Shown here: positions 1 through 18,619 of the stretch, one piece after another
How positions within the stretch are numbered: the stretch's first letter is position 1
Layout: each line of letters begins with the position of its first letter
Sequence record: MW929183.1
Strand: one strand, 5' to 3'
Origin: Escherichia phage FS2B
Length of the DNA stretch: 18,619 bases
The notes under the pieces: model-generated
What the model was told of the DNA's origin: nothing
Databases searched by the model: none
What the model saw: only the letters and a program-made list of their open reading frames with translations
Made by a program: the position numbers and the translations under genes

Positions 1-610
1 AGATTAGAACGAGCACTAGCAGCATTTTTAGCTCCAGTGCCTCCTCTTTCAACACCTAGAGCCAAATCGCCAACTCTTCCAGGCGAGGTACTGTAACATC
101 CCCACCCATTATTATCCACAAAGAGGTAGGTTTCTTTGTTAGGAGATAGTAATCTACTCTCCCCAGAGGCTTGATCAACTCTATCTATAGATAAATTGGA
201 ACGAGCAGCATCAACAGTAGTTGCCCCTGTACCACCATTAGCTATAGGAATTGTGTTGAGTGTAGCTATGGAGCTTAGACCTAGATTAGAACGAGCACTA
301 GCAGCATTTTTAGCTCCAGTGCCTCCTCTTTCAACACCTAGAGCCAAATCGCCAACTCTTCCAGGCGAGGTACTGTAACATCCCCACCCATTATTATCCA
401 CAAAGAGGTAGGTTTCTTTGTTAGGAGATAGTAATCTACTCTCCCCAGAGGCTTGATCAACTCTATCTATAGATAAATTGGAACGAGCAGCATCAACAGT
501 AGTTGCCCCTGTACCACCATTAGCTATAGGAATTGTGTTGAGTGTAGCTATGGAGCTTAGACCTAGATTAGAACGAGCACTAGCAGCGTCTTTAGCTCCA
601 GTGCCTCCTT
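1..610. repeat. 282-bp tandem direct repeat inside the tail-fibre gene: copies 1-282 and 283-564 identical, third copy from 565 diverges after ~45 bp
   Basis: Direct comparison of 1-282 with 283-564 shows identity over the full unit. 282 = 94 codons, so the repeat is in frame and encodes a duplicated 94-aa module. Copy number to the left of the window is unknown. Confidence 0.9.
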
Positions 611-2081
611 GTGTGACAGACAGTGCTGTAGTGAGTCCCGTGAGGGATGTTATATCAGAGTTTGTACCAGAAGCGGCAGCACCTAAAATTGATCTGGAGA
701 TGTTCACATTACCAGTAATCTCATCAGGAGCTTGGTTATTTACAGTAACAACATAAGGTTTCTGAGCCTGTACAGACCCATTGTACTGAGAGTCTTTATC
801 AGAATCTGGTGCTCTTATTGCCTCCCCTCCAGTCCAATCAGGAAGTCGAATGTTGATAAAATTAGTAGAATCTGCATCGGTAATACCATCTGCCAATTTA
901 CCCCAAGAGAAGTATTGTTTAGCCCCTGCTTGCCATTCAGTTTCAGAAACAACAGGAAGTTGTCCACTGACAAGGGATGGGCCTAAATCTGAAGCAGACT
1001 CTTTAGACACTAGACGACCATCGGCTGGAAGAACGCCCGGATAGGAGATATTCTTCGTTGGGTCATAAGGGAACATTACCATCTCACCAAGATATAGAGA
1101 AGGGTTTCCTGTTGGAATGGTAATGTCAATATTACCACTGGAGTCTGGAGAACGGGAATTAACAGTAAGAATTCTACCTTCAGTTTTAACAGGAGTTAAT
1201 GTTTTGTTAGCAGCAACAGTATAAAATTCATACTTAGTAGCTTCCCAAACTAAGACCTTCTCACCAACTTGGCGATATTGAGCGTCAGCATCAGCTTCTG
1301 CTTTAGATTGATATGTCTTGGTGGTTTTATCAAACTTGTCATTAATCTCTTGACGACTGTACTGAGCAACGTTCAGAACATTCCCTAAACCTACCGTCTC
1401 TTTGTTAAGTGTTAGAGCAACCTCTCCATCAAGAGCTGGACCGCCGTTAATAGAGACAGAACGAACAGATGGGATTAAATTAGCAATGTTATCTAGAGTA
1501 GTTTTGTGGACGGTATTGTCATCTTTGTCAACATAGAAACCTAAATCACCTAGCTCTGGAACACCTGTAGGTGCTGTATCCAAATCCTTAACAGAACCAT
1601 CTTTTCCGGGATCACCTTCTGGAATACCTAAAGAGATTACACCAGTGTTAGGATTAAAAGAGCCAGTAGCCGGAGTTCCCGGAGGGAGAGTTGTTACATC
1701 AACAGACATTCCTAACAGAACATCAAGCTGATTCTGGACTTCAATAAGTTTTTGGTTAATGAGAGCAACGGCATTATTAGCATCCGATACTGCTGCGTTG
1801 GTTTGGGCAATCAGAGTCATCAAACGAGCATCTTGATCCTTAAAATCCTGCTTAAGATCTTCAATATCCTGCTTCATCAGAACACCCTGTTGATATAGAC
1901 GTTCTACTTCAGCGATTAAATCATCAATTGTACCAAACTTAGATTCTGCTAGCAGTGCCCAATATTTGGAGTCAGCTGCATATTCTGCTGCTTGCTTGTA
2001 AGCTCCGATAGAGCCTTCAGTAGCACCAAACTGCCCAACGTTATTCACTGCATCAGGTGCTTGGTTATTATAAACGATCAT
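1..2081 (-). CDS. Tail fibre-like protein, partial (C-terminus lies beyond window start)
   Basis: Minus-strand ORF open from ATG at 2081 to position 1 (>=693 codons), missing from the ORF track only because it has no stop in the window. SD AAGGAGA 4-5 nt upstream. Translation contains repeated IANGGTGATT...ARSNLGL motifs typical of phage tail-fibre repeats, and a short G-X-Y stretch (GDPGKDG). Sits at the distal end of the structural block. Confidence 0.8.
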   Translation of the reverse strand, partial: MIVYNNQAPDAVNNVGQFGATEGSIGAYKQAAEYAADSKYWALLAESKFGTIDDLIAEVERLYQQGVLMKQDIEDLKQDFKDQDARLMTLIAQTNAAVSDANNAVALINQKLIEVQNQLDVLLGMSVDVTTLPPGTPATGSFNPNTGVISLGIPEGDPGKDGSVKDLDTAPTGVPELGDLGFYVDKDDNTVHKTTLDNIANLIPSVRSVSINGGPALDGEVALTLNKETVGLGNVLNVAQYSRQEINDKFDKTTKTYQSKAEADADAQYRQVGEKVLVWEATKYEFYTVAANKTLTPVKTEGRILTVNSRSPDSSGNIDITIPTGNPSLYLGEMVMFPYDPTKNISYPGVLPADGRLVSKESASDLGPSLVSGQLPVVSETEWQAGAKQYFSWGKLADGITDADSTNFINIRLPDWTGGEAIRAPDSDKDSQYNGSVQAQKPYVVTVNNQAPDEITGNVNISRSILGAAASGTNSDITSLTGLTTALSVTQGGTGAKDAASARSNLGLSSIATLNTIPIANGGTGATTVDAARSNLSIDRVDQASGESRLLSPNKETYLFVDNNGWGCYSTSPGRVGDLALGVERGGTGAKNAASARSNLGLSSIATLNTIPIANGGTGATTVDAARSNLSIDRVDQASGESRLLSPNKETYLFVDNNGWGCYSTSPGRVGDLALGVERGGTGAKNAASARSN

Positions 2082-2090
2082 ATTATCTCC

Positions 2091-2843
2091 TTATACACGA
2101 GAAGTACGAATACCATAAATATCAGGCAAGCTGCTCTGAAGCCGAGTCATGTTATTCGGAATTGCGATAGGTGAACCTGAGTACTCTTGTTTCTTATTCT
2201 GCTCTACCATTTCATCAAGGATAGCTTTTCCTAATGCTGACCATTTCTGAACACCGTTATCATCTTGAACAAAGAGACAAGCATGACGTAGGGTGAAGTA
2301 CAGAAGAAGTTCTGGTGCGATAGTAAGAATAGCACTGGTATCTGTATCTTCGTGGAATTCCGGTGGGTCTGCATAATAGCTAAGAATCACTGAGTTTTCT
2401 GCTGGAATTAAAGGGCTTCCATCATCAGGATAAACAGGAGTATCTGCTTCAATACTAGGGTAGAAAATGAAACGACTCCCGAAACGAGCAAAGTTAACAG
2501 GTTGGTTATTCCAGTGAGATGGGTTAATTGTTCCATGCTGTCTACGATAGCTAATCTCCTCAGGAGAGGTTACTTGGAAGATTGTACCATCTTTGGCTCT
2601 CATCATCCATTGAGCTTCTAAGTAATCAGGAGGAATATAAGCTACTCCATCTTTGATATCTAAATACACTTCTTTTTCCAGAGGAGGAATACGTAAGTTA
2701 CGATAAATCTCTTTCTCTGCAAAGTTAATAAAGTTTGGAATTTGATTAACAAATTCATCGTCGTCCCTATCTGCCCAGAGGGCCACGGCCTTCTTTAGCC
2801 ACCCATAGGTATTGATGGGGTATTGAACATCTGGCATTGCCAT
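2091..2843 (-). CDS. Virion structural protein, 250 aa (possible head-tail adaptor or tail protein; function not established)
   Basis: ORF with ATG at 2843 preceded by SD AAGGAGG at 7 nt spacing. Stop is 10 nt before the tail-fibre start. Located between the head genes and the fibre gene. Confidence 0.7.
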   Translation of the reverse strand: MAMPDVQYPINTYGWLKKAVALWADRDDDEFVNQIPNFINFAEKEIYRNLRIPPLEKEVYLDIKDGVAYIPPDYLEAQWMMRAKDGTIFQVTSPEEISYRRQHGTINPSHWNNQPVNFARFGSRFIFYPSIEADTPVYPDDGSPLIPAENSVILSYYADPPEFHEDTDTSAILTIAPELLLYFTLRHACLFVQDDNGVQKWSALGKAILDEMVEQNKKQEYSGSPIAIPNNMTRLQSSLPDIYGIRTSRV

Positions 2844-2906
2844 AGGTTGTCCTCCTTGTTGTATGTAGACAAAGAATATACATTACACACTAGCTTGTAT
2901 AGGTCT

Positions 2907-2938
2907 TAAAACGAAAAAACCCCGCCCGAAGGCAGGGT
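2907..2938 (-). terminator. Rho-independent terminator downstream of the capsid/Ig-like ORFs
   Basis: Minus-strand RNA reads CCCUGCC-UUCG-GGCGGGG followed by UUUUUUCGUUUU: 7-bp GC-rich stem with one G-U pair, UUCG tetraloop, U tract. Confidence 0.6.
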
Positions 2939-2944
2939 CTGATT

Positions 2945-3457
2945 TTAAGCAGGTGTTACACCAGTAAAAGTGCATGTTGCATTGATGGACGGGTCAGCTG
3001 TCAAACTTGCTTGAACAGTAACTTCGCCACTTGCAGCAGCATCTAATTTTAACGAATTATTAGCGCTTATTGTACCAGCTTCTACGGGAGTTACAACAAG
3101 TGTGTAATCATCAGCAACAGAATTGGTTACAGTAAACATGGTGTTGAAGTTAGTGGTAGTACCACCTACTTTACCTGTAATTGGCCCACGACTCACAATA
3201 GTAGGAGCAGGAGCAACAATTTCAGAAATGGTTGCTGTACCAGAAACACCTTCTAAAGTTGCAGTAATGGATACATCAGTGGATTGAGACGCACTCGGAG
3301 CAGTATACAAACCCGACTGAGTGATAGAACCACCTCCTGTCACTGACCAAGTAAAGCCAGTTGTTTCGGTAGAACCATCACTTTTCTCCGCGCTTGCAGT
3401 GAACTGCCGAGTAGCCCCTGTCTCTAGACTTGCTAAAGACGCAGGGCTAACAGTCAC
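2945..3457 (-). CDS. Ig-like domain ORF (T/S/G/A/V-rich, beta-rich), probably expressed as a C-terminal extension of the major capsid protein by -1 frameshifting rather than independently
   Basis: Track ORF begins at GTG 3457 with no SD and no ATG. Its reading frame stays open upstream to 3548, overlapping the last ~26 capsid codons in the -1 frame. Composition resembles bacterial Ig-like decoration domains. Confidence 0.6.
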   Translation of the reverse strand: MTVSPASLASLETGATRQFTASAEKSDGSTETTGFTWSVTGGGSITQSGLYTAPSASQSTDVSITATLEGVSGTATISEIVAPAPTIVSRGPITGKVGGTTTNFNTMFTVTNSVADDYTLVVTPVEAGTISANNSLKLDAAASGEVTVQASLTADPSINATCTFTGVTPA

Positions 3458-3468
3458 ACTGTCTACTG

Positions 3469-4527
3469 TTACGCCGCCACCTTTCCCGCAGCAGTGAACA
3501 GAACGCCGGAAGCGTACGGGTTGCGGTGACGCAGACCAACTTCCATTTCAATCATCCACTTCTCGTAAGAACCGTCTTTAGCCAGTTCAGTACGTTTCGG
3601 AGCACGCAGAACCATCTGAGTCCAGTCAGCGCTACGGAAGAAGTAAACTGCATCGGTAGGCATCCAACGGTTAACGATGATTTTGTAGCTCTGGCCCAGC
3701 GGGTCAGTGATGCTATTAACTTCGTAGATGAACTGCTTGGTGTTCTCAAAGATACGCTTACGTGAACCCTGAGTATTTTCTTGCAGACCAGCAAAGATCT
3801 TAGCATGAGCCGGGTTAATCATGATGATATCTGCTTCAGAACCAGCGGTATACAGTTGCAGAGTCATATCAAAGATATCAGCTTCGTCGAAACCAATGTT
3901 AGTGGTCGGGTTAGAAGCATTCTGTGCAACTTTAACAGTTACTGCACCAGTATCCGGGTCAGCAGGACCATTCTTGGTCTTGTCAACAACGCCACCAGCC
4001 AGACCACCGTGAGCACACAGGAACTGGAATGCACCAGTCTTACGAGCTGCATGGGTGTCATTCAGACCAACAACAGCAGGATCAGTTGCAGAGTTAGTCA
4101 GGTACTGGTCAGCCAGAACGTCGGTACGAGCCTGACCGGACAGAAGGATTTTCTCGAGGTCACGCTTGATCTCTTTACCTTTCTTCTCCAGCTGATACAT
4201 CAGTTCACGACCACGACCGTAGTTAGCGGTGGTGTTAGCAGTATCAGAAACACGAACAACCTTACGCAGAATCTGAGTAACGTTAGATTTGATAACAGTC
4301 GGTTTCATTTCGCCGTCTTCAGCACGAGAGCCTTCGACGTGTGCGTTATTACCGTCAACGCTTGCCAGTGCATCGGTCTGCCAGCTAAAGATAGTCTGGT
4401 TAATAGACTCTTTACCGGTCATAGATACGAACGGGGTATCCTGAGGGGACAGAACAGAAATCCAGTTAGCAAAAGAAAGTTTTTTACCATTCTGGTCATA
4501 CGATACAAATAAAGTTGGATTAGCCAT
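3469..4527 (-). CDS. Major capsid protein, 352 aa
   Basis: ORF directly after the scaffolding gene in the terminase-portal-scaffold-capsid order. ATG 4527, AGGAG ~10 nt upstream, stop TAA at 3469-3471. Size suits an HK97-fold coat protein. Assignment is by synteny and size, not a homology search. Confidence 0.75.
   Translation of the reverse strand: MANPTLFVSYDQNGKKLSFANWISVLSPQDTPFVSMTGKESINQTIFSWQTDALASVDGNNAHVEGSRAEDGEMKPTVIKSNVTQILRKVVRVSDTANTTANYGRGRELMYQLEKKGKEIKRDLEKILLSGQARTDVLADQYLTNSATDPAVVGLNDTHAARKTGAFQFLCAHGGLAGGVVDKTKNGPADPDTGAVTVKVAQNASNPTTNIGFDEADIFDMTLQLYTAGSEADIIMINPAHAKIFAGLQENTQGSRKRIFENTKQFIYEVNSITDPLGQSYKIIVNRWMPTDAVYFFRSADWTQMVLRAPKRTELAKDGSYEKWMIEMEVGLRHRNPYASGVLFTAAGKVAA
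3481..3487 (-). other. Candidate -1 programmed ribosomal frameshift site G GGA AAG in the capsid frame
   Basis: Capsid zero-frame codons GCG GGA AAG GTG GCG GCG TAA. The heptamer GGGAAAG fits X XXY YYZ and matches the slippery sequence used for lambda G/GT. A possible hairpin (AACAGT...ACTGTT, or ACAGT-GUG-ACUGU) starts ~9 nt downstream. Confidence 0.5.
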
Positions 4528-4568
4528 GTTATGTTAGCTCCTATACTATTAATAATTTAATTTGTCGA

Positions 4569-5645
4569 TTAATCTACGAGGAATTTGAATGCGTCTTCGT
4601 GACTAACGCGACCCTCTGCGAATGCCTTGGCAACCTTAGCGTTGTCGGGCTTATTGGAAGTGCGAGACTTTGCAGCATCAGACTTCACAACCTTGCGTGG
4701 AGCACCGGGACGTTTAATCTTAGCCATCACCTGTTGCTTACCTTTATCAAATTGGTATGCTTTATGGAGAGCTAGGAAAATAGACGGACGGTTTTCCTTC
4801 AATACTTCTTCTTCAGTAGCACCTAAGTCAATTGCGTATTGCATTAAGTTTTGATATAAGTTTTCATCCCAATTTGGAATCTCACGTTTCAGAATATTAA
4901 CACATTCAATACTCTTGGCTTGGAAAGCTTCCTGCTCTTTAGCTGCTGCTTCCTGCTTAATACGGACCTGAGCCTGTTCAAGCTGTTGACGGCGAGCTGT
5001 GTACTTCTCTAGGAAACGTTTGTTTTCAACATATGCTTGAGGATCTTCTACTGCAAGCTTGTCCCAATCAAAACCGTTATAATCTTCAATTACTCGGTCT
5101 GCTTCTAAAGACGCTAGTTCTAATACATCCTTCAAACCTACTACACGTTCCTCGAATGCTTCCATATGACGCTGAAGAGTTGATTCTCGTTCTGTCATAT
5201 CAGCACCAGTAAGATAGCCATTAGAAAGTTCTTCAATAGTCATCTCACGTCCATCAGGAAGGGTGATAACGGTTTCGTAGTCTACATCAAAGACTTCACC
5301 TTCACCGTCAGCAGAATCATCTTCATACTCTGCATCGCTTGAATCTTCTTCCTCTTGTTCTTCTGCTTCAGAGGATTCGTCTTCATCTTCTTCGACTTCG
5401 CCTTCCTCTTCACGATCTTCCCAACCATCTTCATCTTCGAACTTAAGCTCATCGCTTTCACCGAGAAGGTCGGTATCAAAGTCGAAATCGTCACCGTCTT
5501 TTTCCGGGAACTCATCGTCAATGTCCACTTCTGGTTCTTGTTCAGATTCTAATCGACCGAGTTCTTCTTTGAAAGAACCTTTCAGGTCATCCAGTTGGAG
5601 GAAAGATTTAAAATCGTTCGGGTCAATATAATTATCTTGTGGCAT
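4569..5645 (-). CDS. Scaffolding protein, 358 aa
   Basis: Very acidic low-complexity N-terminal half (runs of E/D) and helical, coiled-coil-like C-terminal half, positioned between portal and capsid genes. ATG 5645 overlaps the upstream stop by 1 nt (TAATG). Confidence 0.65.
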   Translation of the reverse strand: MPQDNYIDPNDFKSFLQLDDLKGSFKEELGRLESEQEPEVDIDDEFPEKDGDDFDFDTDLLGESDELKFEDEDGWEDREEEGEVEEDEDESSEAEEQEEEDSSDAEYEDDSADGEGEVFDVDYETVITLPDGREMTIEELSNGYLTGADMTERESTLQRHMEAFEERVVGLKDVLELASLEADRVIEDYNGFDWDKLAVEDPQAYVENKRFLEKYTARRQQLEQAQVRIKQEAAAKEQEAFQAKSIECVNILKREIPNWDENLYQNLMQYAIDLGATEEEVLKENRPSIFLALHKAYQFDKGKQQVMAKIKRPGAPRKVVKSDAAKSRTSNKPDNAKVAKAFAEGRVSHEDAFKFLVD

Positions 5646-5881
5646 TATGAAACATCTCCTGCACTATTGATAGCAGCTTTTATGACCTCTTTTAAGCTAC
5701 CAACCATTTTATACTTTTGATAACAATCTTCGCGTTTCTTATTCTCATGAGGTTCTGTTTGAACTATCTCTGTCATGAGTCTTTCTTTCAATGCCTCTAA
5801 TGCTGCGTCAAGACTGCCGTTAAGGTTGAGAGCCGCCAAAGCGGCGGCGTGCTCTTTATTAAATTGATGTCTAATGTTCAT
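5645..5881 (-). CDS. Small hypothetical protein, 78 aa
   Basis: ATG 5881 with SD AAGGA at 6 nt spacing. Stop overlaps the scaffold start codon, suggesting translational coupling. Confidence 0.55.
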   Translation of the reverse strand: MNIRHQFNKEHAAALAALNLNGSLDAALEALKERLMTEIVQTEPHENKKREDCYQKYKMVGSLKEVIKAAINSAGDVS

Positions 5882-5890
5882 TCGACGTCC

Positions 5891-8134
5891 TTAGTTTTTA
5901 CTTCCAAGACGTTTGCCTGGAATCCGTGAATCTTTGAGAGAAGCTTGTTGCTCTTTCTTAGTTACATTAGCTTCTTTCTTTTGGAGTTCCAAAGTTTTAT
6001 CCTGAACACGAGCTTGCTGAACAATCTTCTCTTGGTCTACCTGATGAGACATAACCATCTGCAATTCTTTCAGTACAGATTCATACTGACGTACCTGCTG
6101 TTGCATAAGAGCTAACTTGTGCTTAGCTTGTTCCAGAGTAGCATTGTTATCTTCTTTACGGTTTTCCAGAGTCATTGCATCTGCTGCATTTTCTTGCTTG
6201 AATTGCAACTCTTCCTGACGTAGACTTAATTCATCCGCAGCTTTCTGCTGTTCGAATGTAGTACGTTCACGTTGGTCGAATGCATCAGCAATCATCTTCT
6301 GAGAAGAAGCCTGTACGTTCTCAACCTGAGCTTTAGTCATCTCGAGCTGGAGGATTTCCATCGGAGAAGGTTCTGGAGGCTGATACTGTTCCAGAGGCAG
6401 AAGGTATTTATGTGTATCTTTAATACCCATCAACTCAAAGATCTGTGCAGTCATGTAACGGTCTTGCTCCAAACCAAAGAGAGGTGCTAACTGTGCATCT
6501 GCTGCAATCAGCTGTTTCAAGCTAATCAGCTTCTGTGCACGTTCTGCTTTCTCATTAGGAGAGATGGCTACAACAACTTGAAGGTTGTGACGAGCTGGCA
6601 ATTGTTTCGGATTTACCTGAATCATACCACGAGGGGTTTGTACCTCGATAGGGACTTCACCATTTTCTCTGATAAGATTGTAAATACCACGCATCAGTTC
6701 AACCATACCGTTGTGAGCAATGTTACGACATACCATACGGAGACGGTTCTGTGCAGCATTCATCATCAAGCCTACGGTTGCATAAGCGTTATCATTCTTA
6801 AACACATCAGGGTTGATACCCATGCCTAGTTTAGTTACACCGGTACGTGTCTCTTTAAGCTCCTCAGACATGCCTAGGAGGCCGTCAATACCTTGAGGTA
6901 GGTTATGGTATGGGAACAGGTCAATAGCGTCCTGACGTTCCATTTCAACCACTCCACCGGGACGGTTATCAAGCAGAGAGCGACGATCGTATGCACCAAC
7001 AAGAGCTTTGTATCGACCATAGTTAGCATTGTTGACGTTATCAATATAACCACGAACTAACGCGGTACGTAAATCCTGAATATCTTTCGTAATGTCATAA
7101 ACTGATTGACCATAGAAGGAACCCGGAATCGGATACGGACAGAAGGTTACAAACGGAATGTGAGTTACTTCTTCAGTGTGAAGGATATGCTCACCAGCTT
7201 GAATAACCTGATAGAGTTTAGACTCTTTATTCTTATCTAGAACACCAGTACGAATATAGTGCTCATAAACCCAAACCATAGAAGCGATATCTTCGGTATC
7301 TGTACCAATATCAGCATCAATATCCTGACGCCAGTCAGTACGAGACCAAGCAACTGTAGATTGAGTGGTATCCATCGTATCTGTCCAGTCGTTGAATGCT
7401 TCAATCTCATCTTTAGGGAAGCCCATAGCAACCAGATCTTCTTTAGAACGACGTACACGATGACAGAAGTATTGTGCATCTGCAAAAGAGGTAGCATGTT
7501 CATCAACAAAGATTTGCTCTGAAGGAACATATTCAACTTTCACACGTTTAACAGTTTGTTCATAAGTAACCTTAACATCGACTGTACCGTCTTCATTTTC
7601 TTCAGTGAAGACTTCCAGATTCTTGAGTCCACCAGCTTCTAATCCCTGAACATATGCAGCCAATGCTTCCGGTGGTACACCTTCAGCTTCTTCAGTTTGA
7701 GTAGAAGTTTGTTCATCCCAATAATACTTGATAAAAGAGTTACGAGTAACCAGACATTCTTGTGCAGCAGAAGAGATAATATTGTATCCCGGATTATCAC
7801 GCAGAAGAATTTGGTTAACTAATTTAGTTGCTACATCAGCAGCATCAGAATCCTGTTGGTTGTCAGCTACGAAAGTAACTGCTTCGTCACCAGAACAGAA
7901 TACGTTAATAATATCTTGCAATGTACCGTTAACAGATTCCCAAACAGTACGATCTACCCAACTAGAGCTGCCAGCAGTTACTGGTGCAGGTAAGTTACCA
8001 TAGAAATATTCCCAAGCTTCACGAGCATAGCCCTTAACAGCCATGTCCACGTAGCCTTGAGCGTAATTAAAACGACGTTGAAGGTCAACACGTAACTCGT
8101 CCAACACCTCTTCACTATATTTTTGCTTAGCCAT
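5891..8134 (-). CDS. Portal protein, 747 aa
   Basis: Large ORF immediately downstream of the large terminase gene. ATG 8134 with SD GAGGGAGAG. C-terminal ~150 aa is Q/E/K-rich with heptad character, consistent with a coiled-coil barrel extension as in P22-type portals. Confidence 0.75.
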   Translation of the reverse strand: MAKQKYSEEVLDELRVDLQRRFNYAQGYVDMAVKGYAREAWEYFYGNLPAPVTAGSSSWVDRTVWESVNGTLQDIINVFCSGDEAVTFVADNQQDSDAADVATKLVNQILLRDNPGYNIISSAAQECLVTRNSFIKYYWDEQTSTQTEEAEGVPPEALAAYVQGLEAGGLKNLEVFTEENEDGTVDVKVTYEQTVKRVKVEYVPSEQIFVDEHATSFADAQYFCHRVRRSKEDLVAMGFPKDEIEAFNDWTDTMDTTQSTVAWSRTDWRQDIDADIGTDTEDIASMVWVYEHYIRTGVLDKNKESKLYQVIQAGEHILHTEEVTHIPFVTFCPYPIPGSFYGQSVYDITKDIQDLRTALVRGYIDNVNNANYGRYKALVGAYDRRSLLDNRPGGVVEMERQDAIDLFPYHNLPQGIDGLLGMSEELKETRTGVTKLGMGINPDVFKNDNAYATVGLMMNAAQNRLRMVCRNIAHNGMVELMRGIYNLIRENGEVPIEVQTPRGMIQVNPKQLPARHNLQVVVAISPNEKAERAQKLISLKQLIAADAQLAPLFGLEQDRYMTAQIFELMGIKDTHKYLLPLEQYQPPEPSPMEILQLEMTKAQVENVQASSQKMIADAFDQRERTTFEQQKAADELSLRQEELQFKQENAADAMTLENRKEDNNATLEQAKHKLALMQQQVRQYESVLKELQMVMSHQVDQEKIVQQARVQDKTLELQKKEANVTKKEQQASLKDSRIPGKRLGSKN

Positions 8135-8160
8135 CTATTCTCTCCCTCGGTTGATAGCTT

Positions 8161-8189
8161 AAATAAAAGAAGGGAGGACAAACCTCCCC
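8161..8189 (-). terminator. Hairpin plus U tract between terminase large subunit and portal genes (possible partial terminator/attenuator)
   Basis: Minus-strand RNA GGGAGG-UUUGU-CCUCCC followed by UUCUUUUAUUU. Confidence 0.4.
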
Positions 8190-8194
8190 CTACT

Positions 8195-9736
8195 TTAGTA
8201 GCTCTGATTCCATCTGCTTACGTTTGCCTCATACAGAGAAGCACTTCCGTAGCTAACGTCATGCTTAGAGCGACCACGATGTGTAACAGAGCACGCTGAA
8301 TAGCGCATTGCATCCATTAAGTCATCATGTTCTTTAATAATCTTACCAACCTTACGGTGATATCTAGCTTTCTCTTCGAATAGCTTAGCATTAGCGGCTG
8401 TGTTAAAGATTTTAAAGCGTCCACTCATCATTCTTTCTCGGATATCTGTGATTCCCGGTTCTACAAAGAAGTTCTTTTTACCATCCATTCCAATTTTGTT
8501 GTAGAAGGTCTCACTCTGTACGTTAACTCCTGCATTCTTATAGAATTGAGCAACAGATGAGCCACTACCTTTCTCAATATTGTCCGCATCGTGCGGCAGG
8601 ATGACAGGAATCCACTGACCACGACCATTAATAGCTGGAGCATGATACACTGGAGTAAAGCCACCTTCTTTATATGAGTCGTAAACATAGATAGTATCCG
8701 TGTTTGCGTCGTAAGCTGTCCAAACAGCAGCAGTTGGGTGATCAATACCAATATCAATTGCACAGACACGTTTCCACGTATCAGGAATTTCGAATGGTTC
8801 ACATTTAATTGTGTCATCCGATACATCATAAATCAAACCACTTCCTAACAATGGCATACCTTTCGAACGCATCTCTAACTGCCACGCTGGAATACCTTCA
8901 GTCATATCTTTTATATCTTGGTCAGTGATATGTCCACCTAGGTCTGCATGAGCATCCCACCAAGAAGCATTCTGGAAATATAGAGAACCTGTGTTCTCAT
9001 CCCCTTCACCTTTCATAAATTTATCTACCAGTTCAGTTAAACCGTTCTCTGGTGTAGCTGTAATTGTAACTAGACCTTTAGTTGTGAGTGTACGTGTGAC
9101 GCACTGTGCGAATATAGCCATAGACTCGTATGGATCTTCTTCGTCTAACCAAATGTAGTCAACTGTTGCACCCATCAATGTGTGTTCACCCTGTTGGGTT
9201 GAACGGAATTCTAATGTACTTAAACCGTCAAACTCTCCTCTTTCATTTTGATGTTTGATTTGTACGATTTGAAGTTTGTTACCATCTCGTTCTATCGTGT
9301 CAATGACGATAGCATCACGAGGAATTACACCTGTCCCCAATAAATTTGTATCCTTTCCGATAGGTGTACCAAACAATTCCTTTTGCAATACTTTCCTTGT
9401 GGAATCCCCTGTAATACCAACTGCCCATGCTAAGATAGGTCTTTTAAATTTATATCCTGTCCACCAAGTTGGGTAGCGACCTGTGACATGACAAGCAAAC
9501 TCGTATGCCTCGCTATAAGATTTACCAACACGGTTCGCTGCACACAAGAATCTAAAGCGATGCTTCAATCCTGCTGCATAAAATTTCTTTTGGAAGTCAT
9601 ACGCCTTGAAAGACAAAATCTTATTATACTTCCTCCATTGGTCACGCTCTTTCAACATATTCAATAGTGCTTTCTTTTCCTCTACACTAAGGTTGTTACC
9701 AGTTAGAGCTTCATAAATTTGTTTATCTAATGACAT
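8195..9736 (-). CDS. terL: Terminase large subunit, 513 aa
   Basis: Walker A-like AANRVGKS followed by HVTGRYP near the N-terminus, acidic WLDEEDP Walker B-like segment, and a C-terminal region with conserved acidic residues consistent with the nuclease domain. ATG 9736 with SD GGAGG. Confidence 0.85.
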   Translation of the reverse strand: MSLDKQIYEALTGNNLSVEEKKALLNMLKERDQWRKYNKILSFKAYDFQKKFYAAGLKHRFRFLCAANRVGKSYSEAYEFACHVTGRYPTWWTGYKFKRPILAWAVGITGDSTRKVLQKELFGTPIGKDTNLLGTGVIPRDAIVIDTIERDGNKLQIVQIKHQNERGEFDGLSTLEFRSTQQGEHTLMGATVDYIWLDEEDPYESMAIFAQCVTRTLTTKGLVTITATPENGLTELVDKFMKGEGDENTGSLYFQNASWWDAHADLGGHITDQDIKDMTEGIPAWQLEMRSKGMPLLGSGLIYDVSDDTIKCEPFEIPDTWKRVCAIDIGIDHPTAAVWTAYDANTDTIYVYDSYKEGGFTPVYHAPAINGRGQWIPVILPHDADNIEKGSGSSVAQFYKNAGVNVQSETFYNKIGMDGKKNFFVEPGITDIRERMMSGRFKIFNTAANAKLFEEKARYHRKVGKIIKEHDDLMDAMRYSACSVTHRGRSKHDVSYGSASLYEANVSRWNQSY

Positions 9737-9746
9737 ACTTCCTCCA

Positions 9747-9775
9747 GTTTAAAAATAGAAAAGGGAAAGTCCCTT
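9747..9775 (-). terminator. Hairpin plus U tract between small and large terminase genes
   Basis: Minus-strand RNA AAGGGA-CUU-UCCCUU followed by UUCUAUUUUU, ending just before the terL SD. Confidence 0.35.
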
Positions 9776-9805
9776 CGTCAAAGAACCTCCCCTTCTTTCC
9801 TTTAC

Positions 9806-10279
9806 TTAACTCTCGTCCGCTTCCTCCCCCTTTTCAGCGTCCTCAGAGTTGTCTTCTTCTGGAGGCATAACGTCGATACCAAGTGCTCCAGTCAAGAAGT
9901 CCTTGATTTGTGCATTCAATGATTCTTCGTTGATTACATTCTCTTCCTCAATCTTAACTTCAACAGAGGCCGCCTTAGGATATACCAGATCTGCAACTTT
10001 TGATGCAGCCTTGAATCTAAGATCAGGTGGAATATTAGGATCTTCGTAAATTTGAATTAACACTTCATCAGGAGACAAATGACTTGCAGCAACACGGTCC
10101 AACATTAATTGTGTCAGTTTACCTCTACTACCTTTGGGTCGTCCGAATTTATTTCCCTTTTGAAACTTCCCATTGCTTGGGTTCATACCACGGCCTTCAA
10201 GTTCTTCCGTTACTCCGGGTAATCTTCCTGTAATCTCAGCTACCTGTGCAGGCGTGAGTTCTCCGTTTTCTCCAAACAT
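9806..10279 (-). CDS. Putative terminase small subunit, 157 aa
   Basis: Sits immediately upstream of terL. Basic N-terminal segment (GRPKGSRGK) typical of small-terminase DNA-binding regions, acidic C-terminal tail. ATG 10279 with SD AAGGAG at 6 nt spacing. Confidence 0.55.
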   Translation of the reverse strand: MFGENGELTPAQVAEITGRLPGVTEELEGRGMNPSNGKFQKGNKFGRPKGSRGKLTQLMLDRVAASHLSPDEVLIQIYEDPNIPPDLRFKAASKVADLVYPKAASVEVKIEEENVINEESLNAQIKDFLTGALGIDVMPPEEDNSEDAEKGEEADES

Positions 10280-10300
10280 TTTATACTCCTTCTACATTAT

Positions 10301-10330
10301 CAACAACACAAAAAGCCTCCCAAGGGAGGC
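10301..10330 (-). terminator. Rho-independent terminator between the 208-aa gene and the small terminase gene
   Basis: Minus-strand RNA GCCUCCC-UUG-GGAGGC followed by UUUUUGUGUUGUUG. Confidence 0.55.
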
Positions 10331-10335
10331 AAACA

Positions 10336-10962
10336 TTACTTACAATCACCAACGGACAGGTTAAACATCTTACCTAGAGCAACAGTCTCACCTTCCCACG
10401 GAAGTTCTACACCCTTCTCTTCCTCTAAAAGAATAGAGCCGTCGACCAAAAATTTTTCGTAGTCTCGCAGTGCGTCGTCTACTAGCTCACTCTTGTGAAT
10501 CCACGTAATTGTTTCTGTACCATCCTCTTCGATTCGAACATCACGATGCCATTCATCTTTGGAGGTAATATAATCATGGAGCATTTCGTATTCAGCTTCT
10601 TCAATCATCTCAATCATTGCACGAGCATAGTCAGGGAGGTGATCATGTTTAGTAGATTCATATTCAACTACTTCCAGAGTAGATGGTTGTGTTTTAGAAT
10701 TAGGGCGAGTAGTATGAATCAAATCTAACATATTTTTGTTCTCCGTAATATTTGGTTTAAGAATACTTCCACTATATAAATCTTGTACAGCTAATCCTGA
10801 AACATTTCCCATAGTTTCTAAATGCTGTAAGCTACAACCAGAGCGACATAGCTGTGAATTATAGTCAACCATGTCCATTGCTTTGATGTGGAAAGGAGAG
10901 CCAGAAGGGAAGCTACCTCCATAAACACCTTCCATATTACGTGCGATTATTTGATTATTCAT
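10336..10962 (-). CDS. Hypothetical protein, 208 aa (start revised from the track ORF)
   Basis: Track ORF runs to 11037, but the ATG at 10962 has a strong SD (AAGGGAGA, ~8 nt spacing) while the upstream part overlaps the preceding gene. No recognisable motif. Confidence 0.55.
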   Translation of the reverse strand: MNNQIIARNMEGVYGGSFPSGSPFHIKAMDMVDYNSQLCRSGCSLQHLETMGNVSGLAVQDLYSGSILKPNITENKNMLDLIHTTRPNSKTQPSTLEVVEYESTKHDHLPDYARAMIEMIEEAEYEMLHDYITSKDEWHRDVRIEEDGTETITWIHKSELVDDALRDYEKFLVDGSILLEEEKGVELPWEGETVALGKMFNLSVGDCK

Positions 10963-11209
10963 TTGTATCTCCCTTGCTGTAATCTTTGTATGTTTCTTTT
11001 CTGTAAGTGCGGAATGCTCTGAAGAAGAGCCAACCAAAACTACTTACATCAATTGTAATATCGAAATCTGTTTCATCATCTAAATCAACAAGACGACCTA
11101 AGCATGTAGCTTCCATCCCTTCTTCAGAGTCACTGTTGATTACGAAAGCGTATGTCTCTGTTCTGAACCGAGGCACCATCTCTGATAAAAAATCTAATAC
11201 TAAATTCAT
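10955..11209 (-). CDS. Hypothetical protein, 84 aa, first gene of the leftward block
   Basis: ATG 11209 with SD GGAGAAG. Acidic protein. Its stop overlaps the start region of the 208-aa gene. Confidence 0.5.
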   Translation of the reverse strand: MNLVLDFLSEMVPRFRTETYAFVINSDSEEGMEATCLGRLVDLDDETDFDITIDVSSFGWLFFRAFRTYRKETYKDYSKGDTNE

Positions 11210-11393
11210 AATTCTTCTCCTCTGAATAAGAGTATAAATGGCACATCATAAGACATACCCGTAAAGGCCACCTCACATTAACACCCGTGAGAATACCTGT
11301 ATTCATTTTCGTAGTCTTCTTCAGAGAAGCTACCGTATTCATCTTCTGTCATACATCCCTCTGATAAAGTTAAGACATAAAGGGGACTTCATG

Positions 11394-11441
11394 TTAAGGC
11401 ACTATCACATTAAGGCTATGTCACGTTAAGGCCTATCCATC
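11394..11441 (+). repeat. Three direct TTAAGGC repeats phased at exactly 16 bp (11394, 11410, 11426); the 12-mer TTAAGGCACTAT recurs at 11865
   Basis: Read directly from sequence: gTTAAGGCactatcacaTTAAGGCtatgtcacgTTAAGGCctatcc. Confidence 0.6.
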
Positions 11442-12088
11442 CATGTGCTGTGTTTAAGCTTTCCACATTTACTACATCTCCAAGTGGACTTATAAAGGGT
11501 GTGAACTCTTTCATCCCCGTAAGCTTTGCGTATCCGATAGTACTCATGATCACATTTGAATTGCTTAATGATTAACTTAATTTTCCACATAAGTTCTCTT
11601 TCAACCTTATATATAAGAGTTTAAAATTCTGATTTGACCGAGTGGGGCTAGCCGCTCGCCGCGCGTTTCCTAAAAAGGGGGAGTCCTCATTTAAAAAAGG
11701 GTTATTGGCAATGCCTTTACCTTCCCTTTCAACGTTCCACCTTTCCCCGTGCCTACTCCCCGTAGTTATTCCCCCGTGTATACTACCCAATACATTACCT
11801 ACCCGTTTATTTAGTTCCCCTTTAAAGAGTGAGAGAAAGGCCAGCACTGTATAATGATTAGATTAAGGCACTATGAATAGGCTAATAATACCCATAAGTA
11901 ATAGCCCACATTCCCCATAGTTACGTTGATAATAGTTTCAATAGTAATGATTATGAGTGCAATAATGATATATGTATTAATTAAGTGGAAAGATAGTAAT
12001 TAACAGTTATTATATTCTTTTATTACTTTCTTTTTTCAGCGTACATGAGCGTAGCGAATGGTCTTTGATGTTTGAGTAATGCTATTAA

Positions 12089-12117
12089 TAGTTAACTAAT
12101 TATTTAAGTGGTATATT
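12089..12117 (+). promoter_or_regulatory. Candidate sigma70 promoter with extended -10 (TGgTATATT), possibly driving the rightward early operon
   Basis: TG at 12109-12110, hexamer TATATT at 12112-12117, weak -35 TAGTTA 17 bp upstream. The -35 is weak and the first gene is ~360 nt downstream. Confidence 0.3.
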
Positions 12118-12481
12118 ATTACCGCACTATCTTGCTATGTTTCCCCGTGGTCTATCCTGCGGTTGTATGCTCCCCGTCCTATATAGATAGTAGAAATATT
12201 TTACCCGTAGGACTTGCTTTCCTTATTAAGAAGTAGTAAATTGTATTCATCGAAGCGAAGCAGTGATGCAAAGTAGCTAGATAGTAGTAAGCTCTCTGAA
12301 GACTAATCGGTCTAAGTAAGTGAGAATGTTTAAAGATAAGGACTCTGCGATTGACTGGTGAAAGCTGGAACACTATCGAGTCAGTGAAGAGGCCAACTGA
12401 GCAATGGCCCTACGTGTGAATCAGAAACACGTGCTATCTTGTGAAACATGAAACCAAATACATATCAACGAGGATTCACAA

Positions 12482-12973
12482 ATGGCTAAATCAATGCAGG
12501 TAGTTAATCTGGCAAGTTATGCACTGGTTGCAGCGATTGGTGTTAGTGCACTGGTCACATCTCTTTCTGATAAGGCTGTTGCTAGTCCTGCTCCTGCAAC
12601 TGATGCGGCTAGTGTCTTCTCTAGTTCCATCAATAAGGGTTGGATGATTTGCAACGGTGCGGATAGTGATGGAAGTACTATTGTATTAAAAATGAAGTTT
12701 AGCAACGTAACTAATGATGGCGTTCTCTTTCAGTCTAAAACACTAGACAATCAGCCTAACAATGATCTAGTTCTCAAGCGCACCGATAGTGACTCGGATA
12801 TGGTTACATTTGGCACTGTACAACGTTACGAAGACGTTAAAGCTGTAACCAATCTAGTGAGTTATGGCCCGATCAATGAGTCGATGATTGCTACAACTGT
12901 TTATAATAACGCTAATAACGCTGTTTATACCGTTCACGTTAGTTTAGCCAACTGTATTAAGGCTAGTAAGTAA
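12482..12973 (+). CDS. Secreted or periplasmic protein, 163 aa, predicted Sec signal peptide, function unknown
   Basis: ATG 12482 with SD GAGGA at 7 nt spacing. N-terminus has a hydrophobic core LASYALVAAIGVSALV followed by A-S-P. Two Cys in the mature part. Confidence 0.7.
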   Translation: MAKSMQVVNLASYALVAAIGVSALVTSLSDKAVASPAPATDAASVFSSSINKGWMICNGADSDGSTIVLKMKFSNVTNDGVLFQSKTLDNQPNNDLVLKRTDSDSDMVTFGTVQRYEDVKAVTNLVSYGPINESMIATTVYNNANNAVYTVHVSLANCIKASK

Positions 12974-12998
12974 ATAACCTATTTTCAGGAGTGTAAAA

Positions 12999-13265
12999 AT
13001 GGCTATCAAAGAAGTTAAGTTATCAAACGGCTTTTCTTGTTTTGTTGGTGGGCAATCTATCGAGTTTAATACACTTGATGGTCAGATAATCTTGCCTGTT
13101 ATCACTTTTTGCAGGATGGAATATCAGCCTCTTAAAGATTGGCTAGCCTTTGCTGATTTCGAAATTACCCGCGATGATTTCAGATCAATCTATATTGACG
13201 GTGATTTGTCGCTGGCTAACCTGCTTAATCATGGTCTGATTGGGGATGATACCAATGGGAAATGA
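12999..13265 (+). CDS. Hypothetical protein, 88 aa
   Basis: ATG 12999 with SD AGGAG at 7 nt spacing. Confidence 0.6.
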   Translation: MAIKEVKLSNGFSCFVGGQSIEFNTLDGQIILPVITFCRMEYQPLKDWLAFADFEITRDDFRSIYIDGDLSLANLLNHGLIGDDTNGK

Positions 13266-13512
13266 AACTATTGCGTTAATTGACACGCATAATTACGGTG
13301 GCGTTACGTTATCTTTTGATGAATCAGTCGACGCTGGTTATTTGTCTTTTCTTTCTAAAGGTGAGATACAAAATATCCGCTTTCCCGTTGTTTGTCTGGT
13401 GCAAGATTATCTAACTGTTGGGAAGTATTTAGCCCAACGCGGGATTCTCCTGTCGCTGGAAGAAGTGGAACAGATTAGCGTAGCATTTTTTGGTGAGGAT
13501 AGCAACCAATGA
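13255..13512 (+). CDS. Hypothetical protein, ~85 aa (alternative starts ATG 13246 or TTG 13240)
   Basis: Track ORF uses TTG 13240. ATG 13255 has GGGGA 8 nt upstream. Overlaps the end of the preceding gene. Start choice is uncertain. Confidence 0.5.
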   Translation: MGNETIALIDTHNYGGVTLSFDESVDAGYLSFLSKGEIQNIRFPVVCLVQDYLTVGKYLAQRGILLSLEEVEQISVAFFGEDSNQ

Positions 13513-13595
13513 TTCATGATTATTTTTGGCGTTGCTTGTTCGTTGTTACAGTGGCGTTATTCGTCGCTGATATGCTTTATTCTTACATTCTCTAA
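13509..13595 (+). CDS. Candidate 28-aa single-pass membrane peptide (MIHDYFWRCLFVVTVALFVADMLYSYIL)
   Basis: ATGA start/stop overlap with the upstream gene suggests translational coupling. Hydrophobic core long enough for one transmembrane helix. Below the ORF-track length cutoff. Confidence 0.35.
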   Translation: MIHDYFWRCLFVVTVALFVADMLYSYIL

Positions 13596-13611
13596 CTAAA
13601 GGTTTATTATC

Positions 13612-13977
13612 ATGGGTGTTATCAAGTTTGTAGTGAAAGTATTTGTAGGCTTCTTTCTGGTTGTTCTCCTGTTAGGTGTCCTGCTGTCATCTATGGGTAG
13701 CGTTAAGGCTGCAACATTTTCCCCTGATACGGTTGACGGTTTACAGTGCACCTATTTGATAGAAAACTATGAAACTGGTAAAAAGTCACCTAAAGTTATT
13801 ATTTTACATGTGAATGATTTCGAACATGTACAATCATACGATAAAACTATTCAACTGGTAAATGAAACCACTGGTAAGCAAATTACGGTGGATCACTTGA
13901 TGCGCTCATCGTTGACGCTCTTTGATGAGTCCATGAATGAAATGGCATCCGGTAACGGTCAATGTGTAAATCCATAG
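13612..13977 (+). CDS. Membrane-anchored or secreted protein, 121 aa
   Basis: ATG 13612 with SD AAAGG upstream. N-terminal hydrophobic segment FVVKVFVGFFLVVLLLGVLL. Two Cys in the C-terminal domain. Confidence 0.65.
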   Translation: MGVIKFVVKVFVGFFLVVLLLGVLLSSMGSVKAATFSPDTVDGLQCTYLIENYETGKKSPKVIILHVNDFEHVQSYDKTIQLVNETTGKQITVDHLMRSSLTLFDESMNEMASGNGQCVNP

Positions 13978-14052
13978 GCTTAATCTTTCTCCTGTATTGT
14001 GCCGTAGTCATGCCTATGGTCATAATTTATCTGATTCTCTAATCCTTCCTGT

Positions 14053-14080
14053 AAGCCTCCTAGTGAGGCTTTTCTCTTTT
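14053..14080 (+). terminator. Rho-independent terminator ending the 12482-13977 operon
   Basis: Perfect 7-bp stem AAGCCUC / GAGGCUU with loop CUAGU, followed by UUCUCUUUU. Confidence 0.7.
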
Positions 14081-14361
14081 ATGAGGTGATTGTATGCCTT
14101 ACTCCCTTTTAGCTCGTTGTGATGCGTTTTAGGCCGCTAAATATCGCTTTACAAGCCATTTTCTATGATGTATCGCGTGCGCCTGCTCTTTTACCTTCCT
14201 ATAGTGAAAAAGTTTAAAATAATTTGCTTTACCCTATTGCAACCTCATCTGATTAGCGTATACTTCATTTCATCGGGTACGATGTAAAACATACAAGGCA
14301 AGAAATTGCCCCGCTCTTTAAAAATCAGGCTAGAAAGTGAAAATATTCTCAAAAAAGAGTA

Positions 14362-14390
14362 TTGACACCGGAAAAAGCCTGATATATAGT
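14362..14390 (+). promoter_or_regulatory. Strong sigma70-type promoter P1: TTGACA, 17 bp spacer, TATAGT, with A-rich upstream element
   Basis: TTGACA at 14362-14367, TATAGT at 14385-14390, spacer exactly 17 bp. A-tract (aaaaaagag) immediately upstream, UP-element-like. Confidence 0.65.
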
Positions 14391-14994
14391 GAGCATAGTC
14401 AGCGATGACTTAAAAAATCCCGCTCTTTAAAAATATGATTTGTCTTACGGGTGGCGGCGACGTCATTACTATAAGGCGCTCAGTTAATCGGTAGAATTGA
14501 TTCCTGATTCATACGTGACGCAGGCGGACAATAAGCAATATCAATAAGCCTTATTTGTTCGATACTTTCAAAAGATTAATGCTTGAAAGCGCACTAGATT
14601 CCCTGAAAGACAAATCAGACTTATCATCTTGCCCTTTCGCATAGATTCACGCGAGATAAGGGAAAGGAATTAAAAGAAGATGATAAAAAGAGTTGCAAAC
14701 GTGGTTAAAGTAGTCCATACTAACCACAAGTTAGCAAAACATCGCTAACTAGTTCCCAAATCAACGTATCGCGGGAAAGGTGGCACATAGTGCAGCGATT
14801 AGTTCAGGTGTAGGCGGCCTGTTAATGAATCAGTAAGCCTTCAATGTGACAGTGATTAGCAGACACTTTAAAAGGCTAAACGCTCTTTAACAATATGAGT
14901 CATAAGTTAAGCCTCACCGCTTAATCTTCAATCAAATAAAGCTGATTGATATATCCTCCCAATAGCGGGAACGACGAAAAAGATTAAAAAGCGG

Positions 14995-15023
14995 TTGACA
15001 GCGAAAACAACATGATTCATAAT
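14995..15023 (+). promoter_or_regulatory. Strong sigma70-type promoter P2: TTGACA, 17 bp spacer, CATAAT; paralogous to P1
   Basis: TTGACA at 14995-15000, CATAAT at 15018-15023. A-rich upstream (aaaaagattaaaaag). Both P1 and P2 are followed by GAGCA just after the -10. Confidence 0.65.
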
Positions 15024-15946
15024 GAGCACTCACTAAGCAAATCATCGCTTCAGTGAAAAGCGTAACAACGGCTAACAGTTGCATAGTGTGAGAAAGCACA
15101 CTGATAGATTTACCGCTCTTTAATAATTTAAACATTCTCCTATATCGGTTGAATATGCTTGATGATAATAACCATCGGAAAGCATACCAGATAAAACGGC
15201 GTAAAACTCCCTAAATTATCAGGGTAAACAGTTTTACATTCCCTTACTGGAAACGTCACCATTGATAAACGGATTCATTGAGTACACGCAAAGACTTGAG
15301 CTAATCGCCCACGGTTAAGGGTAGCGGCGGTCATTGCTAACACGGTGCTACAGTGAAAGAAGTTAATCAGGGTAGGCAAGTCCGACGAATTAACGCTCAA
15401 TTGAGAGCGGCGGGGAGTGGTTAAAAAGTGGCAAATTGCTATTTAACAATAAGGTTTAATGCGAACGTTTACGATGTGAACGGCTTGAGATTCATCATAG
15501 GATGAAAGTACATAGCCGGGTTATGTAGTAAACCTGCTGAAAGATATAAAACGCCGGAATATTAGGCGGTTAGTGACTCTTTCGCAATAGTATCCCGTAG
15601 TGGGCGATGACTAGCGATAGAGAGCTGATACAAAAGGATAAGCGGGAGCGAAAACAAAGTAGACGATATTGCCGACGGTTACAATAACGTAACTAATTAG
15701 AGTCGGACGCACTGCCTTATTGTGATGATTGATCATCGCTATCAGGTCGGCTTCGTTTATAGCGACTAATTAAAGATACCAGATGAAACATCACGGATAA
15801 GGGGGCGGCAAGGTTAACTCCTGATAAGACCGCCCCGCTTACCTATAACTACTTAACAACGAGTGGTTATAGTTAAGTTAATAGTGACTTAAACAAGCTC
15901 ATAGAGAGCGGGGCAATAGCGCCCTTACAATTGAAAGGTGAATATT

Positions 15947-16846
15947 ATGGCTAAAATCTTTACTCTGGTTAACGAATCCGGTTTTAATGCTCTGGCTAAC
16001 AACATTCGCAGTAATAACGCGGCGATCAAACAAGATGTTTCTAACTTCCTGTTAGGTCATTTGCAGCACTTTCGTAGCAACGGTAAGAAGTTAGATGTAT
16101 TGCAGGCGGCGGTTGACTTCCTGTTAACCGAACGTTTCCGCGATATGGATGTTATTGCCACCGCGATTACTTTCTTAACTCCTATCAAGTTTAACACCGA
16201 TGCGGCAAATGGTCGTAAAAAGTGGATTAATCTGGAAGGTGAGGCGAAAGCTAAAGAAGATGCGAAAGAAGCGCAAATTAAGGCCAAAATGGAACAAAAC
16301 CGCGCTCGCTGGTCAAACGCTTTCGAAAACTTTGCATTAGGTCGTGCAATTGAAGTGGATAATCCTAACTTCTACAAAGGTTGCAATGACAACGTGGCGG
16401 CACACCTGCAAATTCCGGCGAAAAACAAGGAAGATTTTAATCAGGATATTTACGCTTTGGTTGAACGCTTGAATGCAATCCGTATTGAAGCCAAATTACT
16501 GGCTGATGAGCGCAACGGCGCAACCAGCGATAACACTATCGCCCTGAGTGAAGAAGTTGGGAAGGTTAAAAAGTCCTTTGATTCACTCATCAAGAAAATC
16601 ACGGCCTCGACGGTAGCGATCTCGGATGATTATCTGATGAACGCATCAAGCAAGGAATTAGAATCACTCGATTCATACGCTGATGAAATGGAAAAGACTG
16701 TTGCAGCTATGCAGGAGAAGTTAGAAAGTCTGCGCGGTCGTATCTCTTCAACGGTTGCTACCCGTAGCGAACAAGCGGCGAAAGCAGAAGAGGAAGAAGT
16801 ATTGCGTAAAGCGGCTGAAATTATGGCGGCACGTCAAGCGGCATAA
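15947..16846 (+). CDS. Hypothetical protein, 299 aa, largely helical with coiled-coil-like C-terminus
   Basis: Track ORF starts at GTG 15938, but ATG 15947 has SD AAGGTG at 6 nt spacing. K/E/A-rich helical sequence. No recognisable catalytic motif. Confidence 0.7.
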   Translation: MAKIFTLVNESGFNALANNIRSNNAAIKQDVSNFLLGHLQHFRSNGKKLDVLQAAVDFLLTERFRDMDVIATAITFLTPIKFNTDAANGRKKWINLEGEAKAKEDAKEAQIKAKMEQNRARWSNAFENFALGRAIEVDNPNFYKGCNDNVAAHLQIPAKNKEDFNQDIYALVERLNAIRIEAKLLADERNGATSDNTIALSEEVGKVKKSFDSLIKKITASTVAISDDYLMNASSKELESLDSYADEMEKTVAAMQEKLESLRGRISSTVATRSEQAAKAEEEEVLRKAAEIMAARQAA

Positions 16847-16870
16847 GTAAGACAATTTAAATAAACATAA

Positions 16871-16903
16871 GGCGCTATCTTAACGGGTAGCGCCTTTTCT
16901 TTT
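16871..16903 (+). terminator. Rho-independent terminator after the 299-aa gene
   Basis: Stem GGCGCUA / UAGCGCC with 10-nt loop, followed by UUUUCUUUUAUC. Confidence 0.65.
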
Positions 16904-16957
16904 ATCAGTGCATTGATTCAGTGCATTAATCAAAGAATCTAATTAAAGGTGACGATC

Positions 16958-17176
16958 ATGTTAATTACACATACCACGATCTATAGGAATCTTGTCAACG
17001 GTCAACATTACCGACTATCTAAAAAGTATGGCGTTGAATGTAAATGTGTTATTACCGGTGAATGGTATCCGTCGCCAATGAAGATTGAAACGTTGGAACG
17101 TGAAGCGATCAGCTATATTATCACGCAAGAAACAACGTTAGGTCGTATCTTAAGAAAGCTGGGATTGAGAAAATGA
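16958..17176 (+). CDS. Hypothetical protein, 72 aa
   Basis: ATG 16958 with SD AAAGGTGA at 5 nt spacing (track used the upstream GTG). Stop overlaps the next gene's start (ATGA). Confidence 0.6.
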   Translation: MLITHTTIYRNLVNGQHYRLSKKYGVECKCVITGEWYPSPMKIETLEREAISYIITQETTLGRILRKLGLRK

Positions 17177-17397
17177 TATTCAGTAGTAATTTTGGCAAGT
17201 GTCCTATTTGTGAGAAACATCGCAGCACGGGAAACCATCGCAAATGTAGTAAGATATTACAGCGCCAACGTGATAACAAACATTGGGATACTGTACACAC
17301 TAACCAGCGTAAAGAAGAAGTTAGGAAAATGGCTGTTAAAGCGTCATTTGCTCAATCAACCCGTATTGAACACATTCAAAGGTATCAAGCATCATGA
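17173..17397 (+). CDS. Small basic protein, 74 aa, with a Cys/His cluster (C-x2-C...H...H-x2-C), possible zinc-binding
   Basis: ATGA overlaps at both ends (17173 and 17394) favour this frame over the overlapping 70-aa ORF at 17192-17404. KCPICEKHRSTGNHRKC near the N-terminus. Confidence 0.5.
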   Translation: MIFSSNFGKCPICEKHRSTGNHRKCSKILQRQRDNKHWDTVHTNQRKEEVRKMAVKASFAQSTRIEHIQRYQAS

Positions 17398-17603
17398 TCA
17401 CTAACATTTCAGAGTTTAAGAAAGCTCCCTCTCGTCTGTTAGGCCGTCGTGTTGTATATCTTTATAGCAATAAAGGTAAATGTACAACCGGACGAATTAC
17501 AACGGTGAGTAGTGCTAACAAGAAACTGTTAAAGTTATGCGTAGCTATGGATGACGGTACAATCCTGCTACGCAGTTGGAAATCGTTTAGTTTACTTGAT
17601 TAA
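17394..17603 (+). CDS. Hypothetical protein, 69 aa
   Basis: ATG 17394 overlaps the upstream stop (ATGA). Basic protein. Confidence 0.55.
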   Translation: MITNISEFKKAPSRLLGRRVVYLYSNKGKCTTGRITTVSSANKKLLKLCVAMDDGTILLRSWKSFSLLD

Positions 17604-17672
17604 GTTATTTGTTCAAGCCTATCGACTTGATGGGCTTGCCCGATATAACTTATCACTGGAAGGAATAAGATT

Positions 17673-18116
17673 GTGGCTAAATCTAAAATCAGCATGAAGG
17701 GCGGGCGTTGTTTTGCTATCTCTGAACTAGAGAAAGAGAAACCGAAGGCAACTAATCACGTTAGTAAGCGTAGTTTAAAACGTCGTGCTGCAAAGGCTGA
17801 GGCTGAATCCCATGTTCCTTCAAGTGTGGCAAAACGTGTAGGCCATCGTGTCCATCGGGCTGATGCGTTGTTATTAGCTGATCATAAACGTTCTTTGTTA
17901 CAGAGCGGGGGAGCTAAAACAGAAGAGGAGAAGAAGTTAGAAATCTTCTGTAATGGTCGCACCCGTGGTAAACAGAAGTTTAAAGGTAGCACGAAAGACC
18001 CGCAGGCTTTCCCTAAGACAAGCCAGTGTGCACCTGATGTTTTCTACGCAGATAGTAAACACAAGTGGGGCGTTGAGAAATACATTGACCCCATCAAAGA
18101 GGCAAGGGTTAAGTAG
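17673..18116 (+). CDS. Basic hypothetical protein, 147 aa, GTG start
   Basis: GTG 17673 with SD AAGGA ~8 nt upstream. K/R-rich, possibly nucleic-acid binding. Followed by two terminators. Confidence 0.55.
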   Translation: MAKSKISMKGGRCFAISELEKEKPKATNHVSKRSLKRRAAKAEAESHVPSSVAKRVGHRVHRADALLLADHKRSLLQSGGAKTEEEKKLEIFCNGRTRGKQKFKGSTKDPQAFPKTSQCAPDVFYADSKHKWGVEKYIDPIKEARVK

Positions 18117-18196
18117 TAGGAATATAGCCCCCTCTTTTAGTACTGTGACGCTCTTTCTGTAGCGTCGTGCCCTCTCCCCATTTGAAGCTTCCGCAT

Positions 18197-18218
18197 AGCC
18201 GCCTTTGAGCGGCTTTTT
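18197..18218 (+). terminator. Rho-independent terminator (first of a tandem pair)
   Basis: Stem AGCCGC / GCGGCU with loop CUUUGA, followed by UUUU. Confidence 0.55.
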
Positions 18219-18281
18219 GCGTTGCTGTAAGTGCATTTGCGAGTGTATTTATAGCAACGGTCATGTGTTGCTTTCAGGTTT

Positions 18282-18309
18282 GCCCCGGCTACGGCTGGGG
18301 CTTTTTTTA
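18282..18309 (+). terminator. Rho-independent terminator (second of the pair)
   Basis: 8-bp stem GCCCCGGC / GCUGGGGC with one G-U pair, UACG tetraloop, followed by UUUUUUUA. Confidence 0.7.
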
Positions 18310-18334
18310 TGTCTACTGTATAGGAATCTATGAA

Positions 18335-18619
18335 ATGAAAGCAATTGTATTATCCTCAATCCTAGCTCTGTCCGTAATGGCATCGCCTGTTATTGCTAAA
18401 AGTGGAAACAATGGCAATGGCAATGGAGGTTGTGGTGTAGGTCAATCTACCAATGGTTGCGGTATCGGAGATTGGTTTAAAGGTGAAAAAGGTGATCAGG
18501 GAGAGAAAGGCGACACTGGCGCTAATGGCATTGATGGTAAAGATGGCATTGATGGTAAAGATGGCATTGATGGTAAAGATGGCATTGATGGTAAAGATGG
18601 CATTGATGGTAAAGATGGC
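18335..18619 (+). CDS. Secreted collagen-like protein, partial (runs off window end)
   Basis: ATG 18335, not in the ORF track because no stop falls in the window. N-terminal signal-peptide-like MKAIVLSSILALSVMASPVIA, a Gly/Asn/Cys-rich linker, then uninterrupted Gly-X-Y triplets (GEKGDQGEKGDTGANGIDGKDGIDGKDG...). Confidence 0.65.
   Translation, partial: MKAIVLSSILALSVMASPVIAKSGNNGNGNGGCGVGQSTNGCGIGDWFKGEKGDQGEKGDTGANGIDGKDGIDGKDGIDGKDGIDGKDGIDGKDG
18527..18619 (+). repeat. Perfect 18-bp tandem repeat (ggcattgatggtaaagat), at least 5 copies, encoding (GIDGKD)n
   Basis: Read directly from the sequence; the array continues to the window edge. Confidence 0.9.

Follow-up and report, generated by a model that had tools for sequence, protein, structure and literature searches.

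In the deposited sequence of Escherichia phage FS2B, the gene of the proximal long tail fibre contains two 282-nt copies of one module in tandem, and we give an even chance to the reading that they come from a very recent in-frame duplication of a single 94-aa shaft module, which would make FS2B a two-unit allele. Comparison with related genomes marks the locus as a genuine hotspot, where modules are gained and lost by recombination between copies of a 45-nt direct repeat. The main alternative is an assembly that went twice through a single unit.

The fibre gene and its repeat array

The window analysed here is the entire 18,619-nt GenBank contig of the FS2B draft (MW929183.1; proteins UAG58496 to UAG58509). 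It is phage DNA of the genus Kuravirus, in the phiEco32/SU10 group, and the best match over the whole window is phiEc_1 (97.7%). FS2B was isolated from sewage in India and grows on uropathogenic E. coli, according to a reference given in PMC11997193. The other record of FS2B, MW929182.1, is labelled “partial genome” and has 58,790 nt; both records together amount to 77.4 kb, the genome size of Kuravirus. The fibre gene is split over the two records: its ORF exits the window at base 1 and the remainder is found in MW929182.1 from nt 28, where the 3' part is annotated from an internal Met only (341-895, “putative tail fiber”). The features of the window on which the argument depends are the following.

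1..2081, minus strand: proximal long-tail-fibre gene, 5' part, 693 codons, homologue of SU10 gp12; ATG at 2081, with AAGGAG upstream
2091..2843, minus strand: adaptor gene (PF24175, SU10_adaptor), directly upstream of the fibre gene
565..609, minus strand: R1', upstream flanking direct repeat GGTGAKDAASARSNL, D-type; 96% identical to the other R copies, with differences at 588 and 590
565..587, minus strand: exact 23 nt of R1' that match the other R copies (sequence comparison)
328..564, minus strand: U copy 1, 237 nt, containing a 30-aa fibre repeat and most of a 64-aa beta module
283..327, minus strand: central R GGTGAKNAASARSNL, N-type; the junction that a duplication would create
46..282, minus strand: U copy 2, same sequence as copy 1 (base comparison)
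1..45, minus strand: terminal R, N-type; the contig stops on its last base, and U and Y part 3 nt further on
18525..18619, plus strand: 95 nt of a perfect 18-nt array at the other end of the window, within a collagen-like gene (18335-18619)

Direct comparison bears out the earlier claim of identical 282-bp copies: positions 1-282 equal positions 283-564 at every base, and the repeat search agrees. TRF finds one array in the window, at 1-609, with a period of 282, 2.2 copies and a score of 1204; since the array is truncated by the end of the sequence, “2.2 copies” merely describes what the contig contains. The strictly periodic stretch is 1-587, and an exact repeat of 282 nt goes far beyond what chance could produce. 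The partial copy at 565-609 departs from the beginning of the unit (45 nt) at 588 and 590 alone, and the sequence diverges from 610. The original prediction took this segment for the beginning of a third copy, which has to be corrected: because the fibre gene is on the minus strand, the segment is the upstream flank of the array in gene orientation. Read in that orientation, the layout is X-R1'-U-R-U-R and then the contig end, in which R is a 45-nt motif encoding GGTGAK(D/N)AASARSNL and U has 237 nt. The duplication was also said to be in frame and of module size, and this holds, with 282 nt making 94 codons in an open frame; likewise each unit has two of the GGTGA...AR.NL motifs that had been noticed (protein positions 522/586 and 616/680). 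A unit of U and R encodes first the 30-aa fibre repeat LGLSSIATLNTIPIANGGTGATTVDAARSN and then a module of 64 aa.

Two short words in the array are used below. The 26-nt segment S (GCTGCTAGTGCTCGTTCTAATCTAGG) consists of the exact 23 nt of R1' and the next 3 nt, AGG, which are shared with the downstream sequence Y, and it is a 26-nt match between the window and the companion contig. The 28-mer TGCTGCTAGTGCTCGTTCTAATCTAGGT at 279-306 is the smallest word that is diagnostic of the duplication junction. Besides, an imperfect palindrome of 25 nt (GCTTGATCAACTCTATCTATAGATA..., with 80% complementarity; 169-206 and 451-488) lies in each copy of U and is probably incidental.

The assignment to a tail fibre, also made earlier, agrees with the match to the SU10 tail fibre (PDB 7z47_D, E=0) and with the annotation of the GenBank relatives as tail fibre. 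For the search of the PDB with phmmer, the query was the 852-aa orthologue from Bas90, whose gene has 99.5% DNA identity to the window gene; 7z47_D (786 aa) is nearly identical to it over residues 1-507. The C-terminus of the Bas90 orthologue carries PF25670 (Phage_tail_C_2, E=3e-60), and as an FS2B protein joined with one unit differs from the Bas90 protein by only 2 residues, its C-terminal domain is essentially the same. The position of the adaptor gene at 2091..2843 fixes the identity of the locus. In MW929182.1 the fibre gene ends at nt 895 and a “tail fiber” gene comes next (936-3128), and in relatives a distal fibre gene with PF13884 comes after the proximal one. By homology and gene order, the product is the SU10 gp12 homologue, that is, the proximal long-tail-fibre protein of Kuravirus.

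With hmmscan against Pfam (E up to 1, 693-aa product), no phage fibre repeat family, such as Phage_fiber_2 (PF03406), was found over the repeat. Among fibres in the PDB there are only weak, motif-level matches, to 9zd7 gp92 (E=0.03) and 6cl5 (E=0.86). An AlphaFold2 monomer model built on a 41-sequence alignment predicts one separate, small five-strand beta module per unit (pLDDT about 80-85), with the AR.NL motifs as short helices. A Foldseek search of the PDB with this model gave nothing significant (best E=0.036, TM 0.15 or lower). As a monomer model of a trimeric fibre, it may be taken as weak evidence.

Several other observations concern the rest of the window. Between the capsid and adaptor genes, an ORF for a 170-aa protein with an Ig-like domain lies at 2945-3457 on the minus strand; the FS2B record annotates only 64 aa of it (UAG58496.1), and relatives give the full 170 aa. 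The region 14000-15900 spans about 1.9 kb with ORFs of at most 67 aa, and includes two sigma-70-like promoters (11/12) on the plus strand, at 14362-14390 and 14995-15023, with several terminator-like hairpins nearby. Searches of the window for tRNA genes and Rfam families gave zero matches.

Unit number in related phages and a possible origin of the array

Ongoing unequal recombination had been proposed as the source of the copies, together with a comparison of copy number in related phages. The comparison was made, and as a mechanism the proposal is sound: 45-nt direct repeats flank the unit, and near-identical phages have either one unit (852 aa) or none (758 aa), a reciprocal deletion junction included. 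Exactly one unit is found in about twenty GenBank phages and several metagenomic contigs. For example, Bas90 has a unit with 100% identity to that of the window, between two exact copies of a 45-nt repeat (5492-5536 and 5774-5818 of the compared Bas90 sequence). Over gene nt 1027-1799, every base of EC.W14-3 agrees with a version of the window that has one unit, the D-type R1' and the N-type R2 included.

Zero units, with a protein of 758 aa (852 - 94) and flanks at least 98% identical, are found in Ec3-ASingh, EcM-vB1, EcK-vB, KM01, EcP-vB and YW01. In the first three of these, a D-type R is fused to Y with 100% identity at the junction, and this fusion is the deletion product predicted as the reciprocal of an unequal exchange between R1' and R2. 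For the zero-unit phages, BLAST identity (99.3-99.7%) ends at the end of R1, and R is a mosaic boundary. Other members of the family have differing module sets, with 0 to 6 GGTG motifs among the best 120 of 225 homologues, and adjacent 30-aa modules of P0046 agree at 29 of 30 residues. The closest relative over the whole window, phiEc_1, contains the next 30-aa module twice in tandem, a perfect 90-nt duplication that we regard as real because its junction is novel sequence. The phiEc_1 “complete genome” (LC768462.1) opens within the fibre gene and has a terminal redundancy of 175 nt that contains the 90-nt duplication; depending on how the ends are joined, its fibre has 882 or 912 aa.

From the 0/1-unit polymorphism together with the reciprocal deletion junctions, it follows that unequal recombination from R to R operates at this locus. 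Four points of the comparison speak for a real duplication in FS2B: the closest fibre alleles have exactly one R-flanked unit, which would be the ancestral state; the number of units varies in nature; R is a mosaic boundary; and fresh module duplications occur in the fibre gene, as in phiEc_1. The intact ORF of a two-unit join, the modelling of each unit as a separate module and the precedents in other phages speak for it as well. On the other side, no 946-aa (two-unit) protein was present among the best 120 of 225 homologues from 5.8 billion proteins, an absence that is relevant since such a protein would be expected among the top matches. The U-end/R/U-start junction was not found in IMG/VR, JGI metagenomes, GTDB genomes or other GenBank phages.

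If the duplication is real, it would have arisen by unequal homologous recombination or replication slippage between two 45-nt R motifs, 282 nt apart. Two sites distinguish R1' from R2, and the central R has the N-type letters at both, so the exchange would lie 3' of the D/N sites, within the 26-nt S; this is the sole place where a crossover, or equally a merge in a small-k graph, leaves an N-type central R. The reciprocal products would be a two-unit gene (as in FS2B, 946 aa when joined to the companion) and a zero-unit gene (758 aa). Each chain of the proximal half-fibre, which is a trimer, would gain one extra “bead”, made of the 30-aa repeat and the 64-aa beta module. The half-fibre would become longer by a few nanometres, a figure that is a rough scaling from SU10 (786 residues per 300-400-angstrom segment), and the distal receptor-binding protein would stay untouched.

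Contig ends and the alternatives

The companion contig MW929182.1 starts with 27 error-laden nt, followed by 108 nt equal to the last 108 nt of the window in gene orientation and then by R running into Y; judging by this error-filled start, the FS2B assembly is rough. Since the 108-nt overlap is wholly within the unit, the records can be joined as one unit or as two, and both joins are viable. The one-unit join gives an intact 852-aa ORF, a single residue off EC.W14-3, and the two-unit join gives an intact 946-aa ORF with a normal PF25670 C-terminal domain. At the other contig junction, the array of the collagen-like gene measures 95 nt in the window and 113 nt in the companion, so the contig is bounded by repeats on both sides. 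When both strands of the 77-kb FS2B genome were searched, exact repeats of at least 20 nt occurred only at the fibre and collagen-like loci, and the contigs break at both.

The collagen-like gene at 18335-18619 (plus strand) runs on into the 3' end of MW929182.1; it is cut inside the perfect 18-nt (GIDGKD) array and annotated piecemeal, as an “agglutinating adhesin” and a hypothetical protein. The homologue in Ec3-ASingh, a protein of 250 aa, carries both PF01391 (Collagen) and PF03895 (YadA_anchor, E=6e-19), and from these domains the FS2B protein is predicted to be of a secreted type with a YadA-type membrane anchor. Such a trimeric-autotransporter-like protein is unusual for a lytic podovirus.

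The earlier reading had itself cautioned that the array could be an artefact of assembly, by collapse or by expansion. Collapse acts in the wrong direction. Expansion keeps its weight, as the draft contig ends inside the array, overlaps its companion only in the repeat and has ends whose geometry fits k=23. We lean slightly against it while considering it quite possible that FS2B has only one unit and that a cycle of 282 nt in a small-k graph (k about 23) was walked twice. The 26-nt S common to R1' and R2 would close this cycle, and the contig builder would have halted at the merge vertex. The array indeed lies at the very end of a complete contig in a two-contig draft whose companion overlaps it inside the unit only, and both contigs end in the only exact repeats of the genome at or above 20 nt. 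Three repeat-bearing contig ends fit k=23, a value inferred from their lengths: 587 = 23 + 2 x 282 (564), 95 = 23 + 4 x 18 and 113 = 23 + 5 x 18. With the left end given, each of the two array lengths had a 1-in-18 chance of agreement. Moreover, the window halts on the last base of the first 23-mer common to R1' and R, 3 nt before the split of U and Y. For k up to 27, the two-unit sequence adds no k-mer to those of a one-unit genome, and junction-specific words are needed from k = 28 upwards; if k was 23, one- and two-unit genomes yield an identical graph, so the contig alone proves nothing.

A k=77 signature (SPAdes), read from the 95-nt array, was dropped, for it does not account for the 3 nt that separate the left end from the divergence of U and Y; had it held, the junction would be supported by reads. 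The value of 23 was preferred because it fits the left end and both ends of the collagen array.

Other records point in the same direction as a double pass through one unit. ShigP1 (PQ818763.1), labelled a complete genome, shows 100 Ns where U would stand between R1' and R2; its fibre gene is consequently annotated as fragments. The records of phiEc_1 and ev_rybdy3 open at these fibre motifs, and that of ev_rybdy3 (PQ819470.1) both starts and finishes at R. Two Logan contigs of related phages assembled at k=31 (SRR31952291_269 and SRR33223178_134) stop inside R1. The lack of a second two-unit allele in the collections searched, including the best 120 of 225 homologues, also agrees with it.

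However, de Bruijn assemblers usually collapse or break repeats and do not expand them. A plain unitig would stop on first reaching the merge vertex, whereas a read-threading assembler would pass the 26-nt repeat of a one-unit genome unbroken. Followed backwards, the companion contig crosses the shared segment and takes the correct branch, an indication that reads were used. Both the assembler and its k are themselves deduced, and the number of units is truly polymorphic at this locus. If the duplication is real, the break and the second pass are the expected effect of conflicting U-end/R/U-start reads, again for software that we infer.

A heterogeneous stock, in which frequent recombination at R keeps one-unit and two-unit (or larger) genomes mixed in the FS2B lysate, is a special case of the real duplication, and we hold it to be highly improbable. 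It would explain why the assembly breaks exactly at the array even though the shared segment is only 26 nt, it fits the N-gap at the position of U in the independent assembly of ShigP1, and there is a parallel in stocks of EfV12-phi1, which held 0 to 4 extra copies together (PMC6365445). Nevertheless, an assembler with a small k accounts for the break without any heterogeneity. Horizontal exchange, by which a two-unit cassette would have been acquired from another phage, has a next to negligible chance. In its favour, this family has mosaic fibre genes with recombination at R. Against it, the two copies match each other, and the single unit found in the closest relatives, without a difference, and no two-unit donor was found in the collections searched (best 120 of 225 homologues; IMG/VR, JGI, GTDB and GenBank phages). 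The same mutual identity and the identity to the single unit of relatives led us to reject a programmed diversity mechanism. A mixture of two strains as the source of the N-type R before U is unlikely too, since FS2B is a cultured isolate and the mixture needs a k of 49 or less.

Consequences and known systems

The original prediction went on to a possible change of host range, and this link is weak, since the protein forms the proximal half-fibre and the receptor-binding domains are on the next gene product. In SU10, whose long fibre measures about 700 angstroms, gp12 trimers make up the proximal half (PMC9509320), and for this phage group the receptor-binding domains have been assigned to the T-shaped protein at the distal end (PMC11990801). 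Receptor specificity is not expected to change directly; any effect would be modest and indirect and concern the length of the proximal fibre. In T4, mutations of proximal fibre subunits alter niche breadth (PMC7002106).

If the duplication is real, FS2B would be the first two-unit allele and would complete a natural series of 0, 1 and 2 copies in nearly isogenic coliphages (the fibres of KM01, Bas90 and FS2B show few other differences), a clean system for relating proximal fibre length to adsorption through O-antigen; FS2B has been considered for therapy of uropathogenic E. coli. A bolder version, which we think unlikely, is that the R motifs serve as recombination joints and the proximal fibre as a length “accordion”, with fibres of 0, 1, 2 and more units continually made and the thickness of O-antigen or capsule selecting among the lengths. 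This would account for the failure of independent assemblies at the fibre locus, and copy number would then change quickly and reversibly as an adaptation, one that genomes from short reads miss systematically. If the array is an artefact instead, it is a warning that the copy number of fibre modules in Kuravirus is unreliable in short-read assemblies. Several deposited “complete” genomes open, break or have N-gaps at the same fibre motif.

Four known systems can be compared with the array. SU10 gp12 (PDB 7z47; Siborova et al. 2022, PMC9509320) is alike as an orthologue, in residues 1-507, in its position after the adaptor gene and in its C-terminal domain. Unlike FS2B, it has no U unit, and its R leads straight into the next 30-aa module; as only the first 90 residues are resolved, the repeat region is without an experimental structure. 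The cycles formed at contig ends by de Bruijn assemblers are alike in the terminal repeat, in a length of k plus whole periods, in the overlap inside the repeat and in breaks only at repeats, and unlike in that their usual result is a collapse or a break and not an extra full copy.

A duplication at this place would be an already known kind of event and involve no new mechanism. In the Enterococcus phage EfV12-phi1 (Wandro et al. 2019, PMC6365445), in-frame tandem duplications in a fibre gene arose under selection and were proven by coverage, PCR and MinION sequencing. The likeness lies in the perfect in-frame repetition of a segment within the fibre that precedes the binding domain, in a variable copy number, and in an event first noticed as an anomaly of assembly or coverage. 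The differences are that the EfV12-phi1 unit has 1.8 kb and arose repeatedly in experimental co-evolution, whereas the FS2B unit has 282 nt, belongs to the proximal half-fibre of a podovirus and is known here from deposited contigs alone. Small in-frame duplications of a fibre domain have also been described for T4 gene 37 (Tetart et al. 1996, J Mol Biol 258:726, as cited in PMC7002106 and PMC6365445). According to these citing papers, they resemble the FS2B array in being small and in frame within a fibre domain, but they affect the distal adhesin and were selected for extended host range, while the FS2B unit is in the proximal fibre protein.

Follow-up and report, generated by a model that had tools for sequence, protein, structure and literature searches.

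Sequence evidence indicates, with a probability of about 0.9, that the Kuravirus major capsid protein (MCP) gene in the 18,619-nt stretch of Escherichia phage FS2B DNA analyzed here (the window) carries a -1 programmed ribosomal frameshift at its 3' end. The majority of ribosomes would read GGA-AAG-GTG-GCG-GCG-TAA through to the stop codon, and their product would be the capsid protein of 352 aa and 38.7 kDa. On a smaller fraction, both tRNAs would shift back by one base: tRNA-Gly in the P site would move from GGA to GGG, and tRNA-Lys in the A site from AAG to AAA. The next 178 codons would then be read in the -1 frame and would append two bacterial Ig-like domains behind a Gly-rich linker, for an MCP–Ig isoform of 527 aa and 55.9 kDa. 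The original prediction of a frameshift joining the capsid protein to an Ig-like domain was thus supported, with every testable sequence-level prediction borne out. The frameshift itself is already known, having been published for the phiEco32-like group between 2008 and 2023, and it introduces no new principle.

Capsid gene, slip site and -1 frame

The window derives from a phiEco32-like (Kuravirus) coliphage, with 99.2% identity to phage DE5, 96.8% identity to phiEco32 and 96–99% nucleotide identity to Kuraviruses overall. The MCP gene (3469..4527, minus strand; stop codon TAA at 3471-3469), as given in the open reading frame (ORF) list, encodes a protein that is 100% identical to the phiEco32 MCP, belongs to Pfam family PF17236 (SU10_MCP, E = 9e-77) and matches the SU10 major head protein (PDB 7z45_A, E = 4e-234). 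The gene order (portal, scaffold, MCP, extension, terminator and adaptor, the last with Pfam PF24175, SU10_adaptor) matches that of SU10 and Paul, so that the SU10_MCP-family capsid protein sits in the portal-scaffold-MCP-extension-adaptor module of a Kuravirus MCP/MCP-Ig pair. Scans of the window for tRNAs and Rfam families gave no matches.

The MCP gene ends in GCT GCG GGA AAG GTG GCG GCG TAA and, as originally predicted, contains the slippery heptamer G GGA AAG close to its stop codon (3481..3487, minus strand). The heptamer is in X XXY YYZ phase and lies 9 nt upstream of the stop, its 0-frame codons being GGA and AAG (codon 349), followed by three sense codons (V-A-A-stop). The presence of GGGAAAG is by itself weak evidence for a frameshift; 2.0 copies of the motif would be expected in the window, and there are seven. 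Seven in-phase X XXY YYZ heptamers were found in ten large genes, and only the one at 3487-3481 (minus strand) opens a long -1 ORF, of 178 codons and reaching 524 nt beyond the 0-frame stop, the six other sites giving 0–34 codons.

In agreement with the predicted frame of the Ig-like ORF, the -1 frame relative to the capsid gene has a stop at 3550-3548 and is open from 3547 to a TAA at 2947-2945. The extension, as translated (2945..3481, minus strand), comprises 178 codons (3481-2948) and this stop codon. Slippage would give the anticipated sequence ...FTAAGK-GGGVTVDSVTVSPASL..., and cleavage after the junction K would release the peptide GGGVTVDSVTVSPASLASLETGATR. Two details of the original prediction required correction: the computed mass of the 527-aa fusion is 55.9 kDa and not ~52 kDa, and the Ig-like ORF, said to have no ATG, has one internal ATG at codon 115 of the extension. 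The masses given for the capsid protein (~38 kDa) and a GTG-started product (~17 kDa) compare well with the computed 38.7 and 16.9 kDa. The ORF continues past the 0-frame stop without initiation signals of its own.

A rho-independent terminator (2917..2940, minus strand), with a T run behind its 10-bp stem, lies directly after the extension stop, and an equivalent site is annotated in SU10 and Paul. This location places the MCP and the extension in one transcription unit. No strong (G+C-rich) terminator was found between the MCP stop and the extension, and a promoter scan of the region gave a lone 9/12 match within the extension (3096-3069), no better than those in shuffled sequences.

On the basis of an AlphaFold2 model (pLDDT 96.5, two β-sandwich domains), the extension is confidently predicted to consist of two bacterial Ig-like domains with a Big_2-like fold. 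A Gly linker precedes Ig-like domain 1 (approximately residues 5–88) and Ig-like domain 2 (approximately residues 92–178). The best Foldseek match of the model was a LigA Big_2 tandem (E = 3.7e-10, TM 0.58), with further matches to Big_2-CBM56, the phi29 prohead protein gp8 and RB49 Hoc, and the extension was assigned to PHROG 13745 ("Ig domain containing protein"). The resemblance to Big_2 lies in the β-sandwich fold of solved Big_2 domains; no match to the Big_2 profile (PF02368) above its gathering threshold was found. A Pfam scan of the extension returned no Ig family even at E ≤ 10, so that the Ig-like assignment relies on the structure model and PHROGs; a precomputed PF02368 call is present on just a few database relatives.

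Conservation, coding signal and alternative explanations

Conservation was examined in 15 Kuravirus and two Privateervirus loci from GenBank and IMG/VR, together with 10 further Kuravirus metagenome contigs. GGGAAAG was kept in 27/27 loci (25 Kuravirus and two Privateervirus) while nearby wobble positions varied, and a long -1 ORF of 169–545 codons was present in all of them except SU10. Among Kuraviruses the -1 ORF was intact in the window and in 23 of the 24 other loci, with extensions sharing 62–98% mutual identity. In relatives, the distance from the heptamer to the MCP stop differs by a 3-nt indel, which keeps the frame relationship, and the Kuravirus extension changes in length by whole Ig modules, from 178 to 545 codons, with the frame kept.

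The -1 frame bears a coding substitution pattern that starts at the slip site. In the -1 frame extension, 9/33 first, 7/33 second and 24/33 third codon positions are variable, and the ratio of synonymous to nonsynonymous changes was 449:231 in this frame, whereas the two remaining frames gave 80:573 and 31:573. Upstream of the first possible start codon, Ser codon 8 switches between AGT and TCC among relatives. The in-phase heptamer is thus conserved together with its frame relationship and with coding selection in the -1 frame.

That start codon, a GTG at 3457 (3455..3457, minus strand), is the first in the -1 ORF and the one used by most GenBank records. Translation from it, perhaps by termination-reinitiation, would produce a free ~17-kDa decoration protein bound non-covalently to the capsid. 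This agrees with the presence of two CDSs in most GenBank records and with the SU10 structure paper, in which gp10 is viewed as perhaps a minor capsid protein in its own right that is lost during purification. Records of the nearest relatives, like the bulk of the ~100 for Kuravirus, list the extension as its own protein, named "hypothetical" or "Ig domain" and given an arbitrary start, and gene callers give its ORF lengths of 110 to 254 aa. Although the GTG lies 12 nt downstream of the MCP TAA, a spacing compatible with coupling, it has no Shine-Dalgarno (SD) site, as originally predicted; its best anti-SD match is only -4.8 kcal/mol at 11-nt spacing, compared with -5.9 to -11.4 kcal/mol at 1–7 nt for ATG-started genes of the window. 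The position is GTA or ATA in 7/15 Kuravirus loci, and the first start codon of the -1 frame differs between phages (codon 9, 16, 34 or 47). In the AlphaFold2 model, domain 1 begins upstream of the GTG, which (as codon 9) falls within predicted strand A (residues 6–12); a start there would lose strand A, and starts at codons 34–47, as in other phages, would lose strands A and B. Purifying selection in the -1 frame also starts upstream of the GTG, Ser codon 8 included, and a separate gene gives no reason for an invariant heptamer. A separately initiated protein is therefore considered quite improbable, and the GTG is probably merely an internal Val codon.

Alternatively, the slip site and the open -1 frame could be vestigial, with an extension that is not meaningfully expressed or not assembled, as SU10 would exemplify. 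SU10 is viable despite a 1-nt insertion that terminates the -1 frame after 11 codons, and by cryo-EM its head is built of gp9 only, with no extra density and no larger band. A relic is nevertheless difficult to reconcile with a -1 ORF that stays intact in all but this one of the Kuravirus loci although the extensions have diverged, with the strongly synonymous substitution pattern in the -1 frame, or with the changes in length by whole modules in frame, which point to continuing selection, and we regard it as very improbable. Transcriptional slippage, in which a stuttering RNA polymerase would yield an identical protein, has no other support and is given a negligible probability: productive bacterial transcriptional slippage requires homopolymer runs of ~7–9 or longer, whereas the G run and the A run of the site are each just three bases long, and the site obeys the X XXY YYZ tandem-tRNA rule in phase and is replaced in relatives by CCCAAAG, CCCAAAA or AAAAAAG and not by longer runs.

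Candidate stimulators of the frameshift

For the ribosomal frameshift, a candidate stem-loop, GGC.GUAACAGU-(10 nt loop)-ACUGUUAGCC (3445..3475, minus strand), begins 5 nt after the heptamer and may have a stimulatory role. The original prediction had placed a possible hairpin ~9 nt downstream; UAACAGU/ACUGUUA is indeed found there and forms part of this longer stem, but covariation lent no support to stimulation. The stem-loop GGC.GUAACAGU/ACUGUUAGCC has a folding energy of -10.8 kcal/mol (z = -1.75), with 13/200 shuffles folding equally well, and the 81 nt downstream of the heptamer are no more stably folded than their shuffled versions (z = -0.85). Pairing is kept in 94% of cells across 11 distinct sequences; in a covariation test on these sequences, there were no compensatory changes and shuffles scored equally. 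The stem-loop is therefore not claimed as a stimulator. Its arms double as codons for the conserved VTV and TVS. Third positions are invariant in the 7-bp arms and vary in the loop, a post hoc observation that is suggestive.

Other candidates were considered. A hairpin holding the heptamer in its loop (CUGCUGC/GGGAAAG/GUGGCGG; 181-nt fold, z = -2.76), also remarked on in the SU10 paper (2014), was rejected as a classical stimulator because a ribosome decoding the heptamer must have already unwound it; this hairpin competes with the downstream stem. An SD-like AAGGUGG overlapping the slip site was set aside since it is not conserved, relatives having AAGGCGG, AAGGTAG or AAGTTGG, and no upstream SD-like stimulator motif was visible in the window sequence before the heptamer.

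Related systems and the SU10_MCP family

The same gene, heptamer and -1 Ig-like extension as in the window are present in phiEco32 (gp11-gp12), SU10 (CDS9+10), Paul (gp009) and YF01 (gp8). Kuravirus heptamers share the same placement, 9–12 nt before the MCP stop, and nothing essential differs between these members and the window; the extension is 178 aa here and 370–545 aa in E20-1, Bas86 and Paul, and in SU10 the MCP-extension link has been lost. The Proteus phage Privateer (Privateervirus) likewise shifts by -1 at GGGAAAG, into an extension of 169 aa, and has a stem-loop 6 nt downstream, but its MCP is only 57% identical to that of the window, its heptamer is directly followed (0 nt) by the stop codon and its extension showed no BLASTP relation to the window extension at E ≤ 10.

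Outside this group, lambda G/G-T resembles the window in its -1 shift, its low-percentage product and the location of the heptamer near the end of the upstream ORF, and its slippery heptamer is reportedly G GGA AAG, identical to that of the window. The lambda products are tail assembly chaperones and not virion components, whereas those of the window are capsid subunits with a surface Ig-like module. T7/T3 10A/10B is a further parallel: ribosomes shift to the -1 frame shortly before the major capsid gene ends, and a minor subunit (~10%) with a C-terminal extension assembles alongside the major one. The slip site of T7 is a different one, its extension is short (~50 aa) and not a tandem Ig module, and its MCP is outside the SU10_MCP Pfam family. 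The phi29 gp8 and T4/RB49 Hoc proteins carry a Big_2-type Ig-like fold on the capsid exterior, as proposed for the window; the Ig domain of phi29 gp8 is, however, in frame on each subunit, whereas it would be substoichiometric through recoding here, and Hoc is a separate protein in contrast to Ig-like domains fused via recoding. Ig-like domains are found on phage structural proteins more generally. Their addition by frameshift is a recognized theme in the literature cited in the YF01 paper, which gives frameshift products of ~3.5% for lambda G-T and ~10% for T7/T3 gene 10. By analogy with these two systems, an efficiency of a few per cent is expected for the slip that we infer in the window.

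The published evidence varies among relatives. A -1 frameshift with mass-spectrometry (MS) support has been proposed for phiEco32 (via citing papers), SU10 and Privateer. According to the SU10 paper (2014), CDS10, which is Ig-like, becomes fused to the MCP by slippage at GGGAAAG "as in phiEco32", and 38.5- and 55.4-kDa forms were obtained by MS. The 50.3% coverage of the 55.4-kDa fusion corresponds to ~265 residues, compared with ~275 covered in gp9 alone; all fusion peptides could therefore derive from gp9, which makes this MS evidence weak. The Privateer paper describes two capsid bands, the minor form being detected by MS, and the YF01 paper likewise belongs to the prior art on the capsid-Ig frameshift, with an 892-aa isoform in YF01. 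In the texts consulted, no junction peptide is quoted. The RefSeq record of Paul has a joined CDS with the comment "Frameshift at GGGAAAG".

Slip heptamers in other lineages include CCCAAAG, CCCAAAA and AAAAAAG. An MCP paralogue (L040, 29% identical) uses C CCA AAG to attach a homologous domain sharing 60% identity with domain 2 of the window extension, and L042 has C CCA AAA at the corresponding position; both reach this architecture by a route independent of that in the window. Aeromonas (Lahexavirus-like) phages have a conserved non-canonical G GUA AAG at which the P-site tRNA is unable to re-pair fully, with a GC-rich hairpin 6 nt downstream of it. Phages 7-11, APT65 and ECO319P1 have MCP paralogues with in-frame C-terminal extensions; homology of the window extension with those of the 7-11, APT65 and L013 paralogues was rejected, BLASTP finding none, and these paralogues therefore back the architecture and not a common descent of the domain. 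Tentatively, and leaning slightly against it, we raise the possibility that an Ig-decorated substoichiometric subunit is conserved across the SU10_MCP family via interchangeable routes and that the stem-loop sets the decorated-subunit ratio in the window. Such routes would comprise slip-site turnover, tandem MCP paralogues whose in-frame extensions take the place of recoding, and G GUA AAG.

The correct annotation of the extension is as part of a joined 527-aa capsid isoform. This isoform may co-assemble into the prolate head as an outward-facing substoichiometric decoration, and its Ig-like extension could have a role in surface adhesion. The sole Kuravirus studied by cryo-EM, SU10, is the member lacking the link, and there is accordingly no solved structure with the Ig-extended isoform. 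With the extended isoform, phages in development for E. coli therapy would carry adhesion-type Ig-like modules on their prolate heads.

The capsid locus and its probable slip site

The 1.66-kb region around the slippery heptamer matched 125 phage records, the majority from Kuravirus (Gordonclarkvirinae) coliphages, and shared 99.2% identity with Escherichia phage vB_EcoP_DE5 and 96.8% identity with phiEco32. The genes follow one another on the minus strand in the order portal (8134-5891), a small ORF, scaffold (5645-4569), major capsid protein (MCP; 4527-3469; Pfam SU10_MCP, E = 9e-77), the Ig-like ORF, a terminator (2940-2917) located past the stop of the Ig-like extension, and adaptor (2843-2091; Pfam SU10_adaptor match). 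Unlike some Kuraviruses, such as MLP3 (L020, 3682-4194) and Bas86 (L022, 4524-5036), which carry an HNH homing-endonuclease gene between this terminator and the adaptor, the window has none. Separately, the tail-fibre gene, which runs off the left edge of the window on the minus strand, contains an exact in-frame tandem duplication of 282 nt (94 codons; two 100%-identical copies; window 1-564). The closest relatives align to window 1-700 over only ~421 nt and so carry a single copy; the duplication either arose very recently in the tail fibre or is an artefact of assembly.

The 3' end of the MCP gene reads ...GCT GCG GGA AAG GTG GCG GCG TAA, which puts G GGA AAG (3487-3481) in X XXY YYZ phase and leaves three sense codons between it and the stop. 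This agrees with the original prediction of a slippery heptamer close to the capsid stop, as does the open -1 frame, which has a stop at 3550-3548 and then none until the TAA at 2947-2945. The translated product of a -1 slip is ...FTAAGK-GGGVTVDSVTVSPASL..., with 527 aa and a computed mass of 55.9 kDa, so that the ~52 kDa originally proposed was ~4 kDa too low; the corresponding values for the MCP and for a product starting at the GTG at 3457 are 38.7 kDa and 16.9 kDa, respectively. GGGAAAG occurs 7 times in the window against 2.0 expected from shuffles, a count reached by 1/200 shuffles; the other copies, on both strands, are at 9763, 11741, 13380, 14660, 14773 and 18007. Within the ten large genes checked for phase (copies such as those at 11741, 13380, 14660, 14773 and 18007 lie outside them), none was in phase other than that of the MCP. 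The same ten genes contain 7 in-phase X XXY YYZ heptamers, with a long -1 ORF after that of the MCP only: 178 codons, extending 524 nt beyond the stop, against 0-34 codons for the other 6.

Conservation and coding pattern of the -1 extension

GenBank and IMG/VR supplied 15 loci of Kuravirus and 2 of Privateervirus for the comparison, and metagenomes a further 10 Kuravirus contigs. GGGAAAG was in phase in 27/27 loci, with variable adjacent wobble positions, at a distance from the MCP stop of 9-12 nt in Kuravirus and 0 nt in Privateervirus. A 3-nt indel between heptamer and stop in the Kuravirus comparison preserves the frame register, and the -1 extension spans 169-545 codons across the 27 loci, SU10 excepted. 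Among Kuraviruses, the extension diverged faster than the MCP (62-98% vs 93-100% identity). In the deposited sequence of SU10 (L002), the -1 frame closes after 11 codons owing to one inserted base and two substitutions at 2598-2608 (window ~3463-3454), 24-33 nt past the heptamer, which also leave the remaining Ig ORF in the MCP 0 frame behind two stops; this broken -1 ORF is also given in the YF01 paper.

The alternative of a separate Ig-like protein starting at the GTG at 3457 (codon 9 of the extension) was weighed against five results, namely start variability, coding pattern, poor SD, gene-caller scatter and the layout of terminator and promoter, because of which the Ig-like ORF is not regarded as an independent gene. 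Specifically, this GTG is GTA or ATA in 7/15 Kuraviruses, and the first start codon in the -1 frame differs between phages (codon 9, 16, 34 or 47); despite this variation, the peptide is kept from the slip site onward, as (Gly/Ser linker)-VTVD(S/T)(V/I)TVSPxS...TGATxQFTA. Over the first 33 codons past the linker, 9, 7 and 24 sites vary at codon positions 1, 2 and 3, and codon comparison counts 449 synonymous to 231 nonsynonymous differences when read in the -1 frame; the corresponding ratios for the other two frames are 80:573 and 31:573. The Ser codon 8, located 5' of the GTG, alternates between AGT and TCC among relatives. The best SD match of the GTG (-4.8 kcal/mol at 11 nt) is unusable, bearing out the claim that the ORF has no SD; ATG-started genes in the window show -5.9 to -11.4 kcal/mol at 1-7 nt spacing. 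Gene callers gave the ORF lengths of 110 to 254 aa. The terminator past the extension's stop was the sole strong one in the scanned region, with none between the MCP stop and the extension, and the sole promoter-like match there (a 9/12 site at 3096-3069) lies within the extension and is matched in number by shuffles. The predicted -1 frameshift fusing an Ig-like domain to the MCP is supported by these comparative, coding and start-signal tests, and it is very probable (approximately 0.9) that it produces an MCP–Ig isoform.

Fold of the extension and downstream stem-loop

No Pfam family was found for the extension, even at E ≤ 10, while PHROGs labels it ‘Ig domain containing protein’. A very confident AlphaFold2 model built from 20 sequences (pLDDT 96.5) displays two β-sandwich domains (~residues 5-88 and 92-178), with strand A of domain 1 (residues 6-12) spanning the GTG at codon 9. 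The top Foldseek match was to the tandem Big domains of Leptospira LigA (E = 3.7e-10), with further matches to Big_2-CBM56, the phi29 capsid protein and RB49 Hoc. Confirmation of the predicted Ig-like character thus comes from the fold and not from a Pfam assignment.

The hairpin proposed downstream of the heptamer is present (UAACAGU/ACUGUUA) and extends to GGC.GUAACAGU/ACUGUUAGCC, beginning 5 nt past the heptamer (-10.8 kcal/mol, z = -1.75); the 81-nt downstream context folds unremarkably (z = -0.85). Privateer differs in having an unrelated stem 6 nt past its heptamer (z = -1.80). Pairing of the stem is 94% over 11 distinct Kuravirus sequences, no better than shuffles achieve, with no compensatory changes, and its arms also have a coding role, for the conserved VTV and TVS peptides. 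Third positions are invariant in the 7-bp arms and all variable in the loop, a post hoc observation suggestive of a stimulator, for which the stem-loop is an unproven candidate. In lambda G-T, which has no strong stimulator, GGGAAAG operates at an efficiency of a few per cent.

Earlier reports and probable decorated capsids in other phages

The capsid–Ig frameshift is already known for the genus Kuravirus. The SU10 paper (2014) described slippage at GGGAAAG as in phiEco32 and listed 38.5- and 55.4-kDa forms from mass spectrometry (MS), with 50.3% coverage of about 525 aa (~265 residues) for the fusion of the MCP with the Ig-like CDS10 (gp9+10) and 78.1% of 352 (~275) for the MCP (gp9) alone. 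Coverage of the fusion is not above that of gp9 and therefore gives no proof of extension peptides; peptides of gp9 would suffice to account for it. The SU10 cryo-EM head contains gp9 only, and PDB content for the MCP–Ig system is limited to the 352-aa SU10 MCP. The Privateer paper (2021) reported the same slip signal together with two bands for the capsid protein and detection by MS, stating that the product of the frameshift had been seen in phiEco32 and SU10, and the YF01 paper (2023) described the frameshift for the whole Kuravirus-like group. In the RefSeq record of phage Paul, the CDS is joined and annotated ‘Frameshift at GGGAAAG’, with PMID 18294652 as the reference. Most records, closest relatives included, give two separate genes, and the practical value of the finding is correction of this annotation.

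Other loci present independent routes to the capsid–Ig architecture. The metagenome locus L040 encodes a second MCP paralogue, 29% identical to the window MCP, with C CCA AAG 3 nt before the stop and a 92-aa -1 extension (~4520-4810) sharing 60% identity (E = 2e-28) with domain 2 of the window's extension. Other classic slippery heptamers, likewise located 3 nt ahead of the stop of the MCP, occur in L042 (C CCA AAA; 213-aa -1 extension; ~3535-4190) and L013 (A AAA AAG; 42-aa -1 extension; ~4420-4552). In the Aeromonas / Lahexavirus-like loci (L008-L011, L018, L037, L038, L043), an X XXY YYZ heptamer is absent ~3 nt before the MCP stop, where an in-phase G GTA AAG is conserved; their -1 ORF comprises 90-171 codons of Big_2-like sequence with the first start codon at codon 17, without SD, and in L008-type loci a GC-rich hairpin of 6 bp lies 6 nt downstream. 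This G GTA AAG probably serves as a -1 slip site of non-canonical type in phages for which GenBank lists a short separate ‘I-set domain protein’. Gene duplication is the alternative to frameshifting in Salmonella phage 7-11 (L016), APT65 (L019), ECO319P1 (L027), L013 and L039, where two to four MCP paralogues stand in tandem and one per locus is extended in frame at its C-terminus by 58-270 aa. The theme shared across these lineages is a minority of capsid subunits with a C-terminal Ig-like module.

Follow-up and report, generated by a model that had tools for sequence, protein, structure and literature searches.

Terminases are known to bind repeated short motifs around the site of cutting in several phages, and the established cases are the R sites of lambda cosB, the hexamers of P1 pac and the pacL and pacR sites of SPP1. 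For phages with short and exact direct terminal repeats (DTRs), T7 included, it is poorly understood how the junction is recognized, how the cuts that flank a single copy of the repeat are made, and how the direction of packaging is determined. The closest described counterpart of the locus studied here is the DTR of phiEco32 and its relatives in the genus Kuravirus, which is homologous to our locus at the sequence level and agrees with it in length, boundaries and flanking genes. According to the summary given in PMC9965538, the phiEco32 DTR was mapped with restriction profiling, primer walking and subcloning (Savalia et al., 2008). DTRs of 193 bp have been confirmed in YF01 by full-length nanopore reads and in Paul by PhageTerm, and DTRs of 192–193 bp have been found by similarity in 30 phages (PMC9965538). 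In the published descriptions of Kuravirus DTRs that we found, the repeat and a conserved core are noted, and two features described below go unmentioned, namely a one-way array of CCCGT motifs and a GGCY^AGC motif common to both boundaries of the repeat.

The window analyzed here is a stretch of 18,619 nucleotides from Escherichia phage FS2B (MW929183.1). The long genes that run leftward and those that run rightward are separated by a gap of 1.27 kb (11210–12481), as an earlier note on this DNA had stated, and the region matched 95 phage records, nearly all of them from phiEco32-related Kuravirus phages of Escherichia and Shigella; in IMG/VR only two related loci were found. The phiEco32 record NC_010324 has an exact terminal redundancy of 193 bp, which aligns to window positions 11650–11842. 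Its left-end piece is 95% identical, with the DTR copy aligned as far as 11841, and its right-end piece is 89% identical, with the DTR copy beginning at 11650. Four independent records (phiEco32, YW01, ES17 and IME267) begin within a few bases of window position 11842. The flanks of the DTR are in the expected order: the minus-strand genes to the left are the left-end set of phiEco32 (gp4, gp5, the gp6 homolog, the large terminase and the portal), the plus-strand genes to the right are the right-end early genes running rightward, and both the left-end genes (gp1–gp8, TerS, TerL and portal) and the right-end early genes are transcribed away from the DTR. The repeat is present only once in the window, as is expected when a linear genome with a DTR is assembled as a circle or a concatemer. 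From these comparisons, the interval is almost certainly a concatemer junction, from a phiEco32-like (Kuravirus) podophage with a linear genome that was assembled across its ends. One suggestion of the earlier note, that the region could hold the genome termini of a linear phage after circular assembly, is thereby upheld, by the exact alignment of the mapped phiEco32 DTR and by the independent GenBank records that start at its boundary. The DTR junction of a Kuravirus phage is known biology, and it explains where the CCCGT array is located. We point out that the true genome ends of this phage group, many of whose GenBank records are circularly permuted, are established by this result. The features of the junction and its surroundings are collected in Table 1.

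Table 1. Features of the junction and its surroundings, in window coordinates.
Feature	Position	Strand	Basis
Large terminase (TerL)	8195..9736	-	PHROG terminase large subunit
Candidate small terminase (TerS), homolog of phiEco32 gp6	9806..10279	-	Profile search
Three left-flank CCCGT copies (11258, 11284, 11516), of which 11516 lies within the zinc-ribbon gene	11258..11520	+	
Second repeat family, 16-bp tandem units CAYRTTAAGGC, 3–4 copies	11377..11432	+	
Conserved 54-aa CxH...CxxC (zinc-ribbon-like) gene	11426..11590	-	Allele comparison, codon-position substitutions
Invariant block on the inner side of the left genome end; sigma-70 promoter proposed for the first left-end gene	11605..11641	-	Conservation; SU10 homolog
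DTR boundary motif GGCT^AGC; inferred cut giving the right end of virion DNA	11646..11652		Boundary position; CTAG core conserved in 12 genomes
193-bp direct terminal repeat (DTR), collapsed into a single copy	11650..11842		phiEco32 redundancy aligned; flank gene order
GC-rich block, terminal 15 bp at the right end of virion DNA	11651..11665		DTR alignment; GC content
Most conserved DTR core (TAAAAAGGGGGAGTCCTCATTTAAAAAAG...)	11668..11720		12-genome alignment
Four CCCGT copies inside the DTR (11746, 11759, 11773, 11802), spacing 13, 14, 29 bp	11746..11806	+	
DTR boundary motif GGCC^AGC (phiEco32: GGCT^AGC); inferred cut giving the left end of virion DNA	11839..11845		CTAG in 9/12 genomes
AT-rich block, 27% GC, with invariant sub-blocks	11850..12120		GC content; alignment
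Two degenerate copies (CCCAT); TCCCCATAGTT at 11911-11921 invariant in relatives	11891..11918	+	
Extended -10-like element TGGTATATT, putative promoter, within the AT-rich block	12109-12117		
Three right-flank CCCGT copies (12144, 12173, 12204), spacing 29, 31 bp	12144..12208	+	

Both boundaries of the DTR have GGCY^AGC with a CTAG core in common, and we read the two as putative nicking sites of the terminase. The GC-rich block that had been pointed out before at ~11651–11665 is indeed there, the GC content being 75% in the first 20 nt of the DTR, compared with 42% for the whole window and 27% for 11850–12120; among relatives the richness in GC is retained while the sequence itself is variable. 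The core at 11668–11720 corresponds to the conserved DTR positions ~130–170 reported for 30 phages (PMC9965538). The SU10 sequence homologous to the invariant block at 11605–11641 is listed by the SU10 authors as a putative sigma-70 promoter upstream of CDS1. The SU10 promoter upstream of CDS125 was not found in the window, as the window carries a different allele to the right of 12210. Rfam and tRNA scans of the whole window found nothing, and a hairpin-based signal is unsupported, since single-strand DNA folding of 11620–11870 was less stable than that of shuffles (z = +1.56).

The 18.6-kb window contains 24 copies of CCCGT, ten of which lie on the plus strand between 11258 and 12208; no copy was found on the minus strand between 4436 and 14446. 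The earlier note had counted about 11, all on the plus strand; the strand bias stands, and the number is ten. The consensus drawn from the ten copies is T-[C/A]-CCCGT-R, and five of them read TCCCCGT, the kind of context that had been noted as tTCCCCGTg. Four copies lie inside the DTR, in its right half, and three in each flank, and the copies stand 40–96 bp from one DTR boundary and within 134–584 bp of the others. If the degenerate copies CCCAT at 11891 and 11914 are counted, [AC]CCC[GA]T is found 12 times on the plus strand of the junction and 0 times on the minus strand, and the successive spacings are 26, 232, 230, 13, 14, 29, 89, 23, 230, 29 and 31 bp. We considered whether the recurring distance of ~230 bp between clusters is meaningful, but it is probably a coincidence, one of these distances being changed by indels in relatives.

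The enrichment over the single copy or so that chance would give, also claimed before, is confirmed by several counts. Depending on the model, 0.4–1.3 copies are expected, compared with the ten observed in 951 bp. Measured against the rest of the window, 0.38 copies are expected per strand (Poisson P ~1e-11), and among 5000 dinucleotide-preserving shuffles of the region (mean 1.3, maximum 7) none reached ten. To avoid cherry-picking, we enumerated all 5-, 6- and 7-mers in 11210–12481 against the rest of the window, and CCCGT, CCCCGT and TCCCCGT each ranked first, with P ~3e-10 for CCCGT in the 5-mer search. In sliding windows of 1272 bp, used as a control, the best 5-mer usually had a P of 1e-4 to 1e-6, and the sole comparable signal was TCTTC in 4453–6360, a coding run of low complexity. 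In the whole genome of phiEco32, T[CA]CCCGT is present 16 times in the orientation of the array, with 13 of these sites no more than 650 bp from an end and the other 3 farther away, and 3 times in the opposite orientation.

The layout of the array, 2+1+4+3 copies from left to right, recurs in 11 relatives (phiEco32, one IMG/VR genome and nine further GenBank Kuravirus genomes). In these, one or two copies are found far to the left, one 228–270 bp before the DTR cluster, four in the DTR and three to the right, ~29/30 bp apart; the second left copy is missing in 1-6af and FH3. The spacing of the DTR copies, 13/14/29 bp, is invariant in 12 Kuravirus genomes and in IME267, and copies on the opposite strand of the junction number 0 in the window phage and 13 relatives. 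When 12 genomes are aligned, 84% of the columns in motifs are invariant versus 47% of those outside; the motif columns of the DTR are fully conserved, and copies such as those at 12171–12177 and 12201–12208 stand out as conserved islands amid diverged sequence. IME267, which belongs to the sister genus Suseptimavirus, has kept the four DTR copies and the right triple and is devoid of the left copies. In EK010, likewise a Suseptimavirus, the right half of the DTR is non-homologous, and [AC]CCC[GA]T occurs 15 times on the plus strand and 0 times on the minus strand across the junction. Judging from these alignments, the CCCGT array is under constraint. For copy 11516, which lies in the codons for KAYGDER of the zinc-ribbon gene, synonymous codons are identical between alleles in 7 of 8 cases, versus 9 of 21 in the rest of the gene (Fisher P = 0.04), a weak sign of extra constraint at the nucleotide level. 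In the more distant 7-11-like Salmonella phage pSal-SNUABM-01 we found no CCCGT array; other motifs are repeated in its equivalent non-coding stretch of 2.2 kb, with statistics that are weak because the background is very small.

The large terminase encoded to the left of the junction is 98.8% identical to that of phiEco32, 39% to that of LUZ24 and 32% to that of P22. The gp6 homolog at 9806–10279 is likely the small terminase, judging from a profile of 34 homologs that matches the small terminases in the PDB entries 7JOQ (E = 7e-4) and 6W7T, from PaP3 (E = 0.05); DUF5681 is present in 11 of the 34 homologs. The authors of the YF01 study also arrived at a small terminase for the gp6 homolog, with HHpred (PMC9965538). 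A single-sequence search of the PDB and a BLASTP comparison with LUZ24 TerS gave no match for the candidate. Its AlphaFold model is mediocre (pLDDT 70), and Foldseek ranks PaP3 TerS chains second to fourth at a level that is not significant.

We favor the reading that the CCCGT copies constitute a terminase-recognition array that marks the concatemer junction, and we would put its probability at roughly 0.4. The copies would then be bound by one of the phage's own proteins, most likely the TerS encoded 1.4 kb away. We suggest that the small terminase would bind the copies and that the bound complex would be polar, since every CCCGT site has the same orientation. This polar complex could mark the junction in replicated concatemers, it could position TerL to nick both GGCY^AGC boundaries, with a duplication of the repeat in the style of T7, and it could set the direction of packaging. 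In favor of this reading, copies flank each of the inferred cut sites on either side and are present in the DTR itself, and the TerS and TerL genes adjoin the junction. The arrangement resembles R1–R3 of lambda cosB, the hexamers of P1 pac (4+3 on the two sides of the cut) and pacL/pacR of SPP1, where several short sites flank the terminase cut and the terminase genes are adjacent, and the CCCGT copies could plausibly act in the manner of a pac site. The likeness is not complete, as binding of TerS has been demonstrated for those sites, whereas for CCCGT it is a prediction, and as those systems make cos or headful ends, whereas Kuravirus has short exact DTRs.

Several observations speak against terminase recognition by the CCCGT copies. 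The biochemistry of PaP3 TerS, a homologous small terminase, used a 20-bp GC-rich end sequence and no repeat array, and by analogy the TerS of our phage might read the GC-rich block or the conserved core in 11651–11720 in place of the CCCGT copies. LUZ24, which has the closest TerL among phages with a known DTR and a similar genome layout, is without a strand-pure array. The left-flank copies are not kept in IME267. Finally, the right triple adjoins promoter-like elements, which allows a role in transcription, considered below.

The unbiased enumeration of k-mers applied to the window was also run on the junctions of T7, SP6 and LUZ24. T7 has CCTAAAG 13 times, 3 times in its 160-bp DTR, 8 times just inside the left end and twice before the right DTR, with 0 copies on the opposite strand, and SP6 has CTTAGT 14 times, again with 0 copies on the opposite strand. 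No single strand-pure motif emerged from the enumeration at the LUZ24 junction. The arrays of T7 and SP6 resemble ours in that a motif of 5–7 bp is present in 10–14 copies per ~1 kb on one strand, inside the DTR and to either side of it, in the stretch from the genome end to the early promoters. For the features that we tested as typical of T7 and SP6, the CCCGT array has ten copies within ~1 kb centered on the DTR, far above the genome background, a single orientation, and copies inside the DTR and in both flanks. The Kuravirus array belongs to a kind that is visible in T7-like phages, and the kind is not universal. The motifs and the phage family are unrelated to those of Kuravirus, which relies on host RNA polymerase and a phage sigma factor, with no T7-type polymerase, and whose terminase is of the P22/LUZ24 type, unlike those of T7 and SP6.

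The T7 arrays are reportedly the SRL and SRR of Dunn and Studier from 1983. To our knowledge, these heptamer arrays have been without an assigned function ever since the sequence appeared in 1983, and we know of no demonstration that they are terminase sites; our full-text literature search for CCTAAAG returned primers only. An equivalent array in an unrelated phage group, smaller and evolutionarily constrained, suggests a general requirement. It is possible, though on balance doubtful, that strand-pure, lineage-specific arrays are a convergent device of short-DTR podophages (T7, SP6, Kuravirus and possibly the 7-11-like phages with TAACTCA), each read by a protein specific to its lineage that would impose a direction on cutting, repeat duplication and packaging at the junction. 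Kuravirus is well suited for tests of such convergence, with 10–12 sites that are mostly non-coding and with EK010 and IME267 as natural variants, and its array provides a short list of sites for mutation.

Alternatively, the CCCGT copies could serve some other function at the ends of the DNA: they might hold or brake the leading end as the DNA is ejected, fix the end packaged last to the portal or core, or shield the free ends once the DNA has entered. The array copies of phiEco32 all lie within ~650 bp of the ends of virion DNA, the early sigma-70 promoters are located at the right end and read inward, and the arrays of T7 and SP6 lie in the corresponding part of the leading end, which separates the DTR from the early promoters, all of which would fit such a role. 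As the right end carries the early promoters, it probably enters first. However, sites are found at both ends of the DNA and yet only one end leads, and the analysis offers no candidate protein for holding an end. We know of no experimental precedent for an end-holding role of the T7 arrays, and altogether we regard this explanation as unlikely.

The region could also be a replication origin, one of the options given in the earlier note. The CCCGT copies would then be iteron-like sites for an initiator, and the AT-rich block would be the unwinding element. The likeness to the iterons of plasmid and lambdoid origins is that of direct repeats beside an AT-rich stretch: the array is adjacent to the 27% GC block at 11850–12120, and a second family of tandem repeats (TTAAGGC) is found nearby. 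In T7, phiOL and phiOR are annotated near both ends, and these are secondary origins. Iterons are however 17–22 bp long and regularly spaced, with the initiator gene adjacent, whereas the CCCGT core is 5–8 bp, its spacing varies irregularly from 13 to 232 bp, and among the flanking genes neither PHROGs nor Pfam identified a Rep, O or other initiator family. The array furthermore spans 950 bp, coding sequence included. Kuravirus phages encode a T7-type primase-helicase and polymerase, and the T7 replisome starts from transcripts and not from iterons. The iteron proposal thus finds little support, and we consider an origin at this site improbable. We did not count GC skew as evidence for an origin, since its minimum falls where the genes change direction.

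A third possibility is that the copies are operators or leader elements of early transcription, with a phage or host factor that binds the right triple to turn early transcription on or off, or with transcribed CCCCGU boxes that act in the RNA. The right triple starts 27 nt past the invariant extended -10-like element TGGTATATT, and with a spacing of ~30 bp its sites all face the same side of the DNA. Moreover, phiEco32 has a near-consensus promoter 125 bp further in, and the right triple lies upstream of the gp128 promoter. What makes this proposal quite improbable in our view is that the copies have the same orientation on either side of divergently transcribed genes, that four of them lie in the DTR and others in coding sequence, and that the distance to the strong phiEco32 promoter differs between alleles, the allele of the window being without that promoter. 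The sequence between the copies is not conserved, and no Rfam match was obtained.

It is very unlikely that the CCCGT copies are strand-specific nicking sites comparable to the localized single-strand interruptions of T5, the phiKMV-like phages and phage tf. The consensus is strand-pure, the phage encodes several HNH endonucleases, and relatives in the LUZ24 group have consensus sites for nicks in one strand (PMC3517423), but the known nick sites are dispersed along the genome and not clustered at its ends (PMC3517423), their consensus sequences are far longer than CCCGT, and the literature that we found reports no nicks for phiEco32-like phages. We give hardly any credence to an array without function, as a relic of old local duplications or an accident of composition, since its enrichment and strand purity far exceed the controls, its copies are conserved amid diverged intervening sequence and it has been re-created in the non-homologous context of EK010, even though the DTR cluster and the right triple share the order of the variants TTTCCCCGTG, CTCCCCGT and TACCCGT, a hint of duplication in an ancestor.

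The earlier note had regarded the region as free of credible ORFs, and this did not hold. The ORF at 11426–11590(-) has the product MWKIKLIIKQFKCDHEYYRIRKAYGDERVHTLYKSTWRCSKCGKLKHSTWMDRP, and its diverged allele, found in XT32, 1-6af and others, is 60% identical with CxH...CxxC kept, the substitutions between the alleles being distributed 16/12/29 over codon positions 1/2/3. To the left of this zinc-ribbon gene we found short variable ORFs only, and a Pfam search with nine small proteins encoded in the flanks gave no match. The zinc-ribbon ORF is annotated as a CDS in several relatives. In the RefSeq record of phiEco32, gene 1 is annotated in a different frame, which is not conserved in the way that the frame of 11426–11590 is, and one GenBank record has the wrong frame for gene 1.

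Beyond the rightmost CCCGT copy of the array, window 12210-12481 occurs as two alleles, which we call the window type and the phiEco32 type, and the mosaic boundary between the two falls exactly after the CCCGT array. In the window-type allele the first early gene encodes 163 aa. In the phiEco32 type a 290-aa gene follows a TTGACA-17-TATAGT promoter, which is missing from the window type.

On the left side of the direct terminal repeat (DTR) we find a second repeat family (see the table), whose tandem units begin exactly where the zinc-ribbon gene has its stop codon and which differs among relatives both in copy number and in an inserted palindrome. The zinc-ribbon gene itself, a 54-aa CxH...CxxC ORF (window 11426-11590), is kept across diverged alleles. 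Gene 1 of phiEco32 in RefSeq (NC_010324 296-496) is called in a different frame from this ORF and is probably a mis-called gene.

The junction of the Suseptimavirus EK010 (NC_070981), at ~1560-1790 of the joined sequence, carries a ~140-bp tandem duplication, both copies of which terminate in the right-boundary sequence of the DTR, GAAAGGCTAG. Either the assembly produced this duplication artificially at the DTR, or the boundary may be genuinely duplicated. The 7-11-like Salmonella phage pSal-SNUABM-01 has a 2.2-kb non-coding stretch in the position equivalent to the window junction, with repeated motifs of its own (TTATAAC, six copies; TAACTCA, five copies in one orientation). The same phage has seven tRNA genes in a run, with a DUF5681 gene on one side and the gene for the large terminase (TerL) on the other.

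Features of the window by position
Feature	Window position	Remark
16-bp tandem units CAYRTTAAGGC, second repeat family	11377-11432	related unit at 11261-11281
Small proteins with PHROG labels 'ABC transporter', 'polymerase', 'terminase'	10336-11037, 12999-13265, 13612-13977	
Terminator-like hairpin	14053	
Near-consensus sigma-70 promoter TTGACA-17-TATAGT	14362	matches SU10 early promoter
Near-consensus sigma-70 promoter TTGACA-17-CATAAT	14995	matches SU10 early promoter

As for the coding regions, the PHROG labels of the tabulated small proteins were unsupported in a Pfam search of these proteins, and look like carry-over from old record annotation. TCTTC occurs 18 times on the plus strand in window 4453-6360 (GAAGA on the coding strand), in a run that spans the ORFs 4569-5645 and 5645-5881 together with the end of the portal gene. 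The run appears to be low-complexity coding sequence of the acidic/basic kind, probably from the scaffold gene.

A second stretch poor in ORFs, ~2 kb long, lies at window 13978-15937 and contains the terminator-like hairpin and both sigma-70 promoters of the table. Transcripts from this stretch would be long and untranslated. Rfam and tRNA scans of the whole window gave no match within it, and it holds four copies of TAAGCCT, all on the same strand.

Follow-up and report, generated by a model that had tools for sequence, protein, structure and literature searches.

A conserved, oriented repeat array beside the terminal repeat of Escherichia phage FS2B and its possible role at the concatemer junction

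Bacteriophage T7 reportedly carries, in the 1983 account of Dunn and Studier, two arrays of short repeats, SRL and SRR, that flank its 160-bp terminal repetition, and to our knowledge neither array has an established function. In the T7 sequence copies of the heptamer CCTAAAG follow one another with a 13-bp phase between nt 175 and 338, immediately inward of the 160-bp terminal repeat; the repeat itself holds three copies and two more precede its right copy, every one in the same orientation. In phage lambda, cosB consists of the gpNu1-binding elements R3, R2 and R1, situated between cosN and the terminase genes Nu1 and A. The small-terminase site of T7 and T3, pacB, has been placed in or at the terminal repeat and not in the flanking arrays (PMC9860248), and the small terminase (TerS) of PaP3 shows sequence-specific binding to a C/T-rich 20-mer located at that phage's terminus (PMC7672466). 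At the PaP3 left end we find the cos 20-mer at nt 1-20 and no phased array after it. For the kuraviruses, a 193-bp direct terminal repeat (DTR) has been determined experimentally or from reads in phiEco32, YF01 and Paul, and Kuravirus DTRs share a conserved region at about nt 130-170 (PMC9965538); the DTR of SU10 has been described as containing a CCCTTTTTTA-10 nt-CCCTTTTTTA direct repeat (PMC4281155). The literature we searched contains no mention of an array outside the DTR and no binding or genetic study of Kuravirus repeats; the original phiEco32 papers may describe repeats.

The DNA analysed here, hereafter the window, is a stretch of 18,619 nucleotides from Escherichia phage FS2B (MW929183.1) which, as read from its sequence, is that of a Kuravirus (a phiEco32-like podophage) running across a concatemer junction. 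It is colinear with the right end, the DTR and the left end of phiEco32 in turn, position 11842 corresponding to phiEco32 nt 1, and it holds the DTR in a single copy because the assembly was collapsed across the junction. Both DTR boundaries read GGCY on one side and AGC on the other. The first 193 nt of the phiEco32 record equal its last 193 nt, the matches of the window in phiEco32, ES17, SU10 and YF01 stop at record position 1-2, and the DTR is annotated in the YF01 record. The DTR and the repeat units in and around it are as follows.

11650-11842, no strand: direct terminal repeat, 193 bp, placed by colinearity with the phiEco32 junction
11377-11440, plus strand: tandem array of four head-to-tail 16-bp units, ATAAAGGGGACTTCAT, GTTAAGGCACTATCAC, ATTAAGGCTATGTCAC and GTTAAGGCCTATCCAT
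11234-11276, plus strand: two co-oriented units 27 bp apart, ATAAATGGCACATCAT and GTAAAGGCCACCTCAC (PWM scores of 15.4 and 23.5 bits)
11705-11720, minus strand: inverted unit GTAAAGGCATTGCCAA within the DTR (10.7 bits; 16.1 bits in phiEco32)
11671-11701, plus strand: two related units with longer A-runs within the DTR, TAAAAAGGGGG-agtcctca-TTTAAAAAAGGG, read from the sequence
11862-11877, plus strand: right-flank unit ATTAAGGCACTATGAA, 21 bp past the outer DTR boundary, containing the second copy of TTAAGGCACTAT

The original prediction had picked out three copies of TTAAGGC at 16-bp steps on the plus strand (11394, 11410 and 11426), all of which are present, and a second verbatim copy of TTAAGGCACTAT, which exists but lies at 11863-11874 rather than at 11865-11876. 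The 7-mer evidently under-describes the repeat, whose conserved unit is about 16 nt long with the consensus RTWAAGGS-nAyn-TCAY; AAGG and TCA are near-invariant and the 4-nt spacer is variable. Beyond the TTAAGGC triple the array has a fourth unit, of TAAAGGG type, at 11377-11392, and its last unit extends over the stop codon and final codons of a gene for a zinc (Zn)-ribbon-like protein. Scored with a PWM matrix trained without the window's own units, the four tandem units reach 21.8, 15.9, 16.4 and 12.2 bits, and hits in the window occur only at 11234-11440 on the plus strand (six units) and at 11705 on the minus strand. The right-flank unit scores below 8 bits because it is degenerate, with TGAA in place of TCAY; its phiEco32 counterpart, at 77340, scores 12.1 bits. 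Of the 12 PWM hits (≥10 bits) across the complete 77.5-kb phiEco32 genome, 9 fall in a DTR copy or no more than 480 bp away from one and the remaining three barely exceed 10 bits, and the regular expression TWAAGGS-N4-T[CG]AY matches only at 419-672. The motif family is confined to the DTR and its two flanks, in the window and, essentially, in the whole of phiEco32.

Chance levels differ between these descriptions of the repeat. Of 300 dinucleotide-preserving shuffles of the window, only one produced an equally spaced 7-mer triple (copies at most 30 bp apart), and in the real window such triples occur only at the TTAAGGC site and at an unrelated 18-bp tandem repeat (18525-18619). The bare 7-mer is only mildly enriched in the window, where it occurs 7 times against an expectation of 2.8, a count that 5 of 200 shuffles reached. 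The exact 12-mer pair is not significant alone, arising in 9% of shuffles of a 1.3-kb region, with about 15 such pairs expected window-wide; the copy at 11863 gains its meaning only by comparison, since most relatives carry a unit of the same type (TTAAGGC, TAAGGC, CAGGC or TAAAGGC) 6-32 bp outside the same, outer DTR boundary. The suggestion of terminal-repeat-associated short repeats, made alongside an operator in the original prediction, is thus supported both by the DTR that colinearity with phiEco32 places at 11650-11842 and by the restriction of the motif to it and its flanks.

The CCCTTTTTTA-10 nt-CCCTTTTTTA repeat known from SU10 is, in the window, the pair of DTR units at 11671-11701, and these CCC(T)nA repeats fall in the most conserved stretch of Kuravirus DTRs. 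They share with the outer array the strand, the core of a C/G-run followed by a T/A-run (SCC-T(n)-A on the sense strand) and the junction itself, and differ from it in their longer homopolymer runs, in numbering only two copies and in lying inside the DTR.

We compared the locus across 21 genomes of two genera (Kuravirus and, in Suseptimavirus, SU7). The tandem array is orthologous to arrays in the 20 relatives, and every one of the 21 genomes carries 4-7 co-oriented units with a tandem spacing of 14 or 16 bp. The unit pair at 27-bp spacing (25 bp in DE5) recurs in nearly every Kuravirus examined, and the inverted DTR unit keeps a constant distance, +55, to the inner boundary in all but one of the 13 Kuravirus genomes that could be anchored on that boundary. 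The region is mosaic, with two very different alleles of the Zn-ribbon gene and with indels among the units (an acidic mini-ORF cassette, a palindromic insertion of 18 nt and others of about 90 nt). Genomes that share only 62-68% identity in the adjacent Zn-ribbon ORF agree at 87-100% in the last two units, and SU7, from a different genus, still keeps 96-100%. NJ01-type genomes carry one more small ORF, and in them the unit pair still stands directly upstream of the first ORF. The place of the array relative to the DTR, its motif, its phasing, its exclusivity within the genome and its conservation beyond that of the neighbouring coding DNA are all direct observations. In the more distant relatives 7-11 and GAP52 the unit motif was not found in the long non-coding stretch before the TerS gene, which holds other direct-repeat families. 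An IMG/VR scan for two adjacent units returned 93 loci, almost all of them single matches in unrelated contigs; the sole Kuravirus among them was KBNP1711, and the scan is uninformative on wider distribution.

The genes that adjoin the array, on the side leading away from the DTR and between the two, are the following.

11426-11590, minus strand: gene for a 54-aa Zn-ribbon-like protein (C-x-H ... C-x2-C), basic, pI 9.8 (phrog_7696, E = 6e-17)
11278-11352, minus strand: 24-aa acidic mini-ORF, MTEDEYGSFSEEDYENEYRYSHGC, with a Shine-Dalgarno sequence
10955-11209, minus strand: phi32_4-like gene, 84 aa, acidic (phrog_12698, E = 3e-50)
10291-10299: gp36-type late promoter TAATGTAGA, preceding the TerS gene
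9806-10279, minus strand: phi32_6-like putative small terminase (TerS)
8195-9736: large terminase (TerL) gene
5891-8134: portal gene

The Zn-ribbon gene lies between the DTR and the array. By tblastn it is found in 112 phage records, at nt 253-414 where the genome starts at the terminus, and its C, H and C-x2-C residues are invariant in the protein alignment. The array reaches from its stop codon to the ribosome-binding site of the next small ORF, both genes being co-oriented. That 24-aa mini-ORF, which directly follows the array, is an indel cassette of which phiEco32 has two copies and PGN6866, NJ01 and 172-1 have none, and the first well-conserved gene past the array is the phi32_4-like one, whose start codon has the unit pair (11234-11276) 25-67 nt upstream. 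The phi32_6-like protein has been assigned as a small terminase by HHpred (PMC9965538), and the top two PDB matches of our family profile are small terminases of the PaP3 and NV1 types (6W7T, E = 0.005; 7JOQ, E = 0.03). The order is therefore DTR (11650-11842), array (11234-11440), TerS-like gene, TerL and portal, with TerS about 1.1 kb downstream of the array.

By its anatomy the locus resembles the end of T7. Both phages have linear double-stranded DNA with a short exact DTR and a co-oriented core repeated in tandem beside it at a period below 20 bp, and in both the motif also occurs inside the DTR and on the other flank and is rare elsewhere in the genome. The core itself differs (CCTAAAG in T7, TWAAGGS...TCAY in kuraviruses), as do the period (13 bp against 14 or 16 bp), the orientation of one DTR-internal copy, which is inverted in kuraviruses unlike the uniformly co-oriented T7 copies, and the surroundings, since the T7 terminase genes are at the opposite (right) end and its array surrounds the promoters A0 and phiOL. 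The Kuravirus array also stands about 210 bp from the DTR with a small gene between, whereas SRL is 15 bp away, a difference that counts against a role in packaging. Because the Kuravirus unit shares only the pentamer TAAAG with the T7 repeat, the T7 array is an analogue and not a homologue, and because SRL and SRR have no established function, the analogy carries anatomy and not mechanism. With these reservations the Kuravirus array may be a further case of a known type, the short-repeat array at a terminal repeat.

Lambda cosB offers a functional comparison: there too, the stretch from the terminus to the TerS, TerL and portal string holds several elements of about 16 bp, at the same end, on the end packaged first (as is predicted for kuraviruses), and the role proposed as common to both would be assembly of the terminase beside the cut site. 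Lambda differs in having cohesive ends instead of DTRs and a cosB that abuts cosN, and terminase binding, proven there, is here a proposal. Its R sites are, moreover, not all co-oriented and need a bend induced by IHF, whereas the IHF consensus WATCAANNNNTTR is absent from the whole FS2B window.

On these analogies we tentatively read the array as a junction-associated protein-binding site that assists packaging in the manner of T7 SRL/SRR and lambda cosB, a reading that seems to us possible though somewhat short of probable. The array would act as double-stranded DNA that marks the concatemer junction, with 4-7 units just inside the left arm, three in the DTR (an inverted one and two A-run variants) and one just beyond the other boundary. 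A phage protein would coat this multi-site landing pad cooperatively and so organise the junction for cutting of the DTR and initiation of packaging, the complex sitting on the side of the junction that bears the terminase and portal genes; its function would be close to that of the lambda R-site array and its anatomy to that of SRL/SRR. Protein binding, the identity of the reader and the packaging role are all inferences. The first candidate reader would be the PaP3-type, presumably ring-shaped, TerS (phi32_6-like), for which the support is circumstantial (its PaP3 type, and the sequence-specific binding of PaP3 TerS at the PaP3 terminus), and the basic 54-aa Zn-ribbon protein is the second candidate. 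The array-bearing end would, by analogy with T7, be packaged first, since the early genes and the sigma-70 promoters are at the other end. The lambda-like order of terminus, repeats, TerS, TerL and portal would count in favour of the packaging reading, as would the occurrence of related CCC(T)nA repeats in the best-conserved stretch of the DTR, and we also count for it that the promoter- and RNA-level alternatives found no support. Against it, the units regularly stand 25-45 nt upstream of small-gene starts, which is equally typical of expression signals, and with units repeating every 16 bp, neighbours face opposite sides of the helix, an arrangement that does not obviously suit a ring-shaped protein.

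A more specific version, in which the outer array and the CCC(T)nA repeats of the DTR would form one recognition platform for a ring-shaped PaP3-type TerS, possibly loaded or modulated by the Zn-ribbon protein, we regard as doubtful. Two further points count against the packaging reading in general. With pacB placed in or at the terminal repeat in T7 and T3, it may be the conserved repeats within the DTR that the terminase really uses, the outer array having a different role; and since the PaP3 left end has no phased array, that phage lends a TerS-binding array no cross-family support.

Among the competing explanations, a regulatory one was one of two offered by the original prediction, which placed the repeats in a divergent promoter region as an operator array for a dimeric or multimeric regulator. 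The location was mistaken: the array lies inside a leftward transcription unit, and the divergent gap is at 11591-12481. An operator could still serve the left-end mini-operon (the Zn-ribbon gene, the mini-ORF, phi32_4 and phi32_5), with a phage regulator such as the Zn-ribbon protein binding the units and repressing, activating or blocking downstream transcription. The positions of the units directly before the phi32_4-like start and about 25-90 nt upstream of the mini-ORF start would suit this, as would the persistence of the NJ01-type pair upstream of the first ORF and the basic protein encoded beside the array; and the mini-operon would need its own control because a terminator and the gp36 promoter P6 separate it from the late genes. 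Yet we found no sigma-70-like promoter on the minus strand between 11000 and 12600, and the sigma-70-like sites on the plus strand are all to the right of the DTR. The units within the DTR and past its far boundary would go unexplained, the motif occurs nowhere else in the genome, all mapped promoters included, and head-to-tail repeats of variable copy number, direct and not dyadic, are unusual for repressor operators. We therefore consider an operator unlikely, while the part of the prediction that invoked a multimeric DNA-binding protein retains its appeal, such a protein still being what would most naturally read the array. The units were also considered as promoters for the phage sigma factor gp36, some junctions reading TTAATGTGA, near the tAATGTAtA consensus; this was rejected on comparison with the six mapped phiEco32 promoters (PMC8948821), whose flanks are unrelated to the units and whose positions are not the conserved unit positions. 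The gp36-type motifs of the window are at 2877, 10291 and 11789, none of them in the array; the promoter types covered were these and the sigma-70-like ones. A resemblance by eye to CRP, PhoB and CpxR half-sites was likewise set aside, the spacing not fitting.

If the repeats acted instead in RNA, as an intercistronic or 5'-UTR element (SCCUUWA-YRUGA in the sense strand) bound by a translational regulator, the ribosome or protein S1 and tuning the translation or stability of the small-gene messages, the position of the array inside a co-oriented and probably transcribed gene string, and the regular distance of units upstream of Shine-Dalgarno sequences, would make sense. An exact copy of the T7 gene-10 "epsilon" enhancer, TTAACTTTA, also lies between the array and the mini-ORF Shine-Dalgarno sequence (11365-11373, minus strand), but such a match arises in 26% of shuffles. 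The array has no Rfam match at E ≤ 1, its sense RNA folds less stably than shuffles (minimum free energy z = +1.21), giving no stable fold, and the opposite-orientation unit in the DTR and the unit beyond it lie where no such mRNA is expected; an RNA element seems to us very unlikely. Phased direct repeats of variable copy number, presumably read by a multimerising protein, are also the classic anatomy of iterons and of plasmid partition arrays (the O-sites of lambda ori, R1 parC), and an initiator-binding array of a replication origin or terminal-replication element might draw on the AT-rich stretch (27-31% GC) at 11850-12150 and on the three perfect DnaA boxes in the corresponding non-coding region of GAP52, a distant relative. 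That stretch, however, is separated from the array by the DTR and by over 400 bp in all; no initiator gene was found adjoining the array, nor is a partition gene adjacent in FS2B, and no DnaA boxes were found in or near it; the 14/16-bp period is shorter than that of typical iterons, and the context is another one. FS2B is lytic, its primase-helicase and polymerase genes are of T7 type, and phages with such a set are not known to use iteron origins; we give this origin reading little credence. Nor is it at all probable that the units are recombination linkers or slippage products without a dedicated function, or cassette-exchange sites kept alike by recombination. The mosaic region with its two Zn-ribbon alleles and several indels among the units, and the range of copy number from 4 to 7, fit such a history, but the AAGG and TCA core is invariant while the spacer varies, the last two units keep their identity even in SU7, and the units keep a strict orientation and a fixed place within the DTR, all of which argues for selection on their very sequence. 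Recombination may exploit the units, yet it leaves their existence unexplained.

Kuraviruses are widely isolated (about 96 records, many of them recent), and as a rule it is resemblance to phiEco32 alone that decides where their ends are placed. A conserved cluster of strictly oriented motifs that brackets the DTR is a landmark for the true ends in collapsed or circularly permuted assemblies. Were the array a packaging or junction site, it would define cis-acting DNA for transducing particles or synthetic genomes in this phage group and provide a second, independent system in which to study the role of the T7-type arrays that flank a DTR. Were the TerS platform real, a packaging-recognition architecture would for the first time be defined in a terminal-repeat packager other than T7 and T3, and the 40-year-old puzzle of SRL and SRR in T7-like phages would gain a testable function. 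Were the repeats an expression signal, they would point to an uncharacterised layer of control over the left-end genes, which have no mapped promoter.

The products of two of these left-end genes, the phi32_4- and phi32_5-like proteins, are both acidic, and neither had a match in our Pfam and PDB searches; the "ABC transporter" label is based on a PHROG name only. Queried for loci related by the phi32_5-like protein, the search returned three.

The window derives from a phiEco32-like podophage of E. coli that belongs to Kuravirus in the Gordonclarkvirinae, and its repeat region is 72-96% identical to about 96 phage records. It is oriented in reverse to phiEco32, whose record begins and ends with the same 193 nt, and is colinear with the reconstructed phiEco32 junction (right end, direct terminal repeat, left end). 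Matches to phiEco32, ES17, SU10, YF01 and Paul, all deposited from the physical end, stop at record position 1-2; the YF01 record annotates a direct terminal repeat (DTR), and a DTR of 193 bp has been established by experiment in phiEco32, through nanopore reads in YF01 and through PhageTerm in Paul (PMC9965538). Together, this colinearity, the record ends of the relatives and the determined DTRs place the DTR of the window at 11650-11842, in single copy because the assembly collapsed. The features of the junction are as follows.

Features around the terminal repeat (window positions)
Beyond the small-terminase-like gene, minus strand: large terminase and portal genes
9806-10279, minus strand: small-terminase-like (phi32_6-like) gene
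10291-10299, minus strand: gp36 promoter P6, with a terminator, between the phi32_5-like and small-terminase-like genes
10336-11037, minus strand: phi32_5-like gene, preceded by the phi32_4-like gene, both after the mini-ORF
11234 and 11261, plus strand: two further repeat units
11278-11352, minus strand: acidic mini-ORF, 24 aa
11377-11440, plus strand: tandem array of four units, 16-bp period
11426-11590, minus strand: Zn-ribbon gene, 54 aa, first left-arm gene after the DTR
11650-11842: DTR, 193 bp, one copy
11671-11701: two A-run variants in the DTR, the CCCTTTTTTA repeats noted for SU10 (PMC4281155)
11705, minus strand: inverted unit inside the DTR (PWM match)
11863: degenerate right-flank unit, the second copy of TTAAGGCACTAT, with TGAA instead of TCAY
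From 12482, plus strand: right-arm early genes, right of the DTR

TTAAGGC occurs on the plus strand at 11394, 11410 and 11426, at the exact 16-bp spacing originally described. Of 300 dinucleotide-preserving shuffles of the whole window, only one produced three copies of any 7-mer at equal spacing (at most 30 bp). The distant copy of the 12-mer TTAAGGCACTAT is indeed verbatim, although it lies at 11863-11874, two bases to the left of the position first reported. Taken alone this pair is unremarkable: such a pair turns up in 9% of cases when the 1.3-kb region is shuffled, and about 15 exact 12-mer pairs are expected over the whole window; TTAAGGC by itself is only mildly enriched (7 observed, 2.8 expected). 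The repeats had been assigned to a divergent promoter region, a frame that does not fit: the divergent gap spans 11591-12481, and they fall outside it, in the interval between the end of the Zn-ribbon gene, whose stop codon is supplied by the third TTAAGGC (its TTA), and the next ribosome-binding site. The other suggestion of the original prediction, short repeats associated with the terminal repeat, is the right frame, as the motif is confined to the DTR and its flanks. The TTAAGGC feature is real, non-random and conserved.

Comparison with 20 relatives reveals that TTAAGGC interchanges with TAAAGGC and TAAAGGG within a conserved unit of about 16 nt, R-T-W-A-A-G-G-S-n-A-y-n-T-C-A-Y, in which AAGG and TCA are near-invariant and the 4-nt spacer varies. 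A PWM whose training set excluded the window's own units matches the window only at the six plus-strand units and at 11705 on the minus strand. In the complete 77.5-kb phiEco32 genome, which was also scanned with a regex version of the motif, 9 of 12 PWM matches of at least 10 bits lie inside a DTR copy or no more than 480 bp away from it, including a unit 21 bp ahead of the right DTR copy; the remaining three score just above the threshold. The architecture is constant over the 21 genomes compared, which span two genera and include Suseptimavirus SU7: the left arm carries 4-7 co-oriented units at tandem spacings of 14 or 16 bp (34 bp where an inserted 18-nt palindrome separates them), the DTR contains a single inverted unit at +55, and most genomes have one more co-oriented unit, 6-32 bp outside the outer DTR boundary. 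The window's 11863 copy is a degenerate form of this last unit. The A-run variants fall in the most conserved block of the DTR (PMC9965538). Between genomes, the final two units (23 nt) share 87-100% identity, compared with 62-68% nucleotide identity for the adjacent Zn-ribbon ORF, a contrast that also holds against SU7; the non-coding units are therefore more constrained than the neighbouring coding DNA. We consider it highly probable that the units form a selected family of cis-elements associated with the terminal repeat. The palindromic insertion between two units is ACGTCATCTTTGATGACT in MN03, Ec3, EK5, phiEc_1 and EC.W2-6, and XT18 and Bas92 carry similar palindromes, GTCATC-n3-GATGAC.

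An operator array controlling the left-end mini-operon would fit the regular distance of the units from start codons, yet it leaves the copies inside and beyond the DTR unaccounted for and lacks a recognisable promoter: no sigma-70-like promoter was found on the gene (minus) strand from 11000 to 11650 or beyond, and all three sigma-70-like sites in 11000-12600 are on the plus strand within 11850-12150. We regard this explanation as unlikely. Genes 6, 13, 26, 40, 58 and 68 are preceded by tAATGTAtA, the recognition sequence of the phage sigma factor gp36 (PMC8948821), and known gp36 promoters share only a chance AATGT with the units, which were rejected as gp36 promoters. Separately, TAATGTATT in the DTR (11789-11797, minus strand, directed towards the left-arm genes) has one mismatch to the gp36 consensus; its phiEco32 counterpart is TAATGAATA, where no promoter has been reported.

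An element acting at the mRNA level appears improbable; the Rfam search returned no family match, and the sense RNA of the array has a less stable fold than its shuffled versions (z = +1.2). Replication-origin iterons seem equally improbable, with no DnaA box within the array. The entire window lacks an IHF consensus. In Cronobacter phage GAP52, three perfect DnaA boxes TTATCCACA sit inside GACTTATCCACAGG repeats at nt 461-633, in a long non-coding stretch ahead of a TerS-like gene. Recombination linkers without a dedicated function would suit the strong mosaicism of the region, but mosaicism does not account for the invariant core positions, and we give this possibility just as little weight.

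In the most likely reading, the array would act in cis as double-stranded DNA, read at the concatemer junction by a multimerising protein. Pointing this way are the motif's restriction to the terminal repeat and the flanks on either side, its strict orientation and phasing with variable copy number, its strong nucleotide-level conservation and the gene order terminus, repeats, TerS, TerL, portal. By analogy with T7, the DTR end carrying the array would be packaged first, as the early genes and sigma-70 promoters lie at the opposite end (SU10 Table S2), and the array would then hold the position of cosB in lambda, a likeness in proposed function. That the array serves packaging or organises the junction is a tentative proposal, to which we give somewhat less than an even chance.

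The closest anatomical analogue, though not a homologue, is found in T7. The T7 record shows CCTAAAG copies with a 13-bp phasing between nt 175 and 338, directly inside the 160-bp terminal repeat, with three copies in the terminal repeat and two shortly ahead of the right copy, all co-oriented. These arrays are named SRL and SRR and are not known to have an established function. The Kuravirus array differs in motif and period, lies 210 bp from the terminal repeat with a gene in between, and has an inverted copy in the DTR. Packaging recognition in T7 has been ascribed to pacB, pacC and the small terminase gp18 (PMC9860248). Among the Kuravirus papers searched, including those on SU10 (PMC4281155) and YF01 (PMC9965538), none was found to describe the outer array.

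The leading candidate reader is the phi32_6-like protein. The profile of its four-member family has the PaP3 small terminase and a related one from a Pseudomonas phage as its top two PDB matches (6W7T, E = 0.005; 7JOQ, E = 0.03), in agreement with a published HHpred assignment (PMC9965538), which supports its identification as a putative TerS; the TerS of PaP3 forms a nonamer and binds the phage's terminus sequence-specifically in vitro (PMC7672466). The Zn-ribbon protein could be a second reader. Its ORF is a genuine gene: it matches phrog_7696 (E = 6e-17), occurs in 112 records and encodes invariant C-x-H...C-x2-C residues. Its product is the sole basic protein in the neighbourhood (pI 9.8). 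Within the ORF, CTCTTTCATCCCCGTAAGCTTT at 11506-11527 is nucleotide-invariant, synonymous sites included, in both highly divergent Kuravirus alleles, and is altered in SU7. In phiEco32 the gene occupies nt 253-414, and the annotated phi32_1 CDS (296-496) uses a different frame that crosses the repeat array and is closed in the window; the deposited phi32_1 CDS is probably a mis-call.

A mini-ORF cassette (11278-11376, minus strand) includes, upstream of the ORF, a Shine-Dalgarno sequence together with a perfect copy of the T7 gene-10 'epsilon', TTAACTTTA at 11365-11373; the 'epsilon' match is at chance level by itself (26% of shuffles); phiEco32 has two copies of the cassette and PGN6866, NJ01 and 172-1 have none. 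Many records and PHROGs call the phi32_5-like protein (10336-11037, minus strand) an 'ABC transporter', a label that looks unsupported as Pfam, NCBIfam and PDB gave no match.

Both DTR boundaries read GGCY/AGC (slash at the boundary: GGGGCT/AGCCGC at 11649/11650, AAGGCC/AGCACT at 11842/11843), as do those of phiEco32 (GGCT/AGC at both), a possible candidate for a terminase nicking motif. Directly outside the DTR, 11850-12150 is very AT-rich (27-31% GC), and the cumulative GC skew is lowest at the outer DTR boundary. The junction has a second oriented family of short repeats, YCCCCGT: all six plus-strand copies in the window lie within 11514-12177 (six were reached in 0 of 200 shuffles), three in the DTR at 13-14-bp spacing (11744, 11757, 11771), two in the right flank (12142, 12171) and one in the Zn-ribbon ORF. 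A 282-bp tandem repeat (2.2 copies, 99% identity) at the window start (1-609) could reflect either a true duplication or an artefact of assembly, and a perfect 18-bp tandem repeat ATGGCATTGATGGTAAAG at 18525-18619 has at least 5.3 copies and continues past the window end.

Follow-up and report, generated by a model that had tools for sequence, protein, structure and literature searches.

Analysis of the early region of Escherichia phage FS2B shows that the first right-end transcription unit of this Kuravirus is an accessory gene cassette. This cassette encodes six products, A163, B88, C85, D28, E121 and the candidate F26, and is preceded by a structured leader RNA that recurs in unrelated phage families. 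Our best guess at its function, which we offer tentatively and by analogy, is that it is an accessory envelope-acting module for superinfection exclusion or for interference with the O-antigen or receptor. The window analysed is an 18,619-nucleotide stretch of sequence record MW929183.1; all coordinates refer to this window, and the features described lie on its + strand.

The stretch belongs to a Kuravirus, a phiEco32-like podophage, with approximately 93–95% identity to phage MN03. The right end of phiEco32 aligns to position 11650 of the window, placing the cassette some 830 nt inward of the physical end. Its genes are the counterparts of phiEco32 gp128–gp125 and SU10 CDS125–121; they match PHROGs 21410/36409, 14176, 16976 and 13168, and the right-end gene order is kept in 14 GenBank records. 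The five ORFs of the first-pass annotation were all found where it had placed them, and each is under purifying selection, with pooled pN/pS values against 12–16 distinct orthologues of 0.29 for A163, 0.42 for both B88 and C85, 0.34 for D28 and 0.23 for E121. The count of five nevertheless overlooked a sixth conserved ORF, F26, at 13962–14042. Searches of Pfam, PHROG, PADLOC and the PDB bear out the statement that none of the five products has a recognisable motif. Their description as five secreted or membrane proteins is too broad, however, since export or membrane signals are present in only three of the five, or four of six if F26 is counted. Gene content differs among close relatives, in which C85, E121 and extra genes are patchily distributed and of which one, XT32, has an additional secreted protein of 107 residues in the cassette; such variability is as expected of an accessory host-interaction or arms-race module.

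A putative weak sigma-70 promoter for the cassette was read from the sequence at 12214–12242, where TTGCTT (12214–12219) and TAAATT (12237–12242) are separated by a 17-nt spacer; transcription would start near 12249. This site has seven of 12 consensus matches and falls under the threshold of the promoter scan, and its poor agreement with the consensus makes the level and timing of expression in FS2B uncertain. Stronger promoters occupy the same site in relatives, TTGACA-17-TATAGT in Bas89 (alignment A3) and TTGACT-17-TATAGT in Klebsiella phage RCIP0053, and the copies of the leader from IMG/VR and metagenomes carry TTGACA or TTGACT promoters. The promoters of the relatives end from a few to about 30 nt ahead of the leader RNA. 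The strong sigma-70 promoters of the region, at 14362 and 14995, are downstream of the cassette. No gp36-type phage promoter (TAATGTATA) was found on the + strand near the cassette, and the SU10 promoter sequence is absent from the window even if three mismatches are allowed.

The cassette is closed by an intrinsic terminator at 14053–14080, which has a 7-bp stem (AAGCCTC/GAGGCTT, 14053–14071), a 5-nt loop and a U-rich tail, TTCTCTTTTA. This terminator had been noted earlier, and we find its hairpin in the minimum-free-energy fold of 14040–14090 (total −12.1 kcal/mol) and its sequence kept in 12 of the 15 sequences compared; SU10 lists it as a terminator. The view of the cassette as a discrete transcription unit is likewise sustained: in phiEco32 and SU10, the homologous genes have one promoter upstream and a terminator downstream and belong to the early, sigma-70-dependent class (PMC4281155, PMC8948821, PMC9965538).

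Between the promoter and the first gene lies a structured 5′ leader RNA of approximately 195 nt (12255–12449), which scores 199 bits on the window with our covariance model, R1. The 5′ domain consists of three helices, and the 3′ domain of four hairpins enclosed by a bipartite long-range helix that pairs 12326–12331 with 12444–12449 and 12333–12338 with 12435–12440. The fold is well supported by covariation. In alignment A6, 95.6% of cells are paired, compared with 31–42% in slid controls, and 13 of 30 pairs have changed on both sides; in alignment A7, 96.8% are paired and 17 of 32 pairs are compensatory, the long-range helix being paired at 12 of 12 with eight compensatory pairs. R1 also matches the kuraviruses MN03, SDYTW1, XT32, Bas89 and PAS59 (short form) and, outside this group, the C–D intergenic region of microvirus NC29, Ralstonia phage Reminis, Klebsiella phage RCIP0053 and about seven metagenomic contigs. 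Looser pattern scans, two of IMG/VR and one of metagenomes, returned mostly chance matches and a gain of about seven true copies. No E. coli genome or prophage gave a blastn match to it. A covariance-model search with Rfam 15 found nothing at E ≤ 0.1 in 11200–16000, and in 12200–12490 only snoRNA noise (E 0.5–8) on the opposite strand. We conclude that the leader is a well-supported structured element, unclassified, common to unrelated phage families and without an Rfam entry.

The leader resembles the rrn and lambda antitermination leaders (boxB–boxA–boxC; nut; put) in that it heads an early operon and begins directly downstream of a sigma-70 promoter. The likeness extends to a boxA in the T7-like copies, six of six of which have a perfect boxA (GCTCTTTAACAA) within about 15 nt after the RNA, whereas none follows the leader in FS2B, the other kuravirus copies or the NC29 copy. 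Lacking a following boxA, the FS2B leader does not qualify as an antitermination leader of the rrn/Nus type. It also exceeds boxB and put by far in size and complexity, and its identification with the put RNA of HK022 was rejected, as R1 has no match at E ≤ 10 in the whole HK022 genome (a search in this direction only). The leader could act in cis on its own transcript, through stability, translation or terminator read-through. Since it constantly follows host-type promoters, and is accompanied by boxA in the T7-like copies, it lends itself to direct tests of a role in early transcription or in the fate of the transcript. Separately, we observe that boxA occurs five times in the downstream spacer of the FS2B window.

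The first gene, A163 (12482–12973), has GAGGA ahead of it and encodes a protein of 163 residues that matches PHROGs 21410 (E 5e-90) and 36409 (E 2e-98) and is the orthologue of the C-terminal 162 residues of phiEco32 gp128. A hydrophobic segment spans residues 7–28, and an AxA site, AVA|SP, follows after residue 34. Few parts of the protein are better conserved than this segment, in which Asn9, Leu10, Ala11, Ser12, Tyr13, Gly20, Ser22 and Ala23 are invariant; in the 290-residue form found in phiEco32, SU10 and EK010, the segment is internal, following a 127-residue domain and a lysine-rich stretch. The length of the h-region (about 21 residues), its high conservation and its internal location in the longer form favour an uncleaved anchor. 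The earlier assignment of a signal peptide is thus right as to the hydrophobic N-terminus and the AxA motif, but a simply secreted protein is not what the conserved internal segment suggests. A163 is probably either anchored in the inner membrane in type II orientation (N-in, C-out) or secreted, with about 125 residues forming a beta-rich domain in the periplasm.

E121 (13612–13977; 121 residues), the orthologue of phiEco32 gp125, matches PHROG 13168 (E 2e-78) and has a hydrophobic N-terminus with an AxA-type site, VKA|A, after residue 33. Cleavage versus anchoring of A163 and E121 was judged by rules concerning the n-region, the h-region and the residues at −3 and −1, and both are candidate Sec substrates of signal peptidase I by these rules, with a positively charged n-region, a hydrophobic h-region and small residues at −3/−1 (AVA|S and VKA|A). 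The N-terminus of E121 is interchangeable, EK010 and PAS59 bearing an unrelated classical signal peptide, MKIKLAVCAALFAVSSVSHA|A, and a replaceable signal favours cleavage. E121, formerly described as membrane-anchored, therefore looks soluble: it is probably exported and cleaved after VKA to give a periplasmic domain of about 88 residues. The mature part is deleted in PE006, ECBP2 and MN05. Each protein has an invariant cysteine pair, Cys57/Cys158 in A163 and Cys46/Cys118 in E121, as expected for periplasmic disulphides. As Cys57 and Cys46 are the first cysteines of the two chains, there is none near the predicted cleavage sites, which argues against lipoproteins of the T5 Llp or Cor type. 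Paralogy of A163 and E121 was rejected on comparison. The label 'terminase' attached to E121, which comes from PHROG or earlier GenBank records, is unsupported for a protein of 121 residues that has a signal peptide and no Pfam domain. All homologues are kuraviral, so that the alignments, of 27 and 24 rows, are too shallow for structure models; AlphaFold2 gave pLDDT values of 43 for A163 and 52 for E121, which is poor outside the N-terminal helix. A Foldseek search had been proposed at the outset; run with the E121 model against the PDB, it returned nothing below E 0.1.

The two genes between A163 and D28 are of a different character. B88 (12999–13265; 88 residues; AGGAG ahead) matches PHROG 14176 (E 1e-49) and is orthologous to phiEco32 gp127, and C85 (13255–13512; 85 residues), which overlaps the end of B88, matches PHROG 16976 (E 5e-56) and is orthologous to gp126. 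C85 would have 90 residues if TTG 13240 were the start; the PHROG 16976 alignment begins at ATG 13255. Both had been presented as envelope proteins, a view that their sequences contradict: they are acidic, with pI values of 4.4 and 4.2, and have no hydrophobic segment, the maximum of the Kyte–Doolittle scale in 19-residue windows being about 1.0. These properties point to the cytoplasm, where B88 and C85 may do something unrelated to the envelope module. B88 has no match in Pfam, PADLOC or the PDB, and its tblastn matches are confined to Escherichia and Shigella kuraviruses; the homologues of C85 that were found are all consistent, in length and contig, with kuravirus-like phages. The name 'polymerase' (DNA polymerase B) for B88, again derived from PHROG or earlier GenBank records, is unsupported for an 88-residue protein with no Pfam domain. 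Comparison of B88, C85 and gene X, an extra gene of phiEco32 and SU10, by hhalign gave weak similarity (P 0.002–0.01, probability 4–14%), a faint hint that the three may be paralogues.

D28 (13509–13595) has GAGGA 9 nt upstream and encodes 28 residues, MIHDYFWRCLFVVTVALFVADMLYSYIL. Its ATG lies on the TGA of C85 at 13509–13512, confirming the ATGA overlap reported earlier, and the proposal of a membrane peptide also stands, D28 being one of the products counted above as carrying membrane signals. It is predicted to be a single-pass membrane peptide translationally coupled to C85, with a conserved Cys9 and with Asp21 within the membrane segment. The frame and its start codon are in the same place in 14 of 14 GenBank relatives, at a length of 28–32 residues in 13. 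In the fourteenth, Bas89, D28 is joined to E121 and its N-terminus stands in for the E121 signal peptide, which implies that D28 is translated and inserted into the membrane. The peptide is kept even where C85, E121 or both are missing. It is nearly identical in phages from hosts of different O-types, which makes a serotype-specific target such as Wzy unlikely.

The candidate sixth gene, F26 (13962–14042), would encode a hydrophobic single-pass micro-peptide of 26 residues, MCKSIGLIFLLYCAVVMPMVIIYLIL, from a weak Shine–Dalgarno sequence. Read in a different frame, it shares the last 16 nt of E121 and stops 10 nt ahead of the terminator stem. F26 is found in 12 of the 14 GenBank relatives, including PE006, ECBP2 and MN05, in which the mature part of E121 is missing; it was not detected in the other two, EK010 and PAS59. 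Neither D28 nor F26 is annotated in any of the records compared.

In the explanation that we favour, the host sigma-70 RNA polymerase would transcribe the cassette from its own weak promoter through the leader, and the module would work at the inner membrane and in the periplasm of an already infected cell, so that this cell resists further attack or adsorption by phages. This might be achieved by blocking the DNA entry of superinfecting phages or by disturbing the assembly of the O-antigen, the receptor for kuraviruses. The micro-peptides and the membrane segment of A163 could bind a conserved host membrane protein, and the disulphide-bonded periplasmic domains could bind a periplasmic target. 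Kuraviruses are strictly O-antigen dependent (PMC11990801), and small phage proteins that alter the O-antigen include Gnarl1–3, of 40–90 residues, and, in phage D3, the product of the small gene iap (PMC12373910). Such a change plausibly serves exclusion or the avoidance of adsorption to debris (PMC12373910). No kuravirus name and no cassette sequence were found in the supplements of that paper. Searches of Pfam (E up to 1), PHROG, PADLOC and the PDB gave no similarity to Imm, Sp, Cor, Llp, SieA, Iap-type or other exclusion families. The PHROG matches are to function-less or misnamed groups only, eight cassette proteins, relatives' variants included, have no match in PADLOC-DB at E up to 1, and PDB profile searches came back empty. 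A profile of A163 run against 1.84 billion representative proteins found kuravirus-like proteins only, apart from two matches, a STAND NTPase and a PKD-repeat protein, that are spurious and due to D/N-rich tails. Superinfection exclusion, receptor masking and anti-defence, all raised by the first-pass annotation, are plausible by analogy only, and our computations do not separate them.

A bolder, joint reading of the RNA and the peptides strikes us as rather unlikely. The leader would be a new, horizontally moving class of cis-acting RNA, spread across Kuravirus, a phiX-like microvirus and T7-like Klebsiella and Ralstonia phages, always just after a host-type promoter. It might reprogramme the host RNA polymerase for processive antitermination, together with boxA where the phages are T7-like, or serve to capture an RNA-binding factor of the host. 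D28, F26 and the A163 anchor would jointly form a new inhibitor, embedded in the membrane and directed at a conserved envelope machine of E. coli, which could bring about exclusion or loss of O-antigen.

Of the competing explanations, we rank counter-defence or host takeover at the membrane highest but consider it rather unlikely. A membrane-located effector of abortive infection or defence, or a trigger of envelope stress, would be neutralised by the exported proteins and micro-peptides, and B88 and C85 would inhibit cytoplasmic defence proteins. The genome end on which the cassette lies bears the early promoters and so probably enters the cell first; the gene content of the cassette is variable, and B88 and C85 have the small size and acidity seen in many anti-defence proteins. 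Their net charge is modest, however, far from that of DNA mimics such as Ocr, and no relation emerged in PADLOC or Pfam. The Gordonclarkvirinae are reported to be highly resistant to the defence systems tested (PMC11990801), but this resistance could equally stem from other loci.

Host shut-off by membrane-active peptides appears improbable. D28 and F26 would depolarise or otherwise perturb the inner membrane early in infection, in the manner of type I toxin peptides of the Ibs, ShoB and TisB class, with A163 and E121 as modulators. Their size, composition and single-pass topology, their retention where larger genes have been lost, and the conserved aspartate inside the membrane segment of D28 are all in keeping with this. 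Yet there is no sequence relation to known toxins, the Pfam matches to YoaL and DUF2556 being insignificant (E 0.03–0.19), and early depolarisation would hurt a phage that needs energy for a full lytic cycle.

We regard a role in lysis timing as very improbable. T4 RI delays lysis upon superinfection, and A163 or E121 could conceptually be a similar periplasmic antiholin-like sensor, A163 offering a membrane-tethered periplasmic domain with a conserved anchor and E121 a periplasmic partner. Against this, several phages do without E121, nothing resembling RI or a holin was found beyond one insignificant holin match (E 0.11) of the extra XT32 protein, and the cassette is early and lies at one end of the genome, the late morphogenesis and lysis module being at the other (PMC9965538).

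It is equally hard to credit that D28 and F26 are not genes and that their conservation reflects DNA or RNA constraints, imposed for instance by the run-up to the terminator or by signals for translational coupling: both are very short and unannotated, F26 directly adjoins the terminator and its ribosome-binding site is weak, and an alternative hydrophobic frame over D28 is also open in several phages, but F26 has distinct substitutions of 3/3/15 by codon position (16 synonymous versus five non-synonymous; pN/pS 0.11), the pN/pS of D28 is 0.34 versus 0.58 for the overlapping frame, its peptide pattern survives at only 43–48% identity in EK010 and PAS59, which have no listed open overlapping alternative frame, and the Bas89 fusion implies a functional replacement of the E121 signal peptide.

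Therapy studies make use of kuraviruses, common E. coli phages with a broad host range, yet to our knowledge their early genes are uncharacterised. The present analysis indicates which products of the first kuravirus transcription unit are predicted to reach the envelope, adds two conserved micro-ORFs absent from all annotations compared, leaves the names 'polymerase' and 'terminase' unsupported, and supplies a small, concrete set of genes for tests of exclusion and O-antigen change.

The favoured envelope-acting module can be set beside known systems. Imm and Sp of T4 are early membrane and periplasmic superinfection-exclusion proteins of a lytic coliphage, and the cassette is like them, by analogy, in its early expression, the small size of its products and their predicted inner-membrane and periplasm-facing location; it differs in the number of components and in having no sequence similarity to them in a Pfam scan with E up to 1. 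With D3 iap and Gnarl1–3 it shares the use of very small phage products that would act on a host envelope pathway in phages for which the O-antigen matters (PMC12373910, PMC11990801), the difference being that the D28 of kuraviruses is conserved across hosts of different O-types. The closest counterparts are phiEco32 and SU10, in which orthologous genes stand in the same order and in the same position adjoining the direct terminal repeat and are followed by the same terminator and then by three strong sigma-70 promoters; D28 and F26 are unannotated in these genomes. FS2B departs from them in having the short, 163-residue form of gp128, without the 127-residue cytoplasmic N-terminal domain, in missing the extra gene X (SU10 CDS123), and in carrying a weak promoter and the leader of approximately 195 nt in place of a strong TTGACA-17-TATAGT promoter.

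Megablast and blastn searches with window segments 11800-14400 and 12300-14150 matched 84-99 phage records, nearly all of them Kuravirus-like podophages of Escherichia and Shigella (Gordonclarkvirinae), with MN03 as the best match at 93-95% identity. The early cassette at 12482-14080 corresponds to the extreme right end of phiEco32 (gp128-gp125) and to CDS125-121 of SU10. Window positions 11650-12177 align with the reverse-complemented right end of phiEco32, beginning from the first base of the latter, which places the junction of the genome ends inside the window; because the sequence thus crosses the physical ends, it represents a circularised or concatemeric assembly. The terminal repeat, published as 193 bp in length (PMC4281155; PMC9965538), starts at about 11650 (span 11650-11842), and the cassette begins some 830 nt inward of the right end, with the minus-strand terminase and portal genes on its left. 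Two gp36-type late promoter motifs, TAATGTATA and TAATGTAGA, at 2877-2885 (-) and 10291-10299 (-), precede the leftward structural genes and agree with the late promoters of SU10 (SU10 Table S2).

The five ORFs, the ATGA overlap and the terminator were all found as the first-pass annotation had described them. The genes, all on the plus strand, are A163 (163 aa, 12482-12973), B88 (88 aa, 12999-13265), C85 (85 aa, 13255-13512), D28 (28 aa, 13509-13595) and E121 (121 aa, 13612-13977). Pooled against 12-16 distinct orthologues, they give pN/pS values of 0.29, 0.42, 0.42, 0.34 and 0.23, respectively, with a clear third-position excess in the four larger ORFs, indicating that the cassette ORFs are under coding constraint. 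The comparisons also indicate that D28, annotated in none of the GenBank records fetched, is genuinely a gene. All 14 GenBank relatives fetched have an open frame with the start codon in the same position, and it is kept even in phages lacking the 85-aa and/or 121-aa genes. The EK010 and PAS59 versions are only 43-48% identical and nevertheless retain the pattern M-I-H-x-Y-F-x-x-C-L...L-F-x-x-D-x-x-S/Y-Y. Hydropathy analysis reveals a membrane-spanning stretch in D28, and in Bas89 a deletion joins the N-terminal half of D28 to mature E121 (L008, 2432-2809), displacing that protein's own signal peptide. The use of a D28 segment in place of the E121 signal peptide implies that D28 is translated and membrane-inserted.

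A sixth ORF, F26 (13962-14042, product MCKSIGLIFLLYCAVVMPMVIIYLIL), begins within the last part of the 121-aa gene, in a different frame, and ends 10 nt short of the terminator stem. F26 was found in 12 of the 14 GenBank relatives, including where the mature 121-aa domain is deleted, and its substitutions fall 3/3/15 by codon position, with a pN/pS of 0.11. F26 is therefore probably a gene, with a weak ribosome-binding site as a caveat.

The cassette had been described as encoding five secreted or membrane proteins. Hydrophobic segments are indeed present in the 28-aa protein and at the N-termini of the 163-aa and 121-aa proteins, but B88 and C85, which are acidic (pI 4.4 and 4.2, respectively), have none, so that the description was an overstatement. 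The hydrophobic N-terminus of A163, previously read as a signal peptide, is among the best-conserved parts of the protein and is internal in phiEco32, SU10 and EK010, where it follows a 127-aa N-terminal domain and KKNKKQPIKPTVASKIMKS; this conservation and internal placement would suit a signal anchor in N-in, C-out orientation more readily than a signal peptide that is discarded. These longer homologues, of 287-290 aa (phiEco32 gp128, L001 739-1611; SU10, L003 723-1595; EK010, L013 708-1571), thus carry an extra, family-less cytoplasmic domain ahead of the membrane segment, and a short form could arise from an internal Met. E121 had been called membrane-anchored. Its N-terminus is interchangeable, being an unrelated classical signal peptide in EK010 and PAS59 and the D28 fusion in Bas89, and this points instead to a cleaved, soluble periplasmic protein. 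The mature domains of A163 and E121 each contain an invariant cysteine pair, one residue near either end, which would fit periplasmic disulphides; inspection of the two sequences revealed no lipobox.

As the first-pass annotation had noted, the proteins contain no recognisable motif: Pfam, PADLOC and PDB sequence and profile searches gave no match, and PHROGs matches were to kuraviral families only. Two of these families bear names, 'polymerase' or 'DNA polymerase B region' (88 aa, 14176) and 'terminase' (121 aa, 13168), which we rejected for want of domain support; the same labels occur in earlier and many GenBank records, and look like propagated mis-annotations. Word-indexed searches of 5.8 billion proteins with A163, E121 and C85 returned only relatives with lengths and contig sizes that suit kuravirus-like phages, as did a full profile-HMM search with A163 over 1.84 billion representatives, apart from two spurious low-complexity matches. 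The suggested structural check yielded low-confidence AlphaFold models and no Foldseek match.

Gene content varies among close relatives. A163 and D28 are present in every relative compared and B88 in most; EK010 and PAS59 carry a different small protein, X, in the B88 position, phiEco32 and SU10 have both, and X and B88 have a C-terminal GLSL..LL motif in common. C85 and E121 are each absent from some phages, and in XT32 E121 is followed by one more protein, of 107 aa, that has a classical signal peptide (L005, 3567-3890). Such uneven content suits an accessory module for host interaction better than a core function. ECBP2 and MN05 retain nothing of the 121-aa gene beyond its signal-peptide part, a 31-33-aa open frame (L011 1229-1330; L012 2407-2502).

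The designation as an early operon agrees with the literature, in which homologous kuravirus genes are placed in the early class (PMC8948821; PMC9965538). In SU10, a single sigma-70 promoter precedes CDS125, CDS121 is followed by a terminator, and the spacer beyond contains three sigma-70 promoters; the phiEco32 layout is stated to be the same (PMC4281155). The SU10 upstream promoter sequence was not found in the window, nor was any gp36-type promoter near the cassette on the plus strand. The best candidate for the cassette promoter, TTGCTT-17-TAAATT at 12214-12242 (+), is weak by consensus and occupies exactly the position of strong promoters in relatives with the same leader. The two strongest sigma-70 matches (11/12) lie downstream of the cassette at 14362 and 14995, the former matching a published SU10 promoter sequence almost exactly. 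The spacer of about 1.9 kb after the cassette (14100-15930) contains no ORF of at least 70 aa. Its plus strand carries five rrn-type boxA-like sequences (GCTCTTTAAMAA) at 14313, 14422, 14882 (a perfect copy), 15115 and 15438; three follow sigma-70-like promoters at 14237, 14362 and 14995, no promoter was found ahead of the other two, and the first has a hairpin immediately ahead of it, at 14293-14314. Together, these boxA-like sequences and promoters suggest possible Nus-factor antitermination of kuravirus early transcription.

Conservation with phiEco32 and SU10 ends at 12177 and similarity is lost until the A163 membrane segment. The replacement segment is common to MN03, SDYTW1, XT18/32/73 and Bas89, and is found also between genes C and D in the phiX-like microvirus NC29; Ralstonia phage Reminis and two Klebsiella phages have it in early regions. 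The segment encodes a structured leader RNA, some 195 nt long (12255-12449, +), that lies outside the coordinates of the original observation and takes up nearly all of the A163 5' untranslated region, with further copies at L020 (NC29) 545-748, L021 1494-1684, L022 1494-1682 and L014 663-759. Every helix shows compensatory changes. Across 13 sequences, 95.6% of cells are paired, against 31-42% in slid controls, and 13 of 30 pairs are altered on both sides; the extended 3' domain is 96.8% paired (17/32 pairs compensatory), and a bipartite long-range helix (12326-12331 with 12444-12449, and 12333-12338 with 12435-12440) is 12/12 paired, 8 of the pairs being compensatory. The covariance model scores 199 bits on the window and also detects other kuraviruses, NC29, T7-like phages, about seven metagenomic contigs and, immediately ahead of the A163 homologue in PAS59, a short form. 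No Rfam 15 family matches the leader, HK022, a carrier of put RNAs, does not match the model, E. coli genomes contain no copy, and the literature searched held no description. Where a promoter is recognisable (Bas89, Klebsiella-type and metagenomic T7-like copies), the leader lies just downstream of a sigma-70-type promoter. All six T7-like (Autographiviridae-type) copies (L021, L022, L024, L064, L075 and L132) are so preceded and have a perfect rrn-type boxA, (Y)GCTCTTTAACAA (GCTCTTTAATAA in L075), at most about 15 nt 3' of the leader, whereas kuravirus and NC29 copies have none. The boxA hints at a role in transcription elongation; because these other copies lack it, that role is treated as a lead.

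The original observation is real and mostly accurate, and its envelope-function interpretation reasonable but unproven. The cassette is a sigma-70-type accessory unit that runs from a structured leader to a terminator and encodes a pair of exported disulphide-type proteins, a pair of membrane micro-peptides and a pair of acidic cytoplasmic proteins. As to function, we tentatively favour the inference that it may act on the infected cell's envelope, limiting further phage attack or adsorption, a proposal that falls somewhat short of probable. In its most concrete version, the cassette would interfere with O-antigen assembly or DNA entry, because kuraviruses are strictly O-antigen-dependent (PMC11990801) and small O-antigen-altering phage proteins, iap of phage D3 and Gnarl1-3, have been described (PMC12373910). 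D28 is nearly identical in phages whose hosts differ in O-type, which argues for a conserved, not serotype-specific, target. The data do not separate an envelope action from membrane-level counter-defence, from toxin-like host shut-off by the micro-peptides or from control of lysis timing.

About 100 kuravirus genomes already contain this gene set, as hypothetical proteins; the cassette adds one more member, and its type of operon layout is already published. To this we add two conserved micro-ORFs annotated in none of the records fetched, corrected topologies for A163 and E121, the removal of two unsupported database names, and a well-supported, unclassified leader RNA common to three unrelated phage groups.

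Follow-up and report, generated by a model that had tools for sequence, protein, structure and literature searches.

We found that a stretch of about 2 kb in the genome of Escherichia phage FS2B is probably an early transcription unit of the host RNA polymerase (RNAP) that is built like a bacterial rRNA operon, and whose main products would be structured RNAs rather than protein. The stretch, referred to here as the gap, occupies positions 13978–15946 of an 18,619-nt window (the whole of the DNA analyzed; record MW929183.1). FS2B is a Kuravirus (phiEco32-like), and the gap corresponds to the spacer between phiEco32 genes 125 and 124. Its features are listed in Table 1.

Table 1. Features of the gap and its borders (positions in the window).
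Feature	Position	Strand	Description
Intrinsic terminator	14053–14081	+	Stem AAGCCTC/GAGGCTT and T-run; SU10 and SU7 records mark a terminator at the corresponding site
Weak candidate promoter	14237–14264	+	TTGCAA-16-TATACT, 9/12; sole candidate 5′ of boxA #1 in FS2B
Hairpin	14297–14310	+	GGCAA-GAAA-TTGCC; dG −11.8; GAAA loop; 2 nt from boxA #1
boxA #1	14313–14323	+	GCTCTTTAAAA; 5′ of P1; conserved in Kuravirus-group relatives
Promoter P1	14362–14390	+	TTGACA-17-TATAGT, 11/12; A-rich UP-like tract; predicted start near 14395–14397 (GAGCA)
Hairpin	14397–14410	+	AGTCA-GCGA-TGACT; 11-nt spacer to boxA #2; GCGA-loop hairpin also in NJ01 and Bas93
boxA #2	14422–14432	+	GCTCTTTAAAA; 32 nt past P1 −10 hexamer
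M1	14436–14617	+	181-nt structured RNA cassette; closing stem 14436–14446/14607–14617
M2	14618–14880	+	Variable segment between M1 and boxA #3
boxA #3	14882–14892	+	GCTCTTTAACA; no promoter directly upstream in FS2B
P2 UP-like tract	14975–14992	+	A-rich
Promoter P2	14995–15023	+	TTGACA-17-CATAAT, 11/12; predicted start near 15028–15030
boxB-like hairpin	15084–15103	+	Invariant GAGAAAGC loop region; covarying stem; 11-nt spacer to boxA #4
boxA #4	15115–15125	+	GCTCTTTAATA; 92 nt past P2 −10 hexamer
Domain D1	15127–15425	+	~300 nt; helices 7–20 in A1
Domain D2	15426–15737	+	~310 nt; helices 21–35 in A1, 10–18 in A3
Domain D3	15745–15925	+	Helices 36–43 in A1, 19–25 in A3; ends just 5′ of the ribosome-binding site
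gp124	15934–16846	+	299 aa; SD AAAGGTG 15934–15940; ATG 15947
Strong intrinsic terminator	16869–16906	+	12-bp stem, 6 GC pairs, T-run; annotated terminator in SU7

The gap is conserved and lacks coding capacity

A preliminary description, made from the letters of the window, had reported about 2 kb without a credible ORF, and this was borne out: there was no conserved ORF and no codon periodicity in the gap, and no ORF listed there exceeded 67 aa. In the 3′ part, none of the nine ORFs of at least 25 aa was intact across all 19 relatives, most of them being frameshifted, and the 413 variable sites were distributed 137/142/134 by phase. In the 5′ part, no ORF was intact in all five colinear relatives and none had a Shine–Dalgarno (SD) sequence, while the variable sites were divided 70/71/70 by phase. 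Ordinary genes hidden in the gap, which the same description had named as a possible undoing of its interpretation, were looked for and not found. The phiEco32 and SU10 records annotate no CDS in this spacer, SU10 having a terminator only.

The gap is present well beyond FS2B. It was kept in all 97–98 related phage records and was larger still (3.0–3.4 kb) in distant relatives, and its architecture was retained in metagenomic relatives whose flanking protein was only 47% identical. Its GC content (0.37–0.43) was similar to that of the rest of the window. The sequence leading into gp124 (the leader) was 0.75–0.98 identical to the window among relatives, compared with 0.60–0.86 for third codon positions of gp124; for Bas88, the values were 0.875 and 0.595, respectively. 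The leader is thus under purifying selection, above that on the synonymous sites of gp124.

Intrinsic terminators bound the unit on both sides. The first marks the end of the upstream early operon (genes 128–125) and forms the 5′ border, and the second closes the unit made up of the gap and gp124. The only ORF of this unit is gp124, which always adjoins the large RNA described below; it belongs to a PHROG of unknown function, and we found for it no Pfam family and no fold match (AlphaFold2 model, Foldseek against PDB and BFVD).

Two near-consensus promoters stand out

Both sigma70 promoters noticed earlier were located exactly where they had been placed, with A-rich tracts upstream and GAGCA downstream. 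P1 and P2 were the sole 11/12 matches in the 5.5 kb scanned; promoter-like sites overall were not above chance (15 vs. 14.0 expected), and only this near-consensus pair stands out. The two are conserved in relatives, where they are multiplied to 2–4 copies. P2 lies at about −950 (−940 to −980) from the gp124 ATG throughout the Kuravirus group; the distant lineages, with two exceptions, have it at about −980 to −1040. In SU7, EK010, NC-B, TH34, and Bas88, a TTGACA-16-TAGAAT sequence is found ~49 nt 5′ of boxA #3. Sigma70 promoters have been noted in the spacer of SU10 and phiEco32 (PMC4281155), and the sigma70 holoenzyme transcribes early phiEco32 genes (PMC12276001).

Consensus boxA sites mostly follow short hairpins

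The boxA sites, the most diagnostic element of the gap, had been overlooked in the preliminary description. Using the gamma-proteobacterial NusB/NusE consensus GYTCTTTAANA (Baniulyte et al., 2017; PMC5725501), we detected five exact matches in the window where 0.20 were expected, four of them in the gap and all of these on the + strand, and CGCTCTTTAAnAAT occurred four times (0.06 expected). Their position and sequence were conserved across all relatives examined, and the core of boxA #4 (GCTCTTTAA-AAT) did not vary among 25 sequences, in contrast to the stems on either side of it, which changed completely. Three of the four boxAs in the gap have a short stable hairpin on their 5′ side. Hairpins lay 1–12 nt 5′ of most boxAs, with a mean dG of −7.6 compared with −5.2 for control 41-mers. 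The hairpin preceding boxA #4 covaries, its boxB-like stem (helix 5 in A1) occurring as AGTGTG/CACACT, AACGTG/CACGTT, GAAGTG/CACTTC, GAGGTG/CACCTC, and GACGTG/CACGTC, and distant lineages have unrelated stems at this position.

The order of promoter and then boxA on the presumed transcribed strand recurs in all lineages. Judging by sequence, the hairpin and boxA at 15084–15125 would form a nut-like site in rrn order, and the boxAs of the gap are predicted to be of rrn type, given their consensus match, promoter-proximal position, and conservation above that of their flanks. In FS2B, boxA #1 and boxA #3 lack a strong promoter immediately 5′ and so may be remnants of decayed modules, or active solely on read-through transcripts. 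RNAalifold paired the CUUU of boxA #4 with the AAAG of the SD in both alignments of the large RNA (helix 6 in A1). These pairs are invariant and so show no covariation, but boxA #4 may be partly occluded or have a translational role.

Two further candidates were set aside. A fifth boxA-like segment (TGCTATTTAACAAT at 15437) has one consensus mismatch and lies inside covarying helices, where a compensatory C>U/G>A change in TH34 supports its pairing; it is probably structural and not a Nus site. A 16-nt inverted repeat (14305–14320/15902–15917), the 3′ arm of which resembles an “anti-boxA” near the SD, was considered as an rRNA-like processing stem and rejected as a principal feature, since this arm lies in local hairpins (helices 42–43) and, in the divergent clade, has lost part of its complementarity to boxA.

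Covariation points to a large three-domain RNA

The ~920 nt from P2 to gp124 are predicted to be a highly folded RNA of ~0.9 kb, previously undescribed, with ~40 helices arranged in three domains. Alignments of this RNA and of M1 were made with MAFFT and nhmmer. In alignment A1, the structure comprised 247 pairs, with 99.0% of cells paired and 78 compensatory pairs, compared with 34.5 ± 3.5 in shuffled alignments (0/500) and 8–14 when partners were slid. Alignment A3 (25 sequences, with flanking protein down to 47% identity) gave 145 pairs, including 110 compensatory ones, compared with 64.6 ± 4.2 shuffled (0/500) and 39–54 slid; shuffle statistics overstate significance because related sequences have common ancestry, an effect lessened by the controls with slid partners and with sequences out of sample. 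In the out-of-sample control, the structure derived from Kuraviruses paired 70.8% of cells in nine unused distant sequences, compared with 36–44% when slid. Single-sequence folding gave z = −6.1. Structured non-coding RNA had been the first option offered for the gap, with comparative alignment proposed as a check on it, and the compensatory changes found in relatives, above those in controls, support this option.

The long-range helix that closes D1 (15127–15140/15411–15425) starts directly past boxA #4 and covaries in A3 (helices 2–3). D2 consists of a hairpin (15426–15444), a closing long-range helix (15446–15455/15714–15723) with further long-range helices nested within it, and a terminal hairpin (15724–15737), and D3 comprises five covarying hairpins and two invariant ones (15782–15792 and 15897–15909). 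Many loop and junction motifs of the large RNA are invariant. The GGCGG-rich patches noticed earlier are real and correspond to strands of covarying helices, such as GGGGGCGG/CCGCCCC at 15802–15836; in composition, the leader has more G (23.3%) than C (18.6%).

Further upstream, the M1 cassette starts 4 nt past boxA #2. Its alignment (A2) and fold gave 46 pairs, 12 of them compensatory compared with 5.4 ± 1.6 in controls, and 97.6% of cells were paired compared with ~38% when slid. M1 is present or absent as a unit: it was found in 10 of 18 relatives, as a diverged copy in TH34/Bas88, and in PJNS034, which is without the large RNA. Of the adjoining M2, the first ~70 nt are universal, and the remainder is found in few relatives only. 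We also observed that the closing stem of M1 directly adjoins boxA #2, as the closing helix of D1 does boxA #4.

Searches for relatives of the large RNA

A search of the gap for RNA families including GOLLD, ROOL, and HEARO/OMEGA had been suggested. A covariance-model scan with Rfam 15 gave no match in the gap at E ≤ 1, the families without a match including OLE, group I/II introns, RNase P, tmRNA, and 6S; a gathering-threshold scan of six related loci returned nothing relevant, and a scan of L021 was likewise without a match. As it matches no Rfam family, the large RNA is not GOLLD, ROOL, HEARO, or OMEGA. No tRNA or tmRNA was detected, and sensitive blastn against 5,426 E. coli genomes showed no similarity to host or prophage beyond the ~12 nt of boxA. 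Scans of viral contigs with the anchor protein, a boxA–promoter pattern, and an M1 pattern recovered only known Kuraviruses and Vibrio phage Vc1, and a D1/D2 motif pattern matched 21 times in metagenomes, the five true matches all being Kuravirus-like. The distribution of the large RNA is therefore narrow, covering Gordonclarkvirinae and allied metagenomic lineages. In the literature, we found no description of an RNA from the gap and no transcriptome of Kuravirus infection; the NC101 paper reports RNA-seq on a different phage and is silent on the gap region (PMC12803456).

Discussion

In the rrn-like unit that we propose, the near-consensus sigma70 promoters with their UP-like tracts would fire once the DNA enters the cell, and each transcript in the window would, within about 30–90 nt, present a consensus boxA preceded by a short hairpin. 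The boxA would recruit host NusB/NusE(S10), bringing NusA, NusG, and SuhB, and RNAP modified in this way would cross ~1–1.6 kb of untranslated RNA without Rho-dependent termination. As has been proposed for 16S rRNA, tethering of boxA would keep the 5′ strand of a long-range helix close to the RNA exit channel while the 3′ strand that pairs with it is still to emerge. The products would be the ~180-nt M1 cassette RNA and the three-domain RNA of ~0.8–0.9 kb, the latter co-transcribed with the adjacent gp124, and transcription would stop at the terminator 3′ of this gene. In rrn operons, boxA is necessary and sufficient for the antitermination complex, and a tether model accounts for the formation of the leader–trailer helix (PMC10250234); Nus factors aid rRNA folding and can block Rho (PMC5725501), and boxA shields long untranslated CRISPR transcripts from Rho (PMC7665894). 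Antitermination may nevertheless not be the main role of boxA here, because the highly structured leader, with more G than C, may like rRNA be an intrinsically poor Rho substrate and resist Rho by itself.

We infer that the large RNA functions as an RNA, perhaps together with gp124 or proteins of the host, and is not a passive leader. Tentatively, it could represent a new class of large ornate RNA of ~0.9 kb and three domains in Kuraviruses and their relatives, a functional and probably trans-acting RNA or RNP, for the making of which the host machinery that transcribes and folds rRNA (Nus factors and SuhB) would be hijacked by way of rrn-type boxB–boxA sites. On this tentative reading, gp124 or proteins of the host might be its partners in host takeover or anti-defence, the unit would be a viral “pseudo-rRNA operon,” and M1 would be a mobile ~180-nt cassette swapped between unrelated phages.

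Another earlier suggestion, a long regulatory leader, may also apply; in physical terms the large RNA makes up the 5′ leader of gp124, and this suggestion thus overlaps with that of a structured non-coding RNA. That the fold serves solely as a giant cis-acting leader controlling translation or stability of gp124, with no trans-acting RNA and with a Nus/boxA loop or the CUUU–AAAG pairing repressing translation until processing, seems unlikely to us. Such a role would fit the constant placement of the RNA directly 5′ of a gp124 homologue with no terminator between them, the end of the last hairpins 9 nt before the SD, the boxA–SD pairs predicted from both alignments, and the boxA-mediated translational repression known for suhB and lambda N, which spans a structured gap of ~200 nt (PMC5725501). 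However, the boxA–SD pairs do not covary, and M1 is separate, is not beside any ORF, and moves independently, as in PJNS034. In addition, ~40 helices in three domains, with so many invariant loop and junction motifs, exceed in complexity the cis-regulators known to us. Almost no weight can be given to a gap made of degenerate or mis-called coding sequence (small ORFs, an alternative code, or sequencing errors) or of neutral spacer whose promoters serve DNA entry and early transcription. Some depositors have called small hypothetical proteins here (at most 10 in CHD5UKE1, one in MN05, and one in SU7), but no ORF is conserved, frameshifting indels are many, and substitutions are flat by phase; the concordance of 97–98 independent genomes, the conservation above synonymous sites, and the strong covariation likewise argue against such readings.

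The gap had also been considered as a sink for host RNAP. In such a decoy, an array of strong promoters and high-affinity boxAs would, at the onset of infection, soak up sigma70 holoenzyme and NusB/NusE/SuhB and so starve the host rRNA operons, the downstream RNA being secondary. Each genome has 2–4 near-consensus promoters and 4–5 consensus boxAs, their copy number varies by whole modules, and an unrelated phage, Vibrio phage Vc1, has four copies of the promoter–hairpin–boxA module in its early region. We nonetheless regard a decoy as improbable: it leaves the ~0.9-kb structure with its ~40 covarying helices and the conservation above synonymous sites unexplained, the Vc1 modules lie directly 5′ of short early ORFs of an ordinary kind, an arrangement in keeping with plain antitermination, and a few early phage copies would, by our reasoning, be small against seven highly transcribed rrn operons. 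Still more improbable, in our estimation, is a transcription-activated replication origin, in which the promoters would activate the origin and the transcript would act as a ColE1 RNA II-like preprimer or R-loop former. Strong promoters do feed a long, structured, untranslated, G-rich RNA, RNA II is likewise a conserved folded RNA, and we know of no defined replication origin for phiEco32-type phages. On the other hand, a search of the gap for iterons, tandem repeats, and DnaA boxes found none, its G-rich patches are strands of covarying helices and not free G-runs, and base composition does not shift on entering the gap, in which GC content gives no sign of an AT-rich unwinding element; the minimum of the cumulative GC skew lies ~2.2 kb upstream, at the divergent-transcription switch near 11.6–11.8 kb.

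Returning to the proposed rrn-like unit, its likeness to the E. coli rrn leader extends to the tandem of strong sigma70 promoters preceded by A-rich tracts, the hairpin and then boxA just past the promoter, and a boxA core that is that of rrn (GCTCTTTAACAA) or differs solely at the consensus N. In both, boxA is repeated ahead of successive structured RNA units and immediately precedes the leader strand of a long-range helix, here enclosing a folded domain of ~180–300 nt, and the predicted product is, like that of rrn, long, untranslated, richer in G than in C, and highly structured. Unlike an rrn operon, the unit is phage-encoded, specifies neither rRNA nor tRNA, and ends in a protein gene, and by eye no boxC-like GU-rich element, expected about 18–19 nt past boxA, follows boxA #4, where the leader strand of helix 7 starts instead.

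As in lambdoid nut sites, a boxA in the early region of a phage stands beside a small hairpin, the loop of which is purine-rich (GNRA-like), and as in nutL–N a structured leader separates the nut site from the first gene; Nus-dependent processive antitermination of early transcription would be a further likeness. In contrast to lambda, in which boxA precedes boxB, the hairpin comes before boxA as in rrn, and the boxAs of the gap have the full rrn-type consensus, whereas those of lambda nut sites are weaker variants. FS2B-type phages are also virulent podophages with a sigma factor of their own, we know of no N homologue in a phiEco32-type phage, and the leader is about four times longer than that of nutL–N and far more structured. 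Clustered strong host-RNAP promoters open the early region of another virulent podophage, T7 (A1, A2, and A3). Coding genes follow shortly downstream of these T7 promoters, whereas in the gap ~0.9–1.6 kb of structured non-coding RNA separates promoters and gene, and each promoter has a boxA; the T7-like Vc1 has promoter–hairpin–boxA modules and no large RNA.

Among large RNAs, GOLLD and ROOL are phage-associated. The gap RNA resembles GOLLD, ROOL, OLE, and raiA (PMC12286853) in its size class (several hundred to ~900 nt), its many covarying helices in several domains, and its highly conserved unpaired motifs, and differs from them in matching no Rfam model, in its E. coli host and narrow distribution, in forming the 5′ part of an early-region mRNA, and in its predicted Nus boxA sites. 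As in CRISPR arrays (PMC7665894), a consensus boxA with a proposed anti-Rho role opens an unusually long untranslated transcript, but here this is one large folded RNA and not a series of repeat–spacer units, it is encoded by a phage and not by the host, and there are multiple promoter–boxA modules.

Bacteria and phages only rarely encode large non-coding RNAs of intricate fold, and most of the known ones (GOLLD, ROOL, and OLE) are from organisms in which manipulation is difficult, their functions being still unclear. The phiEco32-type coliphages infect E. coli, including K-12, have an experimentally studied transcription program, and are held in phage-therapy and reference collections, so that genetics, structure probing, cryo-EM, and Nus and Rho mutants are directly applicable. 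In roughly 100 deposited genomes, this 2-kb region is unannotated or misannotated, and it should read as non-coding RNA and regulatory sites. Until now, boxA has been known from rRNA, lambdoid nut sites, suhB, and CRISPR arrays; the unit described here would add to boxA/Nus biology an rrn-like operon in a virulent phage, and would offer a natural test of the Nus complex as a co-transcriptional chaperone for long-range RNA helices.

Genomic setting and non-coding status of the gap

A similarity search with ~2.7 kb around the gap (13978–15946, directly upstream of gp124) matched 97 phage records, the best being Escherichia phage phiEc_1 (99%) and others including phiEco32, SU10, KBNP1711, ECBP2, NJ01 and the BASEL phages Bas86–94. 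Given these matches, among them phiEco32 and SU10, the window can be assigned to a ~77-kb Kuravirus (Gordonclarkvirinae). The gap corresponds to the region separating genes 125 and 124 of phiEco32, where no feature is annotated in that phage and a terminator alone is annotated in SU10; the promoter cluster of this spacer is at least partly known already.

The preliminary description had seen no credible ORF here, and indeed the longest ORF in the gap is at most 67 aa. In the 3′ 1.1 kb (19-sequence alignment), no ORF of at least 25 aa was intact in all sequences, most being frameshifted, and the 413 variable sites were divided among the three phases as 137/142/134. In the 5′ 1.05 kb, no ORF was intact in all five colinear relatives and none had a Shine-Dalgarno (SD) sequence (variable sites by phase, 70/71/70). 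The two near-consensus promoters reported earlier, P1 and P2, proved to be the sole 11/12 matches in 5.5 kb, where the total number of promoter-like sites was at chance level. A known family of the GOLLD or ROOL type, one of the possibilities raised, found no support, as Rfam 15 gave no match in the gap at E ≤ 1; none reached the gathering score in six related loci. No tRNA or tmRNA was found, and no complete E. coli genome showed similarity to the gap. A replication origin, also raised, is disfavored by searches of the gap, which detected neither tandem repeats nor DnaA boxes.

In the same early region, gp125 (121 aa, 13612–13977) and gp127 (88 aa, 12999–13265) have PHROG matches labelled "terminase" and "polymerase," names also carried by several GenBank records; these are probably propagated mis-annotations, because the proteins are small and lie in the early operon. 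A further gene-free stretch of ~630 nt (11850–12480), AT-rich (GC down to 0.33) and located between the divergent late (−) and early (+) clusters, coincides with the cumulative GC-skew minimum, contains several 9/12 promoter-like sites, and is probably a divergent control region and/or genome-end region.

Coordinates of features in the window and of gene-free stretches in related loci (L-numbers)
Feature	Coordinates	Strand	Remarks
P1	14362–14390		TTGACA-17-TATAGT
P2	14995–15023		TTGACA-17-CATAAT
M1	14436–14617	+	181 nt; begins 4 nt after boxA #2
M2	14618–14880		between M1 and boxA #3
Hairpin before boxA #4	15084–15103	+	GAGAAAGC; loop region kept, stem covaries
D1	15127–15425	+	consensus fold
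D2	15446–15723	+	consensus fold, between closing-helix ends
D3	15745–15925	+	consensus fold
Extra upstream gene-free stretch, L028	1954–3575		
Extra upstream gene-free stretch, L029	1982–3713		
Extra upstream gene-free stretch, L031	1934–3576		
Extra upstream gene-free stretch, L033	1562–3503		
Extra upstream gene-free stretch, L036	896–2517		

boxA sites and promoter modules

The motif CGCTCTTTAA[A/C/T]AAT occurs at 14312, 14421, 14881, and 15114, in all four cases on the + strand and within the gap (0.06 expected). GYTCTTTAANA has been published as the gamma-proteobacterial boxA consensus (Baniulyte et al., 2017; PMC5725501), and the window contains five exact matches to it (0.20 expected), four of which are the gap sites. 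These sites, which were absent from the preliminary description, are predicted NusB/NusE-type boxA elements (boxA #1–#4).

In every relative examined, the gap consists of modules in the order boxA, ~50 nt, near-consensus promoter, ~55–115 nt, boxA, with 2–4 promoters per genome. Its 5′ part differs among relatives by whole modules, but in its 3′ part the elements keep constant distances from the gp124 ATG, with boxA at −1067, the promoter at −950, and the next boxA at −833. A hairpin lies 1–12 nt upstream of most boxAs; the stems of that before boxA #4 are AGTGTG/CACACT, AACGTG/CACGTT, GAAGTG/CACTTC, GAGGTG/CACCTC, and GACGTG/CACGTC. The same hairpin-then-boxA order is found soon after the promoter in rrn operons (boxB, boxA, boxC), whereas the order of elements in lambda differs (PMC10250234). 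By eye, no boxC-like element was seen downstream of boxA #4.

Two potential pairings involving boxA were also observed. A 16-nt inverted repeat (94% complementary) joins 14305–14320 (ATTGCCCCGCTCTTTA), the boxA #1 region, with 15902–15917 (TAGAGAGCGGGGCAAT), 30 nt before gp124 begins; its 3′ arm is largely conserved, yet is found in local hairpins of the consensus fold, and boxA might alternatively pair with the pre-SD region. RNAalifold also paired the CUUU of boxA #4 (15118–15121) with AAAG in the gp124 SD region (15934–15937) in both alignments; these pairs are invariant, so covariation cannot assess them, but, as modeled, could couple gp124 translation to Nus binding.

A large structured RNA precedes gp124

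The leader from P2 to the gp124 ATG (15024–15950) aligned almost without gaps among 19 distinct Gordonclarkvirinae (72–98% identity) and varies less than synonymous sites in gp124 do (identity against Bas88, 0.875 for the leader and 0.595 for gp124 third positions). Its RNAalifold consensus comprises 247 pairs in 43 helices, with long-range helices enclosing three domains (D1–D3). Standard pairs made up 99.0% of cells, compared with 93.6% after column shuffling and 34–47% when partner columns were displaced (slid). Pairs changed on both sides numbered 78, compared with 34.5 ± 3.5 in shuffled alignments (0 of 500 reached 78), a statistic inflated because the sequences are related, and with 8–14 in slid ones; the slid-partner and out-of-sample controls address this kinship. 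The covariation score was 0.237 (0.03–0.06 slid). Folding of the single sequence recovered the same helices at −284.5 kcal/mol (shuffled, −227.8 ± 9.3; z = −6.1). The preliminary description had listed a structured non-coding RNA first among its possibilities and had named compensatory changes in relatives as a test; such changes support it, and the GGCGG-rich patches it pointed out are strands of the predicted helices.

In phage LAMP (locus L015), ~60 nt of D2 (helix 27–28 region; columns 543–625 of the Gordonclarkvirinae leader alignment) are swapped for ~95 nt of unrelated sequence, the remainder of the large RNA being conserved. This natural variant could reveal dispensable parts of D2.

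M1 behaves as a cassette, with full-length alignment in 10 relatives and clean absence in 8; TH34 and Bas88 have a diverged copy, also boxA-flanked, at a more upstream position, and the unclassified 65.7-kb coliphage PJNS034 shares M1 and no other part of the gap. In the consensus fold of M1, 12 of the 46 pairs are compensatory (5.4 ± 1.6 shuffled, 0–2 slid) and 97.6% of cells are paired (~38% slid), which identifies M1 as a predicted second structured RNA. In PJNS034 (locus L007, PP391266; 2999–4822), a separate unannotated gap of ~1.8 kb divides the packaging and early clusters; it contains consensus promoters, a 12/12 promoter, two boxAs flanking the M1 homologue, and a ~480-nt leader with no homology to the Kuravirus RNA. 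All relatives have the first ~70 nt of M2; the other ~190 nt, which look like a second cassette, were found only in four Kuravirus-group relatives (phiEc_1, ECBP2, KBNP1711, and MN05), and TH34 matches them in part.

Conservation in distant lineages

Homologues of gp124 at 67–70% and 47–49% identity were found on Logan metagenome contigs, in all of which gene callers left 3.0–3.4 kb upstream empty. All but two carry an A-rich tract followed by TTGACA-N16-18-(G/C)ATAAT at about −980 to −1040. The hairpin is present, its stem sequence wholly different between lineages, and boxA stands at about −870 to −940, with a leader of ~870–940 nt. The promoter-hairpin-boxA-leader grammar is thus shared by these lineages. 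A 25-sequence MAFFT alignment gave 145 consensus pairs, with 94.7% of cells paired (78.5% shuffled, 38–48% slid), 110 compensatory pairs (64.6 ± 4.2 shuffled, 0 of 500; 39–54 slid), and a covariation score of 0.497 (0.09–0.12 slid); the domain-closing helices, invariant within Kuravirus, covary in this set.

Because both consensus structures had been scored on their own source alignments, we scored the Kuravirus-only structure (225 mappable pairs) solely on nine distant sequences. Here, 70.8% of cells were paired (36–44% slid), and 450 paired cells had both bases unlike the window (180–242 slid). Scans of viral contigs and metagenomes found no copies outside Kuravirus-like sequences, and the large RNA appears specific to the Gordonclarkvirinae-related group. 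In the distant lineages, a further ~1.5–1.9 kb upstream of the first boxA/promoter lacks called genes and conserved ORFs of at least 45 aa; these stretches, 68–82% identical between lineages, could hold further non-coding elements (other RNAs, genome ends, or an origin).

Discussion

Host sigma70 holoenzyme transcribes the early genes of phiEco32 until gp79 shuts it off (PMC12276001). Of the roles described for boxA, one is protection from Rho, as at CRISPR arrays (PMC7665894); the other is folding, now considered the main Nus role at rRNA, in which NusB-tethered boxA prevents the leader strand from leaving the RNA exit channel before the distal trailer strand has emerged (PMC5725501; PMC10250234). 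In the phage, the closing stem of M1 has its 5′ strand next to boxA #2 (partner ~170 nt downstream) and the D1 closing helix has its own next to boxA #4 (partner ~285 nt downstream), a layout that, by analogy, fits both roles. We therefore read the locus as a putative phage rrn-like operon, which would extend from a terminator at 14053 to one at 16869, carry P1, P2, and a weak candidate promoter at 14237, and yield M1, the three-domain RNA, and gp124 mRNA. With 18.6% C against 23.3% G, the leader is poor in C as well as structured, so folding assistance may be as important as Rho protection.

The main rival explanation is that the leader serves cis regulation alone, as in lambda nutL-N or suhB. 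The size of the large RNA, its invariant unpaired motifs, and its constant linkage to gp124 make it plausible that it acts as an RNA or RNP. The protein itself has a PHROG match of unknown-function class, no Pfam family, and a mostly helical AlphaFold2 model (pLDDT 73.5), for which fold comparison returned no informative match.

In Vibrio phage Vc1, an unrelated T7-like phage (locus L021, KJ502657; 3560–4540), a TTGACA-type promoter is followed by a short hairpin (e.g., GTACCAACAAGGTAC) and then a consensus boxA (ACGCTCTTTAACAAT); this module is repeated four times in tandem, ahead of short early ORFs in the vicinity of a SAM-hydrolase gene. An unrelated virulent phage therefore also has rrn-type boxA sites in its early region, and such elements may be commoner in virulent-phage early regions than appreciated.

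Our literature search, in which the primary phiEco32 papers were not covered, found nothing linking Kuravirus or phiEco32 to ncRNA or boxA. The element is real, conserved, and outside Rfam, with no earlier description found in the literature. Judged from sequence, the locus would combine a large, ornate ncRNA with boxA/Nus antitermination in a virulent coliphage, and the value of the finding is raised by a host-phage pair that is fully tractable.

Follow-up and report, generated by a model that had tools for sequence, protein, structure and literature searches.

Sequences matching boxA follow the early promoters of a phiEco32-like coliphage and lead into large structured untranslated RNAs

The 1.9-kb ORF-free spacer of Escherichia phage FS2B contains a repeated motif, CGCTCTTTAA, which by its sequence is boxA, the short single-stranded RNA site of the host NusB-NusE(S10) pair, through which Nus factors are assembled on elongating RNA polymerase. 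FS2B is a phiEco32-like virus (Kuravirus), a virulent coliphage with its own sigma factor, and the window analysed here is an 18,619-nt stretch of its genome (MW929183.1). The spacer is built as a series of units. Each unit comprises a sigma70 early promoter, usually a small hairpin, boxA, and the 5' strand of a predicted long-range helix that closes an RNA domain. The last unit, consisting of promoter P2, a hairpin and boxA copy 4, heads a highly structured untranslated RNA of ~820 nt. Judging from this arrangement, the phage probably hijacks the Nus factors in the manner of the host rRNA (rrn) operons, for Rho-resistant transcription and co-transcriptional folding.

Exact copies of CGCTCTTTAA are located at 14312, 14421, 14881 and 15114, all on the plus strand, in agreement with the earlier sequence-only reading of this DNA, and the extension (A/C/T)AAT is kept in all four. 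When up to one mismatch is allowed, the window contains nine matches against 1.5 expected, and none of 200 shuffles reached nine. The published gamma-proteobacterial boxA consensus is GYTCTTTAANA (PMC5725501). All four copies match it, and the window holds five matches in total, compared with 0.20 expected (0 of 200 shuffles reach five). Copy 1 (14312-14324) and copy 2 (14421-14433) both read CGCTCTTTAAAAA and have one additional T relative to the boxA of lambda nutL; the core of copy 1 is invariant in relatives. Copy 3 (14881-14893, CGCTCTTTAACAA) contains GCTCTTTAACAAT, which is identical at 13 of 13 nt to the boxA of the E. coli rrnB leader and also identical to the boxA of the T7 early leader. 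Copy 4 (15114-15126) reads CGCTCTTTAATAA. The motif had been proposed to bind a phage regulator, but the exact match to boxA points to a host NusB-NusE site instead. In predictions for short nascent transcripts, the mean unpaired probability is 0.91 for copy 2 and 0.73 for copy 1, whereas copies 3 and 4 come close to the transcript average; such accessibility, which exceeds the average only modestly in copies 1 and 2, counts against the boxA reading.

A degenerate conserved copy at 15438, GCTATTTAACA, was missed in the sequence-only reading. It was considered as a fifth boxA and rejected, as it carries a C4-to-A change and is therefore no consensus boxA; the same change, C4A, inactivates the box of suhB (PMC5725501). 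Within the large RNA the sequence belongs to helix 14, as its 3' arm (15426-15444, plus strand), and it is conserved in relatives. The related minus-strand motif reported previously does exist, as CACTCTTTAA at 11822-11831, but it misses two boxA consensus positions and was likewise discarded as a box. It lies upstream of an adjacent TAATGTAT element, outside the nearest phage-sigma-type transcript. A further candidate was a long-range pair specific to copy 1, based on a 15/16 inverted match of 14305-14320 with 15902-15917. This pair was rejected; the element at 15902-15917 is also kept in SU10, where the GCCCCGCTC box context is missing, and partly folds into a covarying hairpin of its own.

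The ORF-free spacer begins at an intrinsic-terminator-like hairpin (14053-14071, plus strand), which ends a small upstream early operon. A terminator is annotated at the equivalent place in SU10 and SU7 and has been described (PMC4281155). The two promoters recognised earlier are confirmed, each with 11 of 12 consensus positions and each equal to a promoter published for SU10 (Table S2, PMC4281155). P1 (14362-14390, plus strand, TTGACA-17-TATAGT) corresponds to the SU10 promoter at 73996 and has a predicted start at ~14397, which places copy 2 at ~+25. P2 (14995-15023, plus strand, TTGACA-17-CATAAT) corresponds to the SU10 promoter at 73511, with a predicted start at ~15030 and copy 4 at ~+85. 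Copies 1 and 3 are preceded in the window by weak promoter-like sites only (8-9/12), which counts against the boxA reading. The first of these sites (14237-14264, plus strand, TTGCAA-16-TATACT, 9/12) would put copy 1 at ~+42, and SU10, EK010 and phiEco32 have a 10/12 promoter ~120 nt upstream of the equivalent boxA. The second (14693-14721, plus strand, TTGCAA-17-CATACT, 8/12) would put copy 3 at ~+154. It is a weak form of the third published spacer promoter, which has TTGACA in relatives, among them SU10 (Table S2, PMC4281155). Across the spacers of nine genomes, a boxA lies 18-149 nt downstream of 25 of the 26 promoter-like sites with at least 10/12 positions. No boxA follows the promoter of the small upstream operon, which is translated.

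The motif search was extended to a complete genome, that of the relative phiEc_1 (77.6 kb). Here GCTCTTTAANA occurs on the plus strand solely at four clustered sites, against an expectation of ~0.3 per strand, a figure that applies to a looser consensus. The four sites lie within 0.8 kb and head a ~44-kb same-strand gene array. The chance-level occurrence elsewhere that the sequence-only reading named as refuting is thus not seen on this strand. No orthologous copy departs from GCTCTTTAA, in at least 20 related loci from three genera and down to 75% identity, while the flanks of the core are replaced in relatives. The window does show the ~33-nt homology noted around copies 2 and 3 (family D1), but relatives have not kept it, and their sequence upstream of copy 3 differs. 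The ATGs within these segments open no conserved ORF, as had been stated: one reading frame ends after 19 codons and the other after 9, and in the distant relative PJNS034 a GTG with an early stop stands in this place. The earlier placement of the conservation at the nucleotide or RNA level, and not in a protein-coding sequence, is thus upheld, and the conservation is tied to the promoters. In phage 7-11 (90 kb), which served as a negative control, the transcribed early strand contains no boxA. This rules out the prediction that this phage uses one; its authors postulate an antitermination strategy of unknown type. In a sample of 120 viral contigs with a promoter plus boxA, same-strand clusters were detected in 21, including T7-like contigs, some of which have three boxes within 1.5 kb. 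This quick scan suggests that boxA clusters are common, and mostly unannotated, in phage early regions.

Downstream of boxA, the 5' strand of a covarying long-range helix begins within 1-5 nt. Copy 2 is followed by structured RNA module 1 (14436-14617, plus strand, ~180 nt), whose closing helix pairs 14436-14446 (UGAUUUGUCUU) with 14607-14617 (AAGACAAAUCA) and begins 3 nt past the boxA consensus. In the alignment of this module (A3), 96.8% of the cells of 47 pairs are paired (0/500 shuffles), and nine pairs are changed on both sides, compared with 0-2 in slid controls. Module 1 is common to PJNS034 and TH34. A search of IMG/VR for distant copies, based on two conserved blocks, gave 41 matches, which corresponds to chance once the known relatives are set aside. 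A short structured module follows at 14621-14686 on the plus strand (TTATCATCTT ... AAGATGATAA), preceded at 1-2 nt by a boxA in 7 of 13 genomes of relatives.

The large structured untranslated RNA extends over 15115-15946 on the plus strand and has 33 predicted helices between 15127 and 15925. Its helix 2 pairs 15127-15140 with 15412-15425, starts ~2 nt after copy 4, contains three compensatory pairs and closes a domain of ~290 nt. In the alignment of eight phages (A4), the length varies only between 829 and 837 nt and there is no conserved ORF. The 232 predicted pairs have 98.0% of cells paired (0/500 shuffles), and 63 of them are compensatory, i.e., changed on both sides, compared with 4-10 in slid controls. 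The RNA is present at full length in 97 of 97 matching phage records; throughout the phage subfamily it is universal, length-invariant and unannotated. No match was found in E. coli. Rfam 15 yielded no match at gathering score for the whole window and only four chance-level matches for 13900-16000 with E up to 10, while ARAGORN identified no tRNA in the ORF-free region. Searches for further relatives via the downstream protein, in viral contigs and in a metagenome scan, returned five close relatives each. The large RNA is joined to the mRNA of a plus-strand array of early and middle genes of ~44 kb, which runs as far as ~58.5 kb in phiEc_1 and is headed by the first ORF after the leader (15947-16846, plus strand, 299 aa). 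The sequence of the leader is that of an untranslated RNA, with 136 stop codons over three frames and a longest open stretch of 41 codons.

Small hairpins upstream of boxA are enriched over background (18 independent contexts, p = 0.0013). The first (14297-14310, plus strand, GGCAA-GAAA-TTGCC) ends 2 nt before copy 1, the second (14397-14410, plus strand, AGTCA-GCGA-TGACT) lies where the P1 transcript is predicted to begin, and the third (15084-15103, plus strand, TAGTGTG-AGAAAG-CACACTG) is boxB-like and lies 11 nt upstream of copy 4. For the stem of the third hairpin (alignment A2), 98% of the cells are paired and three of seven pairs are changed on both sides (0/500 shuffles). As most boxes are accompanied by hairpins, and several loops are GNRA-like or GAAA/GAAGA-rich, the units could be lambda-type nut sites, in which boxA and a boxB hairpin are read by an N-like phage protein and intrinsic terminators are overridden as well. 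The hairpin before copy 4, whose loop is kept while its stem varies among relatives, fits this reading, and so do the strong intrinsic-terminator-like hairpins in the downstream array (16869-16896 and 18282-18301). Small basic proteins are encoded just downstream, comparable to N relative to nutL, and the ORF 17673-18116 encodes KRSLKRRAAKA and is followed by strong terminators. The boxA core is common to both systems (CGCTCTTAAAAATT in nutL, CGCTCTTTAAAAAT here), and lambda nutL and nutR likewise lie on early transcripts just past the promoter, with a hairpin alongside. Nevertheless, nut sites are an unlikely explanation. The lambda boxA is one T shorter, and in lambda boxA precedes boxB, the hairpin read by N, whereas the hairpin here is 5' of boxA, which is the order of the rrn leaders (both the lambda order and the rrnB arrangement were checked). 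None of the boxes at these sites is followed on its 3' side by a boxB hairpin with a GNRA-like pentaloop. Loop sequence and size differ among copies and relatives (3-11 nt), which argues against one sequence-specific reader. In contrast to lambda, no N-like protein was found, with no antiterminator family detected in nine flanking proteins (Pfam, PHROGs, NCBIfam), and the immediate-early proteins of the upstream operon are acidic and lack an arginine-rich motif.

The same boxA consensus is found outside rRNA operons and lambdoid phages in the suhB 5' UTR (Baniulyte et al. 2017, PMC5725501), where Nus factors bound to boxA can repress instead of protect. By analogy, the phage boxes could act negatively, through suhB-like repression and Rho termination, or serve as a sink, with very abundant boxA-bearing leader RNAs that titrate NusB/NusE from the host rRNA operons, in which case the titration would contribute to host shut-off. 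Each genome has three to five boxes behind near-consensus promoters, and copies 2 and 3 can share one transcript, both of which speak for roles of this kind. Such roles are quite improbable, given that the boxes head genes whose expression the phage needs. Copy 4 lies over 800 nt from the nearest start codon, in contrast to suhB, whose repression was tested to 100 nt only (PMC5725501). For the sink version, the sequence gives no distinction from an ordinary loading site.

The boxes could also be RNA processing or stability signals, such as entry sites for RNase E or RNase III that free the structured modules; RNA processing was among the proposals made from the sequence alone. They do lie at the edges of folded modules, and their core is A/U-rich and probably single-stranded. 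RNase E, however, needs no exact boxA identity over 11-13 nt, a match to an RNase consensus is absent, and the same box in the leaders of rrn, lambda and T7 has NusB/NusE as its partner. Processing is therefore the less parsimonious and a very improbable account; it shares with the regulator and promoter proposals that it is not the best fit, although processing and Nus roles are not mutually exclusive. A DNA element, either an operator for a phage or host regulator (e.g., the sigma70 inhibitor gp79) or a promoter element of the phage sigma factor gp36, has proximity to the promoters in its favour and is hardly credible, since the copies share a single strand, the motif has no palindromic symmetry, its distance to the predicted starts varies from 18 to 149 nt, as fits an RNA signal, and it is unlike the gp36 promoter consensus tAATGTAtA, which is positioned 6-8 nt upstream of the transcription start (PMC4281155). 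With up to one mismatch, tAATGTAtA is found on the minus strand at 2877, 10291 and 11789 and in two chance-level plus-strand matches outside the spacer, and has no match within 14000-16000.

Recruitment of Nus factors by boxA is textbook knowledge for lambda and the rRNA operons. If the phage hijacks these factors rrn-style, boxA leaving the RNA polymerase would recruit NusB/NusE, together with NusA, NusG and SuhB. The modified polymerase would withstand Rho on ribosome-free RNA and would be faster and more processive in elongation. [quoted passage not shown] In the rrn operons, assembly of the antitermination complex requires boxA, which also suffices for it, and a suggested role of this complex is to keep the leader strand in place for long-range pairing (PMC10250234). 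Leaders of CRISPR arrays provide a parallel for protection from Rho, as their long untranslated transcripts are shielded from Rho by a consensus boxA upstream (Stringer et al. 2020, PMC7665894), with the difference that the CRISPR boxA belongs to a host locus and precedes repeat-spacer RNA, whereas the phage locus encodes folded RNA. According to one paper, rRNA is intrinsically Rho-resistant and folding is the main role of the Nus factors there, which bears on the balance between antitermination and folding. The base composition of the phage leader is not notably C-rich or G-poor, with just three C-over-G windows, and so gives no indication of a need for Rho protection. Complexes of the rrn type cope poorly with strong intrinsic terminators. 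Because such terminators are present inside the downstream array, transcription through it may depend on a further factor or on internal promoters.

The arrangement resembles the E. coli rrn leader, in which boxB, boxA and boxC follow the promoters P1 and P2. Both have tandem strong sigma70 promoters, a hairpin with boxA a few nt further on, and, right after boxA, the 5' strand of a long-range helix enclosing a long structured untranslated RNA. The phage lacks boxC, which counts against the rrn-like reading: UCUGUGUGGG, expected 18-19 nt downstream of boxA, has no occurrence with up to two mismatches in 13300-18619. It has one box per promoter, whereas rrn has one box behind both promoters. 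Moreover, the RNAs enclosed are specific to the phage, with no relation to rRNA, and the last of them runs on into mRNA. T7, another virulent coliphage, also has a cluster of strong host-type early promoters (A1, A2 and A3), followed by a consensus boxA (CGCTCTTTAACAAT, the same 14-mer, at 812-825) before its first early gene, 0.3. Its leader measures ~100 nt and carries just one box, compared with four boxes and structured RNAs of 0.2-0.8 kb in the phage described here. No account of the function of the T7 box was found in the open literature. As the same box after early promoters is thus already known from T7, the more novel part is the large RNA.

Recruitment of Nus factors by boxA has recently been extended to suhB (PMC5725501) and to CRISPR arrays (PMC7665894). 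FS2B adds a host-type boxA after each early promoter of a strictly virulent phage with its own sigma factor. This provides a testable account of how a few host-type promoters would transcribe 1-2 kb of untranslated RNA and then ~44 kb of genes. The boxes also point to the ~0.8-kb RNA, which is universally conserved and has dozens of covarying helices, and make two questions approachable: the role of large structured RNAs in lytic phages and the chaperoning of RNAs other than rRNA by Nus factors. For annotation, promoters, boxA sites and non-coding RNA are the fitting labels for the spacer, which should neither stay empty nor be given short spurious ORFs. Tentatively, and with more reserve than the hijacking itself, the boxA units may be regarded as the front end of an rRNA-operon-like system that makes the phage's own structured non-coding RNAs, chiefly the ~820-nt RNA. 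Under this rRNA-operon-like reading, the hijacked Nus factors would be needed to fold the ~820-nt RNA and to shield it from Rho, and the boxes, being heavily transcribed, may also compete with host ribosome synthesis for Nus factors. If it is true, the ~820-nt RNA would represent a new family of large RNAs of bacterial viruses.

The source of the window is a phiEco32-like podovirus that infects E. coli (Gordonclarkvirinae, Kuravirus). The top match is phiEc_1 (98.8%), and there are 97 related records. The late structural genes occupy the minus strand up to ~11.6 kb of the window, while the early and middle gene array runs on the plus strand from ~12.4 kb and reaches 58.5 kb in phiEc_1. A small four-gene early operon ends at a terminator-like hairpin (14053-14071) and is followed by a spacer of 1.9 kb without a credible ORF, which extends to an ORF with its ATG at 15947. 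No tRNA genes or Rfam families were found in this spacer, and the four copies of the boxA motif lie within it. As described in the sequence-only reading, CGCTCTTTAA is present exactly at 14312, 14421, 14881 and 15114 (copies 1 to 4), on the plus strand every time. With one mismatch allowed, 9 matches are obtained versus 1.5 expected.

Several features of the remaining window were recorded. The first early ORF (12482-12973, plus strand) encodes 163 aa versus 290 aa in phiEc_1 and covers only positions 129-290 of PHROG 36409, so the FS2B gene is either truncated or begins at an alternative start. The early proteins encoded at 12999-13265 (plus, 88 aa) and 13612-13977 (plus, 121 aa, with a hydrophobic N-terminus) are named "polymerase" and "terminase" in relatives. 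These labels stem from PHROG annotations, find no support in Pfam and look like annotation artefacts. Close to the window start, TCTTTGTGGA occurs twice on the minus strand (115-124 and 397-406, 282 nt apart) and a pair of 40-aa ORFs lies at 56-178 and 338-460, which suggests a direct repeat of ~282 bp within 56-460.

All four copies exactly match GYTCTTTAANA, the gamma-proteobacterial consensus of boxA (PMC5725501), with 5 matches in the window versus 0.20 expected from shuffling. The boxA elements of rrnB, lambda nutL and lambda nutR were read from retrieved reference sequences. In the E. coli rrnB leader, a hairpin is followed by ac and TGCTCTTTAACAAT, with TCTGTGTGGG 18 nt on; over 13 nt, copy 3 (CGCTCTTTAACAAT) thus does not differ from the rrnB box. 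The lambda boxA reads CGCTCTTAAAAATT in nutL and CGCTCTTACACATT in nutR. A degenerate copy 5 at 15438 (GCTATTTAACA) carries C4-to-A, which has served as a boxA-inactivating change (PMC5725501), and forms the 3' arm of helix 14 within a large RNA behind copy 4.

On the plus strand of the complete phiEc_1 genome, GCTCTTTAANA is confined to the four clustered sites. One more copy lies antisense to a plus-strand gene, and GTTCTTTAA occurs three times on the non-coding strand of the late genes, in agreement with chance (~0.3 per strand). The transcribed early strand of phage 7-11, a distant relative of 90 kb, contains no box. Chance frequency without positional bias, the outcome that the sequence-only reading had named as refuting, is thus not what the genome shows. 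GCTCTTTAA is unchanged at four to six sites in nine phage records from three genera and in IMG/VR and metagenome relatives, and is kept even in TH34 (75% identity) and where the flanking sequence was swapped. The spacer 5' of the second promoter is a mosaic of deletions and duplications, with end points often at a box. Elsewhere, a box-like GCTCTGTAAC lies at 17898-17907 (minus), antisense within ORF 17673-18116; at this site phiEc_1 and 172-1 have the exact consensus GCTCTTTAA(C/T)A. The ORF itself (plus) encodes a small, very basic early protein (net charge +18, KRSLKRRAAKA stretch), as does ORF 17173-17397 (plus; net charge +10, CPIC...H...C motif). Both proteins, encoded downstream of the boxes, are possible nucleic-acid binders.

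The two promoters recognised from the sequence, P1 (14362-14390) and P2 (14995-15023), each match the sigma70 consensus at 11/12 positions and are the same sequences as early spacer promoters of the SU10 genome paper, which reports three sigma70 promoters in the spacer, as in phiEco32. The 77,554-bp phiEco32 contig contains three promoter-box pairs. Scoring of the spacers in the relatives' loci at a threshold of at least 10/12 yielded 26 promoter-like sites. For 25 of them a box follows, at 18-149 nt from the predicted start; the remaining site, which itself overlaps a box, is probably spurious. The small upstream operon is translated almost immediately, and its promoter is not followed by a box. 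In the window, copies 2 and 4 are located at ~+25 and ~+85 from the predicted starts; upstream of copies 1 and 3 only weakened forms of the relatives' promoters are present (TTGCAA-16-TATACT, 14237-14264, and TTGCAA-17-CATACT, 14693-14721). The P1 transcript also carries copy 3.

A small hairpin lies 5' of most boxes, its 3' end 1-12 nt away from the box; in the window these hairpins are at 14297-14310, 14397-14410 and 15084-15103. In 18 independent contexts, the 30-nt segments 5' of a box fold better than 30-mers drawn as background from the regions concerned (p = 0.0013). Before copy 4, four stem variants occur, all of which pair, around a nearly constant loop AGAAAG: 98% of cells are paired, both sides have changed in three of seven pairs, and none of 500 shuffles reached the observed score.

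Behind the boxes, structured RNAs are encoded. Module 1 (14436-14617, plus), a covarying RNA of ~180 nt after copy 2, also occurs in the unclassified phage PJNS034 and in TH34 (L009 3016-3200; L006 1841-2010), there with a box on either side. No conserved ORF lies within it, and its closing helix begins 3 nt 3' of the box. The consensus fold comprises 47 pairs with 96.8% of cells paired, and 9 pairs have changed on both sides versus 0-2 in slid controls. Module 1 is dispensable, as it is deleted in MN03, 172-1, SU7 and PAS59. In 7 of 13 genomes, a box lies 1-2 nt in front of a short module (14621-14686).

Measured from copy 4 up to the first ORF, the region spans 829-837 nt in eight phages of three genera (88% identity by column), and their alignment contains no conserved ORF. 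The RNAalifold prediction for it comprises 33 helices (232 pairs), and its covariation term is -24 kcal/mol. In this structure, predicted from the same eight sequences of few lineages that were used for the pair counts, 98.0% of cells are paired and 63 pairs have changed on both sides (4-10 in slid controls). The covariation score is 0.292 versus 0.04-0.07 in slid controls and was reached by none of 500 shuffles. G-U accounts for 10.6% of cells versus 12 A-C cells, so the plus-strand transcript is the folding strand. Helix 2, the closing helix of a ~290-nt domain, has three compensatory pairs and begins ~2 nt 3' of copy 4. Just 5' of the first ORF, UAGAGAGC (15902-15909, plus) is complementary to the boxA core, and RNAalifold pairs it with copy 4 (15115-15122) in a helix around the entire large RNA. 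The pairing positions are all invariant and carry no covariation evidence, and the 8-nt match by itself has a chance expectation of ~0.4; against the copy 1 region (14305-14320), 15/16 positions match. The large RNA is present at full length, as one aligned piece, in 97/97 matching phage records, nearly always without annotation. A search of 5,426 E. coli genomes revealed no relatives, and Rfam 15 contains no matching family. In literature other than the two primary papers on phiEco32 transcription, no link between these phages and boxA or a non-coding RNA was found.

In rrn operons, boxA is necessary and sufficient for assembly of an antitermination complex (NusA, NusB, NusE, NusG, SuhB, S4) that is Rho-resistant. 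Still bound to boxA, this complex is proposed to keep the leader strand close to the RNA exit channel, so that it is at hand for pairing once the trailer strand has emerged (PMC10250234). Long untranslated CRISPR transcripts are likewise shielded from Rho by boxA (PMC7665894). Each phage unit follows the rrn logic: a strong promoter, a hairpin 5' of boxA, the box and, at once, the 5' strand of a long-range helix that encloses a folded RNA without translation. Based on this likeness, we propose that the boxes serve to recruit host Nus factors to host RNA polymerase at every early promoter; every step beyond sequence identity we infer. The polymerase would then be processive and Rho-resistant while it makes 0.2-0.8 kb of RNA free of ribosomes and continues into the long gene array, and Nus loading would also aid folding of the RNAs. 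Several points count against this proposal: predicted accessibility of the box in nascent transcripts exceeds the average modestly for copies 1 and 2 and is average for copies 3 and 4, the leader has little Rho-loading character, no boxC is found near the phage boxes, and intrinsic-terminator-like hairpins lie downstream. Strong hairpins of this kind in the plus-strand early array (16869-16896, 18197-18214 and 18282-18301), located after a 299-aa ORF and after ORF 17673-18116, imply read-through or internal promoters.

The main rival is a lambda-type system in which a phage-encoded N-like protein would act; it would account for the downstream terminators and for loop conservation ahead of copy 4. 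Against it, the phage hairpin precedes boxA, opposite to the order in lambda, the loops differ from one another, and no protein was recognised as a candidate. Repression through, or titration of, Nus factors is less likely than Nus recruitment, as is an RNA-processing signal. The same applies to a DNA-level site: the variable promoter-box spacing and the single orientation disfavour the operator role considered earlier and fit a signal read in RNA. A promoter for a phage sigma factor, also considered at that stage, was rejected, as the published consensus is unrelated to the box and its matches in the window are confined to the minus strand and lie outside the spacer. Among these, TAATGTATT (11789-11797) has one mismatch to this consensus and lies ~25 nt downstream of the previously noted CACTCTTTAA (11822-11831); an exact TAATGTATA is found at 2877-2885.

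Boxes are also present in other phages. In T7, CGCTCTTTAACAAT at 812-825 fits the boxA consensus and is located between promoters A1-A3 and gene 0.3. When viral contigs were scanned for consensus boxes 10-40 nt behind a sigma70 promoter, at least 120 stretches were obtained, versus a few tens expected by chance in the whole collection, the size of which was roughly guessed. Among the 120 matches listed, a second same-strand box occurs within 1.5 kb in 21, versus ~0.3% by chance; these include T7-like contigs with three boxes in 1.5 kb. Other viral contigs have a promoter and box directly before tRNA genes (IMG/VR loci with boxes: L019, L020, L069, L070, L093, L111, L116 and L122). Given the T7 box and the same-strand clusters, boxA after early promoters is a general, under-annotated phage feature. 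The box in FS2B thus belongs to a kind already known, and the RNAs served by it, foremost the large RNA of ~820 nt (15115-15946), are furthest from anything described.

What the first reader, a model, noticed from the sequence alone, without database searches (positions are those of the whole stretch)
15947..18116. Rightward block of five uncharacterised proteins, three linked by ATGA start/stop overlaps
A 299-aa helical protein is followed, after a terminator, by a tightly coupled trio (72, 74 and 69 aa; ATGA overlaps at 17173 and 17394) and a 147-aa basic protein starting at GTG. The 74-aa protein has a Cys/His cluster compatible with a small zinc-binding fold. Compact coupled sets of small basic proteins in early regions are often host-takeover or anti-defence factors, but nothing here is recognisable by eye.
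Basis: inference. Interest (0 to 1): 0.35.

Follow-up and report, generated by a model that had tools for sequence, protein, structure and literature searches.

The report
First early genes of a phiEco32-like phage
The five ORFs are real, conserved but still function-less first early genes (gp124-gp120) of a phiEco32-type coliphage. More unusual is what lies just upstream: a long, highly structured untranslated leader RNA carrying ribosomal-operon-type boxA antitermination signals.

Summary
The window is a Kuravirus (95-99% identical to phiEco32, phiEc_1 and Bas90), and the five ORFs are phiEco32 genes 124, 123, 122, 121 and 120. They are annotated "hypothetical" in all ~97 related GenBank records. 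All five are under purifying selection (dN/dS 0.04-0.36).

Pfam, NCBIfam, PADLOC, PDB sequence search, AlphaFold plus Foldseek, and an exhaustive profile search of 1.84 billion proteins (gp124 only) assign no function.

The genes are not a single cassette. gp124, gp123, gp121 and gp120 are core genes of the whole gp124-bearing clade. gp122, a CPxC-x9-HxxC zinc-knuckle protein, is a mobile gene shared with N4-like phages. ATGA overlaps are the norm in this operon.

Published work places three sigma-70 early promoters just upstream, so these are the first genes of the main early operon. An anti-defence or host-takeover role stays plausible but untested. The subfamily is reported to resist restriction-modification with no known inhibitor.

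The spacer holds 2-5 plus-strand rrn/T7-type boxA elements and a ~0.85-0.97 kb leader. That leader is highly structured (z = -6.5), supported by covariation, and matches no Rfam family.

The parts
14237..14264 (+). Weaker sigma-70-like promoter (TTGCAA-16-TATACT) in the gene-free spacer
   Evidence: Consensus scan, 9 of 12 matches. The literature places three sigma-70 early promoters in this spacer in phiEco32 and SU10.
14312..14324 (+). boxA-like element 1, CGCTCTTTAAAAA
   Evidence: Exact CGCTCTTTAA match; 0 of 200 shuffles reach the observed count. Conserved in phiEco32.
14362..14390 (+). Near-consensus sigma-70 promoter (TTGACA-17-TATAGT). Its upstream AAAAAGAGTATTGAC is identical to the T7 A1 promoter.
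   Evidence: 11 of 12 matches. Sequence read and compared with the T7 A1 sequence printed in PMC11863960.
14421..14433 (+). boxA-like element 2, CGCTCTTTAAAAA
14881..14893 (+). boxA-like element 3, CGCTCTTTAACAA (12 of 13 match to E. coli rrn boxA UGCUCUUUAACAA)
   Evidence: rrn boxA sequence from PMC2724277 Table 1
14995..15023 (+). Near-consensus sigma-70 promoter (TTGACA-17-CATAAT), the last promoter before gp124
   Evidence: 11 of 12 matches
15114..15126 (+). boxA-like element 4, CGCTCTTTAATAA. The last boxA lies at -828 to -936 nt from the gp124 start in the 8 loci tabulated.
15104..15946 (+). Untranslated, highly structured leader of the gp124 mRNA. It has multiple domains closed by long-range helices, e.g. 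15446-15455 with 15714-15723. No plus-strand ORF exceeds 26 aa.
   Evidence: MFE z = -6.53, against -0.73 for the adjacent gp124 coding sequence of equal length. RNAalifold on 18 sequences gives 158 pairs, 88 with compensatory changes; shuffles give 29.6 +/- 3.7 and slid controls 23-30. An out-of-sample test on 4 divergent relatives supports it. G-U is 10.2% of paired cells and A-C 0.8%. No Rfam hit. ORF check.
15947..16846 (+). gp124 homologue, 299 aa. The N-terminal 100 aa are basic (pI 9.2) with an H-H-H-strand-strand core. The C-terminal third is acidic (pI 4.9) and ends in a helix of more than 60 residues.
16869..16905 (+). Intrinsic terminator (12-bp stem, T-run) ending the gp124 unit
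   Evidence: Conserved in phiEco32, SU7 and L003. Annotated as a terminator in SU7.
16906..16930 (+). Two tandem partly palindromic 12-mers, CAGTGCATTGAT and CAGTGCATTAAT, between the terminator and gp123. Possible operator or RNA element; function unknown.
16958..17176 (+). gp123 homologue, 72 aa, basic; a core gene of the clade
17173..17397 (+). gp122 homologue, 74 aa. It has a CPxC-x9-HxxCS(K/R)ILQ(K/R) zinc-knuckle motif followed by a basic helix. It is a mobile gene shared with Schitoviridae.
17394..17603 (+). gp121 homologue, 69 aa, basic. I read its sequence as beta-rich. Weakly conserved across the clade.
17673..18116 (+). gp120 homologue, 147 aa, GTG start, pI 10.1. It is a core gene of the clade with a conserved C-terminal motif (GKQK.KG..K.P.A....SQ...DVFYA.S..KW) and a low-confidence structure model.
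18197..18301 (+). Two terminator-like hairpins (18197-18214 and 18282-18301) closing the gp123-gp120 unit
   Evidence: SU7 annotates a terminator at the equivalent place.

Best explanation
The five ORFs are phiEco32 genes 124-120. They are the promoter-proximal genes of the main host-RNA-polymerase (sigma-70) early operon of a Kuravirus.

They form two expression units. Unit 1 runs from tandem strong promoters, each followed by a boxA element, through a ~0.85 kb structured untranslated leader and gp124, to a conserved intrinsic terminator. Unit 2 comprises gp123, gp122, gp121 and gp120. It is reached by read-through of that terminator, is translationally coupled, and ends at two further terminators.

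All five are genuine proteins from lineage-restricted families with no recognisable relatives of known function.

My committed reading is that they are immediate-early accessory (host-takeover or regulatory) proteins that act by binding nucleic acid or host nucleic-acid enzymes:
- gp124 would be a coiled-coil dimer with a basic, winged-helix-like N-terminal domain.
- gp122 would be a zinc knuckle followed by a basic helix.
- gp121 and gp123 would be small, basic, beta-containing domains.
- gp120 would be a basic protein without a confident fold.

Shown: gene reality, conservation and selection, position relative to consensus promoters, boxA elements and terminators, the zinc-ligand pattern, and the mobility of gp122.

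Inferred: early expression of these particular genes (from published phiEco32 and SU10 promoter maps), read-through, dimerisation, nucleic-acid binding, and any role in takeover or defence evasion.
For: Identity and annotation: the block is 95-99% identical to phiEco32-like genomes, where the ORFs are gp124-gp120.

Coding reality: dN/dS is 0.04-0.36 against phiEco32 and SU7. Each ORF matches its own PHROG at E = 1e-41 to 1e-202.

Early position: three sigma-70 promoters lie in the spacer between the SU10 equivalents of gp125 and gp124, and the whole cluster is classed as early (PMC4281155 and PMC8948821). Two 11-of-12 consensus promoters are found in the window.

Unit structure: the terminator after gp124 is conserved down to relatives with 49% protein identity. 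No plus-strand promoter consensus lies between it and gp123.

Core versus accessory: gp124, gp123, gp121 and gp120 homologues are present in divergent relatives, whereas gp122 is not. gp121 was found in L003, L021 and L023 but gave no hit in L025. gp122 has homologues at 40-58% identity in the early region of N4-like Gamaleyavirus, and at 34-48% identity over part of its length in Klebsiella and Erwinia Schitoviridae.

Protein features: gp124 has a basic N-terminus (pI 9.2) and an acidic C-terminus (pI 4.9). Its AlphaFold model (mean pLDDT 75) has an H25-45, H49-62, H67-77, E81-83, E95-97 core with an invariant G-(R/K)-K-K-W-I-N hairpin, and a helix spanning residues 235-298. The four zinc ligands of gp122 are conserved across four phage lineages.

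No housekeeping assignment emerged from any library.
Against: Nothing computed shows binding to nucleic acid or to any host target.

The winged-helix resemblance of gp124 rests on topology read from the model and on Foldseek hits (MarR, SlyA, RTP) with probability at most 0.04 and E at least 1. That is chance level.

The gp120 model is unusable (pLDDT 53). No structure was obtained for gp121, gp122 or gp123.

The gp124 homologue (SU10 CDS120) is not among the early proteins detected by mass spectrometry of an SU10 lysate (PMC4281155). It may therefore not be very abundant.

The original phiEco32 papers with expression and proteomic data (PMC3275717 and PMC2587145) could not be read. Gene-level expression is therefore inferred.

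Read-through of the intrinsic terminator is assumed. The SU7 authors annotate a promoter in that gap.
Confidence: 0.5

Rival explanations
1. One or more of the five genes, with gp124 the prime candidate, is the missing restriction or defence inhibitor of Gordonclarkvirinae. It would be made first from the entering DNA, as T7 makes Ocr from gene 0.3.
For: Gordonclarkvirinae are reported as remarkably RM-resistant without a known DNA modification pathway or restriction inhibitor. Gamaleyavirus, which shares the gp122 family, is also RM-resistant (PMC11990801).

The layout matches the T7 front end. T7 has tandem sigma-70 promoters A1-A3 at 498, 626 and 750, a boxA at 813-821, and then its first gene 0.3 (ocr) at 925.

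gp124 is conserved in every member of the clade and always comes first after the spacer.
Against: gp124 has no similarity to Ocr (hhalign probability 0.2%). No significant Pfam hit, including to anti-restriction families, and no significant PADLOC hit was found.

gp124 is not an acidic DNA mimic. Its overall pI is 5.8 and its N-terminal third has pI 9.2.

The BASEL authors favour an unidentified DNA modification, pointing to the dCTP deaminase plus nucleotidyltransferase locus.

Position alone is weak evidence.
Confidence: 0.2
2. gp124 and its leader form one functional module. gp124 would be an RNA-binding protein that binds its own structured 5' leader, either to autoregulate (as T4 gp32 and ribosomal-protein operons do) or to form a ribonucleoprotein with it.
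For: The leader, gp124 and the terminator are inherited together as a monocistronic unit in all lineages examined.

The leader is as conserved as, or more conserved than, the coding DNA. Identity between the window and SU7 is 85-100% over most of 15000-15950 (one 100-nt bin at 78%), against 57-80% in most of the genes.

Structure support is strong.

The consensus fold pairs the last boxA with the gp124 Shine-Dalgarno region (helix 1, 95% of cells paired).

The N-terminal domain of gp124 is basic.
Against: gp124 has no RNA-binding domain recognisable by any method.

Helix 1 joins two elements that are each conserved for other reasons, and only one of its seven pairs covaries.

The high leader identity between the window and SU7 could partly reflect recombination. 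Other Suseptimavirus-like genomes are only 75-77% identical in the leader.
Confidence: 0.15
3. gp120 is a lambda-N-like processive antiterminator: a small, basic, poorly ordered early protein that acts with host Nus factors at the boxA sites.
For: boxA elements and gp120 are both conserved across the whole clade.

gp120 is very basic (pI 10.1) and AlphaFold finds little confident structure.

Its N-terminal KRSLKRRAAKAEAE resembles an arginine-rich motif; this comparison is from my own recollection of N proteins and was not tested.

Genes downstream of the gp124 terminator need read-through.
Against: The arginine-rich stretch is deleted in the L003 and L025 homologues, while the C-terminal half is the conserved part.

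There is no Pfam match to N-type antiterminators.

No conserved boxB-type hairpin was established next to the boxA elements.

gp120 lies downstream of the terminator it would have to suppress.

The boxA elements are of the rrn/T7 type, which needs no phage factor (established knowledge of rrn antitermination).
Confidence: 0.06
4. The long spacer works at the DNA level rather than as RNA, for example as a replication origin, as a region for transcription-driven genome entry, or as an ejection pause site. The five genes would then be unrelated passengers.
For: Gene-free regions with clustered strong promoters near a genome end serve transcription-driven DNA entry in T7 (established knowledge).

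The minus strand of the leader also folds better than shuffles (z = -4.9), as any inverted-repeat-rich DNA would.
Against: All boxA copies are on the transcribed strand and none on the other strand, in 8 lineages.

G-U pairs make up 10.2% of paired cells against 0.8% A-C. This asymmetry is expected only for a plus-strand RNA.

Compensatory changes preserve the helices.
Confidence: 0.1

Closest known systems
Front end of the phage T7 early operon (promoters A1-A3, boxA, RNase III site R0.3, gene 0.3/ocr)
   Same: Both have tandem strong sigma-70 promoters near a genome end. One window promoter shares the 15-nt AAAAAGAGTATTGAC with T7 A1. Both carry a boxA with the same core (T7 CGCTCTTTAACAAT at 813-821) between the promoters and the first ORF. 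In both, the first ORF is the first protein made by host RNA polymerase.
   Different: The phage leader is about ten times longer (~0.85-0.97 kb against ~0.1 kb) and elaborately folded. There are 2-5 boxA copies rather than one. gp124 is unrelated to Ocr and is not an acidic DNA mimic. An intrinsic terminator follows the very first gene.
E. coli rRNA-operon leader antitermination (boxA with NusB/S10, NusA, NusG and SuhB)
   Same: The boxA sequence is a 12-of-13 or 13-of-13 match to rrn boxA UGCUCUUUAACAA, and some relatives also share the rrn spacer UUUA. In both, boxA precedes a long untranslated, highly structured RNA organised in domains closed by long-range helices. In rrn operons this situation requires protection from Rho (established knowledge).
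   Different: The phage element encodes no rRNA and ends in a protein-coding gene. No boxB or boxC elements were established. Nus factor binding is untested. Rfam finds no related family.
Lambda N / nut antitermination
   Same: Both place a boxA shortly downstream of early promoters. The first two window copies, CGCTCTTTAAAAAT, resemble nutL boxA-spacer cgcucuuaaaaauuaa. Both phages encode small basic early proteins nearby.
   Different: No N homologue is present. The arginine-rich stretch of gp120 is not conserved. No boxB hairpin consensus was found.
Small phage zinc-knuckle proteins of PHROG 6887 (related to PHROGs 17140 and 10699), e.g. gp7 of N4-like phage vB_EcoP_PhAPEC5
   Same: gp122 is 50% identical over its full length to PhAPEC5 gp7. 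They share the CPxC-x9-HxxCS(K/R)ILQ(K/R) motif, and both lie among small overlapping early genes.
   Different: No member has a known function. The neighbouring genes are unrelated between the two phage groups. In Klebsiella Schitoviridae the homologue follows a Dam-like methyltransferase gene.
Anti-restriction proteins made first on infection (Ocr, ArdA, KlcA/ArdB)
   Same: Only the timing and position of expression are shared, together with the RM-resistant phenotype of the phage group.
   Different: No sequence, profile or fold similarity was found, and gp124 lacks the strongly acidic DNA-mimic surface.

Membership tests
T7 Ocr (gene 0.3) DNA-mimic anti-restriction family | Detectable sequence or profile similarity to Ocr | tested here: not met
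   hhalign of the gp124 alignment against T7 Ocr gives probability 0.2%. No Pfam hit reaches threshold.
T7 Ocr (gene 0.3) DNA-mimic anti-restriction family | Small, strongly acidic protein whose surface mimics DNA | tested here: not met
   gp124 is 299 aa with pI 5.84, and its N-terminal 100 aa have pI 9.2. The other four proteins have pI 9.6-10.3.
T7 Ocr (gene 0.3) DNA-mimic anti-restriction family | First gene after the sigma-70 early promoters and boxA | tested here: met
   The layout in the window matches T7, which has A1-A3, boxA at 813-821 and gene 0.3 at 925.
T7 Ocr (gene 0.3) DNA-mimic anti-restriction family | Inhibits type I restriction enzymes | not testable with these tools
   Needs plating or biochemical assays.
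rrn/T7-type boxA (NusB-S10 binding site) | Sequence match to UGCUCUUUAACAA on the transcribed strand | tested here: met
   The window has four exact CGCTCTTTAA copies on the plus strand, and 0 of 200 shuffles reach the count. L003 7065 and L021 3600 are exact 13-mers. The reference sequence is from PMC2724277.
rrn/T7-type boxA (NusB-S10 binding site) | Located downstream of a promoter within the transcript | tested here: met
   Consensus promoters end at 14264, 14390 and 15023, and boxA copies start at 14312, 14421 and 15114. No window promoter was found for the copy at 14881, although phiEco32 has TTGACA upstream of its equivalent.
rrn/T7-type boxA (NusB-S10 binding site) | Conserved in number, strand and position among relatives | tested here: met
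   The 8 loci tabulated have 2-4 plus-strand copies and none on the minus strand. L012 has five. The last copy lies at -828 to -936 from the gp124 start. The 9.9 kb of the distant phage 7-11 examined, including its early-promoter region, has no exact copy.
rrn/T7-type boxA (NusB-S10 binding site) | Binds NusB-S10 and confers termination resistance | not testable with these tools
   Needs EMSA, nusB/nusE/suhB host mutants and read-through reporters.
Lambda N-type antiterminator (considered for gp120) | Conserved arginine-rich motif and a cognate boxB hairpin | tested here: not met
   The basic stretch KRSLKRRAAKAEAE is absent from the L003 and L025 homologues. There is no Pfam N-family hit. No conserved boxB was identified.
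C2HC zinc knuckle (gp122) | Four metal ligands conserved among homologues | tested here: met
   C10, C13, H23 and C26 are invariant in the window, SU7, PhAPEC5 gp7 and Klebsiella phage HS106 gp54.
C2HC zinc knuckle (gp122) | Match to a curated zinc-finger family or a solved structure | tested here: not met
   No Pfam or NCBIfam hit and no meaningful PDB sequence hit. Only PHROGs of unknown function match.
C2HC zinc knuckle (gp122) | Binds zinc | not testable with these tools
   Needs metal analysis of purified protein.
Winged-helix DNA-binding domain (N-terminus of gp124) | H-H-H-strand-strand fold with significant structural similarity to known winged helices | tested here: inconclusive
   The topology is present in the model at pLDDT 63-83. 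The MarR, SlyA and RTP Foldseek hits have E of at least 2 and probability at most 0.04.
Any described RNA family (leader 15104-15946) | Covariance-model match in Rfam 15 | tested here: not met
   Nothing better than E = 0.84 over the whole window, and nothing better than E = 4.7 in a permissive scan of 14200-16960.

The most novel reading that the evidence does not exclude
The conserved module is the boxA array, the ~0.85-0.97 kb multi-domain untranslated RNA, gp124 and the terminator. On this reading it mimics an rRNA operon. The phage would recruit the host Nus/SuhB rrn-antitermination machinery to transcribe and fold a large structured non-coding RNA in the first minutes of infection. This RNA, alone or as a ribonucleoprotein with gp124, would carry out an immediate-early function. 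Examples are titrating a host factor or blunting restriction or another defence. That could explain the unexplained RM resistance of Gordonclarkvirinae.
Probability: 0.25. Interest if true: 0.75.

Novelty: new member of a known kind. Interest (0 to 1): 0.4.

Why it matters
As stated, the finding is ordinary. The five ORFs are hypothetical genes that have been in GenBank since phiEco32 was sequenced. They are typical of the small lineage-specific early genes of virulent phages, and no tool assigns them a function.

They matter for two reasons.

First, Gordonclarkvirinae are common, broad-host-range coliphages of therapeutic interest. They are reported to resist restriction-modification with no known mechanism (PMC11990801). 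The first genes expressed from the entering genome are the obvious candidates. They form a small set that can be tested by deletion and by expression in trans.

Second, the transcription unit they head has an unusual regulatory front end. It carries several rrn/T7-type boxA elements and a covariation-supported structured leader approaching 1 kb that matches no Rfam family. No paper in the searchable library mentions phiEco32 together with boxA. The group that mapped transcription in these phages wrote, for the relative 7-11, that the antitermination strategy 'remains to be defined' (PMC8948821). If the leader is functional, it would be a new large phage RNA and a second lytic-phage example, after T7, of boxA use.

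Tried and rejected
Family and structure searches
- Pfam, NCBIfam, PADLOC and PDB sequence searches on the proteins gave only coiled-coil noise or nothing.
- The AlphaFold model of gp124 (pLDDT 75) was searched with Foldseek against PDB and BFVD. It found only itself.
- An exhaustive HMM search with the gp124 N-terminal 232 aa found 11 proteins in 1.84 billion. All are unannotated, and the remote ones link only to phrog_1448, of unknown function.
- The AlphaFold model of gp120 was too poor (pLDDT 53) to search, so the last fold search was not used.

Ideas tested and dropped
- gp120 as a lambda-N-like antiterminator. The arginine-rich stretch and both cysteines are not conserved in distant homologues.
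- gp124 as an Ocr-like protein. There is no similarity.
- A promoter between the gp124 terminator and gp123. My consensus scan found none, although the SU7 authors annotate one.
- boxA in phage 7-11. It is absent from the 9.9 kb examined, so the element is specific to the gp124-bearing clade.

Searches that led nowhere
- The svsR paper on Kuravirus inhibition was irrelevant.
- The two primary phiEco32 papers could not be opened.
- IMG/VR and JGI metagenome scans for gp124 relatives returned only close relatives. The divergent loci came from contig look-ups instead.
- A collection scan for the leader used a wrongly sized gap: 150-180 nt where the true spacing is about 81 nt. Its five hits are at chance level and were ignored.

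Full report
WHAT THE WINDOW IS

A megablast of 15800-18400 finds 97 phage records, all Escherichia or Shigella phages of the phiEco32 type. Identity is 99% to phiEc_1 and EK5, 98.5% to Bas90 and 95.4% to phiEco32. In phiEco32 and Bas90 the five ORFs are annotated at the same coordinates as phi32_124, 123, 122, 121 and 120, all "hypothetical protein". The finding therefore concerns known but uncharacterised genes of a Kuravirus (Gordonclarkvirinae).

CHECK OF THE OBSERVATION

All coordinates, lengths, start codons and the two ATGA overlaps are as described. The pI values are 5.8 for gp124 and 9.6-10.3 for the other four. Each start has a Shine-Dalgarno-like sequence upstream.

A 12-bp hairpin with a T-run at 16869-16896 separates gp124 from gp123, and two more terminator-like hairpins follow gp120.

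The ORFs evolve as proteins. Against phiEco32 and SU7, dN/dS is 0.04-0.36 while dS reaches 1.2-3.9.

The ATGA overlaps are real but not distinctive. In the annotated phiEco32 early region 14 of 36 junctions overlap, five of them by exactly 4 nt.

WHAT THE PROTEINS ARE, AS FAR AS TOOLS CAN SEE

Pfam, NCBIfam and PADLOC give nothing above noise. PHROGs returns one family of unknown function for each protein. PDB sequence searches give nothing.

gp124:
- The word-indexed search of 5.8 billion proteins returns 42 clusters, down to 47% identity.
- An exhaustive HMM search of 1.84 billion representatives with the N-terminal 232 residues returns only 11 proteins. Six of those are remote (E = 1e-4 to 3e-10), have similar length, and link only to phrog_1448, of unknown function.
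- tblastn with one of the remote relatives finds only the Kuravirus gp124 genes among 50,697 phage records.
- The AlphaFold model (pLDDT 75, pTM 0.51) shows a three-helix plus beta-hairpin core at residues 25-97, carrying the invariant G-(R/K)-K-K-W-I-N. A mixed middle region follows, then a helix spanning residues 235-298.
- Foldseek finds no significant match in PDB. The best E is about 1, and the MarR, SlyA and RTP hits have probability at most 0.04. In BFVD it finds only its own orthologues.
- The N-terminal third is basic (pI 9.2) and the C-terminal third acidic (pI 4.9).

gp120:
- It has only ten homologous clusters.
- Its model is unusable at pLDDT 53.
- The conserved part is the C-terminal GKQK.KG..K.P.A....SQ...DVFYA.S..KW motif. 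The N-terminal arginine-rich stretch and the cysteines are not conserved.

gp122:
- It carries CPxC-x9-HxxCS(K/R)ILQ(K/R), with all four ligands conserved.
- Unlike the others it has homologues outside the clade. These are 40-58% identical over full length in N4-like Gamaleyavirus, where it sits among early genes, for example PhAPEC5 gp7. They are 34-48% identical over part of its length in Klebsiella and Erwinia Schitoviridae.
- Its neighbours are not shared between the groups, so it is a mobile single gene.

gp123 and gp121 occur only in the same ~96 records.

IS IT ONE BLOCK?

Five divergent relatives were recovered: L003, L020, L021, L023 and L025, with gp124 49-80% identical.
- gp124, gp123 and gp120 are present in all of them.
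- gp121 is weakly detectable in most. tblastn gave no hit in L025, and the L003 homologue was recognised by eye.
- gp122 is present only in the Kuravirus and Suseptimavirus-like genomes.
- Other genes are intercalated, including a lipoprotein-like ORF, a 104-109 aa ORF and, in L003, a collagen/YadA-anchor protein.

The five are thus the conserved backbone of the start of the early operon plus one mobile insert. They are not a cassette.

CONTEXT

Published work places one sigma-70 promoter upstream of the gp128 equivalent, with a terminator after the gp125 equivalent. It places three sigma-70 promoters in the spacer before the gp124 equivalent, and classes the whole cluster as early (PMC4281155 and PMC8948821). 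The window contains two 11-of-12 consensus promoters (14362-14390 and 14995-15023) and a weaker one (14237-14264) in a 1.9-kb ORF-poor spacer. gp124 to gp120 are therefore the first genes transcribed from the main early promoters.

The terminator after gp124 is conserved in phiEco32, SU7 and L003, and no promoter consensus follows it. gp124 therefore looks like a monocistronic unit, with gp123-gp120 reached by read-through. This last step is an inference.

boxA elements:
- The spacer contains four exact plus-strand copies of CGCTCTTTAA at 14312, 14421, 14881 and 15114. None of 200 shuffles reaches the count.
- With flanks they read CGCTCTTTAA(A/C/T)AAT. This is the boxA of E. coli rrn operons (ugcucuuuaacaauuua) and close to lambda nutL (cgcucuuaaaaauuaa) (PMC2724277 Table 1).
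- Phage T7 carries the same element at 813-821, between promoter A3 (750) and its first gene 0.3/ocr (925).
- The copies are conserved in phiEco32, Bas90, SU7 and every divergent relative with enough upstream sequence. There are 2-5 copies per locus. In the eight loci where both strands were counted, all copies are on the plus strand. The last copy lies at -828 to -936 nt from the gp124 start. Several are exact 13-mer rrn boxA sequences.
- The 9.9 kb of the distant phage 7-11 that was examined, including its early-promoter region, has no exact copy.
- All divergent relatives also keep a 3-3.4 kb gene-free spacer before gp124.

The leader from the last boxA to the gp124 start (15104-15946) behaves like a large structured RNA:
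- It has no plus-strand ORF longer than 26 aa.
- It is retained at full length in all 97 phage records.
- It is 85-100% identical between the window and SU7 over most of its length, where the genes are mostly 57-80%. Other Suseptimavirus-like genomes are only 75-77% identical, so recombination contributes.
- Its minimum free energy is -264.9 kcal/mol, z = -6.53 against dinucleotide shuffles. The minus strand gives z = -4.87 and the adjacent gp124 coding sequence of equal length gives -0.73.
- RNAalifold on 18 sequences predicts 158 pairs, 88 of them with compensatory changes.
- On this structure 95.3% of cells pair, against 86.8% in column shuffles. Covarying pairs number 88, against 29.6 +/- 3.7 in shuffles (0 of 500 reach it) and 23-30 in slid controls.
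- That structure was derived from the same alignment, so I also ran an out-of-sample test. A structure derived only from the 14 close sequences, or from the window alone, was scored on the four divergent relatives. There 67% of cells pair, against 37-44% for slid controls. Among cells changed on both sides, 60% (168 of 280) still pair, against 38-45%.
- G-U pairs are 10.2% of paired cells and A-C only 0.8%, so the fold is specific to the transcribed strand.
- Rfam has no matching family.
- No paper in the searchable library mentions phiEco32 together with boxA. The primary phiEco32 transcription paper could not be read.

HOW IT MOST LIKELY WORKS

Shown:
- The genes are real and conserved.
- They sit behind consensus promoters, boxA elements and a structured leader.
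- gp124 ends at a conserved terminator.
- gp122 has a conserved four-ligand metal site and is mobile.

Inferred:
- Host RNA polymerase starts at the tandem promoters immediately after DNA entry.
- boxA recruits NusB-S10 and partners. This would protect transcription of the long untranslated leader from Rho, as in rrn operons.
- gp124 is made first, and a fraction of polymerases read through into gp123-gp120.

I assign 0.5 to the general reading that the five proteins are immediate-early accessory factors acting on nucleic acids or nucleic-acid enzymes. I assign about 0.2 to the specific idea that one of them, gp124 first, is the unidentified restriction or defence inhibitor. [quoted passage not shown] However, gp124 is unrelated to Ocr and is not acidic. 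The same authors suggest an unidentified DNA modification instead.

Alternatives are a gp124-leader autoregulatory or ribonucleoprotein module (0.15), gp120 as an N-like antiterminator (0.06; weakened), and a DNA-level role for the spacer (0.1; weakened).

COMPARISON WITH WHAT IS KNOWN, AND NOVELTY

The closest known arrangement is the T7 early front end: promoters A1-A3, boxA, the R0.3 site and gene 0.3. The closest known mechanism for the boxA-plus-long-structured-RNA combination is rrn antitermination. None of the five proteins can be filed in any functional family. gp122 belongs to an unnamed zinc-knuckle family shared with N4-like phages.

As stated, the finding is an ordinary set of already-annotated hypothetical early genes. 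The upstream boxA array and the large leader RNA are the unusual part and deserve their own follow-up.

VERDICT

Interest is 0.4. The five ORFs alone would score about 0.3. The score is raised by the testable link to unexplained RM resistance and by the unannotated structured boxA leader that heads the same transcription unit.

Noticed in passing
window 14020-15946 (boxA at 14312, 14421, 14881, 15114); also L001, L003, L005, L020, L021, L023, L025: A 1.9-kb gene-free spacer upstream of gp124 carries four plus-strand rrn/T7-type boxA elements, CGCTCTTTAA(A/C/T)AAT. Three of the four lie shortly downstream of sigma-70 consensus promoters; no window promoter was found for the copy at 14881. The arrangement of 2-5 copies, with the last at about -830 to -940 from gp124, is conserved in all gp124-bearing relatives. 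In the eight loci where both strands were counted, all copies are on the plus strand. It is absent from the region of phage 7-11 that was examined. No paper in the searchable library mentions phiEco32 together with boxA.
   Followed up: yes
window 15104-15946: The ~0.85 kb untranslated leader of gp124 (0.92-0.97 kb in divergent relatives) is exceptionally structured: z = -6.5 against -0.7 for neighbouring coding sequence. It has 88 covarying pairs, an out-of-sample covariation signal, a strand-specific excess of G-U pairs, and no Rfam match. It is a candidate new large phage RNA or 5' UTR.
   Followed up: yes
window 15436-15455 with 15714-15723: A fifth boxA-like sequence, TGCTATTTAACAATAAGG, is conserved in all relatives. 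However, its 3' half forms a 10-bp long-range helix that is paired in 100% of cells and closes a ~270-nt domain. It may therefore be structural rather than a Nus site.
   Followed up: partly
window 14352-14368: The promoter at 14362-14390 shares the 15-nt AAAAAGAGTATTGAC (UP-element-like A-tract plus the -35 region) with the T7 A1 promoter.
   Followed up: partly
window 16906-16930: Two tandem, partly palindromic 12-mers (CAGTGCATTGAT and CAGTGCATTAAT) sit between the gp124 terminator and the gp123 ribosome-binding site. They are conserved in phiEco32 and Bas90 and largely in SU7, but absent in L003. They may be an operator or an RNA element.
   Followed up: partly
window 18334-18619 (runs off the end); L003 10842-11690: The next gene (the phiEco32 gp119 homologue) encodes a signal peptide followed by collagen-like G-X-Y repeats, with GIDGKD repeated in tandem. 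Its L003 homologue has Pfam Collagen plus YadA_anchor domains. This looks like a trimeric-autotransporter-like outer-membrane protein encoded in the early region. Databases label it 'tail protein' or 'agglutinating adhesin'.
   Followed up: partly
L007 1698-2731 (Klebsiella phage HS106) and other Schitoviridae hits: In Klebsiella N4-like phages the gp122-type zinc-knuckle gene starts 4 nt before the stop of a Dam-like DNA adenine methyltransferase gene. This may hint at a functional link to DNA methylation or restriction.
   Followed up: no
L001 (phiEco32 RefSeq annotation), equivalent to window 12999-13265 and 13612-13977: Several very small early ORFs carry implausible product names in RefSeq and Bas90: an 87-aa 'polymerase', a 121-aa 'terminase' with a hydrophobic N-terminus, and a 98-aa 'DNA helicase'. 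These are probably over-transferred annotations.
   Followed up: no
window 15000-16100 versus SU7 (L005): Nucleotide identity between this Kuravirus and Suseptimavirus SU7 jumps from about 50-60% to 85-100% over the leader and the first ~150 nt of gp124. Other Suseptimavirus-like genomes are only 75-77% identical there. This points to mosaic exchange of the leader-gp124 module between genera.
   Followed up: partly

Follow-up and report, generated by a model that had tools for sequence, protein, structure and literature searches.

Features of the open reading frame

The stretch of DNA analysed here, called the window throughout, comprises 18,619 nt of Escherichia phage FS2B (MW929183.1). At its right end, a 95-codon reading frame on the plus strand starts with an ATG at position 18335 and is still open at the window end (18335-18619). 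The translation consists of MKAIVLSSILALSVMASPVIA, KSGNNGNGNGGCGVGQSTNGCGIGDWFK and GEKGDQGEKGDTGANG in succession, followed by (IDGKDG)5. As the frame is cut by the window end, the initial annotation was made from the N-terminal third of the protein only.

Residues 1-21 (MKAIVLSSILALSVMASPVIA; 18335..18397, plus strand) were assigned to a signal peptide with cleavage predicted after VIA. They have the n/h/c layout of a Sec-type leader, with K2, a 14-residue hydrophobic core and P18-V-I-A21, and V-I-A at positions -3 to -1 places small residues at -3 and -1 of the predicted cleavage site. Both the signal peptide and its cleavage site were called by rule. The leader has no lipobox. The leader is followed by a small Gly/Asn-rich segment, which would form the N-terminal head of the mature protein (residues 22-49, KSGNNGNGNGGCGVGQSTNGCGIGDWFK; 18398..18481, plus strand). 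The head contains two cysteines, C33 and C42, with eight residues between them, and part of it is encoded by a (CAATGG)3 microrepeat at 18409-18426 on the plus strand. From G50 onwards the sequence continues as a collagen-like Gly-X-Y stalk (18482..18619, plus strand), of which 15 triplets are visible before the window end cuts it. The window fragment alone matched Pfam Collagen (PF01391) with E = 2.7e-9 and a score of 37.1 bits, above the cut-off of 27.2.

Most of the visible stalk is encoded by a perfect 18-bp tandem array on the plus strand (18525-18619), to which Tandem Repeats Finder assigned 5.3 copies, 100% matches and a score of 190. In codon register, 18527-18616 contains five GGCATTGATGGTAAAGAT units, each encoding GIDGKD, followed by GGC. 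An array of this kind is far beyond chance, and its units are identical at synonymous sites too. The initial annotation had described a Sec-type leader, a Gly/Asn/Cys-rich linker and Gly-X-Y triplets encoded by at least five perfect copies of an 18-bp unit, and all of these parts were recovered.

Signals upstream of the gene

Two terminator-like hairpins were found on the plus strand between the ATG and the preceding early gene (17673-18116). The first, at 18197..18222, consists of AGCCGCCTTTGAGCGGCT followed by TTTTTG, with a stem (18197-18214) of 6 pairs, 5 of them GC; it is located 3' of the early gene and is kept in relatives. The second, at 18282..18308, consists of GCCCCGGCTACGGCTGGGGC followed by T7 and is the stronger of the two, its stem (18282-18301) having 8 pairs, 7 of them GC. 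Over the length scanned, four terminator-like sites were seen where 1.2 were expected.

A Shine-Dalgarno-like AGGA is located at 18322-18325 on the plus strand, 9 nt 5' of the ATG. The promoter-like element TACTGTATA (18314..18322, plus strand) agrees at 8 of 9 positions with tAATGTAtA, the consensus of the middle/late promoters served by the gp36 sigma factor of phiEco32 (PMC8948821). The same element is present 5' of three different cassettes and is missing from the empty site. Matches to this consensus with at most one mismatch numbered 5 against 7.1 expected and were thus no commoner than chance, so the element is kept here as a candidate promoter. A search for a sigma-70 promoter between the terminators and the ATG found none, and the window gave no Rfam match to a structured RNA at gathering thresholds.

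Identity of the gene and existing annotation

The window belongs to a phiEco32-like Kuravirus and shows 97-99% nucleotide identity to SkaterBoy_Bas90, phiEc_1, MN03 and phiEco32. It is 99% identical to SkaterBoy over the shared 1 kb, and the 95 visible residues match residues 1-95 of the SkaterBoy protein without a difference. Judged by sequence, the ORF is the 5' third of an orthologue of phiEco32 gp119 (phi32_119, YP_001671864). Other orthologues include Bas90_0117 of SkaterBoy and a protein of EcP-vB labelled "YadA-like protein". The N-terminal 64 residues of these proteins are identical to those encoded in the window or differ by one residue, and locus, head, collagen units, coiled coil and anchor are common to all of them. 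A scan of IMG/VR gave no further close alleles apart from phiEco32 itself.

The gene is therefore already annotated and is not new. Its orthologues are labelled "agglutinating adhesin", "YadA-like protein" or "tail protein" in databases, the last in the RefSeq records of phiEco32 and Bas90, and the homology of gp119 to YadA has been published (PMC3728262). The start codons given in RefSeq and for Bas90, which are located 117-130 nt upstream and across the terminators, are almost certainly wrong. The literature searched for functional studies of phage-encoded YadA-like or collagen-like autotransporters gave annotation-level mentions only.

Variation in the number of repeats

The GIDGKD unit occurred 0, 1, 2, 4, 5, 7 or at least 8 times in different orthologues (2 in phiEco32, 7 in SkaterBoy, at least 5 in the window), and the total of Gly-X-Y triplets ranged from 12 to at least 35. 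The frame was intact in all of them, which agrees with the earlier prediction that slippage makes the length of this protein variable. The copy number of the array would change through slippage or unequal recombination. As the reading frame is never lost, the length of the stalk varies and the protein stays on. Assemblies are broken by the array: the contig of the window and several GenBank records end inside the repeats. An MN03 allele rebuilt by joining the two ends of its record had its junction inside the array and out of frame, and was unusable.

Genomic context

The gene is located on the early-gene strand, opposite to all structural genes, and lies about 16 kb from the head genes and from the true tail-fibre gene (3-2081, minus strand). 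Its base composition sets it apart from the neighbouring genes, with a GC3 of 0.256 versus 0.41-0.45. The left boundary of the variable cassette is located just past the second hairpin, and in relatives a further hairpin directly follows the stop codon (7531-7548 in L002).

The presence of the gene is patchy. SU10, Bas91 and CHD5UKE1 have an empty site, ES17-like genomes also lack the gene, and it is missing from most Kuraviruses and from all ten contigs that have an identical upstream neighbour; identical flanking genes occur both with and without it. In SR02 an HTH_37 gene takes the place of the autotransporter gene, and in ShigP1 and EcP-vB a second head allele occupies the same site. These data support the gene being an optional, terminator-flanked cassette of moron type in the early-gene arm. 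The initial annotation had proposed a separate unit, possibly a moron or a host-derived gene. The two terminators 5' of the gene, the third hairpin 3' of it, its patchy presence, its replacement in SR02 and its low GC3 speak for the first part of that proposal. A host origin found no such close-range support: blastn in its distant mode against 5,426 complete E. coli genomes gave no match, which speaks against recent capture from E. coli, and the nearest bacterial proteins share the stalk and anchor alone, at 53-60% identity.

A SleB-like hydrolase gene adjoins the autotransporter gene, and a role in lysis as an outer-membrane disruptor was considered. It was rejected because the late module of phiEco32-type phages supplies spanins of its own together with a holin and an endolysin, and because the SleB-like hydrolase is retained where the autotransporter gene is absent. 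The protein was also compared with known anti-phage defence proteins by PADLOC, which gave no match.

Architecture of full-length orthologues

The C-terminal two thirds of the protein lie beyond the window end, and the architecture was read from orthologues that are 98-100% identical over the shared part; a truncation or frameshift downstream in the FS2B copy itself is conceivable. Full-length orthologues have 196-262 aa. A Sec leader, a head of about 28 residues rich in Gly and Asn with a two-Cys loop, and a Gly-X-Y stalk of variable length are followed by a coiled coil of about 45 residues and a four-strand YadA-like anchor. The C-terminus reads GAGVSYEW, which provides the aromatic terminal residue of an outer-membrane beta-signal.

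The 262-aa orthologue matched Pfam YadA_anchor (PF03895) with E = 4.4e-19 and 68.7 bits (cut-off 22.7) over the full profile (1-60 of 60), and Pfam Collagen with E = 6.8e-17. NCBIfam models of the YadA and BimA autotransporters aligned from residue 152 or 161 to residue 262. Sequence matches in the PDB were the YadA anchor 2LME (1.9e-8) and the Hia anchor entries 2GR7 and 3EMO. In an AF2 monomer model, a single long helix (119-164) and four strands (175-224) were predicted with pLDDT 73-90; the collagen part had pLDDT below 50 and the stalk was not resolved. The top five Foldseek matches of the model in the PDB were all autotransporter anchors (Hia, AtaA and YadA), with TM scores of 0.67-0.86 and an rmsd of 1.7-2.7 A in four of the five and 9.2 A for 3EMO. 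Given the PF03895 and 2LME matches and the placement of the model on the Hia, AtaA and YadA anchors, the orthologue is best read as a type Vc trimeric autotransporter with a collagen stalk.

The coiled coil and the YadA anchor are present in every complete orthologue with the same N-terminus (7 GenBank alleles, P0001-P0009). In these orthologues the frame is uninterrupted and runs into the coiled coil and the anchor. Of the reading as a secreted collagen-like protein, the signal peptide and the collagen thus stand, and the idea that the product is just secreted falls, since the orthologues end in a coiled coil and an anchor. In a protein that carries a YadA-like anchor, the signal peptide is the normal first step of type Vc secretion. 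A leader on a collagen-like phage protein is then no anomaly, as it belongs to a type Vc autotransporter.

Related proteins in other phages

Collagen and YadA-anchor proteins with signal peptides are found in many phages, most of them virulent. Nearly all of 120 homologues combine Collagen with YadA_anchor. A hydrophobic N-terminus resembling a signal peptide was seen in 114 of the 120 and a C-terminal W in 118, and in 102 the cysteines number exactly two and precede the collagen part. Clusters with this architecture number more than 100 and come from several unrelated groups of virulent phages.

The Salmonella phages FSL SP-058 and SP-076 encode proteins of this architecture, as do many other virulent phages (PHROG 26246 and 17426). 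The stalk and anchor of the SP-058/SP-076 type are 67-68% identical to those of the gp119 type, and proteins of both types have a signal peptide, a two-Cys motif, a terminal W and a terminator after the gene. The SP-058 and SP-076 genes are also located away from the tail genes (PMC3728262). The SP-058/SP-076 type differs from gp119 in its larger, beta-rich head (about 55 residues), in stalks of up to about 58 triplets and in the phage lineages that carry it.

Proposed secretion and role of the protein

We consider it highly probable that the gene encodes a small trimeric autotransporter of the YadA/Hia/Eib class (type Vc) with a collagen triple-helix passenger, and that the product is a surface fibre and not a virion component. 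From the established biology of type Vc proteins, Sec would export the protein during infection and the leader would be cleaved after VIA. BAM would then join three anchors in an outer-membrane barrel of 12 strands, through which the three passenger chains would thread outward. Folding of the passenger would proceed outward from the C-terminal coiled coil, which would provide a trimeric nucleus from which the collagen helix is zipped in the C to N direction. The position of the coiled coil and the trimeric anchor directly C-terminal of the stalk in the predicted architecture makes it plausible that they act as the nucleus of the triple helix. The end product would be a rigid fibre that stands about 10-30 nm out from the infected cell, longer by about 1.7 nm for each 18-bp unit; this estimate uses the general rise per residue of collagen.

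We infer that the role of such a fibre is to remodel the surface of a doomed cell. Trimeric autotransporters and the collagen-like surface proteins of bacteria commonly serve adhesion or aggregation. By analogy, the fibre may serve adhesion or auto-aggregation and keep the infected cell beside fresh hosts or surfaces, a role to which we give somewhat less than an even chance.

Alternatively, the main role of the same molecule may be superinfection exclusion, with a dense layer of the rigid fibres forming a steric shield on infected cells, and on the membrane debris left after lysis, against competing or sibling phages. We regard this role as possible but rather unlikely. Kuraviruses need the O-antigen and then a cell-surface receptor that is reached by short fibres (PMC11990801). 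That dependence speaks for a shield, as a layer of fibres would block the way to LPS receptors, and the range of stalk lengths is on the scale of the LPS layer. The early-arm position of the gene fits as well, and the outer membrane is where known phage exclusion factors, such as T5 Llp, have their effect. However, no trimeric autotransporter that excludes phages is known, PADLOC gave no match, and most Kuraviruses manage without the gene. The remaining probability falls to a role other than adhesion or steric shielding, or to no benefit at all.

An explanation in which the gene is a selfish, neutral or decaying passenger cassette and the variation of the repeats is slippage noise would account for its sporadic presence between flanks that are identical with and without it, and for its foreign codon usage. 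That the repeat units agree even at synonymous sites also fits recent slippage better than selection on the protein sequence. However, all complete alleles keep the frame, the signal peptide, the two Cys, the anchor and the terminal Trp, and this intactness spans two head alleles and many stalk lengths. Since over 100 clusters, from several unrelated groups of virulent phages, retain the architecture, purifying selection is favoured and a passenger without function appears improbable.

That the product is a virion tail fibre or tail protein, with the collagen-like part as a rod in the particle, is very improbable, although PHROGs and several GenBank records carry such a label. The best PHROG was phrog_26246, "tail protein" (1.5e-108), and many weaker, collagen-driven matches to tail-fibre PHROGs were obtained; the RefSeq phiEco32 and Bas90 labels agree, collagen-like segments are frequent in phage fibres, and YadA-domain proteins have been found in a cyanophage virion (PMC9146016). 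Resemblance to collagen accounts for the PHROG label. A cleavable Sec leader, a full beta-barrel anchor and a terminal Trp are incompatible with the assembly of a podovirus tail in the cytoplasm, and the gene is located in the early arm on the strand opposite to the structural genes. SU10, Bas91, CHD5UKE1 and ES17-like genomes share the virion genes and yet lack this gene, and the structure of the SU10 virion has been solved without a protein of the gp119 type (PMC11990801). The initial annotation had likewise set the protein apart from ordinary virion fibres, and its leader and outer-membrane anchor, its locus on the early strand and its absence from relatives bear this out.

A soluble collagen-like protein secreted unanchored to the medium or periplasm is the least probable explanation. 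A leader, a linker and Gly-X-Y triplets are all that the window shows, but the complete orthologues with the same N-terminus all reach a coiled coil and a YadA anchor, and the window is nearly identical to SkaterBoy over the shared sequence.

Comparison with known surface proteins

YadA of Yersinia, Hia and AtaA resemble the gp119 type in having a Sec leader, a coiled coil that leads into an anchor with four strands per chain, and a terminal aromatic residue, and this resemblance extends to matches in sequence and fold (2LME, 2GR7, 3EMO and 9VNJ). YadA-type proteins have a beta-roll head and a long coiled coil, whereas the gp119 type has a predicted collagen triple-helix passenger and a tiny Cys-loop head. 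Unlike YadA, Hia and AtaA, the gp119 type is very small (196-262 aa) and comes from a strictly virulent phage. The Eib proteins (EibD etc.) of E. coli prophages are likewise phage-borne trimeric autotransporters of E. coli, and the anchor of P-EibD is related to the gp119-type anchor (tblastn, 35% identity, E = 6e-5). However, Eib proteins belong to temperate prophages, are expressed in lysogens and have Ig-binding passengers of coiled-coil and YadA-like type, whereas gp119 belongs to a lytic phage and has a collagen-like passenger.

Surface-anchored Gly-X-Y stalks without hydroxyproline are also found in Lcl of Legionella pneumophila and in Scl1 and Scl2 of streptococci. The NCBIfam models SclA, SclB and Lcl aligned to the stalk and none reached its curated cut-off, so this is a resemblance and not membership. 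The anchoring differs, being LPXTG or other in Lcl and Scl and a YadA barrel in the gp119 type, and the trimerisation domain is located at the opposite end. A study of Lcl reports that polymorphisms of this adhesin affect adhesion and biofilm formation (PMC6460258).

A further likeness is to the Lom and Bor proteins of lambda and Llp of T5, whose folds are unrelated to that of the gp119-type protein. All three are phage-encoded proteins of the host outer membrane that change how the cell surface behaves. Lom and Bor are classic morons with effects in lysogens; Llp, a lipoprotein, blocks FhuA.

Significance

For annotation, the label "tail protein" is unlikely to be right, and neither are the start codons placed upstream across two terminators. 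For phage biology, what is found is an intact outer-membrane adhesin module, with a collagen stalk that slippage could tune, kept in many strictly lytic phages. Deletion and expression studies are now straightforward, as an engineered K-12 strain is a host for the BASEL phage SkaterBoy (Bas90), and a functional study could reveal a new phage route to manipulating the surface of the infected cell.

More speculatively, and with a probability that we put well below even, virulent phages whose hosts are Enterobacterales or related Gram-negative bacteria (Kuravirus, SP-058-like podophages, T4-like phages and jumbo phages) may plant a length-tunable collagen-stalk trimeric autotransporter in the outer membrane of their host cell before lysis, as a shield or exclusion layer or as a glue for transmission, with slippage fitting the stalk to the surface layer of the host. 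If this reading were true, these proteins would form a new functional class among the phage-encoded factors that remodel the cell surface.

A collagen-like ORF cut by the window end

A 95-codon frame was open from ATG 18335 past the window end, with AGGA at 18322-18325 upstream on the plus strand. The initial annotation had described a signal peptide, a linker and repeat-encoded Gly-X-Y triplets, and all of these are present in the sequence. The N-terminus, MKAIVLSSILALSVMASPVIA, has one Lys, a hydrophobic core of 14 residues and V-I-A at −3 to −1, and is by residue layout a predicted classical Sec leader without a lipobox. It is followed by a Gly/Asn-rich segment of 28 residues with two Cys (C33 and C42), and the Gly-X-Y triplets begin at G50. 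Tandem Repeats Finder reported a perfect 18-bp array at 18525-18619 on the plus strand (5.3 copies, score 190), which in codon register comprises five GGCATTGATGGTAAAGAT units, each encoding GIDGKD. The 95-residue fragment alone passed the Pfam Collagen threshold. Between the upstream gene (17673-18116) and the ORF are two terminator-like hairpins on the plus strand (18197-18214 and 18282-18301), in agreement with the position first assigned to it. The feature is real and was accurately observed; since the gene is cut by the window end, its interpretation was incomplete. A two-codon mini-ORF (Met-Lys-stop; ATGAAATGA, 18330-18338) overlaps the start codon of the ORF, and its string ATGAAATGAAAGC is retained identically in a second allele of the gene (ShigP1, EcP-vB).

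The full-length gene and its YadA-type anchor

The ORF is the 5' part of the orthologue of phiEco32 gp119, and complete counterparts are found in phiEco32 (phi32_119) and SkaterBoy (Bas90_0117). The SkaterBoy product from the same ATG is 262 aa in length and identical to the window product over residues 1-95. After the leader and head come 34 Gly-X-Y triplets, then a heptad-rich segment and finally ...AGISGVAAMANIPQV...GAGVSYEW. In the full-length orthologue, Pfam matched YadA_anchor (PF03895) over the full profile (E = 4.4e-19) in addition to Collagen, the NCBIfam YadA and BimA autotransporter models aligned residues 152-262, and a PDB sequence search matched the anchors of YadA (2LME) and Hia (2GR7, 2GR8, 3EMO). 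In an AlphaFold2 monomer of a 226-aa orthologue, residues 119-164 formed one long helix and residues 175-224 four strands, at pLDDT 73-90, with the stalk unmodelled. The best five Foldseek PDB matches of this model were trimeric-autotransporter anchors only (Hia, AtaA and YadA; TM 0.67-0.86). Together, the Pfam, NCBIfam, PDB sequence and AlphaFold2/Foldseek tests indicate that the C-terminal part, as read in the orthologues, is a trimeric-autotransporter anchor, and the protein is predicted to be a small type Vc autotransporter with a collagen-like stalk as passenger. This assignment would account for the signal peptide on a collagen-like ORF.

The object itself is already known, and annotations of relatives call it "agglutinating adhesin" or "YadA-like protein". 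A 2013 paper (PMC3728262) pointed out that the phiEco32 gene is homologous to YadA and that in two Salmonella phages, SP-058 and SP-076, it lies apart from the tail genes. Several likely annotation errors were noted in the deposited records. The CDS starts (CTG/TTG) of phiEco32 RefSeq (L001 6619-7416) and SkaterBoy (L002 6606-7523) lie 117-130 nt upstream, with both terminators translated, and both products are named "tail protein". In SkaterBoy, a 43-aa "hypothetical protein" (L002 7528-7659) starts within the downstream terminator hairpin.

Stalk length variation and broken assemblies

The number of GIDGKD copies was 0 in KM01, 1 in EK5, 2 in phiEco32, 4 in phiEc_1, 5 in Ec3-ASingh, 7 in SkaterBoy and at least 8 in PGN6866, and total stalk length ranged from 12 to at least 35 triplets. 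Every complete allele kept the frame intact despite the differing copy number, which bears out the earlier proposal that slippage makes the length variable. As the unit is 18 bp, slippage alters stalk length with no on/off switching of the protein. Collagen geometry gives about 0.29 nm per residue, so each unit adds about 1.7 nm and the alleles span roughly 10-30 nm.

The array breaks several deposited assemblies. The partial genomes PGN6866 and FS2B end in the gene, the ShigP1 array is interrupted by a run of N (L007 about 3455-3555), and the MN03 record (MT129653) is linearised within the array, its ends failing to join in frame. A 282-bp tandem repeat (2.2 copies, 99% identity, window 1-609) lies in the 3' part of the minus-strand tail-fibre gene (3-2081, PHROG 10305). 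The window starts inside this repeat and ends inside the 18-bp array, which suggests that it is a whole contig broken at repeats.

Genome setting

The entire window had 97-99% identity to phiEco32-like podoviruses (Gordonclarkvirinae, Kuravirus), the best matches being SkaterBoy_Bas90, phiEc_1, MN03, Ec3-ASingh and phiEco32. Late genes for the large terminase, portal, scaffold, major head protein, structural protein and true tail fibre are on the minus strand, and the early arm occupies the plus strand beyond about 12.5 kb. A stretch of about 2 kb (13978-15937) has no plus-strand ORF of 50 aa or more and is unannotated in phiEco32 too. It contains two sigma-70 promoter matches (14362-14390 and 14995-15023, 11/12 each), both directed toward the ORF, and four copies of the motif CGCTCTTTAAnAAT (14312, 14421, 14881 and 15114). 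This stretch probably serves as the promoter and regulatory region for the early genes, and the sigma-70 pair agrees with a published account in which the early cluster has its promoters at its head (PMC8948821). The ORF is thus part of the early arm, with that pair about 4 kb upstream, and is on the strand opposite to every virion gene. Between the terminase region and the genome-end junction, a 233-aa minus-strand ORF (10336-11037) matched PHROG 12176 (1.7e-106), which is labelled "ABC transporter" in the moron/host-takeover category.

An optional cassette

The site directly 3' of the second terminator varied among close relatives. The window-type allele was present in the window, phiEco32, SkaterBoy, phiEc_1, EK5, KM01, Ec3-ASingh and PGN6866. 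The second allele, in ShigP1 and EcP-vB (L007 and L008, about 3178-3954), differed in leader and head (MKAFALSAILVLSAISAPSFA/HSDKCSHSKQCEV...) and had the same C-terminus. SR02 carried an unrelated HTH_37 (XRE/antitoxin-like) gene at the site (L012 3220-3520), and in SU10, Bas91 and CHD5UKE1 the site was empty, the terminator being followed directly by a SleB-like hydrolase gene. A 5' TGTATAGG-type element was common to all three cassettes, and a 3' hairpin with an GTGTTTCTATAA..GAAACAAC flank to the window-type and SR02 cassettes. From these comparisons, the insertion site looks like a cassette-exchange hotspot. The downstream gene in relatives (L002 7634-8023) encodes a SleB-like cell-wall hydrolase of the early arm (Pfam Hydrolase_2, 1.7e-7); the endolysin described for Kuraviruses is a different one, encoded in the late module.

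The autotransporter gene was absent from all 10 contigs encoding a protein identical to the upstream neighbour and present in roughly 15 of 79 matching phage records. In both SkaterBoy and SP-058 a terminator-like hairpin was found 3' of the stop codon, and GC3 was 0.256 in the gene versus 0.41-0.45 in its neighbours. The term moron, offered in the initial annotation, is therefore fair. The accompanying suggestion of a host-derived gene fared less well. A blastn search of 5,426 complete E. coli genomes gave no match to the gene, and the nearest bacterial proteins, small autotransporters of Leminorella, Cedecea and an uncultured member of the Enterobacteriaceae, had only stalk and anchor in common with it (53-60% identity). 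A Yokenella protein of 313 aa had both collagen segment and anchor at 37% identity. A recent host origin is thus not supported.

Candidate promoter

No sigma-70-type promoter was found between the terminators and ATG 18335. The element TACTGTATA (18314-18322, plus strand) matched 8/9 positions of tAATGTAtA, the consensus for the phiEco32 sigma factor gp36 (PMC8948821). Comparable elements, TATTGTATA and TATTATATA, lie upstream of the other two cassettes, and the empty site has none. Matches to the consensus with at most one mismatch were not above chance in the window (5 observed, 7.1 expected), and if TACTGTATA were used, transcription starting at the published distance of 6-8 nt would leave almost no leader. 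We regard TACTGTATA as a candidate promoter of the gene; read-through from early promoters is an equally possible source of expression. Elsewhere, the one-mismatch match TAATGTAGA (10291-10299, minus strand) follows a T-rich stretch and lies 11 nt before ATG 10279 of gene 9806-10279, with the same layout of T-run, element, AGGAG and ATG as upstream of the autotransporter gene. An exact match, TAATGTATA (2877-2885, minus strand), lies upstream of the structural gene 2091-2843.

The wider family

The best 120 of more than 3,000 matches in a large protein collection were compared. Nearly all combined Collagen and YadA_anchor, and many were carried on phage-sized contigs of about 70-72 kb. A leader-like N-terminus was found in 114 of these 120, the remainder looking like mis-called starts, and 118 had a C-terminal Trp, the aromatic residue with which outer-membrane barrels usually end. 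Exactly two Cys were present in 102/120, both in the head, N-terminal of the stalk, and spaced 5, 6 or 8 residues apart, with SQCASxWxCNN as a frequent motif. In Cys-less homologues an N-terminal coiled coil replaces the pair, a pattern which suggests two alternative caps for the distal triple-helix end. A tblastn search with stalk plus anchor matched 110 phage records, T4-like and jumbo phages among them, with hosts including Escherichia, Salmonella, Erwinia, Yersinia, Proteus, Aeromonas, Pantoea and Cronobacter.

Proposed mechanism and role

By analogy with established type Vc biology, the protein would be exported by Sec and its leader cleaved, and three chains would form a 12-stranded barrel in a BAM-dependent manner. 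The passengers would pass through this barrel and fold outward, beginning at the coiled coil next to the membrane, and this would nucleate the triple helix at the C-terminal end of the stalk. The two closely spaced Cys may form a small loop capping the tip. The fibre would stand on the surface of infected cells rather than form part of the virion. Adhesion or auto-aggregation is ranked first among possible roles in these strictly lytic phages because trimeric autotransporters, like the collagen-like surface proteins of bacteria, have it as their common function; second is a steric shield that would hinder adsorption. A lysis role is unlikely. No functional study of phage-encoded YadA-like or collagen autotransporters was found in the literature searched.
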